Source of the DNA: Dehalococcoidia bacterium
Lineage (GTDB): Bacteria; Chloroflexota; Dehalococcoidia; Lucifugimonadales; UBA3495
Reading direction: 5' to 3'
DNA length: 64,000 bases
Assembly (NCBI GenBank): GCA_965232815.1
Contig: OZ247427.1
Span: 403,684-467,683, forward strand
Notes under the pieces: generated by a model
The model's input: the letters and a program-made list of their open reading frames with translations, nothing else
The model's database searches: none
What the model was told of the DNA's origin: nothing
In this document: one piece after another, positions 1 to 64,000 of the stretch
Numbering within the stretch: position 1 is the stretch's first letter
How the letters are laid out: each line of letters starts with the position of its first letter
Translations under genes and position numbers: made by a program

Positions 1-750
1 GATACTTTGCGCCTCTTGCAGCATCTGCAATCGAAACGCGTCAGCCGCACTCTTGTCTTCCCATTCCCACCAGTTCCAACCCTCGTCCCGTGCGTATAAG
101 TGCCACAGGCAAAAATCCTCGCCCTCCAATTGGTTTTGCTGGCAGCGTTGGCCACGAAGATTGAGTGCCGGACATCTGTCCACGGGGGCGCGGACGGTTT
201 GAGAGCGACGGCGTGGTCGTTGGCTTGCGGGCCGTGGAATGGAAGGGTCATGGCGACTGCAATAAGGCGTGTTCCCCATCGGAGGATTTTTGCAACGGTT
301 TCCGGCCTGGGTTATCGCTTCACATTGAGGGGCCGGTCCAGTGCCCTCCAGATGGTTCTCGCAGTATGTTTGGCCGGGCAACCCTTCACGCCTACACCGG
401 GCGCCGGTGGCGGTGCGATAGTGACACTGGGTTTCCGGATCACGATGGATCGTGCAGTAAAGGAGGTCTGCAATAGTGGGGTTTTCGCAACGATGCCCGG
501 TATCGGATTGGGCAGTGCACCGTCCGACCGAATATTCCACAGCGTCGTGCGCTGCGACAAAATCGAGCACCGCCCGGATGTGTCTGCAATTCTGAGTGGT
601 TCGCCAGCCGAGGCATTCGCAGGCGTAAGTCCGCGAGCGGTCGCTGCCCACGTCGAAACTGACCGTGTACAGCAGGCCAGGGCTGGAGCGACTGGGAACA
701 AGGTAGTTGTTGCCGTCACCGATAAAGACGGCGGTGTTATCATTCGCCAT
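1..750 (-). CDS. SWIM zinc-finger protein with four tandem Cys3-His repeats; its 3' end runs off the window and it is absent from the supplied ORF track
   Basis: Hand translation of the minus strand from ATG 750..748. No TTA/CTA/TCA triplet occurs in this frame down to position 1, so 250 codons are open. 'ggaggt' lies about 10 nt upstream. The N-terminus carries 'YACECLGWRTTQNCRHIRAV' (CxC-x9-CxH, the SWIM signature). It is followed by 4 repeats of C-x5-G-x-RC-x9/10-[YF]C-x2-H. Confidence 0.65.
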   Translation of the reverse strand, partial: MANDNTAVFIGDGNNYLVPSRSSPGLLYTVSFDVGSDRSRTYACECLGWRTTQNCRHIRAVLDFVAAHDAVEYSVGRCTAQSDTGHRCENPTIADLLYCTIHRDPETQCHYRTATGARCRREGLPGQTYCENHLEGTGPAPQCEAITQAGNRCKNPPMGNTPYCSRHDPSIPRPASQRPRRRSQTVRAPVDRCPALNLRGQRCQQNQLEGEDFCLWHLYARDEGWNWWEWEDKSAADAFRLQMLQEAQSI

Positions 751-1157
751 AGCAGCGTTGACCTCCGTACACGTTGGTGCTGAACTCCGCCGTAGATCAT
801 GGGCTCCAGCGACCGAGCATCCTACCACGCCGCTCGCAAAATGGGAGTGCTAATCGGCGATCGTACGTGTGCGCGTCAGCATAAGTGGCAATTCCAGCAT
901 GAATTGTGCCCGTAATTGGCGGTGTATCCGTTCCAGGCGGGCAATGTTGGCGACAGAGTAGTCACCGGTAACTATATCAGTAGATACGCGTGCTAAACTG
1001 GCCCCATGACCACGCCACGCAACGGTGCGCTCGGCTCACTGGCCGACAAACTGCTGGCCCGTCAGCAGTGCAGCGGCGGACTCTACGACCTCGGCGGTAT
1101 CTGGCACTACCTGCCCTAACTGGGCCGCCAGCCCACCCATCCCCATCTCACCGATCC

Positions 1158-1181
1158 GCTCATCCTTCGACAGGCTCAGGA
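1158..1181. repeat. Hairpin repeat, family E (CATCC-TGAGCCTGTCGAA-GGATG), reverse orientation
   Basis: 'gctcatccttcgacaggctcagga' is the reverse complement of the copy at 34976..34998 and is related to the copies inside larC. Confidence 0.6.
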
Positions 1182-2615
1182 TCAACGCCCCGGCTGCCTA
1201 GCCCGCAGCCCGAACCACAACGCGCCCAGCGCCGCCGTCACCGCGCCGATCCTGAACACGTCCCGGTAGGCCAACAGGAACGCCTCCCCCGCCGGCCGGC
1301 TCACCTCGTAGTGGTCGCTCAATCCCGCGAAAATCGCCCCCACTATCGCCACGCACAGCACCGTGCCCGACGCCTGCGCCAGCGACATCGCCCCCGACGC
1401 CGTGCCGAACCGCTCCGACGGCACGCTCCCCAGCATCAGCGCGTACGCCGCCGACTGGAACCAGCCGACCCCCAGGCCCACGATGGCGATCGCCCCCGCC
1501 GGATGCCAGATCGGCGACGCGCCATCCATCCCCGACATCACCAGCAATCCCGTCGCGGTCAATCCCAGCCCCACCGTGCCCACCGGCCTCACGCCCCAAC
1601 GGTCGCAGAGCCACCCTCCCACCGGCGACGACAGGATGTTGCATGTGGACATGACGGCAAACAGGACCCCCAGCACCACCGGGCTGCGATCCAGCGAATC
1701 CGTGATGTAGAACGGGAATATGAACCAGAGCACGAACTGCGAAAAATGACCTAGGAACATCGCGCCCGTGGCCGTCTGAAAACCGCCCAGTCGCGCCAAC
1801 CCGCCCGGCAGCACCGGCGACTCCGCGCGCCGTTCCACCCATACCAACGCGACAAGTACCACCGGGGCCGCCGACAACAGCGCCAGCACCACCACCGACG
1901 TCCAGCCGATCGCCTGGCCCAAACGCAACCCGATCATCAGGCACCACAGCAGCGACAGCACCAGCGCCGCCCCCGCCACGTCGAATCGCTGCCCCGAAGT
2001 GGACCCCGACCCGCCGCTCACTGATCTTGGGATGGCCAGCAGGCCCATCCCCAACGCCAGCGCCGCCAGCGGGATGCGTCCCCAGAACACCGACGGCCAG
2101 TCGAAAAGCTGCACCAGCGGTCCCGCCGCCAGCGTTGACATCACCATCCCTGACGCCAGGCTCGCCGACGTGAATCCCATCGACAGTCCCCGCCGGTGCT
2201 CCGGAAATACCGCTGCCGCAATGGCCGGCGCCGTGCTGTAAAGACAGCCCGTCCCCAAAGCCTGCAACACCCGGAACCCCACCAGCGTCTCCAGCGTCGG
2301 CGACAGCGACAGGCACACCATCGACACCAGGTACGTTACCGTCCCGACCAGGTACACCATCCGCAGCCCGAACCGGTCGGCAAACGCTCCCGCGCCCAGT
2401 GCCAGCCCCGCTCGCGTCGCGATGAACACCACGATCACCCACTGCACGGCGGCAGGGTCGGTCCCGAACGCGTCCCGCATCGCCGGCAGCCCCACGTTCA
2501 CTGAAAAGTCCAGCGACGCCAGCACCATCCCCAGCGCCGCCGCCGAAGCCAGCGCAATCGTCCGCCACGTAACGCGAGCGCTGTTCACGGGCGTCGATTC
2601 AGGAGCCGCGGCCAT
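1182..2615 (-). CDS. MFS transporter (drug/H+ antiporter-like)
   Basis: 477-aa ORF with many hydrophobic segments. N-terminal 'LDFSVNVGLPAM' and 'FADRFGLRMV' resemble MFS motif A. The overlapping 456-aa ORF in another frame is Gly/Arg-rich shadow. Confidence 0.85.
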   Translation of the reverse strand: MAAAPESTPVNSARVTWRTIALASAAALGMVLASLDFSVNVGLPAMRDAFGTDPAAVQWVIVVFIATRAGLALGAGAFADRFGLRMVYLVGTVTYLVSMVCLSLSPTLETLVGFRVLQALGTGCLYSTAPAIAAAVFPEHRRGLSMGFTSASLASGMVMSTLAAGPLVQLFDWPSVFWGRIPLAALALGMGLLAIPRSVSGGSGSTSGQRFDVAGAALVLSLLWCLMIGLRLGQAIGWTSVVVLALLSAAPVVLVALVWVERRAESPVLPGGLARLGGFQTATGAMFLGHFSQFVLWFIFPFYITDSLDRSPVVLGVLFAVMSTCNILSSPVGGWLCDRWGVRPVGTVGLGLTATGLLVMSGMDGASPIWHPAGAIAIVGLGVGWFQSAAYALMLGSVPSERFGTASGAMSLAQASGTVLCVAIVGAIFAGLSDHYEVSRPAGEAFLLAYRDVFRIGAVTAALGALWFGLRARQPGR

Positions 2616-2734
2616 GGCGCCAGATTGTACGCCAAACCCAACTTCCCCGACGATGGCCTATAATCCAGTAGAATGTTGGCGACATGACCTTGTCAGATGG
2701 AGGGTATGGTTTGACTACGCAACGAACCACCATC

Positions 2735-4447
2735 ATGCGTGTATTCTTGACCCTCACGTTGGCGACCCTGGCAATCGCCGTCGCTTGTTCCCCACCCGAA
2801 CCAACGCCGGCCCCAACCGCTACGGCCTTGCCCCCCGCCATTCAACAACCCACCGTAGCGCCCACTCCTACGGCAACGCTGTCCCCGACGCCGACCGTAA
2901 CCCCGCCGGCGCCCACATCCACTCCCACATCGGAACCACCGCCAACCAACACACCCATCCCTCCGACCAACACGCCGGCGCCAACTGTCACGCCCAATCC
3001 AACACCCACCTCAAAACCCAACCTAACTCCCACACGCACCCTCGGACCCACGCGCACTCCGCGCCCAACCAGCACTCCGCGCCCACCAAGCCCAATCGCG
3101 AATCTGGAACATGGGGCCTGGCTTGAAAAGAACCGGCGGGCACGTGCCGCGGAGATACGCGCACTGGCTTGGGTCGCGGACGGTGTCGATGCCACCGAGC
3201 GCGAGGCTGCGGAACTGTTAATCGGATCCGCGAGGTGGTATCCCGCCACGTTTGCGTCCCTGATGTCCTTGGGGTGGATTCAGGACAGCATCACCATCCC
3301 GGAGACCACCGCTTTATACGGCCTGCGCTATATACCCTGGTTTTCCCCGGAACTGACTGAAAAGATAGTGGACAGGCCCTGGGTATCGGACGGAATCACC
3401 AGGGACGAGGCGACCGCTGTCATATCCCTGTACCGAATGATCTGGCACCCGGATCAGCCGGACCAACAGGCAATCGATGCGGCGGAGTGGATCCTCAGCA
3501 TGCCATTCCTGGACGACGTGGACGGCGCTGATGCTCAGGCGGTTCGGTCGTTACGTCGGCTGAAGCGCGCCGACCGGGAGGGGTTTTTCGATATGCTGTC
3601 GCACCCTGAACTCGCCGACGGCATATCCGACGAGGAAACCAAAATCGTGGCCTTGCTGGGCGCGACATATCAGTATCGGCCTGAGTCGGTGAATTTTCTC
3701 CTCCGCGGCACGGGTGTGTACCTTGAAGAGCGGTTGCTCGACTTGCCTTCCACCGGTGACACGGTGGTCGCGATCCTCCGGATCCGAGATCAGCAGACCA
3801 AAAGCATGGATTACCTCGAGCACAGCGTCCGCACCATCGAGGAATTCATGGCCGAACCGTTGCCCACCTCATTCATCGCGCTGTTCTACGATGACGCGGT
3901 GTTCCCGGAATCCGGCGGCACCAACTTCGGCACCCACATGGCCATGCAGTTGCTGTTCGACGTCGAGCACGGCTTTTGGTGGGATTACACACCCAGCGTA
4001 ATCGCTCACGAGGTCGCGCACTACTATTGGCGCGGCAGTCAAGATTGGATTGACGAAGGCGCCGCCGACTTCCTGGCCTCCGTTTCCGAACACCGCCGCA
4101 TCGACGAACCCATCCAAACAACCAACAACCCCTGCGCCTCGGCCAAAACCATATCCGAGCTTGAGGCTTTGGACCCTGAAGACTTGCAGGAAAAGGGGTT
4201 CAACTGCAACTACTACCTGGGCGAAGCCATTTTCCTGGACCTCTATCACACTCTCGGCGAAAACACGTTCCAACGAGGTTTCGGAAACCTCTACCGCAAA
4301 TCTCTGTACGACGATCCCGCCGATAACTGCGCGGACACCCACCTCGGCATCTGCCATCTGGTCTCCGCGTTCAAGGCCGATGTATCGGACGACGACGCAG
4401 CAAAAGTGGACGAGGTAATAGGTCGTTGGTACGGTCCGCTCCCCTGA
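2735..4447 (+). CDS. Secreted lipoprotein, MA-clan zinc metallopeptidase-like, with a Pro/Thr-rich linker
   Basis: Internal Met gives '[18 protein letters not shown]' (signal peptide plus lipobox Cys). About 100 aa of PT-rich linker follow. 'HEVAHYYW...WIDEGAADF' fits HExxH plus a downstream Glu. The track ORF starts at 2684. Confidence 0.75.
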
Positions 4448-4529
4448 TTCTACCGGCAAGCCAAATCGCCGATATGCTAATATCTCCGCACATAACCCCA
4501 AGCATTCCCCGCCCCGGAGGTTCACCGCC

Positions 4530-6482
4530 ATGACGCAAAACACCGGCGCTTTTGAGGCCCTGCTCCAGGAAGATCGCACCTATCCGCCCCCGGCCGATTT
4601 CGCCGCCCACGCCAACATCGCCGACCCGGCGGTGTACGAAGAGGCGCGGCGCGACCCCGAGGCATTCTGGGCCCGCTTCGCCGGCGAACTCGACTGGTTC
4701 CAGCCCTGGGACACCGTCCTCGACTGGTCAGACGCACCCTTCGCCAAGTGGTTCGTCGGTGGAAAACTCAACGCCGCCTACAACTGCATCGACCGCCATC
4801 TCGACGGCCCCCGCAAGAACAAGGCCGCCATCATCTGGGAGGGCGAGCCTGGCGACTGGCAGGTCTACACCTACCGCGACCTCTACCGCGAGGTTTGCAA
4901 ATTCGCCAACGGCCTCAAGAGCCTCGGCGTCCAGAAGGGCGACCGCGTCACCCTCTACATGCCGATGGTGCCGGAGTTGGCCATCGCAATGCTGGCGTGC
5001 GCCCGCATCGGCGCGCCCCACAGCATCGTCTTCGGCGGGTTCAGCGCCGAGTCCCTCCGCGACCGCATCGAGGACTCCCAGTCCAAGGTCATGATCACCG
5101 CCGACGGCGGCTGGCGTCGCGGCAACATCATCCCCCTCAAGCAGAACGCCGACGCCTCCATCGAGGGCGACACCCCCGTCGAGAAGGTCGTCGTCGTCCA
5201 GCGCACCGCCCACGACGTTCCCATGGTGGAGGGCCGCGACGTCTGGTGGCACGAACTCGTCGCCGACCAGCCCCTCAACTGCGAGCCCGAGCAGATGGAC
5301 AGCGAGGACATGCTGTTCATGCTCTACACCAGCGGCACCACCGGCAAGCCCAAGGGCATCGTCCACACCACCGGCGGCTACATGACCGGCACCTATGCCA
5401 CCACCAAGTGGATCTTCGACCTCAAGGAGGACGACGTCTACTGGTGCACCGCCGACATCGGTTGGGTCACCGGCCATAGCTACATCATCTACGGCCCGCT
5501 GGCCAACGGCGCGACCACCGTCATGTACGAGGGCTCTCCCGACTACCCCGACCGCGACCGGTTCTGGGCCATCGTCGAGAAGTACGCCTGCACCATCTGC
5601 TACACCGCTCCCACCGCCATCCGAACGTTCATGCGCTGGGGCGAGGAATACCCCAACCGCCGCGATATGTCGTCCCTGCGCCTCCTCGGCAGCGTTGGCG
5701 AACCCATCAACCCCGAGGCCTGGGTCTGGTACTGGCAGCACATCGGCGGCGGACGCTGCCCGGTGGTGGACACCTGGTGGCAGACCGAAACCGGCTCCAT
5801 CATGATCTCCGCCCTGCCCGGCATCACCACCCTCAAGCCCGGCTCCGCGACCCAGCCGTTCCCCGGCATCGACGCCGCCATCCTCGATGAGCAGGGCAAC
5901 GAGATCGGACCTGGCGGGGGCGGTTATCTCGTGGTCCGCAAGCCGTGGCCCAGCATGCTCCGCGGCATCTACGGCGACCCCGAACGGTTCGTCCAGCAGT
6001 ACTGGTCCAACTACGAAGGCATCTACTTCACCAGCGACGGCGCCAAGCTCGACGAGGAGTCCTACTTCTGGCTCCTCGGCCGCGTGGACGACGTGATCAA
6101 CGTGTCGGCCCACCGCATCAGCACCATGGAGGTCGAGTCCGCGCTGGTCGACAACCTCAAGGTCGCCGAAGCCGCCTGCATCGGCCGCAGCCACGACGTC
6201 AAGGGCCAGGCCATCGTCGCCTTCGTCACCCTCAAGGACCAGATAGCCAGTTCCGACGACGTCATCACCGAACTCAAGCAGCACGTCGCCGGCAAGATCG
6301 GTCCCATGGCCCGCCCCGACGACATCTACTTCGCCGCCGAACTCCCCAAGACCCGCAGCGGCAAGATCATGCGCCGCCTCCTCCGCGACGTAGCCGAAGG
6401 CCGCGCCCTCGGCGACACCACCACCCTCGCCGACCCCGCCGTAGTAGAAATGCTAAAAGCCCAATACGACGACGAGGAATAA
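4530..6482 (+). CDS. acs: Acetyl-CoA synthetase (AMP-forming)
   Basis: 650 aa. Contains '[11 protein letters not shown]' (AMP-binding motif), 'WWQTETG' and C-terminal '[11 protein letters not shown]'. The N-terminus is typical of Acs. Confidence 0.97.
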
Positions 6483-6492
6483 CCACCAGGAG

Positions 6493-6522
6493 ATAGGGGG
6501 ATCGAAACGGTGATCCCCCTAT
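6493..6522. other. Perfect 11-bp hairpin between the convergent acs and DUF2806-like genes
   Basis: 'atagggggatc' / 'gatccccctat' flank an 8-nt loop. There is no clear U-tract on either strand. Confidence 0.4.
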
Positions 6523-6600
6523 AAAATTGAAAACCTGTTGTGCAAACTACCGACCATCGAGAAAGCACGCCTCTGGTTGCCGAATCATAACTCCCGTTAC

Positions 6601-7467
6601 TCACCCGACTCTGGGGGCAGCCAATTTCTCGTCGGCCCAACGATCATGCACGTATTCGAAGAAACCGGGCACCGGTGCCATACTACAGACCCCCTTTAAT
6701 TCGCGGCCAGGACGTGTGAACATCGCCTGTCCGGTTGCTAATTGATTCCCTCCAACCTTGGGCATGTTCAAGGCCAACGGCCGTCCGAAATATGTCGTGT
6801 CCACCGTTTGTGGGAGATTTACGCGCCTGAATCCGAGAGACCCACCGTCTTCGACCAAACCAAGAGTTTGAAGATGAATCAGTGTTTCAAGATAGATGTT
6901 CTGGCTTTGATAAATCGCGGATTGCGTATCATATACCAAAGGGTATTCAAAGCCGCCAATCGTCCATGTAAAATTGCACAAGTTGGTGAATAACAAGGCA
7001 TCATGCTTGTCTATATCAGCGACCAGATTGACGGTTTTCCGCGAAAACGACCCCGAGTTATTGGCTTCACCGGCTAGGATTTTGCCCCAGATGAGTTGCA
7101 TATCAAAGTCAGAGACAATCCTTGATTTGTCAAAGAAATTGGTAATCCAGTCGTCTTCAATTTTTTCTGGGTCAGCGTCTTCTGCGAGCGCTTGAGTCGC
7201 CAATTGGGTAATGCTCTCAATATTGACCTGTTTCGTCATTTCTTCGTTGATGAAGCGATCAGCCGCTCTTTGCCGCAGTTCTGCAACCTCGATGTCAGTC
7301 TTGGTCGCTCCTACTCGGACGATCCGGTCTGCTTCCGTCTCCGCTTCCGCCATCCGGATAGTTTGCCGCCGGTCAAAATGCCTGCCGAACGCATTTGACA
7401 CTTTTTCGATCAACAACGTCGCGGGTTTGGTGAGCCCCGCAGTACTGATCAACGAATATTCGGACAT
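6601..7467 (-). CDS. DUF2806-like hypothetical protein in a lower-GC patch
   Basis: 288-aa ORF with a strong RBS ('gggaggag' directly upstream of the ATG). The motif 'DWITNFFDKSRIVSDFDMQLIWGKILAGEANNSGSFS' matches my recollection of DUF2806. Sampled lines hand-count to 26/60 and 32/60 G+C. Confidence 0.6.
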   Translation of the reverse strand: MSEYSLISTAGLTKPATLLIEKVSNAFGRHFDRRQTIRMAEAETEADRIVRVGATKTDIEVAELRQRAADRFINEEMTKQVNIESITQLATQALAEDADPEKIEDDWITNFFDKSRIVSDFDMQLIWGKILAGEANNSGSFSRKTVNLVADIDKHDALLFTNLCNFTWTIGGFEYPLVYDTQSAIYQSQNIYLETLIHLQTLGLVEDGGSLGFRRVNLPQTVDTTYFGRPLALNMPKVGGNQLATGQAMFTRPGRELKGVCSMAPVPGFFEYVHDRWADEKLAAPRVG

Positions 7468-7681
7468 CTACTCCTCCCATGGCGGAACATCGTAATGATA
7501 GAAGCATTTTAGATTCGCAGTTATTACCGTTGTCAACTCCCATGGCACTGGCCATCAATTGCAAGCAAAGATGCAGGCGGTCCAAGGCCCTTCCACTTGG
7601 GGAGGGCGGTTCTCATATCGGCCTTCCTGATCCCTTTGCTATACTGTGTGCCAACCCTCCGGACCCGCGCCGAGGTTCAAT

Positions 7682-8452
7682 ATGACGACGAAGCTGCCGC
7701 GCAAAATCGACCCCAAGCTGGCGCACCTTTACGACGACAACGGCGTTTTTTACCCCGATACGGATGGTATGCCCTTGCCCGACGGATTCTATCAGGAACG
7801 TTTTTATGTCAACGCAGTGTCAACTCTGCGGGGGAATTTCAAGGATCATCCCAACGTCGCCGTCAGCGGCAACACGTTCATTTACTATCGACAGGGTTCC
7901 CCTCGGCAGTTCGTATCACCCGACTGCTACGTAGCCTTCGACGTGGATGTTGATCACATTTTCTACCGAAACACCTACCGGGTCTGGGAGATGGGAAAGA
8001 TCCCCGATTTCGCCCTGGAGATCGCCTCTCAAAGCACCGCGCGATACGACATCGGCGATAAGCGCCGTCTGTACGCCGAACTGGGCTTTGGCGAATACTG
8101 GCGTTACGACGAAACTCCGGACAGCGAATTCTACGGCGAACCGCTGGTCGGCGAGCGTCTGGTCAACGGCGGGTACGTCCGGTTTGAAATCAACCGGGAA
8201 CCCGACGGCTTGATCTGGGCCCACAGCCCGACCCTCGGCCTGGACCTGTGCTGGGACGACGGGATACTGCGCTATCGCGTCCCCGACACCGGCGAATTCC
8301 TGCCACATTACGACGAAGCCATGGCCGCATTGAGGGAATCGGAAGCGCGTCGCAGAGAATCCGAGAATGCGCGCTCGCTCGCTGAGGCCGAGAACGCCGA
8401 ACTTCGAGAGCAACTGCGCCGGCTCCAAGCCCAGCGAGACCACCCAATCTGA
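7682..8452 (+). CDS. Uma2-family (DUF820) putative endonuclease with a C-terminal coiled coil
   Basis: '[11 protein letters not shown]', 'VSPDCYVAF' and '[12 protein letters not shown]' form a PD-(D/E)xK-like Uma2 pattern. The tail is Glu/Arg/Ala-rich. The internal ATG at 7682 is preferred over the track start at 7646. Confidence 0.85.
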
Positions 8453-8483
8453 TCTGATCCATTCCGGACATCTGGTACCACCC

Positions 8484-9980
8484 ATGCAATACGAAACCGT
8501 CATCGGCCTCGAGGTCCACGTCCAGCTCGACACCCGCAGCAAGATGTTCTGCGGCTGCCCGGCTGACTACCAGACCGCCGACCCCAACACCCGCACCTGT
8601 CCGGTGTGCCTCGGCCTTCCCGGCGCGCTGCCCGTCATCAACCGCCGCGCCGTCGAATTCACCATGATGACCGGCCTCGCCCTCAATTGCAGCATCCCGG
8701 ACTACGCCAAGTTCGACCGCAAGAACTACCCGTACCCTGATCTGATGAAGGGCTACCAGATCTCCCAGTACGACCTGCCCCTGGCCCTCGACGGTTACGT
8801 CGAAATCGACGGCGACCCCGCCATCGGCCACACTCAACGCCTCATCGGCGTCGAACGTGTCCACCTCGAGGAAGATGTCGCCAAGATGCAGCACTTCCCT
8901 GACGGCGACGGAGGCCAGGGATACTCGCTCGTGGACGTCAACCGCTCCGGCGTCCCCCTCATGGAAATCGTCAGCAAGCCCGACCTGCGCTCCCCCGAAG
9001 AGGCCCACCAATACCTCACGTCTCTGCACTCTCTCGTCCAGTTCCTCGGCGTGTCCACCGCCAACATGCAGGACGGAAACTTCCGCTGCGACGCCAATGT
9101 CAGCATCCGGCCCATGGGCAGCGACACTTTCGGCACCCGCACCGAAATCAAGAACGTGAACAGCTTCCGCTCCGTTTTTCACGCCCTGGAGTTCGAGGTC
9201 GAACGCCAGCAGCGCGTGGTCGAAGGCGGCGGCCAGGTCGTTCAGGAAACTCGCGGCTGGGTCGAAGAGCGCGAGGTCACCGTATCCCAGCGCAGCAAGG
9301 AGTACGCCCACGACTATCGCTACTTCCCGGAGCCTGACCTGCCGCCGTTGAACATCGGCCGCGATTGGGTGGCCCAGCTTGAGGCGTCCCTGCCCGAACT
9401 CGCGCCACAGCGAAAAGCTCGGTTCATCGCCGACTACGGCCTGTCCGAATACGACGCCGACCTGCTCACCAATACCCGCGCCACCGCCGACTACTTTGAA
9501 GCCGCGTTGTCAATTCGCGAAGTCGATCGGTCCCCCGACACCGCGCTGGACTCGGCCAAGGAAGTCGCCAACTGGATCCTCGGCGACCTTTCCCGCCTGC
9601 TCAACCAGGATCACCGCGATATCGCCGCTTCCCCGGTCACGCCCACCGGATTGTCCGACCTGCTCCGACTGATCGCCGACGGCACGCTGTCCATATCCCT
9701 CGCCAAACCCGTCCTCGAGGAGATGTACGCCTCCGGAGGAGACGCCGCAGCTATCGTCGAAGAGAAGGGCCTCGCCCAGATCAGCGACACCAGCGCTATC
9801 GAAGCCGCCGTCGCCGAGGCCATCGCCGCCAACCCCAAGGCCGTCGCCGATTACCTCGACGGCAAGGAAAACGCCGCCCGTTTCCTCATGGGCCAGGTCA
9901 TGCGCATCACCAAGGGACAGGCCCAGCCTGACCTCGCCCTCCGCCTCGTCCAGGAAGGCCTGGCAGCGCAGAAAAACTGA
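8484..9980 (+). CDS. gatB: Asp/Glu-tRNA(Asn/Gln) amidotransferase subunit B
   Basis: '[25 protein letters not shown]' is the canonical GatB N-terminus. The C-terminal tail is YqeY-like. The start is taken at the internal Met (codon 40 of the track ORF). Confidence 0.97.
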
Positions 9981-10013
9981 CGTGGTACAATCGTTAACCA
10001 CGGAGTCCCCCCA

Positions 10014-10229
10014 ATGACACTGCTCAACCTCGCCCAGATCATCGCTTCCATTATCCTGGTTCTCATCATCCTGTCTCAGGTGAGGGAAGCCGGCAGCGGA
10101 ATGTTCGGCAGCGCCCAGAACACCATCCGCACCCGCCGCGGCCTGGAACGCACCATGTTCCAGATGACCATCGTTCTGATCGTGGTCTTCCTGGTTGTCT
10201 CGACCCTCAGCGCGCGCTTCCCCGGCTAG
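10014..10229 (+). CDS. secG: Preprotein translocase subunit SecG
   Basis: 71 aa with two TM segments. The 'SGMFGSAQ...RRGLER' loop is typical of SecG. Confidence 0.85.
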   Translation: MTLLNLAQIIASIILVLIILSQVREAGSGMFGSAQNTIRTRRGLERTMFQMTIVLIVVFLVVSTLSARFPG

Positions 10230-10248
10230 TACGTCCACCGGTGCCGGC

Positions 10249-11130
10249 ATGACCGCGCCGCCCATCGTCCTGGCCACCGATTTCGGCCTGTCCGACGCCT
10301 ACGTCGGCATGATGCGGGGCGTCATCCACAGCATCAATCACGCCGCCTACGTCATCGACCTCACCCACGGCATCGGCCCCCAGGATGTTCGCCATGGCGC
10401 AGTCGTCCTGGCCGATTCCTTCCGTTACTTCCCAGCGGACAGCATATTCGTCGCCGTTGTGGATCCCGGCGTCGGCACCGACCGCGCCGCCATCCTGCTC
10501 GAAACACCCGACGCCCGTTTCGTAGCGCCCGACAACGGCCTCCTCACCCTGGTCTGTCGCCAGTACAACCTCTCCTTCGGCGATACCGACCAATCCGCAC
10601 CCACGCCCGTCCCGCAAGCCTGCCGCGCCTGGAGACTCACCAACCCCGACTACAGGCGCCATCCCGTTAGTAACACATTCCACGGCCGCGACGTATTCTC
10701 ACCGGTCGCCGCTCACCTGTCCCTCGGCGCTTCGCCCGATGCCTTGGGTGATCCCACACCAACAATCACGACGCTCCCCCTGCCGATACCTCGCCCCGAG
10801 CGCAACGCAATCCAGGGTCAGGTCGTATTCGCCGACGCTTTCGGCAACCTCGTCACGGACATCACCGCCGACCTGCTGGACGAAATCGGAGTCGCACCCG
10901 GCGACCCATCTGCCACCGTAACCATCGCCGGACAAACCATCACCGGCCTTGCCCGCACCTTCCATGACCCGCCCGCCGCCGATCCGCCGAGTAGCAGCCT
11001 CCGCGCCCTCATCGGCAGCCACGGCCGCCTCGAAATCGCCGTCGTCGACGGCAACGCCTCATCCACCCTCAACGCGGGTGCCGGCGCCCCCGTCTCAATC
11101 AACGGCCGCGCCAACGACCACTCTCCTTGA
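10249..11130 (+). CDS. SAM hydrolase / SAM-dependent halogenase family protein (DUF62)
   Basis: 'LATDFGLSDAYVGMMRGVI', 'VAVVDPGVGT' and 'APDNGLLT' are DUF62 hallmarks. The start is at an internal ATG. Confidence 0.85.
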   Translation: MTAPPIVLATDFGLSDAYVGMMRGVIHSINHAAYVIDLTHGIGPQDVRHGAVVLADSFRYFPADSIFVAVVDPGVGTDRAAILLETPDARFVAPDNGLLTLVCRQYNLSFGDTDQSAPTPVPQACRAWRLTNPDYRRHPVSNTFHGRDVFSPVAAHLSLGASPDALGDPTPTITTLPLPIPRPERNAIQGQVVFADAFGNLVTDITADLLDEIGVAPGDPSATVTIAGQTITGLARTFHDPPAADPPSSSLRALIGSHGRLEIAVVDGNASSTLNAGAGAPVSINGRANDHSP

Positions 11131-11169
11131 CACCCATTTGCCTGATGCTACTATTGCCCCACTGTAATA

Positions 11170-11192
11170 CCGGCGTTCCCCCGCCGGTTTTT
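11170..11192 (+). terminator. Putative intrinsic terminator after the DUF62 gene
   Basis: 'ccggcg-ttcccc-cgccgg' followed by 'ttttt'. Confidence 0.5.
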
Positions 11193-11275
11193 GTATAATC
11201 GCCACACTCAACTGCCAGTAAAACCCCCCAGCATCACCAGCAAAACTCCCAGACTCCCATAAGGAGGGCGTTGCC

Positions 11276-12286
11276 ATGGAACCCGAACGCGACACCTTAT
11301 TGAAACTCTACCGCACCATGACCACCATTCGTCATTTCGAAGAGCGCGGCGTCCCCGAAACCGGACAGCGCGGCATGTCCTCCTCCGTTCACTCCTCCGT
11401 GGGCCAGGAAGCCGTACCCACCGGCGTTTGCGCCCACCTCACCGACGATGACTACATCGGCAGCACCCACCGCGGCCACGGCCACTGCATCGCCAAGGGC
11501 GTCGACCCGAAGCTGATGATGGCCGAACTCTTCGGACGCAGCGACGGCCCCAACAAGGGCAAGGGCGGCTCCATGCACATCGCCGACATGAGCAAGGGCA
11601 TGCTCGGCACCAACGGCATCGTCGCCGGCAGCGTCCCCCTGGCCGTCGGCGCAGCCCTCACCTCCAAGATTCGCAAGTTGGGCCGCGTCGCCGTGGCATT
11701 CTTCGGCGACGGCGGAGCCAACCAGGGCGTGCTCCACGAGTGCATGAACCTCGCCTCCGTGTGGAAACTCCCCGTCATTTTCTGCTGCGAAAACAACGGC
11801 TACGCCGAGTCCACTCCGGTGGAATACGGCCTCTCCGTCGCCAACGTGGCCGACCGCGCCGCCGGCTATGACATGCCTGGCTTCCACGTCGACGGGATGG
11901 ACGTCCTGGCGGTTTACGAAGCCGCCGGTGAAGCCGTCTCCCGCGCCCGCGCCGGAGATGGCCCCGCGCTCCTCGAAGCCCGAACGTACCGGTACTACGG
12001 CCACACCGTCTTCGACAATCCCCTCACCTACCGCACCAAGGAGGAAGAGGACCACTGGCGCGCCCGCGATCCGCTGCTCACCTTCCGCAACCACATGATC
12101 GCCCAGGGCAATGTCATCACCGCCGAGGAACTCGACCAGATGGACGAGGAAGCCCGCGTGCTCATGGAAGAGGCCGTCGTCTTCGCCGACGCCAGCCCGC
12201 TCCCGGAACCCCACGAAATCTACGAGGACGTGTACGACAACTATCCCATCGAAATGATGCGCCGCGGCGCCAACATGTCCGTGTAG
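11276..12286 (+). CDS. Thiamine-diphosphate-dependent 2-oxoacid dehydrogenase E1 component, alpha subunit
   Basis: 'YRTMTTIRHFEE', 'GHGHCIAKG' and 'FFGDGGANQGVLHECMNLA' (TPP-binding GDG...N). RBS 'aaggaggg' lies upstream. Confidence 0.9.
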   Translation: MEPERDTLLKLYRTMTTIRHFEERGVPETGQRGMSSSVHSSVGQEAVPTGVCAHLTDDDYIGSTHRGHGHCIAKGVDPKLMMAELFGRSDGPNKGKGGSMHIADMSKGMLGTNGIVAGSVPLAVGAALTSKIRKLGRVAVAFFGDGGANQGVLHECMNLASVWKLPVIFCCENNGYAESTPVEYGLSVANVADRAAGYDMPGFHVDGMDVLAVYEAAGEAVSRARAGDGPALLEARTYRYYGHTVFDNPLTYRTKEEEDHWRARDPLLTFRNHMIAQGNVITAEELDQMDEEARVLMEEAVVFADASPLPEPHEIYEDVYDNYPIEMMRRGANMSV

Positions 12287-12302
12287 AACCCTCACCCAGC
12301 AA

Positions 12303-12593
12303 TTGAACATGGTCGCTAACCTTGGCAAGGGCCAGCCAAACCTGACCGACGTCGAAATTTCGGCGTTGGGCAAACTCATCTACCGGCAAAACATCAGGCC
12401 GCTCATGACCGAAGAGGACATCGGGAGGTTCGTATATGTGGACGTGCGCAGTGGCGAGTACGAGGTAGCCGAGAATATGCTCCATGCCACCCACAAGTTG
12501 AAAAAGCGGATTCCCGACGCCTGTGGATTCATAGTGCGTGTCGGTTACTCCGTTCCCGTGTTCCTTGGGTGGCACGAGGAGCCGGAACTATGA
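12303..12593 (+). CDS. Small hypothetical protein (possibly DUF5678-like), translationally coupled to the downstream protease gene
   Basis: 96-codon ORF. The first ATG is at 12309, and the track start at 12303 is TTG. Its TGA overlaps the next ATG (ATGA at 12590..12593). No strong RBS was seen. Confidence 0.5.
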   Translation: MNMVANLGKGQPNLTDVEISALGKLIYRQNIRPLMTEEDIGRFVYVDVRSGEYEVAENMLHATHKLKKRIPDACGFIVRVGYSVPVFLGWHEEPEL

Positions 12594-12963
12594 CCACTGG
12601 CAGAGTAACTGCCACGCTCAAACCTCTCGTTCCGAGCACCATTCTGGACAGCCGAAACAACGCACATACCATCCAGTTCGTATTGGACTCAGGATTCAAC
12701 GGACAATTGCTTCTGCCCGACCGGTACATCGACCGACTTGGCCTGTCGTCGAGGACTGGATTGACGCCCGCCCTGCGACCGGAGCGTTCGTGAAAATACC
12801 CTACACAGAAGCCGTAGTTGTTTGGCAAGGAGTGCGGCGACAGGCGCAAATCCTCCAGCTCGACTCCGAACCCCTCCTCGGTATGGAAATCCTCTGGAAC
12901 CACCGCATCACCATCGACGCCGTTCCCAACGGCCCCGTAACCATCACTCCAATCGGAGGCTGA
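12590..12963 (+). pseudogene. Retropepsin-like (clan AA) aspartic protease, interrupted by a -1 frameshift
   Basis: The N-terminal part 'TIQFVLDSGFNGQLLLP...RLGL' (D-S/T-G active-site motif) is in the frame that stops at 12791..12793. The C-terminal part 'ATGAFVKIPYTEAVVVWQG...EPLLGMEIL...ITID' continues in the -1 frame to 12963. Confidence 0.6.
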
Positions 12964-12967
12964 AAAT

Positions 12968-14023
12968 ATGACCACTATGGTTGAAACCCCCATGCTGCCC
13001 CCTCCGGGCGAAACCAGGACTCTGCAAACCCGCGAAGCCATCAACGAAGCCCTGATCCAGGAAATGCGACGCGACGAGACCGTCATCATCATGGGCGAAG
13101 AGATCGCCGGCGGCGCCGGCCGAGAACACCTCGGCATCGTCGACGCCTGGGGCGGCGCATTCCGCACCACCCGCGGACTCATCCAGGAGTTCGGCAACGA
13201 ACGCGTGCTGGACACTCCGCTGTCCGAAGCCGCATTCGTCGGCACCGCCATCGGCGCCGCCTCCACCGGCATGCGCGCCGTCGCCGAGTTGATGTTCGTG
13301 GACTTCATCGGCGTCTGTATGGACCAACTCCTCAACAACGCCGCCAAGATGCGCTACATGTTCGGCGGCCAGGTCAAGGTCCCCTTCGTCATGCTCACCC
13401 GCATCGGCGCCGGATTCGGCAGCGCCGCCCAGCACTCCGAGTCCTTCTACTCGCTCTTCAGCCACATCCCGGGTCTCAAGGGAGTGTGTCCATCCGACGC
13501 CTACACCGCCAAGGGCCTTCTTCTCTCCGCCATCCGCGACGACGACCCCGTGGTGTTCTTCGAGCACAAGGGTCTCTACGGCGACACCTGCCCCGTGCCC
13601 GAGGAGATGTACACCCTGCCCCTGGGCAAAGCCCGCACCGTCCGCCCCGGCACCGACATGACCATCGTCGGCATCAGCAAGATGACCTGGACCGCCGTCG
13701 AAGCCGCCGAGGAACTCGCCAAAGAGGGCATCAACGCCGAGGTCATCGACCTCCTCAGCGTCTCCCCCATCGACTACGACCATGTCCTGGATTCCGTGCG
13801 CCGCACCCACCGCCTGCTGGTGGTGGACGAGGACACCCCGGTGTGCAGCATCTCTTCCGACATCTGCGCCCGCGTCGCCGAGGAAGCCTTCGACTACCTG
13901 GACGCTCCGCCGTCCCGCGTCACCCCGCCTCACACGCCGGTCCCCTACAGCCGCGCCCTGGAAAACCTCTACGTGCCCAACGCCGAGCGAGTAATCACCA
14001 CCGCCCGCCGCCTCGTGGCATAG
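12968..14023 (+). CDS. 2-oxoacid dehydrogenase E1 component, beta subunit
   Basis: 'VIIMGEEI', 'RVLDTPLSEAAFVG' and 'PVVFFEHK' fit transketolase-like pyrimidine-binding and C-terminal domains. The 'ggagg' RBS lies inside the end of the protease ORF. Confidence 0.92.
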   Translation: MTTMVETPMLPPPGETRTLQTREAINEALIQEMRRDETVIIMGEEIAGGAGREHLGIVDAWGGAFRTTRGLIQEFGNERVLDTPLSEAAFVGTAIGAASTGMRAVAELMFVDFIGVCMDQLLNNAAKMRYMFGGQVKVPFVMLTRIGAGFGSAAQHSESFYSLFSHIPGLKGVCPSDAYTAKGLLLSAIRDDDPVVFFEHKGLYGDTCPVPEEMYTLPLGKARTVRPGTDMTIVGISKMTWTAVEAAEELAKEGINAEVIDLLSVSPIDYDHVLDSVRRTHRLLVVDEDTPVCSISSDICARVAEEAFDYLDAPPSRVTPPHTPVPYSRALENLYVPNAERVITTARRLVA

Positions 14024-14034
14024 CGAACATCGTA

Positions 14035-14106
14035 GGGGCGGGTTTCAAGCAACCCGCCCCGATACCGCATATACGCATCGCGTAGGGGCGAGTCATGACT
14101 CGCCCC
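14035..14106. repeat. Two family-C hairpins (GGGGCG-N-CGCCCC) downstream of the E1 beta gene
   Basis: 'ggggcgggtttcaagcaacccgcccc' (14035..14060) and 'ggggcgagtcatgactcgcccc' (14085..14106). The second contains the track ATG at 14095. Confidence 0.75.
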
Positions 14107-14145
14107 CGCCATCTCGAAATCCCCACCGTCCTGGAGGCCCTACCC

Positions 14146-15030
14146 ATGACCACTGTCGGATCCGACAAACACACCTACACCCTCACCTCCGACTGGGCCA
14201 AAATGCCCGACGCCCACCCGCTGGGCGCAGTCAGCGCCATCGCCAGCGACTCCGCCGGCGACATCTACGCCTTCCATCGCGCCGACCCGCCCATCGCCAT
14301 CTTTGACCGCGCCACGGGCGCATTCAAAAGCGGATGGGGCAACGGCGGCTATGTGTACGCCCACGGCTTTTACATCGAGGACGACATCGTGTACCTCACC
14401 GACCGGGACACTTCGACCTGCATGATGTACACCCTGGACGGCAAGCTCATCCAGATGCTGGGTCGCTACATGGTCCACTCCGACACGGGGGCTGAGGTGG
14501 CCGGCCAACTGGTCCCGCGAGCCGCCGGCCCGTTCAACTATCCTGCCGAGCTGGTGCCCTCCCCCAGCGGAGACCTGTACGTCGCCGACGGCTACCGCAA
14601 CGCTCGCGTCCACCGGTTCGACAACGACGGCAACCATAAGTATTCGTGGGGCAAGCCCGGCAAGGAACACCCCTACGAATTCCACCTGCCCCACAGCGTC
14701 CTGGTGACCCGCGAAGACCGCGTCTATGTCTGCGACCGCGAGAACAGTCGCGTCCAGATATTCAACACGTCCGGCGACTTCATCACCATGTGGACTGACG
14801 CCCAGCGGCCCACCGACATCGCCGAGACCCCAGAGGGCGATTTCGTCGTCAGCGAACTTGCCACGCTGGACAACTCAAAGAGCCCGCGCGTCAGCATATT
14901 CGACCGCGACGGCAACGCGCTCGCCCGGTGGGACAGCCGATCCGCCCACGGCATCTGGTGCGACGCCCAGGGAGACATCTTCCTCGCACTCACCGGCGAC
15001 CGCGCCGTCGACAAATACGGTCGCGGTTAG
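14146..15030 (+). CDS. NHL-repeat beta-propeller protein (peptidylglycine-amidating-lyase-like)
   Basis: Repeated 'GDLYVADGYRNARVHRF', 'RVYVCDRENSRVQIF' and 'PRVSIFDRDG' NHL-type blades. The start is moved to the ATG outside the hairpin. Confidence 0.8.
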   Translation: MTTVGSDKHTYTLTSDWAKMPDAHPLGAVSAIASDSAGDIYAFHRADPPIAIFDRATGAFKSGWGNGGYVYAHGFYIEDDIVYLTDRDTSTCMMYTLDGKLIQMLGRYMVHSDTGAEVAGQLVPRAAGPFNYPAELVPSPSGDLYVADGYRNARVHRFDNDGNHKYSWGKPGKEHPYEFHLPHSVLVTREDRVYVCDRENSRVQIFNTSGDFITMWTDAQRPTDIAETPEGDFVVSELATLDNSKSPRVSIFDRDGNALARWDSRSAHGIWCDAQGDIFLALTGDRAVDKYGRG

Positions 15031-15054
15031 ACCCGACCAACGCCAAAATCGATT

Positions 15055-15079
15055 AGGGGCGGGTTTGAAACCCGCCCCT
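15055..15079. terminator. Family-C hairpin acting as a probable bidirectional terminator
   Basis: 'aggggcgggtttgaaacccgcccct' is preceded by 'aaaat' and followed by 'cgctttt'. It lies between convergent genes. Confidence 0.6.
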
Positions 15080-15114
15080 CGCTTTTCCGTTGGTCGCCGG
15101 ATACTGCTCTTGGG

Positions 15115-15468
15115 TTAGAAAATCTGCATTACAGGATTGGTAACAACGACCGCAACAATTCCGGAAATGATGATGCCTCCAATCCAGCGGGATTCTCGAC
15201 GAGTCGCTGCACTGTTGGCGTTCATCTCGCCCCGTAGCGATTCCACATTGGCATTCATCTCGGCGCGCAACGATTCCACATTGGCGTTCATATCGTTACG
15301 CAGCGAATCTACGTTGGCATTCACCTCGGCACGGTTGGCGTTCACGTCCGTCCGCAGAGATTGAATATCCTGCGCAATCGCGGTGAAACGCTCGGTGTGG
15401 TCCCGTAGCCTTTCACTGACTTGGGTTAGGGCGCCTTCAAGAAAACTGATTCTACTTTCAGTAGTCAT
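15115..15468 (-). CDS. Tail-anchored coiled-coil protein with 11-residue tandem repeats (DUF1640/XhlA-like?)
   Basis: 117 aa. 'NANVDSLRNDM / NANVESLRAEM / NANVESLRGEM' form 33-nt tandem repeats at 15205..15360. One C-terminal TM segment 'WIGGIIISGIVAVVV'. Confidence 0.6.
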   Translation of the reverse strand: MTTESRISFLEGALTQVSERLRDHTERFTAIAQDIQSLRTDVNANRAEVNANVDSLRNDMNANVESLRAEMNANVESLRGEMNANSAATRRESRWIGGIIISGIVAVVVTNPVMQIF

Positions 15469-15483
15469 GGCGAATTGCCTGGA

Positions 15484-15759
15484 CTATCCCCCGGCAACCG
15501 CCGGCACAATGCTGATCTCGTCGCCCGATTTGATCGACGTCTTCAAACCCTGGTCGAAACGAATGTCCTCGCCATTCACGTAGATGTTGACGAAGTATCG
15601 CAACTCACCTTCCTCGTCTAGCAGCCGCTCCTTGAAACCGGGGTAGTCGGACTCCAACTTGTCGATCATCTGCGACAGGTCATCTACCTCCAGTTCCACC
15701 TTGTCGGCTCCGTGGGTCATACGTCGCAGCGGTGTGGGAATACGTACCATAACGCCCAT
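15484..15759 (-). CDS. MoaD/ThiS-family sulfur-carrier protein
   Basis: 91 aa ending in '...ISIVPAVAGG' (C-terminal Gly-Gly). Length fits a beta-grasp fold. Confidence 0.8.
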   Translation of the reverse strand: MGVMVRIPTPLRRMTHGADKVELEVDDLSQMIDKLESDYPGFKERLLDEEGELRYFVNIYVNGEDIRFDQGLKTSIKSGDEISIVPAVAGG

Positions 15760-15814
15760 TGGGGATTCTCCTCCTGTTGTTCTGCGTGCCCCGGGGCGTC
15801 ATCGGTCACCGGGG

Positions 15815-16057
15815 TTAGCCTTCAATTACGTCTCCGGCAATCGGATCAACGCGCACGCCGTTGTCGGCCACCCACGTCAAACCTCTCTGAATCTCATCGT
15901 CCGTGCCATCCAACTCCAATACCACCCATCCCATGTCGGCGCGCACGTCCGCCCGCCGTATGTTGGTGACCACGTCGAAATCGTGCCCCAGCCGGTAGAT
16001 GATCGGCTCGCGCACCATGTCCGCCGAGAATGTGAACCGGACCCGTTGTCGCGCCAT
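15815..16057 (-). CDS. NIL-domain protein
   Basis: 80 aa. 'VREPIIYRLGHDFDVVTNIRRADV...GWVVLELDG' resembles the MetN C-terminal NIL (ferredoxin-like) domain. Confidence 0.7.
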   Translation of the reverse strand: MARQRVRFTFSADMVREPIIYRLGHDFDVVTNIRRADVRADMGWVVLELDGTDDEIQRGLTWVADNGVRVDPIAGDVIEG

Positions 16058-16063
16058 CGAGCG

Positions 16064-17353
16064 TTACACCCCGGCGGCCATGCGGCTCTCCAGGGCCGCT
16101 TCGAACGATCCCATCATGGGCTTCACCAGCAGCGGATTCACCACTTCCTCCACCGCTTCCTGCGTCTTCAACCCGTTGCCCGTGATGTACGCGACGGTCA
16201 GTTCATCCGGCCCGATTGCCCCCGACTCCGCCAGGTACTTCAGCGTGGAGACCGTTACGCCTCCCGCCGTCTCCGTGAACACCCCTTCCGTCTCCGCCAG
16301 CAACTTGATGCCTTCCACCACCTTGTTCTCCGGCACCGCGTAGCCGCTCCCGTCCGATTCCCGGATCACCCGCAACGCGTAGATCCCGTCCGCAGGGTTG
16401 CCGATGGCCAGCGATTTGGCGATGCTGTCCGGCCGCACCGGGCGGATCTGGTTTTTCTGGTTTTCCCAAGCCCACACGATGGGACTGCATCCCTCCGCCT
16501 GCGCCATGTGCATGCGCGTCGTCACCGCCGGATGATGAACAGTGTTCTGGTCCGCTCCGAACGGCATCGGCTCGACCCCGTCCAGCAGGCCCAGGCACGC
16601 CAGTTCATTGAACCCCTTCCATATCTTCGTGAACATCGCTCCCGACGCCGACGGGATCACCACGTGGTCTGGAATCCGCCATCCCAACTGCTCCGCCACC
16701 TCGTAGCCCAGCGTTTTGCTGCCCTCGGCGTAATAGGGCCGCATGTTGATGTTCACGAACGCCCAGGGATAGTTGTCGCTGATCTCACTGCACAGTCGGT
16801 TGACTTCGTCATACGTCCCGTCAACGGCAACCAGCGTCGGGTTGTACACCGCCGCCCCGATCACCTTCCCCCGTTCCAGGTCCGCGGGAATGAACACCAC
16901 CGCGTCGATGCCCGCCCGCGCCGCGTGCGCCGCCACGCTGCAGGCCAGGTTTCCGGTGCTCGCGCAGGCCAGCGTCTCATATCCGAACTCGACGGCCTTC
17001 GTCGCCGCCACCGAGACCACCCGGTCCTTGAACGAAAACGACGGGTTGACGCTGTCGTTCTTGATGTACAGGTTGTTCAGACCCAGCCGTTTCCCCAGGT
17101 TCTTGGCCTTCATCAGCGGCGTGTAGCCCGCCATTATGTCCACCGGGTCTTCGGCCGAAGCCGGCAGCAGATCCTCGTACCGCCAGATGCTCAAAGGCCC
17201 CCCGGCGATCCGGTCCCGGCTGATCACCTCGGAAATCGTCACATAGTCATATATGACCTCGAGGGGGCCGAAGCAGAAATCACAAACATTCAGCGGGTCG
17301 CCCGGGTACTCCCGGCCGCACTCCCGGCATTTCAATCCTTTAACAAAAGCCAC
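16064..17353 (-). CDS. Threonine-synthase-family PLP enzyme with an N-terminal zinc ribbon
   Basis: 'LKCRECGREY...CDFCFGPLEV' (Cys4 ribbon). 'SFSFKDRVVS' holds the PLP lysine. 'ACASTGNLACSVAAHAARAG' is also present. GTG start with a 'ggaggt' RBS. Confidence 0.9.
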   Translation of the reverse strand: MAFVKGLKCRECGREYPGDPLNVCDFCFGPLEVIYDYVTISEVISRDRIAGGPLSIWRYEDLLPASAEDPVDIMAGYTPLMKAKNLGKRLGLNNLYIKNDSVNPSFSFKDRVVSVAATKAVEFGYETLACASTGNLACSVAAHAARAGIDAVVFIPADLERGKVIGAAVYNPTLVAVDGTYDEVNRLCSEISDNYPWAFVNINMRPYYAEGSKTLGYEVAEQLGWRIPDHVVIPSASGAMFTKIWKGFNELACLGLLDGVEPMPFGADQNTVHHPAVTTRMHMAQAEGCSPIVWAWENQKNQIRPVRPDSIAKSLAIGNPADGIYALRVIRESDGSGYAVPENKVVEGIKLLAETEGVFTETAGGVTVSTLKYLAESGAIGPDELTVAYITGNGLKTQEAVEEVVNPLLVKPMMGSFEAALESRMAAGV

Positions 17354-17535
17354 CGGATGGTACCTCCGTGGTTAGTTGCTGCACTCGAGCTCGGCACGTG
17401 CGCTCCGCGCTTCGATGATCCTCACTGTTGCGAAACGATATTGTGCCAGACGCCGCCCGTCGCTCGCAACTCACTCGCTGCGGGGCCTCGCCAGCCGGCC
17501 CGCCGCCGTTGGGCTCTTCGGTTCCGGCAGTCGCC

Positions 17536-18024
17536 CTAGTGCCCGGGATGATACCAATGGCTGTCGAAGAACATCAGCGGGTTCACGTCGGCGTCGGCGC
17601 TCGCCTGCATTTCCTTGACTTCGCCCACGTAGATCGTGTGGTCACCATATACGTGCGATCCGACAATGTCGCAGTTGAAGAACACCATCGACCCGTCCAA
17701 CTGCGGTACGTCGTGCGCCCCCGCCGTGTACGAATATTCGGGATTTCCCTCGCGCTGCTCAGGCCGCCGGGCGAAATACATCCCCAGTTCTTCCTGTTCC
17801 TCCCGCAGCACGTTGACCCCAATCCTCTTCTGCTCTTCCACGTAACCGTACGTGATGGTGTTGTGAGCCACGCACACCAGCAGCGTCGGCGGGTCCAGGC
17901 ATACCGACGTGAACGCGTTCGCTGTCATCGCGTGAGGATTGCCCTCCGGATCCAGCGTGGTGATCACCGTCACCCCGGTCGCGAATTTTGACATTGCCTG
18001 CCGAAAGTCGATTTGACTAACCAC
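17536..18024 (-). CDS. Flavin reductase (FMN-binding split-barrel)
   Basis: 'FRQAMSKFATGVTVITT...MTANAFTSVCLDPP' is the flavin reductase-like domain. GTG start with a 'gggggt' RBS. Confidence 0.85.
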   Translation of the reverse strand: MVSQIDFRQAMSKFATGVTVITTLDPEGNPHAMTANAFTSVCLDPPTLLVCVAHNTITYGYVEEQKRIGVNVLREEQEELGMYFARRPEQREGNPEYSYTAGAHDVPQLDGSMVFFNCDIVGSHVYGDHTIYVGEVKEMQASADADVNPLMFFDSHWYHPGH

Positions 18025-18053
18025 TGCGGCTTACCCCCGATAATTTGGCGATG

Positions 18054-18083
18054 ATTATACCCGGACAGTATCAACGTTGCCAA
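18054..18083 (-). promoter_or_regulatory. Sigma70-like promoter for the flavin reductase gene
   Basis: The minus strand reads TTGGCA-N18-TATAAT, about 30 nt upstream of the GTG start. Confidence 0.4.
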
Positions 18084-18414
18084 ACGCTATTCAATCCCTA
18101 CAGCCATCCGCGCCAATTGGCCCCTTCCCAATCCGAGCGCCATGCTGTCCACAAGCCGTACTCCAGGACATTCTTTCCTCACTCAATCTTGCCGGCCCGC
18201 TGAATTCCCGCACTCTGTCCGCCCGGTGTCACCTCCGGCCAAACAAACACCAATCAACCCTGACCAACTATCCCTCTGCATTGCCTCGGCATTATCCGCG
18301 GGTACATTGCCTGCATCGTGGAGCGCGTAAGCAAGACACCGCGTCCAAAGTCCCTCGGATTCAGCGCACTCGCCCCCTAGTTGCCAGCGCCACCGCTCCG
18401 TGGACTCACCCCGG

Positions 18415-19437
18415 TCAGGCCACCACCGCGCCCAGTTCCCCTCGCTCCGCTCCGTCCGAAATCGGGGGCCACTGCACAAAAGCCTCGCCTATCCTGTCGG
18501 CCGACAGATTTCGCGCCCGTTCCGCGTCCAGCTTCAGCACGGTATTCGGCGGAATGTGCCCTGAGAACAGTCCCGGATGCGTCAACTCCGCCAGCAACTC
18601 CAGCCCATCGACCACCCTTGGCCCCGGCCTACTCAGCGTGCTGTGGTCCACCAGGTACACCTCCCCCGACTGCACCGCCGGCAATTCGTCCCACCCCGGC
18701 TGACTCGCCAACCACGGAATCTCCCGAACGCTCCGAGCCAGGTCCGACGAGCACAGGTCGATGTACAACTTCTCGGGGGCCGCCGACACCACCTCGCTCC
18801 ATTCGATCCGCTCCGCCGCGCATCCCGCCTCGAACCGCTCCGGCAGCGCGCCGCCCGCCCGCCACACCAGGTCGGTGACCCAGTGCCCGCCGATCACCAG
18901 CGGGTTGACTCCCTCCAGCGAGAATACCGCCGGCCGGTAATCCGCCCGACTCACCTTCTCCTCAACCAATCCGATGCGCGCTCGCAAACTCGCCACCAGT
19001 CCGGCCGCCGCATCCGACACACCGCACGCGTCCCCGATCTCGGCGAAACTACCCAATATCTCGTCCAACGTCCGCGGGTTCAGGTTCAGCACCGTCGGCA
19101 GGAGCGCCATCGGTTCCACCGCCGCACGCACGGTGCCGGCATCAACCTCGCAGAAGTAGCAGAGGTCCTGCGTCAACACCAGGTCCGGCGCGGCCTGCCT
19201 CAACCAGTCCACATCCAGGTCGTACGGGCTTTCGCCGGACGACAGGATGCGGCTCATCTCCGCCTCAACCTCTTCGCTCGACATCACCGACGGGTCGATC
19301 CTGCTCCGGCAAACTACCCGGATGTCCGCAACCTCGGGAGGATAATCGCAAAGATCCGTAACCCCTATGATCTGCTCGCCCATCCCCAGGGCAAACAATA
19401 TCTCGGTGCCGCTGGGAAGTAATGAGCATATCTGCAC
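18415..19437 (-). CDS. BtuF/FhuD-type (class III) periplasmic-binding-protein-fold protein without an obvious signal peptide
   Basis: 'ICSLLPSGTEILFALGMGEQIIGVTDLCDYP' and 'PDLVLTQDLC' are typical of cobalamin/siderophore-binding proteins. The GTG at codon 19 with a 'aaggggg' RBS is preferred over the track start at 19491. Confidence 0.72.
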   Translation of the reverse strand: MQICSLLPSGTEILFALGMGEQIIGVTDLCDYPPEVADIRVVCRSRIDPSVMSSEEVEAEMSRILSSGESPYDLDVDWLRQAAPDLVLTQDLCYFCEVDAGTVRAAVEPMALLPTVLNLNPRTLDEILGSFAEIGDACGVSDAAAGLVASLRARIGLVEEKVSRADYRPAVFSLEGVNPLVIGGHWVTDLVWRAGGALPERFEAGCAAERIEWSEVVSAAPEKLYIDLCSSDLARSVREIPWLASQPGWDELPAVQSGEVYLVDHSTLSRPGPRVVDGLELLAELTHPGLFSGHIPPNTVLKLDAERARNLSADRIGEAFVQWPPISDGAERGELGAVVA

Positions 19438-19537
19438 GGCGCGGCCCCCTTTGCAAATGGTCCTGCGTAGTCGGCACGCGGATTGTAGCATATACTCTGC
19501 GGCAGACCGCCTCCGCGTTCAGTTCATAACGGCCACC

Positions 19538-20863
19538 ATGAACGCCACCACCACAGTCCAGCCGCCCATGCTGGCGGAGCGCACCTGGAGCAAACGCGCC
19601 CTGGTGTCGCTGAACTTTTACAGCTTCGGCCTCGCGGGTTTCATACTGGCGATGGACACTGCGGTGCTGCCCATACTGGTGCTGGAAGTCGCGCCCCACG
19701 CCGCCAAAAACACGTTGCTCGGCGTCGTCGGGTTGGCCGGCCTTCTGGCCACCGCGTCAGTGCAGGTGCCCGTCGGATGGGCCAGCGACCGCACCCGATC
19801 CCGCTTGGGCCGCCGGCTCCCCTACATGCTGTGGACCTGCCTGTGCATCCCGGTCGGCCTCGCCGGCCTGGCCATGCCGCTGAACTACGTCAGCCTACTC
19901 GTCATCTGGATGTTCATACAGATCAATTCGGGCATCGGTTATTCGCCATATCTCGCCAGCATCCGCGAACTGGTCCCGAACAACCGCATGGGCGTTGCCG
20001 CCTCCGTCAAAACGCTACTCGAAGCCCTGGGCGGCGCCGGCGTCCTGTGCCTCGCGGCCTTGATGATCAGCAACTACTCCAGGCCCGACGGCGTGTACTG
20101 GCTCTGGGCCACCCTCGCCCTGTGCGCGGCTGTCCTGCTCTGTACCGCCGGCGCCAGTTCGATCACCATCTTTGGCCGCATGCGCCAATCCGGCGGGGCC
20201 GCCGCCGTGGCCTTCCAGCGCGCCGCCATGGCGTTCCCGGAGTCCACCAGCCTGGCGCGCCTCCATCCCGACCTCGGCTGGTTCGTGGTGTCCCGCGGCG
20301 CATTCATGGCGGCTGTCGTCATCTTTACTACCTACGGCCTCTTTTTCCTGAGGGACAAGGTCCAGGTCGGAAATCCCGCCGAGGCTCTCGGCCTTGCCAT
20401 CATCGGCATCGGCGGCGCTCTCGTGCTCACCACCTACCCCGCCGGATGGATGTCCGATCGCATCGGCCGCAAGCCGGTGCTCGCGGCCGGCACGGTCCTC
20501 GCGGTGGCCGCCACCCTGGTCATGATGTGGGTAAATTCTTATTTTGCCGCCGTCGTCGTCGCTAGCGTGATCGGCGGTGCGGTCGGTATGATCCTCACCA
20601 GCCACTGGGCCATGGCCAACGATCTCGGAACCGATGGCCGCGAGGCCCAGCACATGGGTATCGTCAACTTGGGCACTCTCATCGGCGCCGCGGGCGCCAA
20701 GGCCATCGGCCCCCTGCCGGATCTGGTCACCGTGTGGTTCGGACCCGGCTACGGTTATACTGCGCTGCTCGGTGCCAGCGCGTTGCTGTTCATCATCGGC
20801 GGCGCGCTGCTGCTCAAGGTCCGCCTCAATCACCCCGCGCACATCGAGCAACCCGCCTACTAG
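19538..20863 (+). CDS. MFS transporter
   Basis: About 12 hydrophobic segments and a 'GWASDRTRSRLGRRLP' motif-A-like loop. The internal ATG avoids overlap with the divergent gene. Confidence 0.85.
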   Translation: MNATTTVQPPMLAERTWSKRALVSLNFYSFGLAGFILAMDTAVLPILVLEVAPHAAKNTLLGVVGLAGLLATASVQVPVGWASDRTRSRLGRRLPYMLWTCLCIPVGLAGLAMPLNYVSLLVIWMFIQINSGIGYSPYLASIRELVPNNRMGVAASVKTLLEALGGAGVLCLAALMISNYSRPDGVYWLWATLALCAAVLLCTAGASSITIFGRMRQSGGAAAVAFQRAAMAFPESTSLARLHPDLGWFVVSRGAFMAAVVIFTTYGLFFLRDKVQVGNPAEALGLAIIGIGGALVLTTYPAGWMSDRIGRKPVLAAGTVLAVAATLVMMWVNSYFAAVVVASVIGGAVGMILTSHWAMANDLGTDGREAQHMGIVNLGTLIGAAGAKAIGPLPDLVTVWFGPGYGYTALLGASALLFIIGGALLLKVRLNHPAHIEQPAY

Positions 20864-20866
20864 CTC

Positions 20867-23443
20867 ATGCCATCCGGCCCTAAAAAACGCCCTGCTCCCT
20901 TCCGCCCTTGGCCGTGGCTGACGGTATTGGCCGTACTCGTCCTGGCTGCCGTCGCCCTGGCTGCTTCGGCCGTCTCCGAAAACTCAGCGGCGGCCTCAAT
21001 CGTGGGCCAATCCCAGCCGGCCGACTGCGCCACCCTCGTCATCGACCAGGATGAAAACTACACCGCCGGCGCTTCAATCGATCTCGAGCTGTCCTTTACC
21101 GACGCCAATGGCGGCCGCAACTGCAGCCCCGGCATGCCAACCGACGAAATCACCATCGAACTGCCCGAGGAGCTGAACGTACCCTCCGGCTATGACGAAG
21201 ACGACATCGTCCTCCGCGCCGGCTCGCGCTACCAGCCCAACTGGGCGGATTTTGACTCCGGAGACGACGGCCCTCACCAAATCACGCTACCCGGTTGCCA
21301 TGAATGGCAACTCTACGGTGCTCGCGTCAATTGCGATGAGGTCAACCTGGCCGCTGTCCGCATCACGCTGAACGACCTCCGCCTGCCCGACAATCCACCG
21401 CCGGAGGATGAAACCTACGACGTTTCCGTCCAGTGGGATAGCGGCGCAAAACTGACCTTCTCCCTCCGCGTCGATCCCACCCTCGTGGTTGACGCCGATG
21501 ATGATGAGACCGTCAACTATGGCGAAACCGTCACCTTTACCGGCATCGGCTTTACCAGGGGTGTCACGGCTAATCTGTTCGCCAACCGGCAGGGCGGGTC
21601 CAGCGTTTGCGATTCCTCCACCGTCAGCGACTGGCGGGAGATTGCAACGGCGAGCGTCGGGTCCGACTACCGGTTTACTTCAGAGGTTTTCATTGATACC
21701 GGCAATTTCCGCAATGCCGGCAAGTACCAAATCTGCGCCTTGGACGGCGCTGGCCGCCGCCTCACCGGCTCCATCAGCATCACCATCGCCACCGGACTCA
21801 TCATCTCCGACGACGATGCTGTCACCCCCGGCGAAGAAGTCAGGCTTCGCATCGTCGGCGGCAATCCGGGCATCCGCGAAGTTTACGTTGCCGGGCGCCC
21901 CGCCGACTGGCGCACCTCATCCGATAATCTGTACGTCACTCTGCCGCCCTCACAAACCGGAACCGTAACCATCCACGCCGAGTTCAGTGATGGGCGCAGC
22001 GCCAAAGCGCGCGTGACCATCTCCGATGCCGAACTTACGGTCAGGAGTGTGGGAGATGGCGTGGGCTTGGGCCAAACTTTGCTGGTATCCGCCCAGCAAT
22101 TGGCCGGCTCCGAGGTCTGCCGCGCCCGTCTTGACGGCATTCCCGTTGCCCTGCTTGATGACTCCCGCAACCGCGCCGATTGTGTCCCCATCCGCAGCGA
22201 AGGCCGCTTCGACGCCACCATTCTGTTGGCGGACCCCGACGGCGAAATTTCCAGCGAACTTATCAGCGAGGTAATCTCCCTCGAGCACGGCGACAATCTT
22301 CAACTGGAAATCACCGACGATGAAGGCGTCAAAGCCACTGCCGACGTCCGCATCGCAGTCCCTCGCATCACATTCCAGCCTGACCGCGGCGTCATCAATC
22401 GGGGCGAATCCCTCCAGTTACGTGGCGAAAATTTCCCTCCGGACCGCCCCGACTACTATGACCCGCCCAAGGTTGAAATCCACATCAACGGCCGCCGCGC
22501 CGGCACCGTCTATCCCTCCTCAGATGGCCGTTGGCAGTATGAATACGACCGTACCGACCAACTCGACCCCGGTCAGCGCATTCGCCTGGAGGTCTATCTC
22601 GACGACTACCGCCTCCGGGAACTCACCGCCGACCTCGATATTAGGGCCGCCTCCGTGGGCGTGGCGGTTACCCCCTCGGTCGTGCGTATCAACACCCCAA
22701 TCACCGTAACCGTGACCGGCCTGGACCCCTATATCGGCGGCTACGGCGTCCGCATCCGCAATGGCCCCTTCTTCACTTTCAACGGCGCAAATACCTTCAA
22801 TTCCGACCGCGACGGCGCTTTCACCGCGCGTGCCACCTTCCCGGATTTCGAACCCTACTCCTTCAGCGGCGGCGAAGCTATCGTGTCCCTGGACTTGTAC
22901 CGGGGATCCACCCTCATACCGGGCATTTACTCCACCGTAACCATGCTGCCCGGGCTGCAACCAACTTCCACGCCCGTGCCAACCCAAACGCCGCTGCCCA
23001 CTCCAACACCCACGTTCACCCCCGTTCCCACGGCTACACTCACTCCTACCCCTACTCCGGTCCCTACTCCCACGCCAACGCCCAGTCCCACGCCTACTCG
23101 AACCCCAACGCCCACACCCACTCCGGTTCCCACCGACACGCCCATACCGCCGCCAACCATCGACCGGGAAGCCATCGTGAGCGCCGTCATGGCCGCCATC
23201 GCCACCCCTACTCCCGACCCTGCCACTGGCGGCTCCGTTGACCGGCCTGGCGGTTTCATTGATGCCAACCCCACGCTGTTGTTGATCCTGCTGATCGCCG
23301 TAGGCGTCATTGCGTTGGCCGCCGTCATCGCTGCCGTCCTCCTGCTGCTGGCCCTCCGTCGAGCCACCCAACAACAAGAGCCGGAAGCCCCGGAAGCCGA
23401 GGAAGAAGACCCTGATAACACGGCCGCCGAATCATCCGATTAG
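20867..23443 (+). CDS. Large cell-surface protein: N-terminal signal/anchor, repeated beta-rich modules, PT-rich stalk, C-terminal TM segment and acidic tail
   Basis: 858 aa. 'WPWLTVLAVLVLAAVALAASA' at the N-terminus. About 60 aa of 'PTPTPVPTPTPTPSPTP'. 'LLLILLIAVGVIALAAVIAAVLLLLALRR' followed by an 'EPEAPEAEEEDPD' tail. Confidence 0.7.
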   Translation: MPSGPKKRPAPFRPWPWLTVLAVLVLAAVALAASAVSENSAAASIVGQSQPADCATLVIDQDENYTAGASIDLELSFTDANGGRNCSPGMPTDEITIELPEELNVPSGYDEDDIVLRAGSRYQPNWADFDSGDDGPHQITLPGCHEWQLYGARVNCDEVNLAAVRITLNDLRLPDNPPPEDETYDVSVQWDSGAKLTFSLRVDPTLVVDADDDETVNYGETVTFTGIGFTRGVTANLFANRQGGSSVCDSSTVSDWREIATASVGSDYRFTSEVFIDTGNFRNAGKYQICALDGAGRRLTGSISITIATGLIISDDDAVTPGEEVRLRIVGGNPGIREVYVAGRPADWRTSSDNLYVTLPPSQTGTVTIHAEFSDGRSAKARVTISDAELTVRSVGDGVGLGQTLLVSAQQLAGSEVCRARLDGIPVALLDDSRNRADCVPIRSEGRFDATILLADPDGEISSELISEVISLEHGDNLQLEITDDEGVKATADVRIAVPRITFQPDRGVINRGESLQLRGENFPPDRPDYYDPPKVEIHINGRRAGTVYPSSDGRWQYEYDRTDQLDPGQRIRLEVYLDDYRLRELTADLDIRAASVGVAVTPSVVRINTPITVTVTGLDPYIGGYGVRIRNGPFFTFNGANTFNSDRDGAFTARATFPDFEPYSFSGGEAIVSLDLYRGSTLIPGIYSTVTMLPGLQPTSTPVPTQTPLPTPTPTFTPVPTATLTPTPTPVPTPTPTPSPTPTRTPTPTPTPVPTDTPIPPPTIDREAIVSAVMAAIATPTPDPATGGSVDRPGGFIDANPTLLLILLIAVGVIALAAVIAAVLLLLALRRATQQQEPEAPEAEEEDPDNTAAESSD

Positions 23444-23444
23444 G

Positions 23445-24707
23445 CTATACGCGCCCGTTCCGGTAGGTTTCCCGCACGAAGATCATCAGGCCCACCGCCG
23501 CCGCCGCCAGTATCGCCGCGTCGATCCAGAGCGCCCACGCGAACCCGGCAAAGTCTGCGATGGCTCCCAGTGCCAACGCCCCGACGATGGTGCCGACTCC
23601 CCCGAAAGTGCGCAGCAAACCGATGGTAACGCCCTCCATCCCGGGTGGGGCGATATCCGCAAAGAAGACCGTCCCGGCCGGGCTCCCCAACCCTTCGCCC
23701 ATACCCAGCAGCACGCCCGACAGCAGCAGCTGCCACAGATTGTCTGCCCATATGAAAGTCCCGATGCCCAGGCACATCAGCACAATCGCCGGGATTATCG
23801 GAGTCTTCCGCCCGAACCGGTCCGACACATAACCCGACATCAGCGTCGTGAAAAACTGTGGGAAGTGCGTGATGCTGATCCACAGTCCCAGGGCGTCCGG
23901 CTCAAACCCCTTCTCACCCCCGAACAGCGGCATCACGCTGAACCGCGCTCCCTGCCGGTTCGCCACGATCATCAGCGCAAACAGCCCCACGAAAATAAAC
24001 GCCGGGCTCAGCATGAGCCGCCACATTGCTCCCCGTTGCCTCTCCGGCGCGGGCCCGGTTTCCCCAGCCCGCGACGCCTGCGCCGGCCTGCGGCGAGCCG
24101 GCCGCTGCGCCTCTTCCTCTCGCCAGCGGGATTCCGGCAACGCAAAACCGATCACCCCTAGCGATGCGCCCATCAAAACCGCCTGCACGTACAGCGGCAT
24201 CCGTAGCCCGAATATGTCGGCCAGGTACCCGCCCAGCAGCGGCCCAATCGTCTGGCCGGCCAGGATACTCAGTTCCTGCAGACTGAGCAGTCTCCCCCGC
24301 ATCTCCGGCGTAGCCTCATCCCGCAGGTAGATCGTGGCCACGGTCAGGAATATACTGCCGCCGAACCCCGAAACGAATCGCCAACCCGTGAGCCAGGCGT
24401 AACTGAATGAGACAGACACCATCGCAGCGCCGAGCAGGTTGATCGCTGCCCCTAAACCCAGCACGCTTTTGCGCCCATATCGCTGGGCCAGGTATCCCGC
24501 CGGAACGCTGGTCACCAGCCGCCCGAACCCGAATAGCCCGATGGTGATCCCGATGGCCGCGGCGCTCACGCCGTATTCCCGCTCCATGAACAGCGGCAGC
24601 ACCGGCGAAATCGCCCCCATGCCGGCGCTGTTCAACGCCACCACCACGCACAGAACCGATACGCCCCGATATCGATTGGTCAGCGCTTCCCGCACTCCTC
24701 CCGTCAC
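23445..24707 (-). CDS. MFS transporter
   Basis: 420 aa, 12 TM-like segments, 'GYLAQRYGRKSVL' motif A. The GTG start overlaps the upstream stop (GTGA). Confidence 0.85.
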   Translation of the reverse strand: MTGGVREALTNRYRGVSVLCVVVALNSAGMGAISPVLPLFMEREYGVSAAAIGITIGLFGFGRLVTSVPAGYLAQRYGRKSVLGLGAAINLLGAAMVSVSFSYAWLTGWRFVSGFGGSIFLTVATIYLRDEATPEMRGRLLSLQELSILAGQTIGPLLGGYLADIFGLRMPLYVQAVLMGASLGVIGFALPESRWREEEAQRPARRRPAQASRAGETGPAPERQRGAMWRLMLSPAFIFVGLFALMIVANRQGARFSVMPLFGGEKGFEPDALGLWISITHFPQFFTTLMSGYVSDRFGRKTPIIPAIVLMCLGIGTFIWADNLWQLLLSGVLLGMGEGLGSPAGTVFFADIAPPGMEGVTIGLLRTFGGVGTIVGALALGAIADFAGFAWALWIDAAILAAAAVGLMIFVRETYRNGRV

Positions 24708-24952
24708 TGAGTGCGTCCGTCCGAGTTGGCCTCGTGTTCGCCATCGCCCGGTTCAGGCCTCACAATCTCCCGGATCCTGCGATCAATGCGAAACCGCGGG
24801 ATCATTATGTGATGGTCGCACGTCTGGCAGCGCAACCCGATGTCGCCGCCCACCCGGTTCACCAGCCAGTTGAACCCGCCGCACGGATGCGCCTTTTTCA
24901 GCCGGACTATATCCCCCGGCCTCAGGTCCGCTACCCTGGGCGGTCCCGTCAT
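24704..24952 (-). CDS. DUF951-family small protein
   Basis: 'GDIVRLKKAHPCGGFNWLV.RVGGDIGLRCQTC' is the DUF951 pattern. The ATG at 24952 overlaps the pyrF stop (ATGA). Confidence 0.75.
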   Translation of the reverse strand: MTGPPRVADLRPGDIVRLKKAHPCGGFNWLVNRVGGDIGLRCQTCDHHIMIPRFRIDRRIREIVRPEPGDGEHEANSDGRTQ

Positions 24953-25824
24953 TTCTCCGTCGGTCGCCATCCCAGGCCCATGCTGTTCAGCGTGTCGGTG
25001 ATGCCGTCCCGCAACTCGCTCGCAGCCGCTCGTGCCGCCTCCGCGTAATCCGTACCCGACGAGGCGTAGATTATCCCCCGTCCGGAGTTGATGATCGCCA
25101 TTCGACCATGCCGGTCCACGCCATTGCGCACGCTGGCCTCCAGGTCACCGCCCTGTGCTCCCACGCCCGGGATCAGGATCGGCTCATCGGGACACGCCTG
25201 CCGCACGTTGGCCAGTTGCTCGGGCACCGTCGCACCCACCACCAGGCCCAGATTCCCGCCCGCCGACAGACTCGCCAGGCTGCGCGCCAGCCTCATGTAC
25301 ACCTGCTCCCCGCCGTCAACCGCCAGGTCCTGCAAATCTCCGGCACCCGGATTCGACCCCCGGCACCACACGATGATCCCGCCGTTCCCCCGATCCAGCC
25401 ACGGCTCGATCGTGTCCATCCCGCCCCACGGATTCACCGTAACCGCATCAAAGCCCCACACTTCGAACATCGCCGTCGCATACGCCTCAACGGTGTTGCC
25501 GATGTCGCCGCGCTTCGCGTCTATGATAATCACAGCATCCGGCACGGCGTCCCGAATATGCGACACCGTCGCCTCCAGCGCCCGCAACCCGGGGATTCCC
25601 AACGCCTCGTAAAACGCGATATTCGGCTTGTACGCGCAGACCAAATCGGCCGTGGCATCCACGATCGCCCGGTTGAACTCCACCACGGCCCGCTCATCCT
25701 GAGCCCGTCGAAGGACCGACGCCGGCATCAACGCCGGATTCACGTCCAGCCCGACGCACACCAAACTCTGCGTAGCCTCGCTGGCCGCCAGCAATCTATC
25801 CGAAAAACTCGTCATATCAACCAA
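24949..25824 (-). CDS. pyrF: Orotidine-5'-phosphate decarboxylase (type 2)
   Basis: 'LVCVGLDVNP', 'AYKPNIAFYEALG' and 'IIIDAKRGDIGNT' are present. Confidence 0.9.
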   Translation of the reverse strand: MVDMTSFSDRLLAASEATQSLVCVGLDVNPALMPASVLRRAQDERAVVEFNRAIVDATADLVCAYKPNIAFYEALGIPGLRALEATVSHIRDAVPDAVIIIDAKRGDIGNTVEAYATAMFEVWGFDAVTVNPWGGMDTIEPWLDRGNGGIIVWCRGSNPGAGDLQDLAVDGGEQVYMRLARSLASLSAGGNLGLVVGATVPEQLANVRQACPDEPILIPGVGAQGGDLEASVRNGVDRHGRMAIINSGRGIIYASSGTDYAEAARAAASELRDGITDTLNSMGLGWRPTEK

Positions 25825-25861
25825 GAATCCAAGAGAGAGCGCCCCATCCCATCAATCACTG

Positions 25862-25888
25862 ATCCTGTCCATCCTGTGTATCCATGCA
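25862..25888. repeat. Family-B 27-nt element (three 9-nt ATCCNNNNN units)
   Basis: 'atcctgtcc atcctgtgt atccatgca'. Confidence 0.7.
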
Positions 25889-25895
25889 ACAGAAC

Positions 25896-26252
25896 TCACC
25901 CCAGCGGCTTCGCAAAGCTTATCTCGTGCCCATCCGGGTCCGTAATGTGGTAGTACCGCTCCCGCCACGGCGCATCCGCCGGCTCGCCGTCCGGCGAATA
26001 TCCGTGGTCCACCATCCGCCGGTGATGCGCATCCACGTCGTCCACGTACAGAATGCAGCGACCCCACCAACGCACCTCAGCATCCTCCACGAGAATCAGA
26101 TTCAGGTAACCATCCCCCACGCTCAACGACGTGAAAGACGCCTCCGGCCCGCCGTACAAAATCGGTATGCCCGCCCCATCGTGATAAAACGCCACCGCCT
26201 GCGCCATATCCCGCACCGCCAGCGTAATCGCGCTGATGCTCTGCACCGTCAT
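25896..26252 (-). CDS. VOC (glyoxalase/bleomycin-resistance) family protein
   Basis: 'ISAITLAVRDMAQAVAFY' and 'YHITDPDGHEISF' fit beta-alpha-beta-beta-beta modules. The start is taken at an internal Met clear of the repeat. Confidence 0.8.
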   Translation of the reverse strand: MTVQSISAITLAVRDMAQAVAFYHDGAGIPILYGGPEASFTSLSVGDGYLNLILVEDAEVRWWGRCILYVDDVDAHHRRMVDHGYSPDGEPADAPWRERYYHITDPDGHEISFAKPLG

Positions 26253-26301
26253 GCTCAACCCCAACCATCTACCTGACGCCAACATCATTCCTGACGCCCA
26301 C

Positions 26302-26347
26302 CGTCATTCCTGACACTGACGTCATTCCTGCGAAAGCAGGAATCCAG
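26302..26347. repeat. Family-A repeat (GNRA hairpin ATTCCYGC-GAAA-GCRGGAAT), 46-nt composite copy upstream of larE
   Basis: 'cgtcattcctgacactgacgtcattcctgcgaaagcaggaatccag'. A further partial 'catcattcctgacg' sits just upstream. Confidence 0.85.
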
Positions 26348-26407
26348 AAAATTCTTCCAACTGTATTGTAGTAGAATCAACCCATCCAACGTTTCACGAA
26401 CTCGACG

Positions 26408-27274
26408 TTGGCGGCAGCAATTATGACACAACCAAATTCCAATCACTCCAGTGCTCCCCCGGACTGCCTCCCTCGCCTCGAGTCCATCCTCCGCGACATG
26501 CAATCCGTCATCGTCGCCTGCTCCGGCGGCGTCGACAGCACCCTCCTGGCGGTGGCAGCCCAACGCGCGCTGGGTAGCCGCGCTTTGGCCGTCACCGCCG
26601 TCTCCCCCGCCCTCGCCGCCCGCGACCTCGCCGATGCCGAATCCATAGCGACCCAGTTCAACCTGAACCATCGCGTCATCCGCACCGACGAGTTGCAACG
26701 CGAGGGCTACGTCGCCAACTCACCCCAGCGCTGCTATTTCTGCAAGACCGAACTCTACGACCAACTCGGCGCTCTCGCCACCGCCGAGGGCTATGCGTGG
26801 ATCGCCAACGGCGCCAACACCGACGACCTCGGCGACTACCGCCCCGGCATGACCGCCGCCTCCGAACACAACATCCGCAGCCCCATGGTCGAAGCCCAGA
26901 TGGACAAGGCCCAGGTGCGCGAAGCCGCCCACTGGCTTGGCGTCCCCCTCTGGGACAAACCCGCCCAGCCCTGCCTCTCATCCCGAATCCCCTACGGCAC
27001 CCCCGTAACCGTCGAGTCCCTCCGCCGCATCGAAGCCGCCGAGGACATCCTGCGCGACCTCGGCCTCCGAGAAGTCCGCGCCCGCCACCACGACAAACTC
27101 TGCCGCATCGAGGTCGCCGCCGACCAGATGGAAATGGCCTTCTCCCACCGCGACGAAATCACAACCCAGCTAAAATCCCTCGGCTACCTCTGGGTCTCCC
27201 TCGACCTCAACCCCCTCCGCTCCGGCAGCCTCAACGACGTCCTCAAAACCAAATCAGCAAGCCACCCGGCGTAG
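26408..27274 (+). CDS. larE: ATP-dependent sacrificial sulfur transferase LarE (PP-loop ATPase)
   Basis: 'VACSGGVDSTLLA' (PP-loop) and 'PCLSSRIPYG' (LarE-type cysteine). The track start is TTG and the first ATG is at 26423. Confidence 0.85.
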   Translation: MAAAIMTQPNSNHSSAPPDCLPRLESILRDMQSVIVACSGGVDSTLLAVAAQRALGSRALAVTAVSPALAARDLADAESIATQFNLNHRVIRTDELQREGYVANSPQRCYFCKTELYDQLGALATAEGYAWIANGANTDDLGDYRPGMTAASEHNIRSPMVEAQMDKAQVREAAHWLGVPLWDKPAQPCLSSRIPYGTPVTVESLRRIEAAEDILRDLGLREVRARHHDKLCRIEVAADQMEMAFSHRDEITTQLKSLGYLWVSLDLNPLRSGSLNDVLKTKSASHPA

Positions 27275-27309
27275 GCGCAAGGCACACCCCACCCGTCCCT
27301 CTATCCTCA

Positions 27310-27355
27310 CGTCATTCCTGACACTGACGTCATTCCTGCGAAAGCAGGAATCCAA
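27310..27355. repeat. Family-A repeat, 46-nt composite copy downstream of larE
   Basis: Identical to 26302..26347 in 45 of 46 positions, in the same orientation. Confidence 0.85.
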
Positions 27356-27468
27356 AGAATCCTCGCAACAGCAGCCAGGAGGCACCCGCCGCAGGTCGCA
27401 ATAACATCGGCCGTTTTAACCAAACCACCCATCCGCCTCGCAACCATCAATATCAAGACCCAACCGCA

Positions 27469-27495
27469 ATCCCGTCCATCCTGCCCATCGATGTC
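27469..27495. repeat. Family-B 27-nt element
   Basis: 'atcccgtcc atcctgccc atcgatgtc', ending 16 nt before the larC ATG. Confidence 0.65.
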
Positions 27496-27510
27496 AATAA
27501 ACGGGCCCCC

Positions 27511-29352
27511 ATGAAAACCGCCTACATCCAGTCCGTCGGCGGCGCCAGCGGCGACATGCTCCTCGGCGCACTCCTCGACGCCGGCCTCCCTCTGGACGCC
27601 ATCCACGCCGCCATCACAGCCCTGAACATCCCCGGCGTCAAAATCAAGGCGGCCGACGAAATCCGCTGCGAAGTCCGCGGAACCCGCGCCCTGGTCGACA
27701 CGTCCGAATCCCCACGCTATTCGCCCCAACAGATGCTCGACGCCGTGGCGGGCGGGACAACGCTATCCGACTCCACGCGCACGCGCGCAACCGCCGTCCT
27801 GAAAGCCCTCTTCGCCGCCGAAGCCCGCGTCCACGGCAACAGTCCCGATGATATCCACCTCCACGAACTCGGCACCGCCGACACCCTCGTGGACGTTGTA
27901 GGAGTCGTCCACGGCCTGGAGCAACTCGGCGTCCAGCGCATCTACGCATCGCCGCTCGTCCTCGGCGAAGCCACTGGCCCGCGCCGACCCGGCGGTTACA
28001 GTAACCCCGCGCCGGCCACCCTCGAAATCATAGCCGCCGCCAGGGCCCCCGTCGCGCCCGACCGACCCTTCCACGCCAACGTCGGCGAACTCACGACCCC
28101 CACCGGCGCAGCCCTCATCACCACCCTCGCCGACGAATACCGCCAGCCCGCCATGACCCTCAACCGCATCGGCGTAGGCGTAGGCGGCAAAAACCCCCCA
28201 GCCTTCCCAAACGTCATCCGCCTCTGGCTCGGCCAGACCGTCCCATCAGTACGCCCCAACCAATCCAATCATTCCCCCGGGCCCAGTGCCGCCGCCCAAT
28301 CCGATCACTCGCCCGAATCCGGCGACCCTGACCATTCCCACGCGTCCGGCGACTCTGACCACTCACTCGCATCCCGCGACTCTGACCATTCCCAACTTTC
28401 CCTTTCCCCCGTTACTCCCGCATCTCCTCGTCATTCCCGCGAAAGCGGGAATCCAGAACCTCCACAATCCGCTATTTCTGAGACTCGCAGAGCACCCCAC
28501 ACCGCTCATGGTGAGCCTGTCGAACCACCAACCGACCAGATTCCGACAGCCGCCCCTGACAGGAACCATCGCACCGATACCTTTTCCCCACGTCATTCCC
28601 GCGAAAGCGGGAATCCAGCACCCTCCCAATCCGCTCATGGTGAGCCTGTCGAACCACGAGCAGCCGGAATGCCAATCGGGTCCGCCGGTGGCAACCGCCA
28701 ATCAGATGTCGAAATGTCGCAAGACCCTGGCACCCATGCCACCCGTCATTCCCCCGAAAGCGGAAATACAGAAACCCTCCAGTCCACTCATAGCGAGCCA
28801 GTCGAACCACGAGCAGCCAGCAACCAACCACCCCCAACCCTAGAAACCGTCCGCGCCGCCGCCCTCGACGCCTACCGGAACCAAGCCGACCCCAACCGTC
28901 ATTCCCGCGAAAGCGGGGGTCCAGAAACCGCCGGCGACCCCAACGTCCCCTTCGCCCGCTGGCAGGACAACATCATCATCCTCGAAACCAACATCGACAA
29001 CGCCACCGGCGAGCAACTCGGATTCGCCATGGACCAGCTCTTCGCCGCCGGAGCCCTCGACGTCTGGCACACCCCCATCCAGATGAAAAAAAACCGCCCC
29101 GGCATCCTCCTGTCAGCCCTGGCGCCCGCCAACCTCGAAACCCAACTGGCCGAAGCCATCCTCCGCCACACCCCAACCCTCGGCGTCCGAGTCCGACCAG
29201 TAGGCCGCTACGTAGCCGACCGCGACACCATAACCGTCCAAACCGAATACGGCCCCATCCGCATCAAACGCAAATGGCTATCCGGCCAAATCCTCACCAT
29301 CTCCCCCGAACACGACGACCTAGTTGCTTTAGCTCGCCACGACCTGTATTAG
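27511..29352 (+). CDS. larC: Nickel-pincer cofactor biosynthesis protein LarC (DUF111) with a greatly expanded inter-domain linker
   Basis: N-terminal 'MKTAYIQSVGGASGDMLLGALLDAG' and 'HELGTADTLVDVVG'. C-terminal 'ILETNIDNATGEQLGFAMDQLFAAGALDVWHTPIQMKKNRPG'. 613 aa; I recall about 400 aa as typical. Confidence 0.85.
   Translation: MKTAYIQSVGGASGDMLLGALLDAGLPLDAIHAAITALNIPGVKIKAADEIRCEVRGTRALVDTSESPRYSPQQMLDAVAGGTTLSDSTRTRATAVLKALFAAEARVHGNSPDDIHLHELGTADTLVDVVGVVHGLEQLGVQRIYASPLVLGEATGPRRPGGYSNPAPATLEIIAAARAPVAPDRPFHANVGELTTPTGAALITTLADEYRQPAMTLNRIGVGVGGKNPPAFPNVIRLWLGQTVPSVRPNQSNHSPGPSAAAQSDHSPESGDPDHSHASGDSDHSLASRDSDHSQLSLSPVTPASPRHSRESGNPEPPQSAISETRRAPHTAHGEPVEPPTDQIPTAAPDRNHRTDTFSPRHSRESGNPAPSQSAHGEPVEPRAAGMPIGSAGGNRQSDVEMSQDPGTHATRHSPESGNTETLQSTHSEPVEPRAASNQPPPTLETVRAAALDAYRNQADPNRHSRESGGPETAGDPNVPFARWQDNIIILETNIDNATGEQLGFAMDQLFAAGALDVWHTPIQMKKNRPGILLSALAPANLETQLAEAILRHTPTLGVRVRPVGRYVADRDTITVQTEYGPIRIKRKWLSGQILTISPEHDDLVALARHDLY
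28249..28956. repeat. Repeat-rich block inside larC: 4 family-A hairpins, 3 family-E hairpins and a short 'gactctgaccat' repeat
   Basis: Family A at 28429..28456, 28591..28618, 28744..28771 and 28897..28924. Family E at 28505..28528, 28634..28660 and 28787..28813. Translated in frame as 'RHSRESGNP' and 'HGEPVEP'. Confidence 0.85.
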
Positions 29353-29354
29353 CG

Positions 29355-30092
29355 TCAATCAGTGCCAAAATAACCGGCATCCATAGCCCAAATCAACATA
29401 CTAGAAAACTCGTTGCTCCGGTGCGTATAGTGCCTTAACCAACGTCGTAGTACCCTATCGGGCTTCCCTGCCGCTTTAAGGGCATTCCACGTCTGCAACG
29501 CTTTCGTTAAATAGTTCCTTCGCAAAAAGGGAAGGTTACGATTAAGGATAGTATCGTCATAGTTTAGGCGTAGGTCCCGGATCGTCCTATTAGCGATATC
29601 TTGGTCAGCTGACGAGTCCAAGTTCGGCTTCGAAACAATTTTGCCGGTCTCAAATTCAATCGAAAAATATCTCTCGACATCATGATCCCTGGGGTTCACG
29701 TAGCCTTGGGCGAACTCAGCTGCGAATCTGCCGTCATCCTTTTCATCGTTACAGCGTTTACACACATACATCAGATTGGTCCACTCGAACGTCTTGGCAT
29801 TGCAGGCGCTGCGTGGGTGGAAATGATCCACACGATTGGCAGATGGAGGGATGTTTGATGTACTGCAAGCCCTTTCACAATAGGCACAGATACCTTCATT
29901 CGGGTTCGGGTTCCCTCTTTCAAATACGGTGGGCAAGCGAGGTGCGCCGAACTGGCCGGCTAACGCGATCATTAGCGTGACATGCTCATCACTTGACAAG
30001 TCCCATACGAACTCACCAGTTTCAGCATTTCTGTGATCCAGTTTAAATGATTCCAAGCAGGCAGGCGATTCTTGGTGTTGGACAGAATGCAT
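29355..30092 (-). CDS. ptuB: HNH endonuclease, TIGR02646/PtuB-like (Septu nuclease component)
   Basis: 'CAYCE...VDHFHPRS...WTNLMYVCKRCNDEK' is an HNH core. The downstream 'YVNPRD...ANRTIRDLRLNYDD' fits my recollection of the TIGR02646 family. The ATG overlaps the upstream TAA (TAATG). Confidence 0.75.
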   Translation of the reverse strand: MHSVQHQESPACLESFKLDHRNAETGEFVWDLSSDEHVTLMIALAGQFGAPRLPTVFERGNPNPNEGICAYCERACSTSNIPPSANRVDHFHPRSACNAKTFEWTNLMYVCKRCNDEKDDGRFAAEFAQGYVNPRDHDVERYFSIEFETGKIVSKPNLDSSADQDIANRTIRDLRLNYDDTILNRNLPFLRRNYLTKALQTWNALKAAGKPDRVLRRWLRHYTHRSNEFSSMLIWAMDAGYFGTD

Positions 30093-31492
30093 TATTCATT
30101 CCCCTCATCTGCTTCAGTCCCGTCATCATCATCCAACAGGTGGGCCAGTTGCTCCAAAAATAACTGATTTTGGGCGGCGATTGGCCCTCCAGCTTCCAAA
30201 TCCCTGCTCACCATGGTCCGCAACTTGTCTGATGCGTCCTGCAACCATGTAGCCGCATCATTCCCAGGTTCCGGCTCCGCCTGCGCCAACAACCAGCGGA
30301 GCGCGGCATTTTCGTCAGGGGTCGTTTCAGCGCTATCGGCCAACTGGACTATTTTCGCGTGAAGCCATTCCTCAGCTTCCCCGGGGGCAGGGCTTTGAGC
30401 GCGGATCCATCGCAAAGTTGCTGCGGCCTCTGCCGTCCGGTCATCGGTTGGATCATGGATCTCCATGAACTCCCGAAGGATCTCCTCCACTGTCCACCCC
30501 CTAATTCTCTCTTTATTCGGGGTAGCGTAGACGATGCCATTTCCCTCTCGGGACAATCGATGCACTTGACCGCTGTTCAATCCGGCAATCACGAATGGAG
30601 AATGGGTGGTAGCAAAAACCTGCAACTTGGGGAAGTGTTCCCGTAGCGCAAAGAGGATCCTCCTCTGCCATGCAGGATGTAGATGGTTCTCGATTTCATC
30701 GATTAGCAGAACACCGGGTTCGTTCTGCCAATTGTCGTTAGCGCGCTCGTCGAACCAGCCATGGAAATAAGCCAGCCTCAAAGCTGCGTACAGTATCCAG
30801 AGATATACATTTTGTGTTCCAGCGCTCATGTCCGCAACGAATGTCCAACCGTCGTTGTCGTCCAGACTGCTCATGCCCATCAGATGGTGGACCTCAGTAA
30901 CGGGGATTAGCTCGCCACGTGCAGTTCGACTGTTGACCCAACTTCTTTCGATATAATCTCCCGGCTTGTCGCCCCTGATGACCTCCGGACAGATCGCCGC
31001 AGCACAAGCCATGGCTTTGACGCCGACTTCCCATATTCGAGAGATCATCTCGGTGTTGTGAATGTCCGAGTAATGATGATTGATCATTGAGGCTACTTCG
31101 GATCCAAAAATCACGGCAGGCGGGTCGCTTGAATCGTTCGGCGGTTCGAATTCCTCATCGTAATACATTCCGATCGGTGCGTACTCTTTGGTTTGCAGCG
31201 GGATCCGAGTAGCTGGAATCCAAACCAATGGCAGGCTCGCTATTTCATTCGTGTCCTCTCCGTTTACGTAAACCTGCCCAATCTTGCCAACCCCTTGTGT
31301 CAAAAATGAGAACAGTTGATGGGGACCTTTGCTTTTGAGAACTCGCAATATTGTCGTCTTTCCAGTGGCATTGGGTCCAATGAAAACATTCACATCCGGA
31401 TCTAGGTTCAAGTCTATCCGGTTGGTGATAGGTAGAACGTTTTGGATCACCGTTCGAGAAATGTAAAGATCCTCAATTGGATCGGTCTTCAT
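30092..31492 (-). CDS. ptuA: ABC/AAA_21-type ATPase, PtuA-like (Septu ATPase component)
   Basis: Walker A 'GPNATGKTT', Walker B/D-loop 'LLIDEIENHLHP' and H-loop 'ATTHSP'. The 'aggaga' RBS supports the ATG at 31492; the track ORF extends to 31555. Sampled lines hand-count to 28/60 and 30/60 G+C. Confidence 0.75.
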   Translation of the reverse strand: MKTDPIEDLYISRTVIQNVLPITNRIDLNLDPDVNVFIGPNATGKTTILRVLKSKGPHQLFSFLTQGVGKIGQVYVNGEDTNEIASLPLVWIPATRIPLQTKEYAPIGMYYDEEFEPPNDSSDPPAVIFGSEVASMINHHYSDIHNTEMISRIWEVGVKAMACAAAICPEVIRGDKPGDYIERSWVNSRTARGELIPVTEVHHLMGMSSLDDNDGWTFVADMSAGTQNVYLWILYAALRLAYFHGWFDERANDNWQNEPGVLLIDEIENHLHPAWQRRILFALREHFPKLQVFATTHSPFVIAGLNSGQVHRLSREGNGIVYATPNKERIRGWTVEEILREFMEIHDPTDDRTAEAAATLRWIRAQSPAPGEAEEWLHAKIVQLADSAETTPDENAALRWLLAQAEPEPGNDAATWLQDASDKLRTMVSRDLEAGGPIAAQNQLFLEQLAHLLDDDDGTEADEGNE

Positions 31493-31572
31493 GGGGCACT
31501 CTCCTATCGGACCATGGTGGTACAAGCGACTTACCGTGCTTCCGGCAATCGTCATGTGCGATTAATCGTGCG

Positions 31573-32724
31573 TCAATACCCCTCCCCCCACAGCCGCCCC
31601 CACTCAGTCCGCAGCGCCTTCCGCACCCGTCCTTTGCCGATCGTATTCAGCCAGTACCCGTTGTGGTACACGTTGCTCGCCGCGTACGCCCACCCGGCCA
31701 GCGGCGACCGCAGCAGCATGTTCTCCAGCGGCTTGAGCGGACCCCAGTAGATCAGCTTCTGACCCTGGCTGGCGAACGTGTTCTCGTTGTCGGCGAAGTT
31801 CCAGTTCACCCGGCTGATATCCGGCTCGTCGCCCACCACCTCGATGTCCCGCATGTCGCCCACGCCCAGGCCGCGCTCGTGCGCCAGCCGTATGAACTTT
31901 ATGGACAGCGGATCAAACCCCATCATCGACGCCACCACGGCGTCCACCGCCACCTGGTCAGCCCCCGCCACGATGCGATCCTTGATGTGCCACCGCATCG
32001 CCCGGGGACCCGGCCCGTCGCCGGCAAACGTCCCGTCGGTAACCGCAAAGATGCCTGGGTGTATCTCCTGCTGAATCGCCAGCAGGTCCACCAGCGTCTC
32101 GTGGATCACCGAATGCGTCCAGTGCCGCTTGCGGTGCAGCAACCCGCCGAACGCATTCTTCATCGCCCCAGTCATCGTCGTGAACACGTGCGTCTTCATC
32201 GTCGGCAGATGCACGATGTTCTTGCCCGCGAACAGCGCCGGAATCTCGATCCCCTCGGGATAGATGTCGTACAGCACCTGCATCTCCGCCTTGGGCTCAT
32301 ACAGCACCCACGGCTCCGGCGGCGTGTCCAGGTGCACCGTCCGCAGCCCGTACTTGTCCTGCACCGGCTTGTGCTTGTTGTTCACCTCGCCCTCGAACGA
32401 GTCCACCACCACAGTCCCGTTGTGCGCCGCGATCAACCCGTCGTTGCGATGCCCCATGTTCTGCAGCCCGCGGACCACCCCCTCCAACTGCCACGGCGTA
32501 GTCGAGCACCCGGGATACCAGTGCTGCCACGAGATGTTGATCTTCAGCAGCGTCTCAACATCCGTCGACAACACCCGCTCCGCCCCCGCCAGCCGCATCG
32601 CCCGCTCCACGTCCGCCAGCACCGTCTTCGGCGTCGTCGCCACCACCGACACCACCGGCGATCCAACCCGCCGCTGTCCCGCCGATTCCGGCGCAGTACC
32701 CAACTGTCCCGCAGTAGTCATCAA
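31573..32724 (-). CDS. DUF362-domain protein
   Basis: 'LLKINISW...', 'HLPTMKTHVFTTMTGAMKNAFGGL' and 'AVTDGTFAGDGPGP' form a DUF362-like pattern. Confidence 0.78.
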   Translation of the reverse strand: MMTTAGQLGTAPESAGQRRVGSPVVSVVATTPKTVLADVERAMRLAGAERVLSTDVETLLKINISWQHWYPGCSTTPWQLEGVVRGLQNMGHRNDGLIAAHNGTVVVDSFEGEVNNKHKPVQDKYGLRTVHLDTPPEPWVLYEPKAEMQVLYDIYPEGIEIPALFAGKNIVHLPTMKTHVFTTMTGAMKNAFGGLLHRKRHWTHSVIHETLVDLLAIQQEIHPGIFAVTDGTFAGDGPGPRAMRWHIKDRIVAGADQVAVDAVVASMMGFDPLSIKFIRLAHERGLGVGDMRDIEVVGDEPDISRVNWNFADNENTFASQGQKLIYWGPLKPLENMLLRSPLAGWAYAASNVYHNGYWLNTIGKGRVRKALRTEWGRLWGEGY

Positions 32725-32754
32725 AATCCCTCTTGTAGGTTTGCTCGGCCACGT

Positions 32755-32822
32755 GGGAGCGAATAATCATTCGCCCGCCATCAATCCATTACGTCATCCT
32801 GTAAATCCTGTTTATCGCTGTA
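32755..32822. repeat. Degenerate family-C hairpin plus a family-B 27-nt element
   Basis: 'gggagcgaataatcattcgcccgcc' (compare 38254..38279), then 'atcctgtaa atcctgttt atcgctgta' at 32796..32822. Confidence 0.6.
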
Positions 32823-32824
32823 AA

Positions 32825-33955
32825 TTATTTCCCGGCCTTCCGCCGGAAGTGCGGTATCACGTACTCCCCGAACAGCCGGATCGAATTCAAGACCTCTTCG
32901 TTCGTCGCATACCCCGCCTGGAAGATCGGCATGATCTCGTCCACGCCCATCGACTCAAACTCCTCGATCACACGGATGCACGCATCGGGATCACCCACGC
33001 AGTACCCGCCCCCGGCCAGCAGTTCCTCCGGCGTCGGCGGCGCCTGCTGCTGCGGATCCTCAGATGGCCTCGACGGTCCTCCGCCCCGCGCCGCGCCGCC
33101 CTGCACGTAGAACTGGTACTCCTCAGGCACTGCGTCCTGATCCACGCCGGCCCATTCCAGCACGAACCGCTGCCGGCTCTGCTCCAGGTACCACGCCGCA
33201 ACCTCCGCGCCCTTCTGCCGCGCCTTGGCGTCGTCCTCGTCGCAGAACCCGATCGTCGACGCCACCACCTGCCGATTCGTGAACCGTCCCACCGGATTGG
33301 CGTTCTCGATGCTCTCGTAGTACGCGTTCACCAGACCCCGCGTCTTGTCCGTCCCGCCCAGCGTATTCACCAGGCACCCGACGCCCAACTGACCCGCCAG
33401 CCGGAAGGTGTCCTCCTGCGTGCACGCCATCCACAGCGGCGGATGCGGTTTCTGCAACGGACGCGGAATCACCTCGCGCGGCGGTATCGTCCAGTTCTCC
33501 CCGTCGTGGCTGAACACCTCGTCGCACCACATCCGAGGCAGGCACTCCAGCGTCTCCACCATCATGCTCTGCGTCGTCGCCACGTCCGTCCCGAACGGCG
33601 TCAACTGATACGGCCCCTTGGTCCGCCCGACTCCGACATCCACTCGACCGTCGCTCAAAATGTCCAGCGTCGACGCCCGCGCCGCCACATGCAGCGGATG
33701 ATGCACTGGCGCCAGCACCACGCCGAACCCCAGCCGCATCTTCTTTGTGTGCTGCGCCATCACCGCCAGCATCACCTCCGGCGCCGACGAGTGCGCGAAC
33801 TCCGTCAGGAAGTGGTGCTCCACCAGCCATACCCGCTCGAACCCCATCTCCTCCGCATACTGCACCTGCCGCACCGCGTCCCACAGCGTGTCGTACTCCG
33901 CCGTATCCGTCCACGGACGCGGCATCTGCAACTCATAAAACATCCCAAACTTCAT
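32825..33955 (-). CDS. LLM-class flavin-dependent oxidoreductase (luciferase-like monooxygenase)
   Basis: 'MKFGMFYELQ...AEEMGFERVWLVEHHF' and 'LDILSDGRVDVGVGR'. The ATG at 33955 has a 'ggag' RBS, and the track start is TTG. Confidence 0.88.
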   Translation of the reverse strand: MKFGMFYELQMPRPWTDTAEYDTLWDAVRQVQYAEEMGFERVWLVEHHFLTEFAHSSAPEVMLAVMAQHTKKMRLGFGVVLAPVHHPLHVAARASTLDILSDGRVDVGVGRTKGPYQLTPFGTDVATTQSMMVETLECLPRMWCDEVFSHDGENWTIPPREVIPRPLQKPHPPLWMACTQEDTFRLAGQLGVGCLVNTLGGTDKTRGLVNAYYESIENANPVGRFTNRQVVASTIGFCDEDDAKARQKGAEVAAWYLEQSRQRFVLEWAGVDQDAVPEEYQFYVQGGAARGGGPSRPSEDPQQQAPPTPEELLAGGGYCVGDPDACIRVIEEFESMGVDEIMPIFQAGYATNEEVLNSIRLFGEYVIPHFRRKAGK

Positions 33956-33977
33956 AAGGTGTTTCTCCAATCCGCGC

Positions 33978-34051
33978 CGTCATTCCTGCTAAAGCAGGAA
34001 CCCAGAAAAATCATATCACCCAATATCCTGTCCATCCTGTGTATCCTTGTA
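33978..34051. repeat. Family-A hairpin followed by a family-B element
   Basis: 'cgtcattcctgctaaagcaggaacccag' at 33978..34005. 'atcctgtcc atcctgtgt atccttgta' at 34025..34051. Confidence 0.75.
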
Positions 34052-34060
34052 AAACCGTCC

Positions 34061-34858
34061 TCACATCGCCGTCCAACCCCCATCCACCACCAGCATCTGC
34101 CCCGTCGTCGCCCCCGCCGACTCGCTCGCCAGGTAGATCGCCGCCCCCACCAACTCCTCCGGATCCATCCTCCGACCCAGCGGCATCTTCACCAACATCT
34201 CAGCCTCCACCTCGTCGGCGTCCCGCGTCTCCGCCTCCACCACTCCCGGCGTCAGCGTCGGCCCCGGCCCGATGGCGTTCACCGTGATGCCATGCTGCGC
34301 CCATTCCAGCGCCAGCACCCGCGTCAGGTTCAGCAGCCCGCCCTTGCTCGCGCAGTACGCCGCGCGATTAGTCGCGCCCACCAGCGCCATCTGCGACGCG
34401 ATGTTGATGATGCGTCCGTACCCTTGCGGAATCATCAGCCGCGCCGCCGCCTGCGCGCAGAAAAACGCTCCCTTCAGGTTCGTGTCCATCACCGCGTCCC
34501 AGTCCTCCTCCGTCACCTCTAGCGCCGGCGCACGCCGTCGGATACCCGCGTTGTTCACCAGTATGTCCAGCCCGCCCAAATCGCGTTCAATCTGCCGTAT
34601 CGTCGGCCTGATCTCCCCAACGTCCTGAACATCCATGTCAACGGAGACGCCCACCTGCCCTTCGTTGCGGATCTTCCAGACCGTTTCCGCCAGCCCTTCC
34701 CATGACTCATCCGACGCCAGGTCGCAAACCGCCACGTCCGCGCCCGCCTGCGCCAACCCCACCGCCAGCGTCGCCCCAATCCCCCGCGCCGCTCCCGTAA
34801 CCAGCGCCTTGCGCCCCGTCAAATCCAAACCCGCGTATGCCATCTGAAATCTCCCCAA
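34061..34858 (-). CDS. SDR-family oxidoreductase (FabG/gluconate-5-dehydrogenase-like)
   Basis: 'VTGAARGIG', 'NNAG' and 'YCASKGG' give the classical SDR TGxxxGxG, NNAG and YxxxK motifs. Confidence 0.9.
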   Translation of the reverse strand: MGRFQMAYAGLDLTGRKALVTGAARGIGATLAVGLAQAGADVAVCDLASDESWEGLAETVWKIRNEGQVGVSVDMDVQDVGEIRPTIRQIERDLGGLDILVNNAGIRRRAPALEVTEEDWDAVMDTNLKGAFFCAQAAARLMIPQGYGRIINIASQMALVGATNRAAYCASKGGLLNLTRVLALEWAQHGITVNAIGPGPTLTPGVVEAETRDADEVEAEMLVKMPLGRRMDPEELVGAAIYLASESAGATTGQMLVVDGGWTAM

Positions 34859-34901
34859 TTACCATTCCGAGTTCGCCGGATTATACCCGACTCCCCAATC
34901 A

Positions 34902-34989
34902 CACCCGCTCATCTAGCCTATCTCATACGCTCATCTCCCCAGTCCCACCTGCTCATCTCCTCTATCTCACCCGCTCATCCTGAGCCTGT
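34902..34989. repeat. Four tandem 22-nt repeats
   Basis: 'cacccgctcatctagcctatct / catacgctcatctccccagtcc / cacctgctcatctcctctatct / cacccgctcatcctgagcctgt'. The last unit merges into the family-E hairpin at 34976..34998. Confidence 0.8.
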
Positions 34990-35057
34990 CGAAGGATGCC
35001 GCAATCCCGTCCACGGCCAGCCTGTTGAACCACCATCCATCCGAAAACAACCAAATC

Positions 35058-35084
35058 ATCCTGCAAATCCTGCCCATCCATGCA
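35058..35084. repeat. Family-B 27-nt element
   Basis: 'atcctgcaa atcctgccc atccatgca'. Confidence 0.65.
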
Positions 35085-35649
35085 AATAACAAAAACCACT
35101 GACATCCACCCGTTGCCCATGCGCACGCCCGTTCTCTACACTGTACTCCACGTCAGGCAACCGGCCCATGGCCACGGCCCATCGCCCGATCGGAAATTTC
35201 CACCACAAGGGGTCAACAAGAGGTTCAGGACTAAACGGTCAACCAACGTCGGACCATTTGCATCGCTGGCTCGAGCCTGAGGCTGTCTTCTTCCGCAGCA
35301 GGGCCTTGACCAGTACGGCGGGTGTCTCCACCGCTCCACGAGGGTCGCATGTTCCCTCTCCCACACATCCCGACTTTGTCCAGGGATGCGGGAGGGGGCA
35401 GCATGAGGGATTCATTCCCTCATCAACCAAGGCGGTCAGCACGTGGAACTCTAGGACTCAATATCGCACCACACGCTCTGCGACCGTAGCGCCGACACCC
35501 TGAACCTCCAAAACCCCAATCCAACCAACCACCGCTAGCGACAACAACAAAAAACCCCACCGCAACACCACCAGGAGCATCGCCACCGCCAACACATGTA
35601 GGACCGAAAATTCATTCGCCCAACCCATATCAAGGAGCAACCATTCAGC

Positions 35650-36414
35650 ATGGGCACACTCTCCCACCACCAAACCCGGGCCCGGGACTTCCTGCACCGG
35701 GCCGACCGGGCCATATCTACCCACGACCCTGCCGAGGCCGCCGCGTCATTGCGTCGCGCCGCCTCTCATGCCACCACGGCCCTCGCCGTCCATCAGGGCT
35801 GGAAGCACAAATCCCAACGCCAGTTGGAAATCGTCCTCCACGCCAACATCGCGGGCGAGACCCTCAGCCGCTCCCACCTCAAGACCTTCCGCCAGGCTCA
35901 CACCCTCTCCCACCAGATCCCAACCACACCCGCTTCCGGCGCGCCCGTCAAACCACGAGCGTCCCAACCCACCAAATCAAACCATCCTGTAAATCCTGTA
36001 AATCCCTGCCAAACCCACGTCCGCCGCATGCGCCGCCGCGTCGCCTCCCTAATCAACCACGCCATCCGCCTCATCGCCGGCGACCCCAAACCAGTGCGGC
36101 ATCACAAGCTATGGCTGCGCCAGCCCGACTTTCCCATCGCGCCCGATTTCACCTGCATCCAGGACATCCTCAGCCTGCCCAACTACCAGGAGATCAACCG
36201 CAAGTTCAGGCTACACTCCGCGCCGCTTGCCGCCCAGCCTGATCCCCACGGACACTACGCGCACGGTGAGGCGCCCCGGCGCTGCACGTGCCACGCCGAC
36301 CTGTGGGCCAAACCGCAGGACCCCCACCGCATCATCCTGTCGCCCCTGTGGCAGCGCGCCCTGGAAAAGACCTTCCGAATCAAGCTCCCCACCCCCCTCC
36401 AACTCGCCTGCTGA
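35650..36414 (+). CDS. Hypothetical protein; the N-terminus is possibly PaREP1/HEPN-like, and it carries an in-frame family-B repeat
   Basis: RBS 'aaggag' lies 9 nt upstream of the ATG. 'ARDFLHRADRAI...AAASLRRAASHATTALAVHQGWKHKSQRQL' looks helical and HEPN-like; that is a weak, from-memory call. The repeat at 35984..36010 encodes 'HPVNPVNPC'. Confidence 0.5.
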   Translation: MGTLSHHQTRARDFLHRADRAISTHDPAEAAASLRRAASHATTALAVHQGWKHKSQRQLEIVLHANIAGETLSRSHLKTFRQAHTLSHQIPTTPASGAPVKPRASQPTKSNHPVNPVNPCQTHVRRMRRRVASLINHAIRLIAGDPKPVRHHKLWLRQPDFPIAPDFTCIQDILSLPNYQEINRKFRLHSAPLAAQPDPHGHYAHGEAPRRCTCHADLWAKPQDPHRIILSPLWQRALEKTFRIKLPTPLQLAC

Positions 36415-36540
36415 AGTGCCCGATCACCGGAAATATGTTAAATTTTGGTGAATTGGCAGGACGGATTCCCGCAACTGTGTATAATCCGGCCATAGATTTC
36501 GTTGGTCCCCGGGCGCTCCCGAGGGCGAAAGGAGCATTGT

Positions 36541-38178
36541 ATGGTTACTTCCGCGCAGGAAACACCCGCCGCCGCACCGCAATCCGGCGGGAATGTCGAT
36601 GAGTTCGAGGTCATCGTGATCGGAGCCGGGGTTACTGGCTTATATTCCCTCCACCGCCTCCGTCAGCTTGGCTTCACCGCCATGTCCTTCGAAGAAGGCG
36701 ACGGCGTCGGCGGCACCTGGTACTGGAACCGCTACCCGGGCGCCCGTTTCGACTCCGAGAGCTACACCTACGGTTACTCATTCTCGCAGGAACTGCTCCA
36801 GGAATGGGAGTGGAAGGAGCACTACTCCGCCCAGCCCGAGAACGAGCGCTACCTCAACTACGTGGCCGACAAGTTCGACCTGCGCCCGTTCATCCGCTTC
36901 AACTCACGCGTCGCCTCGTTGGTGTACGACGTGGACGCCAACCGCTGGGTCGCCACCACCGATGACGGCTACCAGGCCCGCGCCCAGTTCGTTATCACCG
37001 CCATCGGCATCCTCTCCGCCCGCTACGTCCCCGACTTCGAGGGACTGGAGAGCTACGAGGGCATCTCCACCCACACCAACCGTTGGCCCAAGGAAGGCGT
37101 CGATATGGTCGGCAAGAAGGTCGGCATCATCGGCACCGGTGCCACCGCCGTCCAGATCATCCCCGAGATCGCCAAGGATGTCGGCCACCTCACCGTCTTC
37201 CAGCGCACCGCCAACTACTGCGTGCCTCTCCGGAACTCCCAGATTGACGACGAGACCCAGGCCTACATCAAGACCCACTACCCCGAGATCTTCGAGCAGT
37301 GCATGGCGACCCCGGGCTCCTTCATGCACATGTTCGATACCCGTTCCGCCCTCGCCGTCTCCGAAGAGGAGAAGCTGGAGCAATACGAACGCCTGTGGGC
37401 CGAGCCCGGCTTCAAGAAGTGGCTCTCCAACTTCTACGACGTCATGATGCCCGGCGAAGCCAACGAGGACTATGCCGAGTTCGTCCGCAACAAGATCCGC
37501 CAGCGCGTCCACGACCCCGAGGTCGCCGAGATGCTGGTGCCCAAGAACCATATGTTCGGTTCCAAGCGCCTCCCCTGCGAGTCCGGCTACTACGAGGTCT
37601 TCAACCAGGACAACGTCCGTCTCGTCGATGTGCGCAAGGACCCCATCGCGCGCATCACCCCTCGTGGCCTCCAACTCACCGGCGGCGAGGAGTTCGAATT
37701 CGACGTCCTCATCTACGCGACCGGCTACGACGCCGTCACCGGCCCCCTCAACCTGATTCACATCCAGGGCATCGGCGGCGAGGTCCTCAAGGAAAAATTC
37801 GCCAACGGCCCGCGCACCTATATGGGAATGTCCAGTCACAACTTCCCCAACCTTTTCACCGTCAACGCCGCCTCCGTCGGCAACTTCCCCCGCTCCGCCG
37901 AGCCACTGGTGGAATGGGTCACCGACGCCATCGCCCACGTCCGCGACAGCGGACACCAGCGCATCATGGCGACCCCGGAGGCGGAGGCCGAATGGGTGCG
38001 GCACATGAAGGAAGACGGCGAGGCCATCCTGCGCACCCAGGCCGACTCCTGGTTCGTCGGCGCCAACATCCCCGGCAAGGCCCGCGTCCTCCTCACCGCG
38101 CCCGACACCGCGCCGGTCATGCGGGCCAAGCGTGCCGACGTCGTCGCCAACGGCTACGAAGGCTTCACCCTCGACTAA
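36541..38178 (+). CDS. Baeyer-Villiger (flavin-containing) monooxygenase
   Basis: 'VIVIGAGVTGL' (FAD GxGxxG), 'GGTWYWNRYPGARFDSES', 'YEGISTHTNRWP' (BVMO fingerprint FxGxxxHxxxW) and 'VGIIGTGATAVQ' (NADP). RBS 'aaaggag'. Confidence 0.92.
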   Translation: MVTSAQETPAAAPQSGGNVDEFEVIVIGAGVTGLYSLHRLRQLGFTAMSFEEGDGVGGTWYWNRYPGARFDSESYTYGYSFSQELLQEWEWKEHYSAQPENERYLNYVADKFDLRPFIRFNSRVASLVYDVDANRWVATTDDGYQARAQFVITAIGILSARYVPDFEGLESYEGISTHTNRWPKEGVDMVGKKVGIIGTGATAVQIIPEIAKDVGHLTVFQRTANYCVPLRNSQIDDETQAYIKTHYPEIFEQCMATPGSFMHMFDTRSALAVSEEEKLEQYERLWAEPGFKKWLSNFYDVMMPGEANEDYAEFVRNKIRQRVHDPEVAEMLVPKNHMFGSKRLPCESGYYEVFNQDNVRLVDVRKDPIARITPRGLQLTGGEEFEFDVLIYATGYDAVTGPLNLIHIQGIGGEVLKEKFANGPRTYMGMSSHNFPNLFTVNAASVGNFPRSAEPLVEWVTDAIAHVRDSGHQRIMATPEAEAEWVRHMKEDGEAILRTQADSWFVGANIPGKARVLLTAPDTAPVMRAKRADVVANGYEGFTLD

Positions 38179-38198
38179 CACCCGGCAGTTAAAATACC

Positions 38199-38279
38199 CC
38201 CTCTCCCTTGGTGGGAGAGGGTCGTGGTGAAAGGCCCTCAGCCTTGCTCAACGTAGGGGCGAATAATCATTCGCCCCTA
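38199..38279. repeat. Family-D hairpin (CCCTCTCCC...GGGAGAGGG) plus a family-C hairpin downstream of the BVMO gene
   Basis: 'ccctctcccttggtgggagaggg' at 38199..38221 (a second copy lies at 52973..52997). 'taggggcgaataatcattcgccccta' at 38254..38279. Confidence 0.75.
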
Positions 38280-38376
38280 TCCATTAGTCCGCTCCAAACC
38301 CTTTGCATCTCTTTCCGCGCGCCCACCCTCCCCGCACCCGTCCATTCGCCGCACAACCGTGCTGCCCCGGTTCGCC

Positions 38377-38428
38377 CGTCATTCCCGCGAAAGTCCGAGA
38401 TGCGCCTTTACCGCGCGGGAATCCGGCA
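38377..38428. repeat. Family-A hairpin with about 20 nt inserted in the loop
   Basis: 'cgtcattcccgcgaaag-tccgagatgcgcctttacc-gcgcgggaatccggc'. Confidence 0.6.
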
Positions 38429-38503
38429 ACCCCATCTCCCCGGTATATCCGGGGTCATCCCCGTCGCGGGAACGGCGGAACGATTCGGAACCGTCGGCAC
38501 TCC

Positions 38504-38662
38504 TTAAACCACCCTGATAAACCCATGATCTTGGTCATACCAAAGATCCCCACGGGTGCCGCCAACCGCCAGAAATTCCCCCACCGTCATCCCGTCGCGG
38601 TATAGATTGAATCGCCGGTACGCGGCTCCCCACGGGCGTTTCGGATTGCCGTCAACCAGCAT
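38504..38662 (-). CDS. Small hypothetical protein (start uncertain)
   Basis: 'MLVDGNPKRPWGAAYRRFNLYRDGMTVGEFLAVGGTRGDLWYDQDHGFIRVV'. The upstream part of the track ORF runs through the family-B repeat at 38706..38732 and the MFS stop. No clear RBS. Confidence 0.3.
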   Translation of the reverse strand: MLVDGNPKRPWGAAYRRFNLYRDGMTVGEFLAVGGTRGDLWYDQDHGFIRVV

Positions 38663-38721
38663 CGTGATTACTTTGTCATTCGCCAACGGTGCTCGGCGCG
38701 TCAAAATCCTGTCCATCCTGT

Positions 38722-40014
38722 TCATCCCTGTAAAGCCGAAACCACCGGCCGCCGCGCCAACAGGTAGCAAACTCCCGACCCCAACTGCATCACCGCCGCC
38801 ACGATCAGCGCGATCCCGTACTGCCCTGTTTGGTCAAAAACCCATCCCGCCGCCACCGGCGCGATCAGCGAGCCCGCCCCGAAACTCACCGTCATGATCC
38901 CCACCAGCGACCCGAAACTGCGGCGCCCGAAATACTCGCCCACCGCCAGCCATCCCAGCGTCGCAATCCCCTCGGTGGCCGCAATCGACAATACGAACAT
39001 CGCCGCCGCCGGGTAGCCAGACCACAACAGGTAACCGATTGCCGCCACCGCTCCGACCGTCATCCCGCCAAATAGCAGCCACCGCGAAGGCACCACCATG
39101 GCGCCCAGTCCCATGGCAAACCTCAACGGTATGATCACCAAAAATGTGGCCGATAGAAAGTACGCTGCCTGTTCCTCCGGAATCCCCTTCCACACCAGCA
39201 TCGAAATCTGGTTGATGACCAGCGCATCCGCCGCCGCTATTCGGAGCGTCACCGCCGCCGTCATCAGCCAGAACGCCGGCGTTGCCACTGCCCGGCGCAG
39301 CGTGAAGTCCGACTCAGAGTACGTCGGCTCGATGCGCCGTCCCCGGCCCTGGCCGGCTCTCCGCCCGGCGGGGATCTCCCCATCGGGCAACAAGCCCATA
39401 TCCTCGGGACGGCTCCGTATCACCACCGTCGCCAGCGCCGTCAGCAACGCCACAAACCCGCCCGTCCAAAGGATCACGTTGCGCCACCCGAACTCGCCCT
39501 CGCAATACGCCATCAGCGGCACCATCATCGCCGCGCCGCCCGCAAACGCGGTGTTGAGCAGCGTCATGGTCAACGCTTTCCGCTTCACAAACCACTGGTT
39601 CACCACCGTCATCAGGTTGGGAGCCACGCCGATCCCCCGACCCAGCGCCGCCACCCCTGAATACAGCAACAGAAGCTGCCAGTATTCATTCACCCCGGCC
39701 ACTGCCCCGAATCCAACACAGCACAGCAGCCCTCCCGCCAGCACCAGCATCCGGCCTCCGTACCGGTCGGCCAGCCATCCCGCTCCCAGCGAAGCCACAT
39801 TGCCCACCGCCCACGCGGCCCCCACCACGAACGCAAACTGCGCCGAACTGATTCCCAGCGCCCCTCTGATGGGCGTCGCGAACACCAGGAACCCCGGTAT
39901 GAGCGCGCCGAAACCCAGGAACCCCAGGCCGCCCGCGGCGGCCAGCACCCACCAGCCGTAGAAGATGCCGCGCGCACCCCGTTGCGGTGCGTCTTGTATC
40001 GGTTGCTCGATCAT
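38722..40014 (-). CDS. MFS transporter (oxalate/formate-antiporter-like)
   Basis: 430 aa, 12 TM-like segments, 'GWLADRYGGRMLVL' motif A. Confidence 0.85.
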   Translation of the reverse strand: MIEQPIQDAPQRGARGIFYGWWVLAAAGGLGFLGFGALIPGFLVFATPIRGALGISSAQFAFVVGAAWAVGNVASLGAGWLADRYGGRMLVLAGGLLCCVGFGAVAGVNEYWQLLLLYSGVAALGRGIGVAPNLMTVVNQWFVKRKALTMTLLNTAFAGGAAMMVPLMAYCEGEFGWRNVILWTGGFVALLTALATVVIRSRPEDMGLLPDGEIPAGRRAGQGRGRRIEPTYSESDFTLRRAVATPAFWLMTAAVTLRIAAADALVINQISMLVWKGIPEEQAAYFLSATFLVIIPLRFAMGLGAMVVPSRWLLFGGMTVGAVAAIGYLLWSGYPAAAMFVLSIAATEGIATLGWLAVGEYFGRRSFGSLVGIMTVSFGAGSLIAPVAAGWVFDQTGQYGIALIVAAVMQLGSGVCYLLARRPVVSALQG

Positions 40015-40046
40015 CCGGTTTGCTCGATCATCCGGTTCCCGTCGCC

Positions 40047-41363
40047 CTACCCCTCATCATCGTTCGCATCGGCCGCCGGTCGCTTGACCAACGCGAACGA
40101 CCCCGCCGAAACCGACTGCAGTATTCCCACCACCAGCAGCACCGGCACGAAACTGCCCGTCCGGTCAAATGCCGCCCCGGCCAGCGCCGGCACGATCAAC
40201 CCGCTTACTCCATAAAAAACGGTCATCAATCCCACCAGCGTACCGAAACTGCGCCTCCCGAAGTATTCGCCCACGGTGATCCACGCCAGCGAACTCACCC
40301 CCTGCCCGGTGGCCGAGGAGATGATCAGGAACCACGCCGCCGCGTCTCCTCGCACTCCCAGCGCCGCCACCGTGCACAGCGTTACCACCGCCATCGCCAG
40401 GCTCAGCATCAACCTCGGCGACACCCATGTCGCGGCCAACCCCATCCCGAACCGCGCCGGTATGGTCGCGAAATATGTGATTGACAGATACGTGGACGTC
40501 CGCGTTTCGGCGACGCCTTTCCATATCAGGATGGGTATCTGGTTGATCACCAGCACATCCGACGGCACGGTGCGCAGGATTGCCCCCAGGGCCAGCGCAC
40601 AGAACGACAGCGTCGCCAGGGCCTGCCTGACCGAGTATTCCCGCCGCGCCGTTCCGGTCGATCCCGCCCGCCTCGCGGCTCCCCGGGATGCCTGTCGTGC
40701 CGGCCTGCCGGATCCGTACGGTTCCAGTCCAATATCCTCCGGCCGGCTCCGTATGATTGCCGCGGCCGGCAGTGTCAGCGCACACACCACTCCACCGGCT
40801 ATCAGCGCCACCGTGCGCCACCCGATTTCCCCGCTCGCATAGCTCAACGCCGGCAATATCGCCGCCGCACCGCCCGTCACGGCCGTATTGACTATCGCCA
40901 ACGCCAACGCTTTGCGGTCCTCAAACCACTGGTTGGCAACCGTCATCAGCGTCGGGAATATCCCCAGGCCCCGGCCCATCGATGCCGCCACGGTATACGA
41001 CAGCACTATGGCCCAGAACGAACCGGCGAACGCCAGTCCCGCGAACCCGATCCCGCACAGCAGCCCTCCCACCAACACCAGCCGCCGGGCCCCGTACCGG
41101 TCGGCCAGCCATCCGGCCACCAGCGATGTAATATCGCCGATCCCCCAGGCCGCTCCCACAATGAATGCGGACTGGCCGGAACTCAACTCCAGTTCCGTTC
41201 TGATTGGAACGGAAAACGCCAGGTAGCCCGGAATCACCACTCCGAACGCGCCGAACCCCAACACCGCCGACGCCGCCAACACCCACCAACCGTAAAAGAT
41301 ACCGCTCCGGCCATTTGGTGCCGGAGCGGAAGCGGTCTGGGAGTCATGCGGCGCTGCGCGCAC
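40047..41363 (-). CDS. MFS transporter, tandem paralog of 38722..40014
   Basis: 438 aa. It shares 'IFYGWWVLAA...', 'GWLADRYGARRLVL' and 'RSRPEDxGL' with the downstream gene. Confidence 0.85.
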   Translation of the reverse strand: MRAAPHDSQTASAPAPNGRSGIFYGWWVLAASAVLGFGAFGVVIPGYLAFSVPIRTELELSSGQSAFIVGAAWGIGDITSLVAGWLADRYGARRLVLVGGLLCGIGFAGLAFAGSFWAIVLSYTVAASMGRGLGIFPTLMTVANQWFEDRKALALAIVNTAVTGGAAAILPALSYASGEIGWRTVALIAGGVVCALTLPAAAIIRSRPEDIGLEPYGSGRPARQASRGAARRAGSTGTARREYSVRQALATLSFCALALGAILRTVPSDVLVINQIPILIWKGVAETRTSTYLSITYFATIPARFGMGLAATWVSPRLMLSLAMAVVTLCTVAALGVRGDAAAWFLIISSATGQGVSSLAWITVGEYFGRRSFGTLVGLMTVFYGVSGLIVPALAGAAFDRTGSFVPVLLVVGILQSVSAGSFALVKRPAADANDDEG

Positions 41364-41395
41364 GGTTTTATTCCAGCTTCTTTAGGATGGGTCCA

Positions 41396-41764
41396 CTAGT
41401 CCGCCAACGGAATCACCAGGTACACCCTTTCCTCGCCACCCACTACTCGGGTGGTATGGCCCGCGCCGGTCAGGTCCTCGGCCAGCAGCACATCGCCAGG
41501 TCCCACGCGATGCGTCGTGCCATCGCTCAACCCGATTTCCGCCTGCCCTGCCAGCGTAATGGTGTACTGACGCCGGGGCGCGCAGTGGAAATCCAGGAAA
41601 TAGTCGGGCGGGGAAATGCGAATGGTCAATCCCGATGTCGGTTGCATCGGCGTCCCTCGCCCGTACGCGCCCTCGGTGTCCAGGAAATCCTCGAACGGCG
41701 GATCATAGTGTTCCAGGCGCGACTGGCCATCGTCTCCGGTGTAAACGCGAACGAATTGCGGCAT
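41396..41764 (-). CDS. Cupin-domain protein
   Basis: 'FHCAPRRQYTITLAGQAEIGLSDGTTHRVGPGDVLLAED' has a cupin beta-barrel pattern. The ATG at 41764 is preceded by 'gaggaggg', and the track start is TTG. Confidence 0.75.
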   Translation of the reverse strand: MPQFVRVYTGDDGQSRLEHYDPPFEDFLDTEGAYGRGTPMQPTSGLTIRISPPDYFLDFHCAPRRQYTITLAGQAEIGLSDGTTHRVGPGDVLLAEDLTGAGHTTRVVGGEERVYLVIPLAD

Positions 41765-41818
41765 GCATTCCCTCCTCAACGGTGCGTTGTAGACTGGTCC
41801 TAACCCTTCAGCAAATTC

Positions 41819-42148
41819 TCATTCGTTTCTGGATTCGTCGCCGGCTGCGCGCCGCGTTACCCAGGAACTGCGCTCCGAGTTCCTCCCGCTGCCGGCCCGG
41901 CGAATATAGTCGACCCCCCGGTTGAACAGGGCGACTCCCAACAACCCGGCCGCCGCTCCCAGCGGGAACGCCAATAGCCCTCCCGCCACACACAAGACAA
42001 TGAGGATGTGGGGCTCCACAATAGTGCGGTCGTTCAGCTCGGCTATGCGCGCGAATCGAGCGGCAATGGCCCACGCCACATATCCGCCCGCTGCGGATCC
42101 GCAAATAGCCGCTCCAAAAATGTAAAACAACCTGGTCGGTGTGAACAT
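41819..42148 (-). CDS. Small hypothetical membrane protein
   Basis: 109 aa with 2-3 hydrophobic segments ('FYIFGAAICGSAAGGYVAWAIA', 'ILIVLCVAGGLLAFPLGAAAGLLGVAL'). No recognised motif. An overlapping alternative-frame ORF exists. Confidence 0.4.
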   Translation of the reverse strand: MFTPTRLFYIFGAAICGSAAGGYVAWAIAARFARIAELNDRTIVEPHILIVLCVAGGLLAFPLGAAAGLLGVALFNRGVDYIRRAGSGRNSERSSWVTRRAAGDESRNE

Positions 42149-42279
42149 GCGCAGAATTATATTACATCGGTGGCCCGCCTCGCCGCGTTTCGGCAGTCAA
42201 CCGACAATCGCGGGGGTACATTTCTGGTGAACCACTATCCCCAAAACGTCGCCGTTACGAATGTTTTCGTAGCCAACGC

Positions 42280-42308
42280 TTGACATCGCGCCGATACCGG
42301 CGTATTAA
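42280..42308 (+). promoter_or_regulatory. Sigma70-like promoter upstream of the first ABC module
   Basis: TTGACA-N17-TATTAA, about 80 nt upstream of the ATG at 42390. Confidence 0.5.
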
Positions 42309-42389
42309 TCTTGCCCCATCCGTTAACGAGTCGGTTACGCGGTGCGCATGCTGACGTGTCGGCTCGACGCAAAAGAGGAGTGCTCCTAT

Positions 42390-44201
42390 ATGAGAATAAA
42401 TCGGTTCTTGAACGCACGATTGCTGTTGGCCGTGGGCCTCGCAGCCGGGCTGATCGCAGCAATCGCTTGTGGCGGCCCTGCCGCCGAACCCGCCCCGGCC
42501 GCGCCCGCGAGTTCCGGGGATAGTGGTTCCAGCGCCGCTCCCACTGCCATGCCCGAAGCAACCGAATCCGCCGACGCCATGATGGCCGAGAAGGCCGGCG
42601 GCCACGTCACCGTCCTGGTCACCAACCTTGGCAACGGTAAGTTCGACCCCTTCCTCACCGAAGGCGAAGACCTCAAATTCCAGCGCATCTTCCAGGTCGC
42701 CCTCGTCGGCGGCAAGGGTGGCAGCGAGCTCACACCCGCGGTCGCCAAAGACTGGTCCGTCAGCGAGGATGGCAAGGTGTGGACCTTCACCGTCAACGAC
42801 GGGTTCATCAAAGCCCACGACGGCAGCACCATCACCCGCGACGACGTGTTCTTCAACCTGGACAGCCGCATGGGTGCAGAGTCCGATGCCCTCCTGGAAT
42901 CCACCTACTACGAGCCGCGCGACGTAGCGTTTGCCAAGCTCGTTGACAAGGTCGAAAAAGGAGCCGCCGCCGACCAGGTTCACGTTACTTTCAACACGGT
43001 CCGCCTGGACTTCGCGTTCAACTGGTCTGAAAACGCCCAGGGCGCAGACCCTATGATCGTTCCCGAGGCCGCCATGCGCGCCCGCGCCGGCGCCAACGGA
43101 TTCGAGGGCTACGAGGAAGACCCCATCGGTATCGGCGCCATGCGGGTTACCGATTCCATCCTCAAGCAGAAGTATTCCTTCGAGCGCTTTGAGGACTTCT
43201 TCTGGACTCCCGAAAATGGTTTTGACGAGGACCGCCGCGTCACCTTTGACACCCTGGACCTCGAAGTGGTTCCGGACGGTCAGGCCCGCGTCGCCGCCCT
43301 GCGCGACGGCCAGGCTCAGCTCATCGAAGCCGACATTGAACTCCAGGAGCAGATCGCCGGCATCGACGGCGCATCCATCGCCTGGCAGCGCGAGTCCTCC
43401 TACAACTGGGTAGTGTACGTGGACTGCTGGAACGAGTCCCTGTGGTGCTACCACAAGGAAGCCCGCCAGGCCGCCGAGCACGCTCTCAACAAGGACGATA
43501 TCGTCAACGGTCTGTACAACCCCGAAGCCATCAACGCCAACAGCTGGTCCCACGTTACCCCCAACTCTCTGGGCTGGGGAGAGAACCTGCGGCCGCGCGC
43601 CTACGACGTGGCCAAGGCTCACGAACTGCTCAAGTCCATCGGATTCGGTGGCGCCGACGGCAGTGACGGAACCGACGCCAACGGCGAGCAGATCTCGTTC
43701 ACCATCTACACCTGGGAAGCGGGCGACCTCCCCGGCCTGCCCGAACTGGCCCAGCTTTACCATGACTTCTGGGAACAGGGCCTCGGTTGGGACGTTGAGG
43801 TGGTGGTCGGCGACGCCGCCGCCACCCGCCAGGCGTGGAATAACCGGGAATATCCTGGAAACGTGCTGGTTCGTACCAACGAAGGGCGCTTCGATGGAAC
43901 CTCCATCACCCAGGGCGCGTTCCTCAACTCCGCCATCGCTTGGCGTGCAATTGACGACCCCACCCTCGAACCATGGGCCAGCACCACCACGCCGGTCGTC
44001 GAGAAGGGTCTCTCTGACCTCAATCCTGACACCCGTCAGCAGTCGTACAACGAAATGTACGCCTACCTGCACGACCAGGCCTACTGGGGCGACGGTTTCA
44101 ACACCAACGTCCCGTGGGGCCTCGGCGCCGATGTGGCGTCCTATGAACCGTGGAGCCTCGTGCCCTACGTCACCGCCATCTGGACGGTGAAACTGAAGTA
44201 G
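42390..44201 (+). CDS. ABC transporter substrate-binding lipoprotein, family 5 (Dpp/Opp-type)
   Basis: 'MRINRFLNARLLLAVGLAAGLIAAIACGG' (lipobox), an Ala/Pro linker and an SBP_bac_5-like body. RBS 'agaggag'. Confidence 0.9.
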   Translation: MRINRFLNARLLLAVGLAAGLIAAIACGGPAAEPAPAAPASSGDSGSSAAPTAMPEATESADAMMAEKAGGHVTVLVTNLGNGKFDPFLTEGEDLKFQRIFQVALVGGKGGSELTPAVAKDWSVSEDGKVWTFTVNDGFIKAHDGSTITRDDVFFNLDSRMGAESDALLESTYYEPRDVAFAKLVDKVEKGAAADQVHVTFNTVRLDFAFNWSENAQGADPMIVPEAAMRARAGANGFEGYEEDPIGIGAMRVTDSILKQKYSFERFEDFFWTPENGFDEDRRVTFDTLDLEVVPDGQARVAALRDGQAQLIEADIELQEQIAGIDGASIAWQRESSYNWVVYVDCWNESLWCYHKEARQAAEHALNKDDIVNGLYNPEAINANSWSHVTPNSLGWGENLRPRAYDVAKAHELLKSIGFGGADGSDGTDANGEQISFTIYTWEAGDLPGLPELAQLYHDFWEQGLGWDVEVVVGDAAATRQAWNNREYPGNVLVRTNEGRFDGTSITQGAFLNSAIAWRAIDDPTLEPWASTTTPVVEKGLSDLNPDTRQQSYNEMYAYLHDQAYWGDGFNTNVPWGLGADVASYEPWSLVPYVTAIWTVKLK

Positions 44202-44230
44202 GACCAGGTAGAACGCCGAACTGGCACAAT

Positions 44231-44270
44231 AGCCTCGGTGAGATAACGGTGCGCCGTACTCACCGAGGCT
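44231..44270 (+). terminator. Stem-loop after the SBP gene (possible attenuating terminator)
   Basis: 12-bp stem 'agcctcggtgag'/'ctcaccgaggct' with a 16-nt loop, followed by 'attt'. Confidence 0.45.
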
Positions 44271-44330
44271 ATTTGACAAGCGATACTGTATGCTCTGGCA
44301 TACCAACAACTTTCAGGAACGGACTGAATC

Positions 44331-45296
44331 ATGACCGGCTACATTGGACGACGATTGATAGAGGGGATCATCACCCTGATTGCGCTTAGTTTTGTCGTAT
44401 TCGGCAGCGTCCACTTGGCCGGCGACCCGGCACGCTTCCTGCTGCCTATCTCCGCGGAACACGACGAAACCGTTTACGAGGAGCAGAAAGCTCGGCTGGG
44501 CTTGGACAAGCCATTTATCGTCCAATACTGGAATTTCCTGCGGCGCGCCGTCATCCTCGACTTTGGAAACTCGTTCACCGAACGGCGTCCGGTTCAGGAA
44601 ATCCTCAAAGAGAGGATTCCCGCCACGGTCCACCTGGCGGTGGCAGGCATGATTCTGGCGGTGGGAATCGGGGTTCCGCTTGGCATCATATCGGCGGTGA
44701 AGCGCGACACCCTGCTTGACCGGGTATGCAAGGCATTCGCCATCTTTGGTATGGCTGTCCCTCAGTTCTGGATTGCCATCATGCTCATCATCCTGTTCGC
44801 CGGCTACTGGGGATGGCTGCCGGCCTATGGACGGGGAGACACTCAGGGTTGGATACCTGAGTGGTCGCAGATTCCCAATATGTTCCGGCACCTGATGTTG
44901 CCGGCGTCGGTTCTGGCATTGGCCATTATCGCGGCCATCATGCGGCTGGCCCGGTCCGCCATGCTGGAAGTATTGGATACCGACTATGTGAAATTTGCCC
45001 AGGTGAAGGGCATGGGCGACCGGGTCGTCATCTGGAAGCACGCCGCTCGCAATGCATTGATCCCGGTGATTACGTTCGGCGGCATCAGCCTAGCCGGGCT
45101 GCTCAACGGGTCGGTGGTGGTGGAGGTTGTGTTCGCCTGGCCCGGAGTGGGTTTGATGTTGCTGGACGGGGTACTGTCAAACAACTATCCCCAGGTGCTG
45201 GGCGCGATCATGGTATCTGGCGCCGCTTACATACTGACTGCGTTGGTTGTTGACATCCTCTATGGATACGCCGACCCACGGGTCCGTTTGAACTAA
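44331..45296 (+). CDS. ABC transporter permease (DppB/OppB-type)
   Basis: 'GDPARFLLP' at the N-terminus, an EAA-like loop 'ARSAMLEVLDTDYVKFAQVKG', and a C-terminal 'DILYGYADPRV'. Confidence 0.92.
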   Translation: MTGYIGRRLIEGIITLIALSFVVFGSVHLAGDPARFLLPISAEHDETVYEEQKARLGLDKPFIVQYWNFLRRAVILDFGNSFTERRPVQEILKERIPATVHLAVAGMILAVGIGVPLGIISAVKRDTLLDRVCKAFAIFGMAVPQFWIAIMLIILFAGYWGWLPAYGRGDTQGWIPEWSQIPNMFRHLMLPASVLALAIIAAIMRLARSAMLEVLDTDYVKFAQVKGMGDRVVIWKHAARNALIPVITFGGISLAGLLNGSVVVEVVFAWPGVGLMLLDGVLSNNYPQVLGAIMVSGAAYILTALVVDILYGYADPRVRLN

Positions 45297-45315
45297 TCCA
45301 CCCAGGAGCACGATT

Positions 45316-46200
45316 TTGGCTGCCGAAACCCCCGCATTGATCCTTGATACCCGCGCCCCGGCTAGCTGGCGGCAGCGTATCCGGGACGCTCGACTGCCGT
45401 GGATTCCCATCACTATTTTGCTGGTGATCGTTTTCTGCGCCATCTTTGCCAACCTTATTTCACCGTACGACCCCCGCGAAAATGACGTACGGAACAAAAC
45501 CCAGCCACCGTTTGCCAGCGCTGGTCACGTGCTTGGAACCGACAAGCTGGGCAAGGATGTGCTCAGCCGCCTGATCCACGGCTCCCGCACCATGTTGCAG
45601 GTTACCGCTCCGTCAATCATCGTGGCGATCCTGGCCGGTACGATGGTGGGCCTGGTGTCGGGTTACTCCGGGCGATGGGTCGATTCCGCCTTGATGCGGA
45701 TCACTGATGCCGTTCTCGGCTTCCCTTCAATATTGGTAGCCCTGCTGATCGTTACCTATTTGGGCACAGGTGTGTGGAACGTGATGATTGCCATTGCCGC
45801 CACCCAATGGGCCCGGTTCGCCAGAATGATTCGTGGCGAAGTGTTGTCGGTTCGCGACCGTGACTTTGTCGTCCTCGCCCAAATTTACGGGGTATCCCCC
45901 GGCATGATTGTCTGGCGCCATCTCTTCCCCAACGTCATCAACACCCTGATGGTCCTGACCAGCGTCAGCATAGGCCAGGTCATCCTGTTGGAAGCTTCCT
46001 TGAGCTTCCTGGGGCTGGGCCTGAAGGTGGGGGATCCTGCGTGGGGAATCATGATCGCGGAAGGGCGCAAGCTCCTCACCCAGGCATGGTGGATTGCGCT
46101 GTTCCCGGGGCTGATCATCACCATCGTGGTGATGGCGTTCAACTTCTTCGGTGATTGGCTCCGAGACTATTTGGACCCCCGTTTGAGACGCGCCGGATAG
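45316..46200 (+). CDS. ABC transporter permease (DppC/OppC-type)
   Basis: 'LGTDKLGKDVLSRLIHG', 'WARFARMIRGEVLSVRDRDFV' and 'GDWLRDYLDPR'. Confidence 0.92.
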   Translation: MAAETPALILDTRAPASWRQRIRDARLPWIPITILLVIVFCAIFANLISPYDPRENDVRNKTQPPFASAGHVLGTDKLGKDVLSRLIHGSRTMLQVTAPSIIVAILAGTMVGLVSGYSGRWVDSALMRITDAVLGFPSILVALLIVTYLGTGVWNVMIAIAATQWARFARMIRGEVLSVRDRDFVVLAQIYGVSPGMIVWRHLFPNVINTLMVLTSVSIGQVILLEASLSFLGLGLKVGDPAWGIMIAEGRKLLTQAWWIALFPGLIITIVVMAFNFFGDWLRDYLDPRLRRAG

Positions 46201-46225
46201 TCAGTCAAACCGGTAAGTAAATCGC

Positions 46226-46263
46226 CGTCAGGGTGACGCAATGCGTCACCCTGACGCTTTTTT
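46226..46263 (+). terminator. Rho-independent terminator
   Basis: 'cgtcagggtgacgcaatgcgtcaccctgacg' followed by 'cttttttg'. Confidence 0.78.
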
Positions 46264-46404
46264 GTGTGTGGCGCTGTTGGGTGTTGTATGTCCCGCCGAC
46301 GATTGTTGACGCCTTATCAGGTATGTGCTACCGTCCCGCCCACGCAGTATCAGTTTTGTAAATAAACATTCCTAAATCAGTCGCTGACTCGGAGGGAACC
46401 CCTA

Positions 46405-48114
46405 ATGTTGCATAGCAAATTGGGCGTGACGTTACTACTGGTCTCGATGGCCGCGCTCTTGGTGTCGTTCGCTGTGGCCTGCGGAGGGCCTGCCGAAGAA
46501 CCTGCTCCGGCCGCCGCCCAACCCACCGCCGCTCCCGCAGCAACCGCGGTTCCAGCCGCCGCTGCGCAAGCTACAGAGGCTCCAGACGCAGCCATGACTG
46601 AAGATACGGGCGGCAAGGTGACCCTCATGAACGCGGTGTGGGCCACCGAGCTTTTCACCCCACGGGACGGCGTCGGCGAAACCGCCGCCTATGGTCGCCA
46701 GATGCACGCCTTCTGGATCAACGGCAATAAAAACCTGGAAATGGTACCGGGGGTGCTGACTGATTGGACCGTTTCTGACGATGGCCTGTCGTGGGACCTG
46801 ACGTTGCGGGACGGGATCACTTTCCACAACGGGGATCCGTTGACCATCGACGACGCAATGTTCACGATGGAGTTCACCTTTGGCCCTGAGGCAGTTACGG
46901 AATCAATCAGCCCCAGCGTCCAGGCGGAAGCAGCCGAGACGGCAAGCATAGAAGCCACCGGGCCGAACACCCTGCGCGTCACGCACACCACCCCCAAGGC
47001 GTTCTTCCCATTCTTCATTTCTGATTTGAGCTTTGGAATTGCCGGCATCCTCCTGCCCAAAACCTACTTCGAGAGTCTTGGGCAAAGCGGGTACAACGAC
47101 GCACCCATCGGAGCCGGTCCGTTCCGTCTCGAAAATCACGTAATCAGCGAGCAGATCCTTCTTGAACGCTACGAAGACTATTTCGATCCGGAACGCGGGC
47201 CGTCATTCCAAACCCTCGATATGCGCCTGGTGCCCGAAGTGGCAACTCGCGTAGCTGCTCTGCGGGCCGGCGACGTAGACGTGATCGAAGCGAACCTGTC
47301 TGTCAAGGACCAGGTCGAAGGCGGTGGGGGACGCATGATCTGGGCACAGGAGTCCTCGTACATATGGATACTGTTGCCTGGTTGCTGGGAAGAACAGTTC
47401 CCATGCCACAAGAAAGGAGTCCGTCAGGCACTGGACTATGCAATCGACAAAGACCTGATCATCAACTCGCTCTACGGACCTGAAGCCGCTGTTTCGCGCG
47501 GTTGGAACTGGGCCACGCCCAACGCCCTGGGTTACAGCGAGGCGTTGGACCCGTTCCCGTATGATCCGGAGAAAGCCCAACAGCTGATGGCTGATGCGGG
47601 ATATCCGGATGGAGACGGGTTCGGCACGCTGGAAGTACACACATGGAAGGCGGGCGACGTGCCTTTCCTCCCCGAACAAGCGCAACTGATCGCAGACATG
47701 TGGGAAAAGAACCTTGGCATTGACGTTGACGTAATCGTCGGAGAAGCGGCCACAGTCCGCGAAAGGTGGTTCGACCGGCAGTTGGACGGTAAGATCATCA
47801 TACGCGCCAATGAAACACGGTGGGACGGCGGCAGCATCACCAACGCCGTGTACGGGAACCCGGAGGGTGGAGCCCACCTCGGCGGACGCCGTGATGACCT
47901 GATCGCTGTGGCCAAAGAAGCGCTGTCAGTAGTGGACCCTGCTCTGCGTCAGGAAGCCTTCAACAAGGCGTACCAGATCCTGCGGGAAGAGCACTACGAG
48001 TTTGGCACGGGTTACGTCAATCTGCCGTGGGGCGTCGGCCCCCGCATCGCCGAGTGGGAACCGTGGCCTGTGGTGGCCTATCAAACCGCCATCTGGACGA
48101 TGAAGCTGAACTAA
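46405..48114 (+). CDS. ABC transporter substrate-binding lipoprotein, family 5 (second paralog)
   Basis: 'LLVSFAVACGG' lipobox. The C-terminus 'YQTAIWTMKLN' parallels 'VTAIWTVKLK' of the first SBP. RBS 'ggaggg'. Confidence 0.9.
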   Translation: MLHSKLGVTLLLVSMAALLVSFAVACGGPAEEPAPAAAQPTAAPAATAVPAAAAQATEAPDAAMTEDTGGKVTLMNAVWATELFTPRDGVGETAAYGRQMHAFWINGNKNLEMVPGVLTDWTVSDDGLSWDLTLRDGITFHNGDPLTIDDAMFTMEFTFGPEAVTESISPSVQAEAAETASIEATGPNTLRVTHTTPKAFFPFFISDLSFGIAGILLPKTYFESLGQSGYNDAPIGAGPFRLENHVISEQILLERYEDYFDPERGPSFQTLDMRLVPEVATRVAALRAGDVDVIEANLSVKDQVEGGGGRMIWAQESSYIWILLPGCWEEQFPCHKKGVRQALDYAIDKDLIINSLYGPEAAVSRGWNWATPNALGYSEALDPFPYDPEKAQQLMADAGYPDGDGFGTLEVHTWKAGDVPFLPEQAQLIADMWEKNLGIDVDVIVGEAATVRERWFDRQLDGKIIIRANETRWDGGSITNAVYGNPEGGAHLGGRRDDLIAVAKEALSVVDPALRQEAFNKAYQILREEHYEFGTGYVNLPWGVGPRIAEWEPWPVVAYQTAIWTMKLN

Positions 48115-48132
48115 CCTCTGCGAAAAAAATCC

Positions 48133-49050
48133 ATGTGGCAATTCATTGGAATGCGAATCGTCCAGGGCATCTTCACGCTGCTCGTAATCAGCCTGTTGGT
48201 GTTCCTGGCGACTCGTTTGACCGGCGATCCCGCGCTGGTATTGCTTCCGCCGGAAGCGTCGAGCAAAGCGGACTATGAGCGGGTGCGTAAACAGCTCGGC
48301 TTGGACAAATCTTTGCCGGAGCAATACATCATCTTCCTGAGCGGAGCCGTAAGGGGAGATTTCGGACTGTCAATTCGCGACCGACGCCCAACGCGCGACC
48401 TGCTGCTGGAAAGGCTGCCGGCCACGTTGCAATTGGCGCTGGCCGGCATGGTTCTGGCGATAGTTATCGGAGTTCCGTTGGGCATACTGTCCGCGGTGAA
48501 ACGCGACTCATTTTTGGACAAGGGCGCCAAGTTATTTGCCGTCCTGGGGATGGCTGCGCCTCAATTCTGGGTGGCGATAATGCTCATCCTTTTGTTTGGC
48601 GCGATTCTCAAAGTCTTGCCCACCTACGGGCGCGAGGGACCCGAGAACTTCATCCTGCCCTCGTTCGTCCTGGCATGGTCAATCATGGCCGGCATTACGC
48701 GACTTGGCCGATCAAGCATGCTTGAAGTGCTCGACAGCGACTATGTGCGCTTCGCCCGCATCAAAGGCTTGAAAGACGGGATGGTAGTTTGGAAGCATGC
48801 ATTGCGCAATGCCCTGATTCCGATATTGACGTTCAGTGGGATCAGCCTCGCCGGGCTGCTCAACGGGGCCATCGTGGTCGAGCAGGTATTCGCGTGGCCT
48901 GGTCTGGGCCGCTTGATGCTTGACGGCGTGTTGCAGCGTAATTTCCCGGTGGTGCAGGCAGCGGTGATGGCGTCGGCGTTCTTCTATATTCTGACGGCCC
49001 TGATCGTCGACATCCTGTACGTGTACGCCGATCCGAGGATACGGCACTAG
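48133..49050 (+). CDS. ABC transporter permease (DppB/OppB-type, second copy)
   Basis: Collinear similarity to 44331..45296, for example 'GVPLGILSAVKRDSFLDK' and 'DILYVYADPRI'. Confidence 0.92.
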   Translation: MWQFIGMRIVQGIFTLLVISLLVFLATRLTGDPALVLLPPEASSKADYERVRKQLGLDKSLPEQYIIFLSGAVRGDFGLSIRDRRPTRDLLLERLPATLQLALAGMVLAIVIGVPLGILSAVKRDSFLDKGAKLFAVLGMAAPQFWVAIMLILLFGAILKVLPTYGREGPENFILPSFVLAWSIMAGITRLGRSSMLEVLDSDYVRFARIKGLKDGMVVWKHALRNALIPILTFSGISLAGLLNGAIVVEQVFAWPGLGRLMLDGVLQRNFPVVQAAVMASAFFYILTALIVDILYVYADPRIRH

Positions 49051-49071
49051 CGGTTCGCAGGAGCGCGCGTA

Positions 49072-49953
49072 ATGGCAACCCCCGATTTGGTGCTGACCAC
49101 CGCTCAACCTCGGCAAAGCTGGCGGCAACGACTGGCTGAGAAAAAGCTGCCCTGGATCCCCATCGTGGTCCTCTTGGTGCTGTTGGTGTGTGCGGCGTTC
49201 GCCCCCTGGCTCGCGCCGCATGAACCCACCAGCCTGAACGTCATAAACAGCAAACTGGCTCCATTTGAATCCAGTGAACATCCACTGGGCACCGATGTAC
49301 TGGGCAGGGATATGATGAGCCGCCTTATCTACGGGGCGCGCACGACTGTGCAAATCAGCGTCACTGCGCTGGCGCTGGGAGCAATAATCGGCACCGTAGT
49401 GGGTTTGGTGTCAGGATATTGGGGGGGCTGGGCAGATGCCGTGCTGATGCGCATCACCGATGCTGCACTGGGGTTCCCAACCATTTTGCTGGCTCTGGTG
49501 GTGGTGGTCATCATGGATCCCGGCCCGTTGGCTATTATCCTGGCGGTGTTGCTGACGGTGTGGGCGCGTTTCGCCAGGATGATTCGTGGCGACGTGCTGA
49601 CGGTCAAAGGGTACGATTTCGTGACATTGGCCAGGATCACGGGAGTGAAATCGCCAATCATCCTTTGGCGCCACATATTTCCCAACGTGGCGAACACGTT
49701 GATGGTCATCACGAGTCTGATGGTGGGGCAGATAATCCTGTTGGAAGCCGCGCTCAGCTTTTTGGGGCTGGGCTTATCTCCGGGCGCCCCTGCTTGGGGT
49801 ATAATGGTGGCCGAAGGGCAAGAGGTCATTCTGGATGTCTGGTGGCTATCCCTGTTCCCCGGAGTCGCAATCACGGTCGTCGTGCTGGCGTTCAACTTCT
49901 TTGGGGACTGGCTCCGCGATTTCCTGGATCCCAAGTTGCGAAGGGCCGGCTAA
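49072..49953 (+). CDS. ABC transporter permease (DppC/OppC-type, second copy)
   Basis: Collinear similarity to 45316..46200, for example 'LGTDVLGRDMMSRLIYG' and 'GDWLRDFLDPK'. Confidence 0.92.
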   Translation: MATPDLVLTTAQPRQSWRQRLAEKKLPWIPIVVLLVLLVCAAFAPWLAPHEPTSLNVINSKLAPFESSEHPLGTDVLGRDMMSRLIYGARTTVQISVTALALGAIIGTVVGLVSGYWGGWADAVLMRITDAALGFPTILLALVVVVIMDPGPLAIILAVLLTVWARFARMIRGDVLTVKGYDFVTLARITGVKSPIILWRHIFPNVANTLMVITSLMVGQIILLEAALSFLGLGLSPGAPAWGIMVAEGQEVILDVWWLSLFPGVAITVVVLAFNFFGDWLRDFLDPKLRRAG

Positions 49954-50033
49954 CCGCCATCTCTCGCATCGCCGGGCCGGGCTGTGGGGATAGCACGTCG
50001 GCACCCGAGATGACGCCGCCCATCAGGGGCTAA

Positions 50034-50999
50034 ATGACTAACGATTTGATTCTGCAGGTTGAAGACCTGCAAACCCACTTTTTTACCCGTACCGGCGTCG
50101 TCAAGGCAGTGGACGGGATCAGTTTTGAATTGCGGCGTGGCGAAACGCTGGGAATCGTCGGCGAATCGGGTTCCGGCAAAAGCATGACCGCCTGGTCCAT
50201 TTTGGGCATGGTGCCGCACCCGGGCCGCATAGTCGGCGGATCGATCAACTACCTGGGCGAGAACCTGCTGGAAAAAAGCCGGGGCGAGATGCGGGATATT
50301 CGCGGGTCTGGCATCTGCATGGTGATGCAGGATCCCCTGACCTCCCTCAACCCTGTCTTCACAGTAGGCGACCAACTGGTCGAAACGCTGCGACTCGAGT
50401 ACGACGAACCGAAGCGATCCCTGCGCCAACGGGCGGTGGACCTGCTGGCCAACGTGAGGATACCCGCCGCCGAAGAAAGGCTGACGAACTTCCCGCACCA
50501 GATGAGCGGCGGTATGAGACAGCGCGTAGTGGGCGCTATCTCGATCTCCCGAGCGCCAAACCTGCTCATAGCCGACGAACCCACCACATCCCTGGATGCG
50601 ACGATTCAGCTTCAATACCTGAGACTTCTGAAAGACATCCAGGAACAGACCGGAGCAGCCATTATATTCATCACGCACGATTTCGGGATCGTGGCCCGGA
50701 TGTGCGACCGGGTAGCGGTGATGTACGCCGGCCGAATCGTGGAACAATCGGACGTCGAGGACATGTTCGACTATCCGGCCCACCCGTACACCGAGGCATT
50801 GCTGCAGTCGGTTCCTGACCTCGACACCGACGTGGACATGCTCCCCTCCATTGAAGGACAACCTCCTTCGTTGGACGCCCTCCCGGAGGGATGTTCGTTC
50901 GCTCCTCGCTGTCCTTACGCCTGGGACAAATGCCGAGATTATCCTGATGAATTCACGGTGGCGGACCGCCACACTTCCCGTTGCTGGAGGTCGGAGTAA
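50034..50999 (+). CDS. ABC transporter ATP-binding protein (DppD/OppD-type)
   Basis: Walker A 'GESGSGKS', signature 'MSGGMRQR', Walker B 'LLIADEPTTSLD' and a C-terminal oligopeptide-type Cys motif. Confidence 0.93.
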   Translation: MTNDLILQVEDLQTHFFTRTGVVKAVDGISFELRRGETLGIVGESGSGKSMTAWSILGMVPHPGRIVGGSINYLGENLLEKSRGEMRDIRGSGICMVMQDPLTSLNPVFTVGDQLVETLRLEYDEPKRSLRQRAVDLLANVRIPAAEERLTNFPHQMSGGMRQRVVGAISISRAPNLLIADEPTTSLDATIQLQYLRLLKDIQEQTGAAIIFITHDFGIVARMCDRVAVMYAGRIVEQSDVEDMFDYPAHPYTEALLQSVPDLDTDVDMLPSIEGQPPSLDALPEGCSFAPRCPYAWDKCRDYPDEFTVADRHTSRCWRSE

Positions 51000-51000
51000 C

Positions 51001-52014
51001 ATGGCCGCAGTTGCTACGCCCAACTCAATTGAGGCTTCGACGGGAGATCAAGCCCTGGTCAGGCTGGAAGGTATCCGGCGGCACTTTCCGGTGTACCGCG
51101 GAAACCTGCTGCGCAAGCACACGGGAACTGTCAAAGCGGTAGATGGCATCTCGATCAACATCATGCCGGGCCAAACCTACAGTCTGGTGGGCGAATCGGG
51201 GTGCGGTAAAACGACCACCAGCCGCATGCTTTTGATGGCCGACAAACCCACTGACGGCGACATTTATTTCGACAGCCGTCCGATGAATCAGTTCAGTGGA
51301 GCGGAGCGGCGCAATTTCCGCGCCTCCGTGCAGGCGGTGTTTCAGGATCCTTGGAGTTCTCTGAATCCCAGGATGCGCGTGGATCAGATCATCTCGGAAC
51401 CGTTGGTCACCCATCAGCGGTTGAGTCGGGACGCCGTACGGGGCCAGGTGCAAGAATTGCTGCAGGTCGTCGGCCTGCACCCATTCCATGCCGAACGGTA
51501 TCCGCATGAATTCAGCGGCGGACAGCGGCAACGCATCGCCATAGCGCGGGCATTGTCAACGAGGCCCAAACTGATTGTGCTGGACGAGCCCGTCTCAGCT
51601 TTGGATGTATCGATTCGGGCCCAGATATTGAACCTGCTGAAAGAATTGCAGGCGACATACGAGCTAAGCTACCTGCTCATCGCACATAACCTGGCGACCG
51701 TCAGGTACATGAGCCACATGGTGGGAGTTATGTACCTGGGCAAGATCGTAGAGGAGTCGCCGCCGATAGAGTTGTTTACGGACCCGCAGCACCCGTATAC
51801 GAAAGCGCTGATTTCAGCATCCCTGCCAGCACATCCCCGGCAACAACGGGAAGAAATCGTCCTAACCGGCGAGGTCCCATCACCGTTGGACCCACCAGGA
51901 GGTTGCGCATTCCATCCACGCTGCCCATTCGTGATGGAGCGTTGTGCTACGGACATCCCCGTATTGCGCGAATACCGGACCGGACACGCTACGGCTTGCC
52001 ATCTTTACGACTGA
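51001..52014 (+). CDS. ABC transporter ATP-binding protein (DppF/OppF-type)
   Basis: Walker A 'GESGCGKTT', signature 'FSGGQRQR' and Walker B 'LIVLDEPVSALD'. The ATG is 1 nt after the upstream stop, and the track ORF is over-extended to 50851. Confidence 0.93.
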   Translation: MAAVATPNSIEASTGDQALVRLEGIRRHFPVYRGNLLRKHTGTVKAVDGISINIMPGQTYSLVGESGCGKTTTSRMLLMADKPTDGDIYFDSRPMNQFSGAERRNFRASVQAVFQDPWSSLNPRMRVDQIISEPLVTHQRLSRDAVRGQVQELLQVVGLHPFHAERYPHEFSGGQRQRIAIARALSTRPKLIVLDEPVSALDVSIRAQILNLLKELQATYELSYLLIAHNLATVRYMSHMVGVMYLGKIVEESPPIELFTDPQHPYTKALISASLPAHPRQQREEIVLTGEVPSPLDPPGGCAFHPRCPFVMERCATDIPVLREYRTGHATACHLYD

Positions 52015-52040
52015 CCAGGGTCAGGATATGCAAAACGGGC

Positions 52041-52077
52041 ATCCCCCTTCACGTTAGAAGGGGGATTTTGGTTTCTT
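52041..52077 (+). terminator. Rho-independent terminator ending the ABC operon
   Basis: 'atcccccttc-acgtta-gaagggggat' followed by 'tttggtttctt'. Confidence 0.72.
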
Positions 52078-52323
52078 GTTCTTTTCGATTCCTCTCGGCC
52101 GGCGGCCGCTCTGCCAAGACTGATGTAAACGGGCTACGGATGGGCCTGGAGCCGATACCGGAACCCGCTCTCGCGGACTACGCAAACCCAATCCCGGGAT
52201 GAGCGGAATCATCGCATCACTGTCAGATTCTCGTAGTGAATTGGGACGGTGGCGCGTGCCGGGCAAATCGGTTATTCTGTGCGGCATCGTTGGATAAACA
52301 AAAATGCCGGGAGGGTATGCGAG

Positions 52324-52914
52324 ATGACCACCACCACTCCAGTCGCTGACGACCTTTGTACCATTGAGCCGGAAGCGAGTCGGTTCAACGAGCAGTTCGG
52401 CGAGATGAGCGCGCGCGCGAAAAATAAAGTGAAGGGCGAGATGTCCGAGTTCGTGCAGAAGTTCATCGAAGCGTCACCTTTCGTGGTGATGGCGTCGTCC
52501 GATCCTGACGGGAACTGCGATGCATCGCCCAAGGGCGGGAAGCCTGGGTTCGTCAAGGTGATCGACGGCACCAGGCTGCTCCTGCCGGACGTGGCCGGCA
52601 ATCGCCTCTTCCAGTCCTACCAGAATATGGACTCTAACCCGCATGTGGGCCTGCTTTTCATGATCCCCGGTGTGAATGATACGGTGCGGGTGAATGGGAC
52701 CGTTTCAATCGTGGACAAGGAGGAGCTGGAACGCCAGAAGGTGGAGCTTTCGCTGTACTGGACCGACGACAATGCCAAGCACCTTCAGGGCATCATCATC
52801 AACGTCGAAGAGTCCTACGGACACTGCCCCCGTGCGTACAACTTCGCCAAGCTGTGGGACACTGACCAGATCACCGAGAATCAGGAGAACCGGCCGATTC
52901 CGCTACGCCCGTAG
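52324..52914 (+). CDS. PPOX-class (pyridoxamine-5'-phosphate-oxidase-like) FMN-binding protein
   Basis: 'PFVVMASSDPDGNCDASPKGG' and 'LPDVAGNRLFQSYQNMDSNPHVGLLFMIPG...RVNG' fit a split-barrel pattern. RBS 'gggaggg'. Confidence 0.8.
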   Translation: MTTTTPVADDLCTIEPEASRFNEQFGEMSARAKNKVKGEMSEFVQKFIEASPFVVMASSDPDGNCDASPKGGKPGFVKVIDGTRLLLPDVAGNRLFQSYQNMDSNPHVGLLFMIPGVNDTVRVNGTVSIVDKEELERQKVELSLYWTDDNAKHLQGIIINVEESYGHCPRAYNFAKLWDTDQITENQENRPIPLRP

Positions 52915-52918
52915 GTTT

Positions 52919-52997
52919 CCCGTGGGCTGGCGCTGCTGCAGCGCCAGCCCACGGGATTGCACTGGTACCAACGCCCTCTCCCTTGAAGGGAGAGGGC
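52919..52997. other. Two hairpins between convergent genes: a 15-bp stem plus a family-D copy
   Basis: 'cccgtgggctggcgc...gcgccagcccacggg' at 52919..52955. 'gccctctccc-ttgaa-gggagagggc' at 52973..52997. Confidence 0.6.
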
Positions 52998-53012
52998 AAA
53001 TTATTGGGACGA

Positions 53013-53711
53013 TCAGCCGACGCCGGTGGCGAGGCGGAAGACGAAGAGGGCCGGCGGCAGGAGTATTTGCCCGAGGAAACTGAAGTCGAACGCGTAGCTG
53101 AGGAACAGGTTGACGCCGACGAGAGCGATCAGGGGTATCCAGCCGTAGCGTTCGAAGCGGAGGTATGGCTCGTAGAGGGCGCGGGGCAACAGGCCGCCGA
53201 GCACCTTGCTGCCATCAAGGGGCGGCAACGGGATCAGGTTGAAGATGCCCAGGATGATGTTGAAGAAGATGGCGAGGAAGGCGGCGAACCCCAGGATTTC
53301 CTCGACTCCGGAGATTCCCCGGGTGTCAAGAACAACGGGCACGAGGTCGAACCTGAAGACGAGCCCGAGGGCGAAAGCCAGGATGAAGTTGGAGAGGGGG
53401 CCAGCGAAGGCGACCAAGGACATACCAAGCCGACCGCCGCGCAGGTTGTATGGATCCACCTGCACGGGTTTGGCCCAGCCGAAGCCAACAACCAGCAGCA
53501 GGAGGAATCCGAGCAGGTCGATGTGTTTCAGCGGATTGAAGGTAAGGCGGCCCATGCGCCGGGCGGTATCGTCGCCCTGCATGTGGGCGGTGAAAGCGTG
53601 GCTGAACTCGTGGACCGTGAATCCGACTATGAGGCCGGCCAACCCGATTCCGATGACGAGAAGGAACGAGACGGGATTGTCCCGGAGCAGGTCGAGGCTC
53701 TGGAGGATCAC
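53013..53711 (-). CDS. Site-2 protease family (peptidase M50) membrane metalloprotease
   Basis: 'HEFSHAFTA' (HExxH in a TM segment) and 'NLIPLPPLDGSKVL' (the second conserved M50 motif). The GTG start overlaps the upstream stop (GTGA). The N-terminal third of the track ORF is not M50-like. Confidence 0.8.
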   Translation of the reverse strand: MILQSLDLLRDNPVSFLLVIGIGLAGLIVGFTVHEFSHAFTAHMQGDDTARRMGRLTFNPLKHIDLLGFLLLLVVGFGWAKPVQVDPYNLRGGRLGMSLVAFAGPLSNFILAFALGLVFRFDLVPVVLDTRGISGVEEILGFAAFLAIFFNIILGIFNLIPLPPLDGSKVLGGLLPRALYEPYLRFERYGWIPLIALVGVNLFLSYAFDFSFLGQILLPPALFVFRLATGVG

Positions 53712-54430
53712 GCGGGCTGGTGGTCCAAGGTGGGTCGGACGCGGCGGCGTCCCGTAGGCTGTACGCGGGGCAGGGACATGAGGTCGGATTTGAGGGCGGC
53801 CATGCCTTCGACGCCGAGTTGGCTGGCTTCGGCCACTATTGCGACCGCGCCGGCCTGGTGCAATGCGACCAGTTCGTTGACGGAGGGCCGAACGCCGACA
53901 CGGACAAACAGGTATTTGTCGGTGCGGCCGGCGGCATCGGACACCTGGCCGAGGTCGTCCAGGGTCCAGGGCCCGGTCATGGCGGACTTGTCGCGCACGA
54001 GAAAATCGAGAGGTGCAGACGCCAAGGTGCGCCACATCGCGTCGTCCGGGTCATCAGGGATGCGCATGCCGTGGGTCAAACCGGGCTGGGCGAGGTTGAT
54101 GGCATCCACGAGCGCGCCGGCAGGTGGGGATACCATGAAATCTGCGCCGGCGCCCCGCCAGAGCACGACGGATTCCGGAGTCAGGGGAATGCCTCCGGCA
54201 CCCCACATTAGATCTCCGAGATCGGGCAGACCGTCGGGCGAACCGCCGGGAGCGGCGATGACCACAGCGTCGGCGGCACCGGATGCGGCGGCCAACCCGG
54301 CATCCAGGTCGCCCGAGCAGCGGGCTATCAGAGCCATGGCCGGCAGGCGATTGGCCTGTGCCGCGCCGAAACCCAACGACGGAGCGCCGCCCTGATCAAT
54401 ACGTTCGAGCAAGTTGCGGAGTCGGGTCAT
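53708..54430 (-). CDS. Hypothetical protein (240 aa), translationally coupled to the M50 protease
   Basis: The ATG at 54430 follows the family-C hairpin. The remainder of the 511-aa track ORF overlaps the MBL gene out of frame. No recognised motif. Confidence 0.5.
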   Translation of the reverse strand: MTRLRNLLERIDQGGAPSLGFGAAQANRLPAMALIARCSGDLDAGLAAASGAADAVVIAAPGGSPDGLPDLGDLMWGAGGIPLTPESVVLWRGAGADFMVSPPAGALVDAINLAQPGLTHGMRIPDDPDDAMWRTLASAPLDFLVRDKSAMTGPWTLDDLGQVSDAAGRTDKYLFVRVGVRPSVNELVALHQAGAVAIVAEASQLGVEGMAALKSDLMSLPRVQPTGRRRVRPTLDHQPA

Positions 54431-54454
54431 AGGTGATCTCGGGGAACAGTGTTG

Positions 54455-54479
54455 AGGGGCGGATTTGAAACCCGCCCCT
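54455..54479. repeat. Family-C hairpin
   Basis: 'aggggcggatttgaaacccgcccct', just downstream of the MBL gene stop. Confidence 0.75.
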
Positions 54480-54500
54480 GCGTTGGAAACTTGTTGATGT

Positions 54501-55373
54501 TTAGAGTGATTGCCAAACGCGTTTGCCGTCCACGCGGGCGATCTTGCCGATCTGCTGGCCGGGCGGGAAATGTCCGGCACAGATGGTCCAGTCACCTTCT
54601 TCGGCGGCGTCGAGCCACTTGGCCCGGGAAGCAGCGGACTGTGCCTTGTCAGTGTCGACGCCGGCACACCAGTCGGGCTCAGAAATCTGGGCGATGGTGT
54701 GGAGCACGTCGCCCATGACGATGCCGCGCTGTCCGTTGGAGTTGATGAGGACGATCTGATGGCCCGGGGTATGCCCGGGGGCCGGAGCGATCGAGATCTC
54801 ATCGCTGATGGTGTGTTCGGGCTCTTCCAGGATCTGCTGGAGGCGCAGGCGGCGCAGGGGCATGACCTGGCGGTCGATGTAGGGGTACATCTGTCGGCCC
54901 TCGTCAGAGGTGAAGTAGTCGTAGTCGGGCCGGGACATGACGTAGCGGGCGCGGCGGAAGTTGGGGGCAGGCATGCCACCGGAGTAGCGGAGGTTCCAGC
55001 CAACGTGGTCGCCGTGCAGGTGGGTGTGAATGATGTAGTTGACGGAGTCGCTGGGTCCGACGTTGGTGTTGTTGACGCCCACGTTGGACTCGAGGTGTGG
55101 GCGAAGTTCCTCGTAGAGGTTGCCAGTGACGTTGCCACGGTCGGGGTGAGGACCGGGGCCCATGCCGGTGTCCACCAGGATGACGTGCTCCTCGGACTTG
55201 AGCAGGAACACGCCGTAGTAAAGCTGGAGCTGGCCGTCTTCAAGGGTGTCCTGATAGTTGGCCCAGGCGTCAGCGGGGACGTCGGGGAACATCGCGGACG
55301 GTTCGCGCGGCGGCGGAACCATGTCGATGACTGCGGTCACTTCAACGTTGCCGATAGTTGCTTTGTCTGCCAT
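54501..55373 (-). CDS. MBL-fold metallo-hydrolase
   Basis: 'IHTHLHGDHVGWN' (HxHxDH). RBS 'aggagg' precedes the ATG at 55373. Confidence 0.87.
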   Translation of the reverse strand: MADKATIGNVEVTAVIDMVPPPREPSAMFPDVPADAWANYQDTLEDGQLQLYYGVFLLKSEEHVILVDTGMGPGPHPDRGNVTGNLYEELRPHLESNVGVNNTNVGPSDSVNYIIHTHLHGDHVGWNLRYSGGMPAPNFRRARYVMSRPDYDYFTSDEGRQMYPYIDRQVMPLRRLRLQQILEEPEHTISDEISIAPAPGHTPGHQIVLINSNGQRGIVMGDVLHTIAQISEPDWCAGVDTDKAQSAASRAKWLDAAEEGDWTICAGHFPPGQQIGKIARVDGKRVWQSL

Positions 55374-55430
55374 TCCAGAATTCCTCCTGATTACGCTCTC
55401 TGACAGTAGACGCCGGAACACCGGCTTTTA

Positions 55431-55970
55431 TCATTCATCAACTTCGAAAGTTACCAACGAGAACAGATCGTAGCCGGACAGGTTCTCACGGCCATTCAGG
55501 CCGATGAGTTCGATCACGACTCCGACGCCGGCCGGGACGCCACCGGCATTTTTCACTAGATTCGCGGCAGCCTCGATACTCCCGCCCGTGGCCAACAGGT
55601 CGTCGACGATGAGAACACGTTGGCCCGGCTTGATATCTCCCGCGTGTATCTCCAGAGTGTTGGTACCGTATTCCAAGGTGTATTCGTAGTTGAGGGTTTC
55701 GCCGGGCAACTTGCCCGCTTTTCTGACCAACACCAGAGGTAGCCCCATGCGGTCCGCCATAGGGGCAGCGAACAGGAATCCTCTGGAATCAATGGCGGCC
55801 AAACTGTCCACGTTACGTTCAGACGCCTGTTCAACCATCCGCTCGATGGTCGCCGCGAATGCATCAGGAGCCAGCAACAAGGATGTGATGTCTTTGAACT
55901 GGACCCCATGGATAGGGAAGTCAGGCACGTTCCGAATGTAATCGGCCAAGTTAACGGGCATAGCACTCAT
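55431..55970 (-). CDS. apt: Adenine phosphoribosyltransferase
   Basis: 'FPIHGVQFKDITSLL' and 'VLIVDDLLATGGS' (PRPP-binding). The start is chosen among nearby Mets. Confidence 0.9.
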   Translation of the reverse strand: MSAMPVNLADYIRNVPDFPIHGVQFKDITSLLLAPDAFAATIERMVEQASERNVDSLAAIDSRGFLFAAPMADRMGLPLVLVRKAGKLPGETLNYEYTLEYGTNTLEIHAGDIKPGQRVLIVDDLLATGGSIEAAANLVKNAGGVPAGVGVVIELIGLNGRENLSGYDLFSLVTFEVDE

Positions 55971-56064
55971 GCCGGCTGCGTTTTTGCGGGCAGATGGCCG
56001 GCGAACAATTTGCGGCAATTAGTCTAGTATTCGCGGGTTGGTCAGTCAACTGCAATTGCAATGC

Positions 56065-56460
56065 CTAACACTCCACGACGTTTTCCATGTGTTGGATGTC
56101 CAAAACTCGACCGTCCGGCCCCATGCGTATCGCGATCAGATCAATGCGCCATTCATTTTCGGCAGAGTCCAGAGAGTGTCGTTCAAGATAATGCTGGGCC
56201 GTCAGCACGAGGCGGCGAGCTTTTTCGGCGGTCAGGGCCTCCTCTGGAGAGCCGAAGGCATTGCTGCGGCGTGTTTTGACCTCAACGAACACGAGGAACG
56301 GTCCGCGCTCCACAATGAGATCCACTTCGCCCCACCGGCAACGGTAGTTAGTCTCCAGAACGCGATAGTGATGGGCCTCTAGGTGAACACGGGCGAGGTG
56401 TTCGCCGATGTTTCCCGTGCGGGTGGACGAATGCCTGGTGGGGGAAGAATTTTCAGGCAT
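56065..56460 (-). CDS. YraN-family (UPF0102) endonuclease-like protein
   Basis: 'GEVDLIVERGPFLVFVEVKTRR' is the YraN/PD-(D/E)xK pattern. Confidence 0.85.
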   Translation of the reverse strand: MPENSSPTRHSSTRTGNIGEHLARVHLEAHHYRVLETNYRCRWGEVDLIVERGPFLVFVEVKTRRSNAFGSPEEALTAEKARRLVLTAQHYLERHSLDSAENEWRIDLIAIRMGPDGRVLDIQHMENVVEC

Positions 56461-57085
56461 CGCGTATCAACCGTTTCTGCCGCAACGGGCTGAATGAGTG
56501 GCGGTGGATGGGAGATGGACCCATTTCGTCCAGGCAACGGAGATGCTGAGCAGTGGCATATCCTTTGTGTCGGGCGAAACCGTATCCCGGATACCGTCGG
56601 TCGGCGCTGACCATGATCTCATCGCGGGCGACCTTGGCCAGGATGCTTGCAGCGGCGATGGAGAGAGATTTGGAATCTCCCTTCACGACGCGCCGGTAAG
56701 GCAGGGGACAATGCCGGAGGTGCACCCAATCAAGGAGCAGGGCGTTGGGTTGGGGACGCAACGCAGAGACCGCCGAAAACATGGCCTGGAGTACGGCATT
56801 GCCGATGCCGATGTGATCGATGTCGTCGGGCTCGACATGTTGAACTGAGAAAGCGAGCGCGTTGCTGCGGATCGCCTGGACGGCCGTTTCACGACGAAGT
56901 GCGGTGAGTCGTTTGCTATCGTCTATTACCCGAAGCCAGGCTGCGTTTGGGTTCAGATCAGGCGGTAGTATGACGGCGGCGGCGGTGACTGGGCCGGCCA
57001 ATGGGCCGCGACCGGCTTCATCGGCGCCGGCGACCAAGCGATGGCCCTGGGCGTGGAACTCGGATTCGAGGCTGAGGTCAGGCAT
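56453..57085 (-). CDS. rnhB: Ribonuclease HII
   Basis: 'GADEAGRGPLAGPV', 'DDSKRL' and 'DSKSLSIAAASILAK'. Confidence 0.92.
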   Translation of the reverse strand: MPDLSLESEFHAQGHRLVAGADEAGRGPLAGPVTAAAVILPPDLNPNAAWLRVIDDSKRLTALRRETAVQAIRSNALAFSVQHVEPDDIDHIGIGNAVLQAMFSAVSALRPQPNALLLDWVHLRHCPLPYRRVVKGDSKSLSIAAASILAKVARDEIMVSADRRYPGYGFARHKGYATAQHLRCLDEMGPSPIHRHSFSPLRQKRLIRDA

Positions 57086-58226
57086 TTACCGGTTGACGGA
57101 TAGTTGCCGCTACCGCCGGCTGCGGCTCATGGCCAGCGATGGCGCCGCCGCCGAGAACGGTGTCGCCTTGGTAGAACACCGCAGCCTGGCCGGGGGTTAT
57201 GGCACGCTGAGGCTCATCGAATCGTACGAGCGCCCCGTTGCCCACGGGGGTTACGGTGGCGGGCGCTTCTGCGAACTTGTAGCGGATTTTTACGGACACC
57301 TCGGTTCCGGGAGACGGAGGTTCGCCGGAGACCCACGAGACGGGCGCGGCGTAGAGGGTGTCGTGGTACAGGTTTTCCTCGGATCCCACGACCACACGGC
57401 GGGTATCGGGTTCGAGGCGGATGACGAAGCGCGGCGGTCCTCCGGAGAGACCGAGACCGCGACGCTGGCCGACGGTGAAATACTGGATGCCGTCGTGTTC
57501 ACCGAGCACATTGCCGGTTGCGTCGACGATTTCGCCAGGCTTTTCGTCGATGCGCTGACGCAGGAACTCGCGGTAGTCGCCGGTGGGGATAAAGCAGATA
57601 TCCTGGCTATCGGGCTTATCGGCATTGGGGAAGCCGGCATCGAAGGCGAGCCGGCGAATATCCGACTTGGGGTAATGGCCGACGGGCATGAGAGTAGCGG
57701 CGAGTTGGTCCTGGCGCATGCCGAAAAGGACGTAGGACTGGTCCTTATCGGCATCCAAGCCGCGGCGGAGCGTCCAGCCGTCTGAGCCGTCCGGTTCGAT
57801 GCGGGCGTAGTGTCCAGTAGCGACGTGGGAGGCGTCCAGCAATTGGGCGCGCTGTGCCAGGAAGCTGAACTTGATCTTGTCGTTGCAGGCGATGCAGGGA
57901 TGGGGAGTCCGTCCCGTTTCGTACTCGCGCTGGAAGTAGTCGATGACGAATGCGCGGAACTCTCGCTGAACGTTGAAAACGTAGTGGGGGACGCCAAGGA
58001 TCCGGCACACGGCGCGGGCGTCTTCGACATCGTCTATAGTGCAGCAACCACGGTAGTACTCCGGCAGATCGGCCTCGTCGATGTCGTACAGCTTCATCGT
58101 TACGCCGATGACCTCGTAGCCTTGCTGATGCAGAAGCAGGGCAGCAACGGAGGAATCGACTCCGCCGCTCATGGCGACGACGACGCGGTTGGTCCGCTCG
58201 GGATTGGTGTCCATGATGTCCGTCAT
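57078..58226 (-). CDS. mnmA: tRNA 2-thiouridine(34) synthase
   Basis: 'VVVAMSGGVDSSVAALLL' (PP-loop), 'PCIACN' and 'KDQSYVLF'. The start is at an internal Met ('MTDIMD...'), and the track ORF is over-extended to 58508. Confidence 0.92.
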   Translation of the reverse strand: MTDIMDTNPERTNRVVVAMSGGVDSSVAALLLHQQGYEVIGVTMKLYDIDEADLPEYYRGCCTIDDVEDARAVCRILGVPHYVFNVQREFRAFVIDYFQREYETGRTPHPCIACNDKIKFSFLAQRAQLLDASHVATGHYARIEPDGSDGWTLRRGLDADKDQSYVLFGMRQDQLAATLMPVGHYPKSDIRRLAFDAGFPNADKPDSQDICFIPTGDYREFLRQRIDEKPGEIVDATGNVLGEHDGIQYFTVGQRRGLGLSGGPPRFVIRLEPDTRRVVVGSEENLYHDTLYAAPVSWVSGEPPSPGTEVSVKIRYKFAEAPATVTPVGNGALVRFDEPQRAITPGQAAVFYQGDTVLGGGAIAGHEPQPAVAATIRQPVNA

Positions 58227-58377
58227 ATACCTGTGAACGTGGTCGGCAGTATCGTGTCGTACGCGGGACGGCCAAACCTTGATGAGTCTGCCAGTTGTCG
58301 TATTGCGGCTGCCACTTGGGTAGTATAGCATCGTGCTACCGAGAGGCTTGAACTGAACAAACGAGAGAGGGATTTCC

Positions 58378-59331
58378 ATGCCGGTCACGTTCGGATGCTC
58401 ACTACCTAGCCGTGGAACGATGGCGTCGCCAGACAACCTGCGCAGCCTGGCGCAGCGGGCGGAGGACCTTTCGTTTGACCACGTTTGGGTGAGCGACCAC
58501 ATCATCATTCCCCACGAGGTATCTTCCTTCTACCCTTATGCGGCCGACGGGGTCGCTCCGTTCCAGCGGGACAACACCTATTTTGAACCGCTGGCTGCGC
58601 TGAACTTCCTGGCGGGCTGCACGACGCGGGTGAAACTGGGCACCCATGTCCTGATCCTTCCCTATCGGAACCCGGTGCTGACGGGGAAGATATTGGCGAC
58701 GTTGGATGTACTCAGCGGCGGCAGATTGATCCTCGGCGCCGGCGTGGGATGGATGGAAGAGGAGTTTCAAGCCATGGGTCTGGACACCTATGCACAGCGC
58801 GGAGAGGTGACCGACGAGTACATACAGATATTTAAGGAACTGTGGACGTCGGACAACCCCGAATTTCACGGAAAGCATTATGACGTCAGCGGCGCCGGAT
58901 TTTTGCCCAAACCGGTGCAGAAACCGCACCCGCCCATCTGGGTCGGCGGGCATACGAACCCAGCCATCAGGCGAGCCGCGACGTTGGGCGACGGCTGGAT
59001 GCCGATAGGTTTGCGCCCGCCGGCCGGACTGGAGCCGGAGGAAATGGCGGAGAAGGTCGCGCGGTTGCGCCGCCTCAGCGCGCGGGCCGGACGAGCAGAG
59101 GATGCCGTTGATCTGGTGTTCAGCACCGACTGCGTGTTCGAGGATAACCCCGGAGCCGACCGACGGATGGTGTCGGGACGGCCGGAGCAGATCGCGGCGG
59201 ACCTGCGGCAATACCAGGATCTGGGCGTGCAGCACTTCATTTTCAGCTTCCCTGCCGACAGCGCCAACCAGCAGCAAGAGTTGATGGAGCGGTTTTCGCG
59301 AGAGGTGATTCCCCTGATACCTGCGGACTGA
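58378..59331 (+). CDS. LLM-class (probably F420-dependent) oxidoreductase
   Basis: 'FDHVWVSDHI', 'LDVLSGGRLILGAGVGW' and 'KPHPPIWVGG'. Confidence 0.85.
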   Translation: MPVTFGCSLPSRGTMASPDNLRSLAQRAEDLSFDHVWVSDHIIIPHEVSSFYPYAADGVAPFQRDNTYFEPLAALNFLAGCTTRVKLGTHVLILPYRNPVLTGKILATLDVLSGGRLILGAGVGWMEEEFQAMGLDTYAQRGEVTDEYIQIFKELWTSDNPEFHGKHYDVSGAGFLPKPVQKPHPPIWVGGHTNPAIRRAATLGDGWMPIGLRPPAGLEPEEMAEKVARLRRLSARAGRAEDAVDLVFSTDCVFEDNPGADRRMVSGRPEQIAADLRQYQDLGVQHFIFSFPADSANQQQELMERFSREVIPLIPAD

Positions 59332-59369
59332 TTCCAATCCACTCAACCCTCTTACAGGAGGAATCTAAC

Positions 59370-60260
59370 ATGACGCTTCGATCCAACCTAAAGAACCGAC
59401 TCGTGGCCGGCGAGACCATAGTAGCGCCCGGCGCGTACGATCCGATGTCAGCCCGGGTCGTGCAGTCCCTGGGTTTCGACACAGTGTACGTGGGCGGCTA
59501 CATGAGCGGCGCGCACCTCGCCGTTACGGAACCGTTGATGACACTAACCGAGCAGGTGGAAGTTGCCGAGCGGGTCGTCAAATCGGTGCCGCTACCGGTG
59601 CTGTGCGATGCCGGAGCAGGGTACGGTGATCCGGTACACACCATGCACACCGTTCGCACCTTTGAACGGTCCGGCGTGTGTGGCATACATATTGAGGACC
59701 AGGTGTATCCGAAGCGCGCCTCCTACCACGCAGGGTTGGAGCACGTTATCCCCATCGACGAGTTCCTCGAAAAGATGCGGTACGCGCTGGAGGCTCGCAG
59801 CGACCCCAATTTCCTGATCATCGGACGTACTGATTCATTCACCGCTGTTGAAGGCGATATGGACGACGCAATTCGACGGGGCAATGCCTTGCGGGAACTG
59901 GGTGTGGACGTCGTGATGCCTCGCGGAGTCCGGCAAAGGGAGGATCTCGCGACTTTCCGGGCGGGCGTCCCAGACGTCCCGTTGCTGGTGATCGCCGGGA
60001 CGGATGACATCACCGTCCAAGAATACGAGGAACTCGGGTACAAGGTGATTATCTACGCAACCACGCCAGCCATCGCCGCGGTGGAAGGCATCCAACGCGC
60101 GTATACCAACCTGCGTGATACTGGGCATATCGGGATTGGCGCGGCAGACGTGGCGGCGCGCCGGGCTGAGGTGGAGGCACTCATCAGTCTGCCGGAATAC
60201 CAGGCAGTAGAGGCCGCGACCACGGAGCGCGAATTCCAAAACAGGGCGGCGCACCACTGA
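59370..60260 (+). CDS. Isocitrate lyase / PEP mutase superfamily protein
   Basis: 'APGAYDPMSARVV', 'CDAGAGYG' and 'GIHIEDQVYPKR' fit methylisocitrate-lyase / carboxy-PEP-mutase-like motifs. Confidence 0.85.
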   Translation: MTLRSNLKNRLVAGETIVAPGAYDPMSARVVQSLGFDTVYVGGYMSGAHLAVTEPLMTLTEQVEVAERVVKSVPLPVLCDAGAGYGDPVHTMHTVRTFERSGVCGIHIEDQVYPKRASYHAGLEHVIPIDEFLEKMRYALEARSDPNFLIIGRTDSFTAVEGDMDDAIRRGNALRELGVDVVMPRGVRQREDLATFRAGVPDVPLLVIAGTDDITVQEYEELGYKVIIYATTPAIAAVEGIQRAYTNLRDTGHIGIGAADVAARRAEVEALISLPEYQAVEAATTEREFQNRAAHH

Positions 60261-60348
60261 GCAACGCCACATCACAAAGCATCGATGGTTCCACGGTTCC
60301 GCGTTTTGGGTACCCGTGGGCCGGATAATACATCATCCACGATGATAT

Positions 60349-60383
60349 GGCCTATTCCAGTTTGGGATAGGCCGTTTCTTTCG
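60349..60383 (+). terminator. Putative rho-independent terminator
   Basis: 'ggcctattcc-agttt-gggataggcc' followed by 'gtttctttcg'. Confidence 0.6.
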
Positions 60384-60423
60384 CGATATTCGTAATCGTT
60401 TTTTCGATTCCGTCGGTGGTGTA

Positions 60424-60452
60424 TTGACATATTGCGGATGCTGGGCTAGCAT
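60424..60452 (+). promoter_or_regulatory. Sigma70-like promoter upstream of the third ABC module
   Basis: TTGACA-N17-TAGCAT, leaving a leader of about 140 nt before the ATG at 60596. Confidence 0.45.
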
Positions 60453-60595
60453 GCCTAGGCGAACTCGCGGATTGCGCCCAATTTCACAATTGGATGAGTC
60501 CGGGGGTTCTATTACTGTAGCGGGCAGGGTCTGCCATGGCAGCGGTCCGCAAACCTAGTCAACCGTCGTAACGACGTTAGGAGGGTCACACCGAT

Positions 60596-62542
60596 ATGAA
60601 GCCATCTACTTTAGGCCGACTGTCCCTGCGGACGCTGCTGCTTGCGGCCGGCGTCGTCGCACTGATGGTCGGCGTTGCCTGCGGTGGGGCTGAGGAACCG
60701 GCGCCTGCCGCTCAGGAGCAACAAGCTCCCGCCGCTCAGGAGCAGCAGGCTGCAGCCGCTACCGAAGCTCCGGCCGCGATGGGGCCCACCAATACCCCTA
60801 TTCCGGAAGCCATGGCGGCTACGGCCCGGCCGACGAACACCCCGGCGCCTACCGCGACGCCTCGTGTGGTTGCCACGCCGACGCCCAGCGCGGGACCGAT
60901 ATACGGCGGCACCCTCCTCATGTCCGCTTATGCAGACACCAAGGACTGGGATCCGTTGGGTTCCTCGTCGCTATCCAGCGTGATTTCCTACTCGCAGTTG
61001 TACAACCAGATCGTGCAATACGATCCGGTTGACACCAACGCCATCACTGGCGACCTGGCCGAATCGTGGGACGTCAGCGACGACGGTCTGACCTACACGT
61101 TCCACCTGCGCGACAACATGCAGTGGACCGACGGCACCGAGATCACGTCGGCCGACATCATCAGCACCCACTCCCGCTATGCAAACCCCTGCAATAGCAC
61201 GGGACGCTCCGGCCTCTGGCGCAACTACACCGTCAAGATGGAAGTGGCCGACAAGGCCGGCGGAGACTGCACTCCCACCAACCAGGACGCAGTGCTGCGG
61301 GCCATAGATGACAAAACCGTGGAGTTCAACCTCCAGTTTGCATCCGGCGCGTTCATCAAGTTCCTGGCCATCGACTATGCCAAGGTTCTGCCTGGGCACC
61401 AGCTTGACTCAGACCCCAACTGCGCGGTCCGCGACGCTGCCAATCCCTGCTTCCTGAACCTCGGTGAGAACATCATAGAGCGGGGAACGACCTCCGGCCC
61501 GTTCATCCTGGAAGAATACCAGGTTGGCGACTTCTACAAGGTCAACAAAAACCAAGACTACTTTAAGGACGGACTTCCCTTCGTTGACCGGATTGAACAT
61601 TACATCTTCCCCGGCACCGCCAAGGACCGGCTGATCGCCCAGTTTGAGGCGGGCGGCTTGGACATGGCGAACGGCGGATTCACCAACCTATCCCCGACCC
61701 AGTACTTCGACCTGGAAAAGAGCACTAATGGCGAGTACGTGGCGCACCCGATCGCAGCCGGCACCAACTGGGGCTTGATGCTCAACGTCAAGAAGCCGCA
61801 GTTCCAGAGCCACCAGGTACGCCAGGCCATCAACCTGGCTGTGGACCGTCAGGAGATCGACGAGCGCGTCTTCGACAACTCCGGCGGCAGCTACTGCCCG
61901 CTCATGGGTCTGGCCCACGCCAACGAAGTTTGCATGGACTGGCCGGGCATCCGCGCCAAGGACACCCCCGGCGGACAGGAAGACCTGGCCCGCGCAAAGG
62001 AACTGATGGCTGAGGCCGGTGTTGCCGACGGGTTCGAAGTGAAGTACACCGTGCGCCAGGTCGGCAACTACCCCGACCAGTGCCAGATTGTGAAGCAACA
62101 GTTGCAGGATGCCCTGGGCATTACCGGCGACATCGAGACCTTGCCCAGCGCCGCGGGCTACGCCAAGTACGGCACCTCGCGCGCAGAAGGCTCGTCCGGC
62201 GACTGGGAAATCAGCTGCCAGGGCGAAGGCATGGTTGTGTTCGACGCTGACGCTGTTTATGGCGGCGTATACCGCAAGGGCGGCACCCGCAACTACACCG
62301 ACTGGTCGAGCCCGCTGGTTGACGACTGGTTCGAGAGCCAGAAGGTAGAACTTGATCCCGACGCCCGGCGCGAGATCAACAAGGAAGCCGAGCTCTGGCT
62401 CCACAGCTTCGAGGACAACCACTGGGTCACCATGCAGCTTGGTCAGTTGTTCTGGCTGGTGCACCGGGACGTGAAGGGATTCAACGCCCCGTCCACCGTG
62501 CAGTATCAGTTCAAGCACGAAGACTTGTGGTTGGACCGCTAA
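60596..62542 (+). CDS. ABC transporter substrate-binding lipoprotein, family 5 (third paralog)
   Basis: 'LMVGVACGG' lipobox. Duplicated 'APAAQEQQ' (24-nt tandem repeat at 60701..60748) and a PT-rich linker. RBS 'aggaggg'. Confidence 0.9.
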   Translation: MKPSTLGRLSLRTLLLAAGVVALMVGVACGGAEEPAPAAQEQQAPAAQEQQAAAATEAPAAMGPTNTPIPEAMAATARPTNTPAPTATPRVVATPTPSAGPIYGGTLLMSAYADTKDWDPLGSSSLSSVISYSQLYNQIVQYDPVDTNAITGDLAESWDVSDDGLTYTFHLRDNMQWTDGTEITSADIISTHSRYANPCNSTGRSGLWRNYTVKMEVADKAGGDCTPTNQDAVLRAIDDKTVEFNLQFASGAFIKFLAIDYAKVLPGHQLDSDPNCAVRDAANPCFLNLGENIIERGTTSGPFILEEYQVGDFYKVNKNQDYFKDGLPFVDRIEHYIFPGTAKDRLIAQFEAGGLDMANGGFTNLSPTQYFDLEKSTNGEYVAHPIAAGTNWGLMLNVKKPQFQSHQVRQAINLAVDRQEIDERVFDNSGGSYCPLMGLAHANEVCMDWPGIRAKDTPGGQEDLARAKELMAEAGVADGFEVKYTVRQVGNYPDQCQIVKQQLQDALGITGDIETLPSAAGYAKYGTSRAEGSSGDWEISCQGEGMVVFDADAVYGGVYRKGGTRNYTDWSSPLVDDWFESQKVELDPDARREINKEAELWLHSFEDNHWVTMQLGQLFWLVHRDVKGFNAPSTVQYQFKHEDLWLDR

Positions 62543-62567
62543 CCGACAACGGTTTGACGATCTAAAG

Positions 62568-62593
62568 TAGGGGCGACTCAAGAGTCGCCCCTA
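62568..62593. repeat. Family-C hairpin
   Basis: 'taggggcgactcaagagtcgccccta' between the SBP and permease genes. Confidence 0.75.
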
Positions 62594-62621
62594 TGTCGCG
62601 TCGGAACGGAAGGCAAAAGCT

Positions 62622-63578
62622 ATGCGACAGTACGCATTGAAACGGATTGCGCTGATTATTCCTACGGTGCTGCTGGTGTCCATTATCGTGTTCACGGTGA
62701 TGCGACTCCTACCGGGAGACCCCGCGCTGGTAATCCTCAGCGAAGGTGATGCCTCTTTCACCCAGGAAGAATTGGAGGACCTGCGCCGGCAATTAGGGAC
62801 GGACCGGCCCATCGTCATCCAGTACGTGGATTGGATCGGAGGGCTGCTGCAGGGAGATCTGGGCACTTCCATCTGGAGATCCGGACAGCCGGTCACCAAG
62901 TTGGTAGGAGACCGGATCTTCCGCACGCTGGAACTGGCGGTATTGGCGATCATCATTGCTGTCGTCTTTGCAGTGCCCCTGGGCGTCATTTCGGCCATCA
63001 AGCCGGACAGCGTGATCGATTACTTCTCGAGAGTCATCGCACTGGTGGGTATATCCATTCCTACCTTCTTCGCGGGTCTGTTGGTGGTGCTGGTATTGTC
63101 CCGAGGATTCGGGTGGTTGCCGCCGTTGGGTTACGCAGACCTATGGGACGATCCGTGGAAAAACATCCAGCAGATGTTCCTTCCAGCCCTGGCGCTGGGG
63201 TTCTACGATATGGCGTTCATCGCGAGGGTGACGCGCTCGTCGATGATGGAAATCATCCGCGAGGACTATATGCGGACAGCCCGGGCCAAAGGTTTGGCGG
63301 AACGCATCGTCCTGGTCCGGCATGGACTGAAGAATGCCGTGCTTCCTATCCTGACAATCTCCGGCTGGCAGTTCGGCCGCTTGTTCGGTGGCACGGTCAT
63401 CATTGAAAGCATCTTCAAAGTGCCTGGAATCGGCACTCTGCTGATTGAAACGGTATTCCAGCGGGACTTCCCAACCATCCAAGCCATCATCATCGTCATA
63501 GCGGTGTCCATAGTTATCATCAATCTGCTGGTTGATTTGCTGTACGGGCTGTTGGATCCGCGGATTCGGTACGCCTAG
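62622..63578 (+). CDS. ABC transporter permease (DppB/OppB-type)
   Basis: 'LPGDPALVIL', 'TRSSMMEIIREDYMRTARAKG' and 'DLLYGLLDPRI'. Confidence 0.92.
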   Translation: MRQYALKRIALIIPTVLLVSIIVFTVMRLLPGDPALVILSEGDASFTQEELEDLRRQLGTDRPIVIQYVDWIGGLLQGDLGTSIWRSGQPVTKLVGDRIFRTLELAVLAIIIAVVFAVPLGVISAIKPDSVIDYFSRVIALVGISIPTFFAGLLVVLVLSRGFGWLPPLGYADLWDDPWKNIQQMFLPALALGFYDMAFIARVTRSSMMEIIREDYMRTARAKGLAERIVLVRHGLKNAVLPILTISGWQFGRLFGGTVIIESIFKVPGIGTLLIETVFQRDFPTIQAIIIVIAVSIVIINLLVDLLYGLLDPRIRYA

Positions 63579-63622
63579 AGCAAGCGCGGAACAACCGCAA
63601 GTGACTACGGAGAATTAGCAGA

Positions 63623-64000
63623 ATGACTACCACTAATCCGGGACAAGGGGCGACAATAGCCGCCGACGCCGAGGCCCAACTGCTGGATATGCGCCCGCGG
63701 CAAACGCAGGTGCAAAAACTGGTGGCGTTTGCCAGATCCAAGCCGTTGGGAGCAATTAGCGCTATCATCGTATTGTTAACGGTACTGGCAGCGGTGGTTT
63801 CCTACGTCGTGCCGGGCGTTTTGCCCCACGATCCGCTGGATGTGCGTGCCCACGAAGATAAATACATGCCGCCGCAGCCCGGTGCATGGCTGGGCAGCGA
63901 CCACCTCGGCAGGGATGAACTCAGCCGCCTGATCGCGGGGTCGCAGATTTCGATCTATGTCGGACTGCTCAGCGTAGGGATCGGCGTAACCCTGGGCGCA
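63623..64000 (+). CDS. ABC transporter permease (DppC/OppC-type), 3' end beyond the window; not in the ORF track
   Basis: Hand translation from the ATG at 63623 stays open to 64000 (126 codons). It contains 'WLGSDHLGRDELSRLIAGSQIS', the typical N-terminal motif. Confidence 0.85.
   Translation, partial: MTTTNPGQGATIAADAEAQLLDMRPRQTQVQKLVAFARSKPLGAISAIIVLLTVLAAVVSYVVPGVLPHDPLDVRAHEDKYMPPQPGAWLGSDHLGRDELSRLIAGSQISIYVGLLSVGIGVTLGA

Follow-up and report, generated by a model that had tools for sequence, protein, structure and literature searches.

The larC gene of an uncultured Dehalococcoidia (SAR202) bacterium, which codes for a nickel-inserting enzyme of the nickel-pincer nucleotide cyclometallase type, is, with high probability, a working single-polypeptide gene in which the linker between the two enzyme domains is a tolerated, near-neutral, RPE-like accretion at a site permissive for two hairpin families. 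It is an extreme yet recognisable case of selfish repeats translated within a gene. The gene was studied within a 64,000-nt stretch of DNA (the window) from a genome available as a single-contig long-read MAG (92.6% complete, 4% contamination). The positions of all features are collected in Table 1.

Table 1. Positions of larC, its domains and the repeat elements within the window
Feature	Position	Strand	Remarks
larE (ATP-dependent sacrificial sulfur transferase)	26408..27274	+	immediately 5' of larC; TIGR00268 equivalog, 321 bits; PP-loop Pfam matches
Intergenic A hairpin	26272..26347 (match 26321-26347)	+	preceded by 18-nt tandem array of 5' half-sites
Intergenic A hairpin, between larE and larC	27310..27355 (match 27329-27355)	+	one 5' half-site duplicate at -19
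larC	27511..29352	+	613-aa ORF, no interruption
LarC1 (nickel-binding) domain, residues 1-242	27511..28236	+	aligns to PDB 12bi chain 19-254
Expanded inter-domain linker, residues 243-484	28237..28962	+	no counterpart in PDB 12bi
27-nt (9-codon) tandem array	28267..28410	+	read as xHSxxSGDx units
A1	28429..28456 (match 28430-28456)	+	exact NTS consensus match; perfect 8-bp stem, GAAA loop; read RHSRESGNP
E1 core	28503..28528	+	read AHGEPVEP; outer stem lost; local fold no better than shuffles (z -0.9)
A2	28591..28618 (match 28592-28618)	+	exact NTS match; perfect stem
E2 core	28632..28657	+	fold z -0.26
A3	28744..28771 (match 28745-28771)	+	decayed, 6/8 stem pairs; read RHSPESGNT
E3	28785..28810	+	degenerate; read THSEPVEP
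Clade-conserved block PPPTLETVRAAALDAYRNQ	28828..28887	+	confident alpha-helix predicted; not a genomic repeat
A4	28897..28924 (match 28898-28924)	+	6 Watson-Crick and 2 G-U pairs; read RHSRESGGP
LarC2 (CTP-binding) domain, residues 485-608	28963..29334	+	PDB 6bwo, 12bi; NF052512

Domain anatomy of larC

The only Pfam match of larC was to Ni_insertion; PF01969 matched the product in two stretches, the N-terminal of which covers residues 5-246. The NCBIfam models for LarC1 (TIGR00299; 146 bits) and LarC2 (NF052512; 144 bits) span residues 81-240 and 488-604, respectively. The LarC2 part matched the structures 6bwo and 12bi with E values of 4e-22 and 6e-19, and residues 485-608 align to positions 263-390 of the full-length LarC chain in 12bi. 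Residues E104, H108, H116 and H118 were invariant in alignments of 16 and of 119 relatives. The initial annotation had placed a linker of about 235 residues between the domains and proposed that it be sized against characterised LarC proteins. Alignment to 12bi bore this out, giving 242 residues where that structure has ∼8; the tether in the solved enzyme of M. thermoacetica amounts to ∼8-13 residues. Neither splicing domains in Pfam nor any Rfam family in a search of the window was matched, and an intein or self-splicing intron was rejected as the source of the insert.

Elsewhere in the genome, a LarB-like AIRC protein of 264 aa is encoded. A homologue of LarA (PF09861) was absent from the genome in a profile search.

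Hairpin families in the linker and in the genome

Four copies of one hairpin element (family A) and three of a second (family E, a 38-nt hairpin) lie in the insert and are read without a stop, as the initial annotation had described, with E3 being degenerate. The A1 copy folds with an energy of -13.8 kcal/mol (z -4.9). Family A fits the NTS consensus CGTCATTCCCGCGMAVGCGGGAATCYRG (PMC11893778) and has the properties that define CGTC-1 elements, namely a CGTC tag, an 8-bp stem starting AT, a 4-nt loop and a CCA tail (PMC3733652). Its consensus in this genome is C-CGTC-ATTCCtGC-GaAA-GCaGGAAT-CCAG. As judged from this sequence agreement, family A is an NTS/SRM element (a CGTC-1 REP of the dRS3 type). 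A1 and A2 match the NTS consensus of N. meningitidis letter for letter (Chenal et al. 2025, PMC11893778), and the cited passages of that paper report that Ssn GIY-YIG single-strand nucleases of other bacteria recognise the NTS/SRM motif. For family E, a literature search with DNA and peptide strings of the motif returned nothing relevant.

The scan for A gave six matches, four in the linker and two intergenic, against none expected by chance. The two latter matches, at 26321 and 27329, confirm that A elements also occupy intergenic DNA of the window. The first of them follows a tandem array (TRF: period 18, 3.2 copies, 26272-26330) with half-sites at -38 and -19. Genome-wide, 51 copies of A were found at up to 5 mismatches, 40 of them outside rough gene calls; here one call holding an A dimer (C1:1888856-1890238) was left uncounted, as it looks like an antisense shadow ORF. 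The stems of A decay within larC, whereas 36 of the 47 copies outside it keep perfect stems. Tandem arrays of 5' half-sites accompany 15 of the 51 A copies and also one copy of E. Both families sit in one fixed orientation on the locally C-rich strand, which in larC is the coding strand; orientation follows the sign of the local GC skew for 46/51 A and 87/90 E copies. In that orientation, all three frames of A and two of the three frames of E are free of stops. Further in-frame insertions of E occur in NadB-like and PyrF genes, and E is read as SAHGEPVEPRA in two paralogous proteins of 271 and 301 aa that have no Pfam match.

The insert had been described as about 700 nt of intergenic-type repeats. 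When the linker was compared with the genome by blastn, only the A and E cores recurred elsewhere; they make up about one-third of the insert, and the description is overdrawn. Upstream of A1 lies a 27-nt array (TRF: period 27, 2.9 copies, 28317-28394), whose units agree with A, in register, at 13-16 of 27 positions; sequence of the domains reaches 7.1 on average and 14 at most. Judging by its sequence, this array, whose copy number differs between relatives, was probably built from A units set head to tail, or from 5' half-sites, that have since degenerated. Once it is counted, a repeat origin can be detected for about half of the insert, and about half is without identifiable source; neither the spacers nor a 20-aa helix block has a counterpart outside larC in this genome.

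The initial annotation had also recognised a composite of A and E repeated three times. A composite of 87 nt does occur three times, at spacings of 162 and 153 nt. However, the A-13nt-E arrangement is found genome-wide in larC alone, and the idea of a mobile composite was rejected; the composite is a local duplication unit.

A candidate partner of family A is a GIY-YIG protein of 95 aa, whose gene matches PF01541 (62.5 bits, C1:1816438-1816656) and lies between two inverted A copies (1816389-1816416 and 1816718-1816745). Given the PF01541 match and the flanking motifs, the gene is predicted to be ssn-like. A PDB search with the protein gave no usable match, the rows returned being spurious WD40 entries without a single matched stretch. 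The same NTS-flanked layout was found in G013 and G015, so that three species of the genus share an arrangement like the NTS-ssn-NTS of the cited passages of PMC11893778. Congeners carry 0-316 copies of A, with a mean of ∼125 where a close homologue of the GIY-YIG protein is present and ∼25 where it is not, which parallels the higher motif load of gene-bearing genomes in those passages. A RAYT/Y1 transposase was considered as mobiliser, but none is present in the genome.

These observations invite a wider reading, in which the linker would be a record of the spread of E and of an Ssn-associated SRM: oriented by the replication strand, dependent on single-stranded DNA and growing by duplication of 5' half-sites, the elements would have supplied new protein sequence from which the helix was selected, with nickel handling by the His-rich product as a further step. 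So extended an account seems doubtful.

Composition, selection and coding capacity of the linker

The linker is rich in Ser (14.9%), Pro (14.5%) and His (6.6%), carries a net charge of -13 and has a hydrophobic fraction of 0.21 versus 0.44 in the domains. AlphaFold2 predicted no secondary structure for residues 248-436 (pLDDT ∼30), LarC1 being modelled with pLDDT values mostly of 85-97. Values of dN/dS were 0.68-0.90 for the linker, 0.08-0.21 for LarC1 and 0.05-0.40 for LarC2 (domains mostly ≤0.25). The exception within the linker is the block PPPTLETVRAAALDAYRNQ, which was modelled as a helix at residues 444-459 (pLDDT ∼88), has a pN/pS of 0.34 (21 pairs) and recurs in G016, G018 and many relatives; blastn found no second copy in the genome. 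This 20-residue helix is the sole piece of the linker under constraint.

Comparison of orthologues, as the initial annotation had advised, revealed repeat units gained and lost in frame. Among 104 close relatives the linker has a median length of 24 aa (range 9-270 aa), always at the same point, and most of the expanded linkers carry RHSxESxNP (from A), HGEPVEP (from E) or IASEAxQS, the peptide of a third hairpin. The larC frames of congeners, 401-574 aa long, are all intact, lack the long insert and have a linker as short as ∼8 aa (in G003). The long form was found in five other independent metagenome assemblies from different samples (products of 627-659 aa), which share 75-93% protein identity and diverge coherently. 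The codon alignment is interrupted by at least 8 distinct gap blocks, none of which disturbs the reading frame; in one relative (P0006) a 153-nt stretch has been duplicated in tandem (97% identity), and whole linker segments are exchanged or missing between close relatives. Of the two roles that the initial annotation had allowed for a linker of about 235 residues, toleration is thus upheld by the predicted disorder, the length range of congener linkers, the recurrence of the long form and the near-neutral evolution of the linker next to constrained domains. Across 19 genomes of the genus, however, linker length bears no relation to genome repeat load: G014 and G017 hold more than 300 A copies and have short linkers, and the present genome holds 36 copies and has the longest linker of the 19. 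A mere landing pad is therefore an incomplete account.

The other role, that LarC uses the linker, would make its length adaptive. The repeats would then have built a His/Asp/Glu-rich segment for nickel capture or storage serving the histidine patch of LarC1, or an extended tether for the reach or exchange of LarC1 trimers. LarC works with nickel, and its function is sensitive to changes in the linker (PMC13510736); the linker is negatively charged and far richer in His than the proteome (2.3%), and it contains a conserved helix. His-containing short tandem repeats (SGDxDHSxA, DHPST, HSDPHxR, SRHSQ) arose in the linkers of several lineages, and the frames of A and E used in linkers are nearly always the hydrophilic, His-bearing ones. 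All of the surplus His, however, sits in the cores of A and E and in the array derived from A; across the 128 remaining linker residues the His content is 2.3%, the proteome average. With no independent signal, co-option for nickel binding was rejected. E is, moreover, read in the same way in the two paralogous proteins without a Pfam match, 9-25 aa suffice in many congeners, and neither the dN/dS of the linker nor the swapping and loss of its segments among close relatives speaks for adaptation, which we regard as improbable.

Expression as two polypeptides had been offered as an alternative to a long linker, by analogy with the split larC of L. plantarum. That gene is indeed split and fused by frameshifting; L. 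plantarum uses two frames to produce LarC1 as well as the full-length protein (PMC13510736). The product of the present gene could similarly be divided if ribosomes started internally or dropped off at the hairpins, or the gene could be a non-functional relic: the mRNA would contain two perfect A hairpins of -13.8 kcal/mol, in-frame ATG codons occur in the linker (only at residues 387 and 403) and the genome is without LarA. Against this, the larC frame has no stop over 27511-29349, and none of the seven genes compared (larC and six relatives) contains a stop or frameshift, including one of the L. plantarum type between LarC1 and LarC2. Over 28249-28956 the frame used has no stop, compared with 1 and 8 in the +1 and +2 frames and 3, 10 and 2 in the minus frames. 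The two ATG codons are not conserved, being missing in relatives P0003 and P0005, and the last ∼80 nt before LarC2 contain no in-frame ATG, GTG or TTG. A scan of 27200-29500 detected no promoter- or terminator-like site within larC, the single promoter-like match (29402-29431) lying 3' of its stop codon. Purifying selection acts on both domains in the long-linker clade, every indel is in frame, larE adjoins and a LarB-like gene is present. A split or decaying gene is accordingly a poor candidate, and we infer that larC is translated as one polypeptide and that this protein is produced and active. Its linker (residues 243-484) contains HSRESGNPEPPQSAISETR, a possible source of tryptic peptides. 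Finally, although repeats are prone to mis-assembly and the sequence comes from a single-contig MAG of the stated completeness and contamination, a repeat-induced mis-join or collapse can practically be dismissed, given that five further assemblies, each from a different sample, show the architecture too.

Relation to known elements and to LarC function

The accretion tolerated at the inter-domain junction probably arose as follows. The naturally flexible tether between LarC1 and LarC2 has offered a permissive site for the landing and growth of repeats. Once seeded, the linker was presumably enlarged by the gain of more elements and by local tandem duplication. The duplicated units measure 27 nt, derived from A; 153 nt, comprising A, E and spacer; and, in a relative, 15 nt. 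Only changes divisible by three survive, and the outcome is a Ser/Pro/His/Glu-rich tether, predicted to be disordered and drifting almost neutrally. LarC variants of M. thermoacetica whose 13-aa linker was removed, shortened, made rigid or replaced have <10% activity (PMC13510736), and an 18-fold longer tether might thus be expected to impair function. The structure of that enzyme shows LarC1 trimers and a LarC2 hexameric core as separate assemblies (PMC13510736); a long linker may be tolerated because these assemblies need only to be tethered.

The enzyme itself resembles LarC of M. thermoacetica and L. plantarum (PMC13510736) in both domains, in E104, H108, H116 and H118, in the adjacent larE and in the flexible tether at the same junction. 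It differs from the former in the length of that tether (242 versus 13 aa) and from the latter in not being split by a stop and frameshift.

As for the repeats, the closest parallels are the CGTC- and GTAG-tagged REPs and RPE-4 and RPE-6 of R. conorii (Di Nocera, De Gregorio and Rocco 2013, PMC3733652), which are also short tagged hairpins, mostly intergenic and in some cases in frame within genes. As with those elements, the insert was exposed by alignment to shorter homologues, and as in the CGTC hosts of that study, the genome lacks a Y1 or RAYT transposase. In larC, the repeats are in frame at a linker site, the gene is intact and constrained, and orthologues exist without the insert, as is typical of RPE-like insertion. 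By contrast, the largest clusters of PMC3733652 encode 43-82 aa, compared with 242 aa here, and the larC insert draws on two repeat families and has been amplified locally in tandem, at one site occupied genus-wide by linkers of 9-270 aa, in a host from the Dehalococcoidia rather than the Proteobacteria. Translated motifs, 5' half-site arrays and orientation by strand asymmetry, all observed here, are not mentioned in the cited passages of PMC11893778.

The insert is among the largest in-frame repeat-built inserts that we found described (up to 82 aa in the comparison paper, PMC3733652), and it ties translated repeats in Dehalococcoidia to the NTS/SRM-Ssn system. If confirmed, the orientation by strand asymmetry and the 5' half-site arrays would constrain how such elements spread. 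When genomes are annotated, such long low-complexity inserts should not be taken for gene fusions, pseudogenes or new domains. The 2026 study of LarC concluded that the length, flexibility and composition of the linker matter, having tested deletion, shortening and 10-residue replacements only (PMC13510736). The genus provides a natural series of linkers of 9-270 residues with near-neutral sequence. On the comparative sequence evidence, a large natural lengthening of the LarC linker persists under selection in this clade, which suggests that the linker may have a lower limit of length but little upper limit.

Size and composition of the LarC linker

The larC open reading frame encodes 613 amino acids and is free of stop codons. 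Its product matched the Pfam family PF01969 (Ni_insertion) in two stretches, NCBIfam models placed LarC1 at residues 81-240 and LarC2 at residues 488-604, and the upstream gene was assigned to larE (321 bits, NCBIfam). [quoted passage not shown] Here, residues 1-242 and 485-608 aligned with chain residues 19-254 and 263-390, respectively, leaving a linker of 242 residues, compared with ∼8 in the reference and the ∼235 proposed in the initial annotation.

The repeats described in that annotation were all present: four copies of the GNRA-loop hairpin A, three of the hairpin E, a tandem array, and an 87-nt A+E unit repeated three times at spacings of 162 and 153 nt. The expected number of chance matches to A was 0, and A copies of identical type lie in intergenic DNA, as had been claimed. 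In whole-genome comparison, the A and E cores were the sole parts of the insert to recur elsewhere. In register, the 27-nt array and A were identical at 13-16 of 27 positions (domain mean, 7.1), with peptides xHSxxSGDx and RHSRESGNP, respectively.

At its 3′ end (window 29320-29355), larC encodes a tail (...DDLVALARHDLY*) shorter than and unlike that of relatives (...DDLAAAVNAHSPPHQTVANAV...), and it stops 2 nt from a Septu HNH gene, whereas in relatives the two overlap. Thus, the boundary of a Septu cassette swap seems to lie within the end of larC.

Coordinates of larC, its repeats and related loci (window positions, or G000:C1, the single contig of the source genome)
Feature	Coordinates	Strand	Remark
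larC	27511..29352	+	
A hairpins in larC (n = 4)	28430, 28592, 28745, 28898	+	motif match
Intergenic A copies	26321, 27329		motif match
E copies in larC (n = 3)	28503, 28632, 28785		
27-nt tandem array in larC	28317-28394		
5′ half-site array	26272-26330		directly upstream of a complete A hairpin
E copy with 22-nt array	34891-34979		same kind as A half-site arrays
PyrF gene	24949-25824	-	E-like segment 25691-25716, read LRRAQDER
NadB-like FAD enzyme gene	G000:C1:1741749-1743377		two in-frame E copies, read VVRQAHHER
Paralogous proteins, 271 and 301 aa	G000:C1:183834-184649 and 3132792-3133697		one E copy each, SAHGEPVEPRA
GIY-YIG gene with flanking A copies	G000:C1:1816389-1816745 (locus L027, 1450-1810)		A copies inverted
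LarB-like gene	G000:C1:679773-680162		

Hairpin families A and E across the genome

The genome consensus of A (C-CGTC-ATTCCtGC-GaAA-GCaGGAAT-CCAG) has every feature of the CGTC-1 REP (Di Nocera et al., PMC3733652), and the larC copies match the Neisseria NTS consensus of Chenal et al. (PMC11893778). Beyond larC, perfect stems persisted in 36 of 47 A copies, with five covarying variants. The larC A copies of relatives have often decayed to 5-7 pairs; in the congener G016, both copies have a compensated variant, suggestive of turnover or conversion. A stand-alone 95-aa GIY-YIG gene lies between inverted A copies, a layout that recurs in two congeners (G013 and G015) and marks the gene as a candidate for a Dehalococcoidia Ssn nuclease, with putative SsnA homology based on architecture and Pfam. 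A copies were more numerous in genomes carrying a close homologue, and no Y1 transposase was found in the genome. The E consensus (GTCCGCTC-A-TGGT...ACCA-C-GAGCGGAC) folded at -20.9 kcal/mol (z -3.6), and a literature search returned no description of it. E is also read in frame elsewhere. Pfam domains span the inserts in both the NadB-like enzyme and PyrF; for the 271- and 301-aa paralogues no Pfam match was found, and a second repeat peptide, NPVNPVHPC, adjoins their E copy.

Along the contig, orientation matched the sign of local GC skew for 46 of 51 A and 87 of 90 E copies and did not follow gene strand, genome-wide counts that rest on rough gene calls; window copies surveyed were those at 25691, 26321, 27329, 28430-28924, 33979 and 34972. 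Elements are concentrated in 100-kb bins of strong skew, the sign of which flips many times along the contig. The larC elements thus simply take the orientation that is the default across the genome, which provides no evidence for frame selection.

Outside larC, 15 of 51 A copies were preceded by one to three tandem 5′ half-sites at 18-22-nt spacing, against a background of 0.03 per 70 nt. Such arrays sit immediately 5′ of complete hairpins of either family and hardly ever on the 3′ side, which suggests that duplication at these elements is directional. Their counterpart in larC would be the array of 27-nt period, the sole kind that preserves frame.

Frame retention and variation among relatives

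Between 28249 and 28956, the frame used contains no stops, the +1 frame one, and two minus frames two and three; five of the six frames through A lack stops, as do four of the six through E. An open frame across the linker is thus only partly surprising, and the informative point, which does need explanation, is that LarC2 is still in frame. The long linker recurs in five more assemblies, P0002-P0006, drawn from different samples (proteins of 627-659 aa, 75-93% identical). At least eight separate gap blocks distinguish these genes, all in frame; among them are additional 27-nt units, a piece of 33 nt and a swapped middle segment, together with a 153-nt tandem duplicate (97% identity) in P0006. 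On the P0006 contig (L024, 355-1126), larE was called not as one 283-aa gene but as two ∼125-aa open frames on opposite strands, which may reflect disruption or assembly error.

Among 18 congeners searched, larC was intact in all 17 with a match (open frames of 401-574 aa) and no match was obtained in G012. Hypervariability is located between LWLG(E/Q)T and PFARWQDN. Here G003 has 8 aa, against ∼80-100 aa for G016 and G018, both with A and E copies of their own. Across 104 relatives it spans 9-270 aa (median 24), and expanded linkers almost always contain at least one of RHSxESxNP (A), HGEPVEP (E) and IASEAxQS, the peptide of a third hairpin family; one relative reads A in an alternative frame (SFLRKQESS). 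Thus, the site is a hotspot across the genus, with the extreme represented by this genome and its nearest relatives. Two relatives' proteins, P0085 (G003, L013) and P0040, have a 19-aa in-frame LarC1 insert partially repeating the histidine motif region (...ADIHHHELADADTPVGDYLDQIHLHELG...), so that the nickel-binding IHLHELG segment is present in two similar but not identical versions.

For the five long-linker genes, dN/dS (Nei-Gojobori) was 0.08-0.21 in LarC1, 0.05-0.40 in LarC2 and 0.68-0.90 in the linker. An AlphaFold2 run with 119 sequences modelled both domains well; residues 248-436 had pLDDT ∼30 and no secondary structure, and one confident helix was predicted at residues 444-459. This block (PPPTLETVRAAALDAYRNQ) is common to G016, G018 and many other relatives, has a pN/pS of 0.34, and yielded no second copy in the genome. 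The linker's hydrophobic fraction was 0.21, against 0.44 in the domains, and Ser, Pro and His are abundant.

Alternative explanations and cofactor context

Use of the His-rich linker in nickel handling is not supported, as the excess His is confined to the repeat-derived parts and the sequence drifts. Nor is synthesis of LarC1 and LarC2 as separate products, the two-polypeptide alternative of the initial annotation: no stop or frameshift separates them, the in-frame linker ATGs are not conserved in relatives, and a scan for promoter-like and terminator-like sites found none within larC. Assembly error is excluded because independent assemblies share the long linker.

No LarA (PF09861) was detected in the whole genome, which carries larE, larC and a LarB-like gene; the user of the nickel-pincer cofactor could possibly be an AKR-type enzyme as in PMC13524815. 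When the 13-aa linker of M. thermoacetica LarC was deleted, shortened, rigidified or replaced, activity fell below 10% (2026, PMC13510736). Given that lengthening is absent from those variants, the long-linker clade speaks directly to the effect of lengthening the LarC linker.

What the first reader, a model, noticed from the sequence alone, without database searches (positions are those of the whole stretch)
29355..31555. Lower-GC two-gene ATPase + HNH island resembling a Septu (PtuA/PtuB) anti-phage system
Two minus-strand genes overlap by one base (TAATG).

- The upstream gene is an ABC/AAA_21-type ATPase with Walker A 'GPNATGKTT', Walker B 'LLIDEIENHLHP' and 'ATTHSP'.
- The downstream gene is a 245-aa HNH protein ('CAYCE...DHFHPRS...NLMYVCKRCNDEK').
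- The HNH C-terminal region ('YVNPRD...TIRDLRLNYDD') matches my recollection of the TIGR02646/PtuB family.

ATPase + HNH in this order and at these sizes is the Septu architecture.

- Sampled 60-nt lines here hand-count to 28/60 and 30/60 G+C, against 39/60 in acs, which suggests horizontal acquisition.
- The island is jammed between larC and a DUF362 gene. Only 2 nt separate the convergent larC and ptuB stops.
- No reverse transcriptase or other partner gene was found adjacent.
- If the family assignment is wrong, this is an uncharacterised ATPase-nuclease pair in a defence-like context.
Basis: partly seen in the sequence, partly recalled or inferred. Interest (0 to 1): 0.7.

Follow-up and report, generated by a model that had tools for sequence, protein, structure and literature searches.

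The report
Hypervariable Septu anti-phage gene pair
The two genes are a genuine stand-alone Septu (PtuA ATPase + PtuB HNH nuclease) anti-phage system, ordinary as a system, but it occupies one fixed chromosomal slot in about 50 related SAR202/Dehalococcoidia species, where its two halves have been repeatedly swapped for very different versions.

Summary

- **Genes:** ptuA (30092-31492, longest ORF to 31555) and ptuB (29355-30092) overlap in TAATG. G+C is 0.52/0.49, against about 0.65 in the flanks.
- **Family:** PtuA matches PADLOC PtuA models (6e-37). PtuB passes TIGR02646 (61.7 > 52.15 bits). Both AlphaFold models retrieve only solved PtuA/PtuB chains. There is no room for a retron RT or ncRNA.
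- **Not a private island:** In 80 species-level Dehalococcoidia/SAR202 genomes, the slot between DUF362 and LarC holds a Septu pair in nearly every inner-clade species. It is empty in many outer-clade species, and it never held another recognised defence family.
- **Divergence:** Flanking proteins are 85-98% identical. PtuA alleles share a median 42% identity and PtuB 30%.
- **Age and selection:** Allele dS is saturated where host dS is 0.1-0.45. dN/dS is 0.05-0.26.
- **Shuffling:** The PtuA N-module assorts independently of the unit formed by the PtuA C-terminal extension plus PtuB. The switch lies in the conserved Walker B-to-H-loop core. This matches the published PtuA-CTE/PtuB-CTD helical-bundle interface.

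Verdict: a new member of a known kind with a notable evolutionary pattern. Defence activity is inferred, not tested.

The parts
30092..31492 (-). ptuA: ABC-type (AAA_15/AAA_21) ATPase of Septu. It is 466 aa from the likely start at M22; the longest ORF reaches 31555.
   Evidence: ORF. PADLOC PtuA 6.2e-37, Pfam AAA_21 2.9e-22 and AAA_15 1.8e-16. Sequence hits to PDB PtuA 8ee4 and 9kjx at about 5e-15. The AF2 model has pLDDT 90.2 and its top 50 PDB fold hits are all PtuA. Start supported.
31500..31504 (-). GGAGA ribosome-binding site, 7 nt upstream of the M22 ATG of ptuA
   Evidence: Read directly from the sequence.
31352..31378 (-). Walker A / P-loop, GPNATGKTT (PtuA residues 39-47)
   Evidence: Sequence. 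G39, N41, G44 and K45 are invariant in 51 alleles.
30773..31492 (-). PtuA N-module (residues 1-240): Walker A lobe, a hypervariable inserted region (about residues 47-215) and the signature motif MSAGTQ. This half of the cassette is exchanged independently of the other half.
   Evidence: Median identity among alleles is 29%, and 20-28% in the core of the insert. Correlation with PtuB type is r = 0.13-0.19. There are 31 types at 50% linkage.
30458..30772 (-). PtuA conserved core, the 'hinge' (residues 241-345): Walker B LLIDE, HLHPxWQR and the H-loop ATTHSPF. It is the inferred recombination joint between the two modules.
   Evidence: Median identity is 72-78% among alleles. The longest shared exact DNA run has a median of 14 nt (maximum 86), against 8 nt in a control segment. 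The PtuA-PtuB correlation switches across it. DNA identity to the nearest hosts bumps to 62-70% here.
30095..30457 (-). PtuA C-terminal extension (residues 346-466), all-helical, the predicted PtuB-docking module. In this allele it contains a duplicated helix-loop-helix (about 30245-30430).
   Evidence: AF2 helices H351-458. Identity pattern co-varies with PtuB, r = 0.68-0.82. Published PtuA-CTE/PtuB-CTD nine-helix bundle (PMC12819146).
29355..30092 (-). ptuB: HNH nuclease of the TIGR02646 family, 245 aa, start codon overlapping the ptuA stop (TAATG)
   Evidence: TIGR02646 61.7 bits against a cut-off of 52.15, PADLOC PtuB 2e-20, Pfam HNH 8.7e-07. The AF2 model has pLDDT 74.8 and its top 11 PDB hits are all PtuB chains, including Septu 8eea_G.
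29733..29897 (-). HNH catalytic core of PtuB (residues 66-120: CAYCE ... DHFHPRS ... NLMYVCKRCNDEK)
   Evidence: C69, C72, E73, H90, P93, W104, N106, C114 and K118 are invariant, and C111 is at least 90% conserved, in 51 alleles.
29379..29534 (-). PtuB helical C-terminal domain (residues 187-238), the predicted partner of the PtuA C-terminal extension
   Evidence: AF2 helices H187-207, H212-222 and H230-238. Published interface. Co-inheritance with the PtuA CTE.
31573..32724 (-). DUF362 gene: the conserved left anchor of the variable slot. DNA identity to relatives stays at about 90-94% up to its stop codon.
27511..29352 (+). larC (Ni-insertion, LarC family): the conserved right anchor, convergent with ptuB. 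DNA identity resumes at about 85-95% right after its stop codon.

Best explanation
**What it is.** This is a stand-alone two-gene Septu defence system.

**How it most likely works (inferred by homology to studied Septu and retron I-A PtuAB).**
- PtuA is an ABC-type ATPase that oligomerises.
- Paired helical C-terminal extensions of PtuA hold the helical C-terminal domain of the HNH nuclease PtuB.
- On phage infection the nuclease is licensed. It cuts a host or phage nucleic acid (tRNA-Tyr variable loop and/or supercoiled DNA in the studied systems). Phage replication stops.

**What is shown here.**
- Family membership of both proteins.
- Intact catalytic motifs.
- Translational coupling of the two genes.
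- PtuA and PtuB folds for the predicted structures.
- Absence of retron parts.

**Evolution of the locus.**
- The pair is one allele of a hypervariable locus fixed between DUF362 and LarC in a clade of about 50 SAR202/Dehalococcoidia species.
- Alleles are much older than the host species and are under purifying selection.
- They are exchanged between species as two half-cassettes: the PtuA N-module, and the PtuA C-terminal extension together with PtuB.
- The inferred mechanism is homologous recombination anchored in the two flanking host genes and in the conserved ATPase core.
- The most likely driver is phage-imposed frequency-dependent (balancing) selection on specificity. The hypervariable N-module is my candidate for the trigger-sensing part. 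Both the driver and the sensor role are inferred.
For: **Family**
- PADLOC PtuA 6.2e-37 and PtuB 2e-20. Pfam AAA_21, AAA_15 and HNH are above cut-off. TIGR02646 scores 61.7 against a cut-off of 52.15.
- Sequence hits to solved PtuA (8ee4, 9kjx) and PtuB.
- The AF2 PtuA model (pLDDT 90.2) has only PtuA chains in its top 50 PDB hits. The PtuB model (pLDDT 74.8) has only PtuB chains in its top 11.

**Mechanism in studied relatives**
- The PtuA-CTE/PtuB-CTD nine-helix bundle, DNA nicking, ATP inhibition in Septu and sensitisation by a phage tail fibre are reported or cited in PMC12819146.
- In PMC13096335, Septu Ec-B88 needs Walker A/B and HNH and cleaves the tRNA-Tyr variable loop.

**Locus**
- The same slot is occupied in L001, L003-L005 and L007 and in nearly all of the 45 or so inner-clade species genomes.
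- All 51 alleles match PtuA models and TIGR02646.
- Flanking proteins are 85-98% identical, against PtuA 39-44% and PtuB 44-52% to the window.
- Allele medians are 42% (PtuA) and 30% (PtuB), against 88% for DUF362. Mantel correlation with the host is r = 0.24 for PtuA and 0.06 (not significant) for PtuB.
- Divergence boundaries are sharp and fall at the two stop codons.

**Allele age**
- Host dS is 0.09-0.45 where allele dS is saturated. For example, L003-L035 hosts have dS 0.09 but PtuA is 39% and PtuB 28% identical.

**Recent module transfer**
- L034-L035 PtuB dS is 0.17, against host 0.47.
- L029-L031 N-module dS is 0.12, hinge 0.97 and CTE 2.77, against host 0.40.

**Two modules**
- PtuA residues 1-300 correlate with PtuB at r = 0.13-0.19. 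Residues 321-466 correlate at r = 0.68-0.82.
- There are 31 N-module types and 8 CTE+PtuB types, with 15 four-gamete violations.

**Selection and coupling**
- dN/dS is 0.05-0.26.
- ptuA-ptuB spacing is 6 nt or less in 49 of 51 alleles.

**Loss and gain**
- Outer-clade empty sites have spacers of -7 to 143 nt.
- L050 keeps about 60 nt of a PtuB 3' end, so it is a deletion remnant.
- L021 and L044 carry tandem double pairs.
Against: - No experiment shows defence. No phage of these uncultured bacteria is available.
- Near-universal retention at one core-genome site is atypical for defence systems. It could instead reflect addiction or a domesticated role.
- The window allele has no consensus sigma-70-type promoter in its 80-nt leader, so expression is unverified.
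- The target (tRNA or DNA) and the trigger are extrapolated from E. coli systems that are only 14-22% identical in structure-based alignments.
- Balancing selection is inferred from the pattern. No within-population allele frequencies were examined.
- Trees and dS values come from simple NJ and Nei-Gojobori calculations on MAGs, not from formal recombination or reconciliation tests.
- The PtuA-PtuB interface was not modelled as a complex.
Confidence: 0.85

Rival explanations
1. The pair persists mainly as a selfish addiction module (toxin-antitoxin-like), or has been domesticated for a host function such as DNA or RNA housekeeping. Anti-phage defence would not be its main role, which would explain why almost every inner-clade genome keeps one at the same site.
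For: - Occupancy is near-universal in the inner clade.
- Purifying selection, with dN/dS of 0.05-0.26.
- PtuAB is toxic when released in the retron systems (PMC12819146).
- No other defence family ever uses this slot.
Against: - A housekeeping role does not predict 30-42% median identity between species whose flanking proteins are 88% identical, or the saturated dS, the persistent foreign composition and the module shuffling.
- Clean empty sites, a deletion remnant (L050) and decayed copies (L010, L014, L037) show the pair can be lost.
- All family evidence points to Septu.
Confidence: 0.08
2. The alleles diverged in place by vertical descent with extremely accelerated evolution (arms-race positive selection or local hypermutation), without replacement or exchange.
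For: - Position is constant across the clade, and all alleles belong to one PtuA clade. Their hinge is 58-78% identical, against 38% to an outgroup.
- There is a weak but significant host-PtuA correlation, Mantel r = 0.24, p = 0.006.
Against: - Synonymous sites are saturated where host dS is 0.09-0.45.
- Some modules are younger than the host split.
- PtuA and PtuB histories are discordant: L029/L031 share 84% against 26%, and L026/L027 share 55% against 94%.
- There are 15 four-gamete violations.
- Gene-wide dN/dS is 0.05-0.26, which is not positive selection.
Confidence: 0.04
3. The pair is the effector half of a type I-A retron (Ec78/Eco7-like) whose reverse transcriptase and ncRNA lie nearby or were lost.
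For: - The PADLOC retron models ATPase_I-A (5.6e-31) and HNH_I-A (5.1e-22) score well.
- The NCBIfam PtuA/PtuB retron equivalogs are the top-named hits.
- The top PDB fold hits include retron complexes.
Against: - The immediate neighbours are DUF362 (80 nt upstream) and LarC (2 nt downstream), which are adjacent to each other in empty-site genomes. No ORF or room for an RT exists in any of the single-pair occupied sites.
- The Rfam scan of the whole window is empty.
- The retron equivalog scores are far below cut-off: 112 against 500, and 73.9 against 150.
- The stand-alone PtuA models score higher than the retron model.
Confidence: 0.02
4. The apparent hypervariability is an artefact of metagenome assembly or binning, with chimeric MAGs joining foreign low-GC fragments to SAR202 flanks.
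For: All genomes are MAGs. Regions of odd composition are prone to mis-binning.
Against: - The locus lies inside contigs of 0.7-4.7 Mb, many labelled as a single chromosome, in more than 25 independent assemblies.
- The divergence boundaries coincide with stop codons, and every copy in the 51-allele set is an intact, translationally coupled ORF pair.
- The same allele was recovered from independent samples: L001/L002 and L005/L006.
Confidence: 0.01

Closest known systems
Stand-alone Septu (PtuA/PtuB), e.g. E. coli Septu (PDB 8EE4/8EE7/8EEA; Li et al. 2024) and Septu Ec-B88 (PMC13096335)
   Same: - Two co-oriented, coupled genes, with the ABC ATPase first and the TIGR02646 HNH nuclease second.
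- Walker A/B, signature motif, H-loop and HNH residues are all present.
- A helical PtuA C-terminal extension and a helical PtuB C-terminal domain.
- The predicted folds retrieve these structures. There is no retron.
   Different: - Only 16-17% (PtuA) and 16% (PtuB) identity to the solved Septu chains in structure-based alignments.
- The host is an uncultured Dehalococcoidia/SAR202 bacterium.
- The pair sits at a fixed core-genome slot rather than on a recognisable island or mobile element.
- Trigger and target are untested.
- This allele's CTE carries a duplicated helical hairpin.
Type I-A retron effectors PtuAB (retron Ec78/Eco7, Ec83)
   Same: Homologous ATPase and HNH proteins. They share the same CTE-CTD helical-bundle interface, which here is mirrored by co-inheritance of the PtuA CTE with PtuB.
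   Different: - No RT, no ncRNA/msDNA, and none of the retron-specific PtuA elements were identified.
- The NCBIfam retron equivalog cut-offs are not reached.
Core defence hotspots flanked by conserved genes (e.g. P. aeruginosa cDHS, PMC10250203; Acinetobacter hotspots, PMC11723918)
   Same: A variable defence cargo sits between conserved core genes, with occupied and empty states and sharp boundaries.
   Different: Those hotspots hold many unrelated systems. This slot held only Septu (about 55 occupied sites). The variation is allelic, within one family, and is shuffled at an internal joint.
Allelic type I restriction-modification families at the E. coli immigration control region (from my own knowledge, not checked here)
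   Same: Highly divergent versions of one kind of defence system occupy the same chromosomal locus as alleles and are exchanged by recombination in conserved flanks. Specificity modules are reassorted.
   Different: A different enzyme family. There the shuffled module is the HsdS target-recognition domain. Here it is the PtuA N-module against the CTE+PtuB unit.
PARIS (AriA/AriB), Gabija and OLD-family ABC ATPase-nuclease systems
   Same: They have a related ABC ATPase of the AAA_15/AAA_21 type paired with a nuclease. The AriA model hits at 1.1e-23.
   Different: Their nuclease partner is TOPRIM/OLD-type, not an HNH of TIGR02646. The PtuA models score much better than the AriA model.

Membership tests
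Septu (PtuA/PtuB) | PtuA: an ABC-type ATPase (AAA_15/AAA_21) that matches PtuA profile models | tested here: met
   PADLOC PtuA 6.2e-37, and 23 of the 25 best models are PtuA. Pfam AAA_21 scores 80.5 bits (cut-off 27) and AAA_15 61.2 bits (cut-off 32.1). All 51 site alleles match.
Septu (PtuA/PtuB) | Intact ATPase motifs: Walker A, signature, Walker B and H-loop. Walker A/B are required for defence in Septu Ec-B88. | tested here: met
   GPNATGKTT, MSAGTQ, LLIDE and ATTHSP are present. G39, N41, G44, K45, S223, G225, D265 and H297 are invariant in 51 alleles. The requirement is from PMC13096335.
Septu (PtuA/PtuB) | PtuB: an HNH nuclease of the TIGR02646 family with catalytic residues | tested here: met
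   TIGR02646 scores 61.7 bits, above its cut-off of 52.15. Pfam HNH scores 29.4, above 21.4. PADLOC PtuB 2e-20. C69, C72, H90, N106 and C114 are invariant. 51 of 51 alleles match TIGR02646.
Septu (PtuA/PtuB) | Two adjacent co-oriented genes, ptuA upstream of ptuB, with no further obligatory partner | tested here: met
   One-base TAATG overlap. Spacing is 6 nt or less in 49 of 51 alleles. The slot contains only these two genes.
Septu (PtuA/PtuB) | Overall fold of both proteins like solved PtuA and PtuB | tested here: met
   The top 50 Foldseek PDB hits of the PtuA model are all PtuA (E about 1e-14, TM 0.4-0.5; the proteins are multi-domain and flexible). The top 11 hits of the PtuB model are all PtuB (TM 0.55-0.72).
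Septu (PtuA/PtuB) | The PtuA C-terminal extension binds the PtuB C-terminal helical domain to form a complex | tested here: inconclusive
   Both regions are predicted helical, and they are co-inherited, r = 0.68-0.82. This is consistent with the published interface, but no complex was modelled or measured.
Septu (PtuA/PtuB) | Confers resistance to phage, with a nuclease activated on infection | not testable with these tools
   This needs expression and phage challenge. No cultured host or phage exists.
Type I-A retron (Ec78/Eco7) | Reverse transcriptase gene adjacent to ptuA/ptuB | tested here: not met
   The neighbours are DUF362 and LarC at 80 nt and 2 nt. No intervening ORF exists here, and none exists in any single-pair allele.
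Type I-A retron (Ec78/Eco7) | msr/msd non-coding RNA | tested here: not met
   No Rfam family reaches its gathering score anywhere in the 64-kb window. The leader is only 80 nt. An unmodelled RNA cannot be formally excluded.
Type I-A retron (Ec78/Eco7) | NCBIfam equivalog scores for the retron PtuA and PtuB (NF041760, NF041761) | tested here: not met
   112 bits against a cut-off of 500, and 73.9 bits against a cut-off of 150.
Core defence hotspot (multi-system) | Conserved core genes flank a slot with occupied and empty states | tested here: met
   The DUF362 and LarC flanks are about 90% identical in DNA. There are 14 empty sites plus one deletion remnant.
Core defence hotspot (multi-system) | The slot holds diverse, unrelated defence systems across genomes | tested here: not met
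   All of the roughly 55 occupied sites hold PtuA/PtuB. The odd occupants are housekeeping genes or have no PADLOC hit.
PARIS / OLD-family ATPase-nuclease systems | TOPRIM/OLD-type nuclease partner or domain | tested here: not met
   No TOPRIM domain is found in either protein. The partner is an HNH. The AriA model scores below the PtuA models.

The most novel reading that the evidence does not exclude
This Septu locus is a long-lived, trans-species balanced polymorphism embedded in the core genome of a SAR202/Dehalococcoidia clade, many of whose MAGs carry sponge-metagenome isolate names.

- Dozens of ancient allele lineages are kept at one slot.
- Immune specificity is re-dealt by recombination at the conserved ATPase core. 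This pairs any of many PtuA N-modules (the putative phage sensors) with any of a few effector units made of the PtuA C-terminal extension plus PtuB.
- It would be a bacterial, MHC-like, two-module combinatorial immune locus.
- The natural chimeras would map the Septu sensor and the PtuA-PtuB docking module without any structure.
Probability: 0.5. Interest if true: 0.6.

Novelty: new member of a known kind. Interest (0 to 1): 0.45.

Why it matters
**As a system.** It adds a divergent Septu from an uncultured phylum and nothing more.

**The locus-level pattern is the useful part.**
- About 50 natural alleles and many natural chimeras sit at one orthologous site. Together they form a ready-made mutational map of Septu.
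- The co-inherited unit (PtuA C-terminal extension plus PtuB) independently recovers the interface seen by cryo-EM.
- The freely reassorting, hypervariable N-module is a concrete candidate for the still poorly defined trigger-sensing part of PtuA.

**Wider point.** A defence system can be a stable core-genome resident and still turn over by allelic replacement. Surveys that count only presence or absence would miss this kind of turnover.

Tried and rejected
- **Exact look-ups of the window proteins.** The look-up of encoding contigs found nothing for the window's own PtuB and PtuA, although identical proteins P0121 and P0001 exist in the protein database. Context therefore had to come from relatives.
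- **Rfam and tRNA scans.** Both were empty across the whole window. There is no retron RNA and no tRNA integration site.
- **Promoter and terminator scan.** The single promoter-like site is on the wrong strand, and the counts for both site types are at or below the shuffle expectation.
- **Profile search with the PtuB allele alignment.** It added only four new proteins, so the PtuB structure model rests on a shallow 12-sequence alignment (pLDDT 74.8).
- **Searches for a mobile shuttle.**
  - IMG/VR viral contigs, GenBank phages and PLSDB plasmids gave only distant matches to the conserved ATPase core, at 24-49% identity.
  - The one longer viral-contig hit (L093) is an unrelated distant PtuAB.
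- **Literature.**
  - The search combining Septu with balancing selection returned nothing relevant.
  - The SAR202/sponge and Chloroflexota/sponge-symbiont searches turned up no title on this locus; none of those papers were opened.
  - Li et al. 2024 (PMC12318543) is not held, so its findings are cited second-hand from PMC12819146 and PMC13096335.
- **Flanking repeats.** I looked by eye for target-site duplications or inverted repeats at the cassette ends in occupied and empty sites and saw none.
- **Rejected readings.** I considered a retron remnant, in-situ hyper-evolution, an assembly artefact and a multi-system hotspot. The reasons for rejecting each are given under the rival explanations and the membership tests.
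- **Promoter-like box.** The count by a strict pattern (9 of 51) is an underestimate, because my ORF starts were set at the first possible start codon.


Full report
**1. The observation**

The two minus-strand ORFs exist exactly as described: 30092..31555 (487 aa) and 29355..30092 (245 aa).
- The junction reads GAATAATGCAT, so the ptuA stop (TAA) and the ptuB start (ATG) share one base.
- The ptuB stop and the convergent larC stop are 2 nt apart.
- All quoted motifs are present.
- G+C falls from about 0.63-0.69 to 0.48-0.56 across the pair. Per gene it is 0.520 and 0.485, against 0.645-0.669 in the flanks. GC3 is 0.57 and 0.52, against 0.71-0.89.
- One correction concerns the start of ptuA. 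It is most likely the second in-frame ATG at 31492 (M22, 466 aa). This ATG has a GGAGA 7 nt upstream, it is the start used by the database gene call P0001, and it aligns with the N-termini of the homologues.

**2. What the proteins are**

PtuA:
- It hits PADLOC PtuA models at up to 6.2e-37, and 23 of the 25 best models are PtuA.
- It passes Pfam AAA_21 and AAA_15.

PtuB:
- It hits PADLOC PtuB at 2e-20 and Pfam HNH.
- It passes NCBIfam TIGR02646 above its curated cut-off, 61.7 against 52.15 bits.

The retron-specific NCBIfam equivalogs are far below their cut-offs: 112 against 500 bits, and 73.9 against 150 bits.

Structure evidence:
- Sequence searches of the PDB return PtuA of Septu (8ee4) and of retron I-A complexes, and PtuB chains.
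- The AlphaFold model of PtuA (pLDDT 90.2) has only PtuA chains among its top 50 PDB fold hits.
- The PtuB model (pLDDT 74.8) has only PtuB chains in its top 11, including Septu 8eea_G.

No retron is present.
- The neighbours are DUF362, 80 nt upstream, and LarC, 2 nt downstream.
- Rfam finds nothing in the window and there is no tRNA gene.

So this is a stand-alone Septu pair.

**3. How it most likely works**

This section is inferred from studied relatives.
- In the retron I-A PtuAB complexes, a pair of PtuA C-terminal extensions (CTE) sandwiches the helical C-terminal domain (CTD) of one PtuB in a nine-helix bundle; that paper reports both elements as well conserved in Septu (PMC12819146).
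- The same paper reports or cites three further points. PtuAB nicks supercoiled DNA, ATP inhibits this activity in Septu, and Septu is sensitised by a phage tail fibre.

The window proteins keep all of these motifs. They also have an all-helical CTE (H351-458) and a helical PtuB CTD (H187-238). I therefore expect an ATPase-scaffolded HNH nuclease that is licensed by infection. Which nucleic acid it cuts, and what triggers it, are not known for this allele.

**4. It is not a private island**

The slot is shared across the clade.
- Look-ups of the closest PtuB homologues showed the pair at the same place in five independent assemblies. The gene order is adh_short, luciferase-like, DUF362, PtuA, PtuB, and then convergent LarC, LarE and glyoxalase.
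- A scan of species-representative genomes with DUF362 returned 80 loci. All are Dehalococcoidia / SAR202-cluster MAGs, and many have sponge-metagenome isolate names.
- In the inner clade (DUF362 at least 82% identical), essentially every genome has an ATPase+HNH pair in a 2.0-2.5 kb gap between the DUF362 and LarC stops.
- L021 and L044 carry two pairs in tandem.
- L047 carries an unknown ORF followed by one pair.
- L010, L014 and L037 have a decayed ptuA.
- Fourteen outer-clade genomes have DUF362 and LarC separated by -7 to 143 nt, which is an empty site.
- The only 'empty' inner-clade genome, L050, retains about 60 nt of a PtuB 3' end of the L041/L042 type. It is therefore a secondary deletion.
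- On a DUF362 tree the inner clade is uniformly occupied and the outer clade is mixed. Some occupied and empty genomes are sisters.
- All 51 extracted alleles match PtuA models and TIGR02646.
- The few other occupants are housekeeping genes or have no hits. No other defence family was seen in the slot.

**5. The alleles are extraordinarily divergent and old**

Divergence:
- Between the window and its relatives the six flanking proteins are 74-98% identical. PtuA is 39-44% and PtuB 44-52%.
- Across the 51 alleles the median identity is 42% for PtuA and 30% for PtuB, against 88% for DUF362.
- Allele similarity hardly follows host relatedness. Mantel r is 0.24 for PtuA and 0.06 (not significant) for PtuB.
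- DNA identity to the nearest hosts is about 90-94% up to the DUF362 stop. It falls to 30-50% inside the cassette, with one bump of 62-70%, and returns to about 85-95% right after the LarC stop.

Age:
- Host dS is 0.27-0.45 between the window and L008, L009, L005 and L011, while allele dS is saturated.
- L003 and L035 have host dS 0.09 but PtuA is 39% and PtuB 28% identical.
- Conversely, some modules are younger than the host split. L034-L035 PtuB has dS 0.17, against host 0.47. The L029-L031 N-module has dS 0.12, against host 0.40.

Selection and composition:
- dN/dS is 0.05-0.26 gene-wide. Per-module medians are 0.19 (variable N region), 0.07 (hinge) and 0.17 (CTE).
- Every allele keeps a foreign composition. 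Mean GC3 is 0.59/0.60 against 0.87 for the host, and no allele comes closer than 0.08.

Together these results exclude in-place vertical divergence and exclude decay. They indicate old, functional allele lineages that are exchanged between species.

**6. Two exchangeable modules**

- PtuA and PtuB partners are often mismatched. L029/L031 share 84% in PtuA but 26% in PtuB. L026/L027 share 55% in PtuA but 94% in PtuB.
- I sliced PtuA and compared each slice's identity matrix with the PtuB matrix.
  - Residues 1-300 are nearly uncorrelated with PtuB type (r = 0.13-0.19).
  - Residues 321-466 correlate strongly (r = 0.68-0.82).
  - The switch lies in the only well-conserved block, residues 241-345 (Walker B to H-loop, 72-78% median identity).
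- In that block, allele pairs share exact DNA runs with a median of 14 nt and a maximum of 86 nt. A control segment gives 8 nt.
- At 50% single linkage there are 31 N-module types and 8 CTE+PtuB types, in 38 combinations, with 15 four-gamete violations.
- L029-L031 shows the breakpoint directly: N-module dS 0.12, hinge 0.97, CTE 2.77.
- The co-inherited unit is exactly the pair of elements that form the published CTE-CTD bundle.
- The window allele is a singleton in both modules.

**7. Where alleles come from**

- No close relative is on phages, plasmids or IMG/VR contigs.
- Members of the same PtuA clade do occur off-site.
  - L115 (P0002) lies beside a phage-type integrase and a transposase fragment. 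L116 (P0005) lies in another context.
  - Their hinge is 58-63% identical to the site alleles. The window's own hinge is 59% identical, and an outgroup's is 38%.
  - The window's N-module is closer to L115 (43%) than to any site allele (31% or less).
- So import from an off-site pool is plausible.

**8. Comparison with what is known, and novelty**

- As a system this is a new, divergent member of Septu.
- It fails the retron I-A tests.
- It fails the defining feature of multi-system defence hotspots, because only one family ever occupies the slot.
- The closest evolutionary parallel I know is the set of allelic type I R-M families at the E. coli immigration control region. That comparison is from my own knowledge and was not checked here.
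- The one search aimed at this pattern, Septu with balancing selection, returned nothing relevant. The other searches showed no title describing a Septu-only hypervariable locus or module shuffling in Septu, and I opened only two of the papers. Absence from the held library is not proof of novelty.

**9. Caveats**

- All genomes are MAGs. However, many are megabase single contigs, and the same alleles recur in independent samples.
- Trees, dS values and clustering used simple methods.
- No complex was modelled.
- Defence, target, trigger, expression and balancing selection are all inferences.

**Verdict**

The finding is real and correctly interpreted. The system itself is ordinary. The interesting part is the fixed-site, two-module allelic turnover, hence the moderate interest score.

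Noticed in passing
window 28250-28950 (inside larC, 27511-29352, plus strand): larC carries an in-frame insertion of about 220 codons. It is made of four copies of a unit of about 153-162 nt, each containing the palindrome GTCATTCCCGCGAAAGCGGGAATCC, plus shorter 27-36 nt repeats. LarC is 613 aa here, against 384-451 aa in most relatives and 699 aa in L117. A repeat element has therefore expanded inside a coding gene without breaking the frame.
   Followed up: partly
L021:11249-15523 and L044:11180-15554: Two complete, different Septu pairs sit in tandem in the same DUF362|LarC slot. These may be intermediates of allele replacement, that is, insertion next to the resident copy followed by loss.
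   Followed up: partly
L047:11175-12353: A 392-aa ORF of host-like G+C lies between DUF362 and the Septu pair. It has no Pfam or PADLOC match, and it is the only unexplained extra occupant of the slot.
   Followed up: partly
L050:11143-11231: The 87-nt spacer of this apparently empty site retains about 60 nt of a PtuB 3' end that is nearly identical to the L041/L042 alleles. It is a footprint of deletion of the whole pair.
   Followed up: yes
L007:4687-6825 (minus strand): A second AAA_15/AAA_21 ATPase (449 aa) with a 262-aa partner of unknown family lies just beyond the glyoxalase gene. It is possibly another ATPase-effector defence pair near the same locus.
   Followed up: no
upstream of ptuA in L009, L012, L013, L016-L018, L029, L031, L039 and L051 (e.g. 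L017:11150-11230): Tandem nCAGGAT-type short repeats (e.g. ACAGGATATACAGGATGAACGGGGAT) precede a G(G/T)TA(G/A/C)AATG promoter-like box and a GGAGGTG ribosome site in a subset of alleles. The window allele has neither the repeats nor the box.
   Followed up: partly
L001/L033:13741-17000 (L033 coordinates): In this genome the LarC side of the slot is replaced by IS elements (a DDE_Tnp_1 transposase and an IS21-type IstA/IstB pair) and unknown ORFs. The right-hand anchor has been lost by rearrangement.
   Followed up: no
L004:5360-6507: DUF362 is split into two ORFs (204 + 178 aa) in this assembly. This is either a frameshift or a sequencing error in the left anchor gene.
   Followed up: no
window 30245-30430 (PtuA residues about 355-416): The C-terminal extension of this allele contains an internal duplication of a helix-loop-helix: AAATLRWIRAQSPAPGEAEEW and ENAALRWLLAQAEPEPGNDAATW. 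The majority consensus of the 51 site alleles shows only a single such hairpin.
   Followed up: partly
window-wide (1-64000): GC skew is persistently negative across 20-40 kb (cumulative skew falls steadily). No tRNA gene and no Rfam family was found anywhere in the 64 kb.
   Followed up: no
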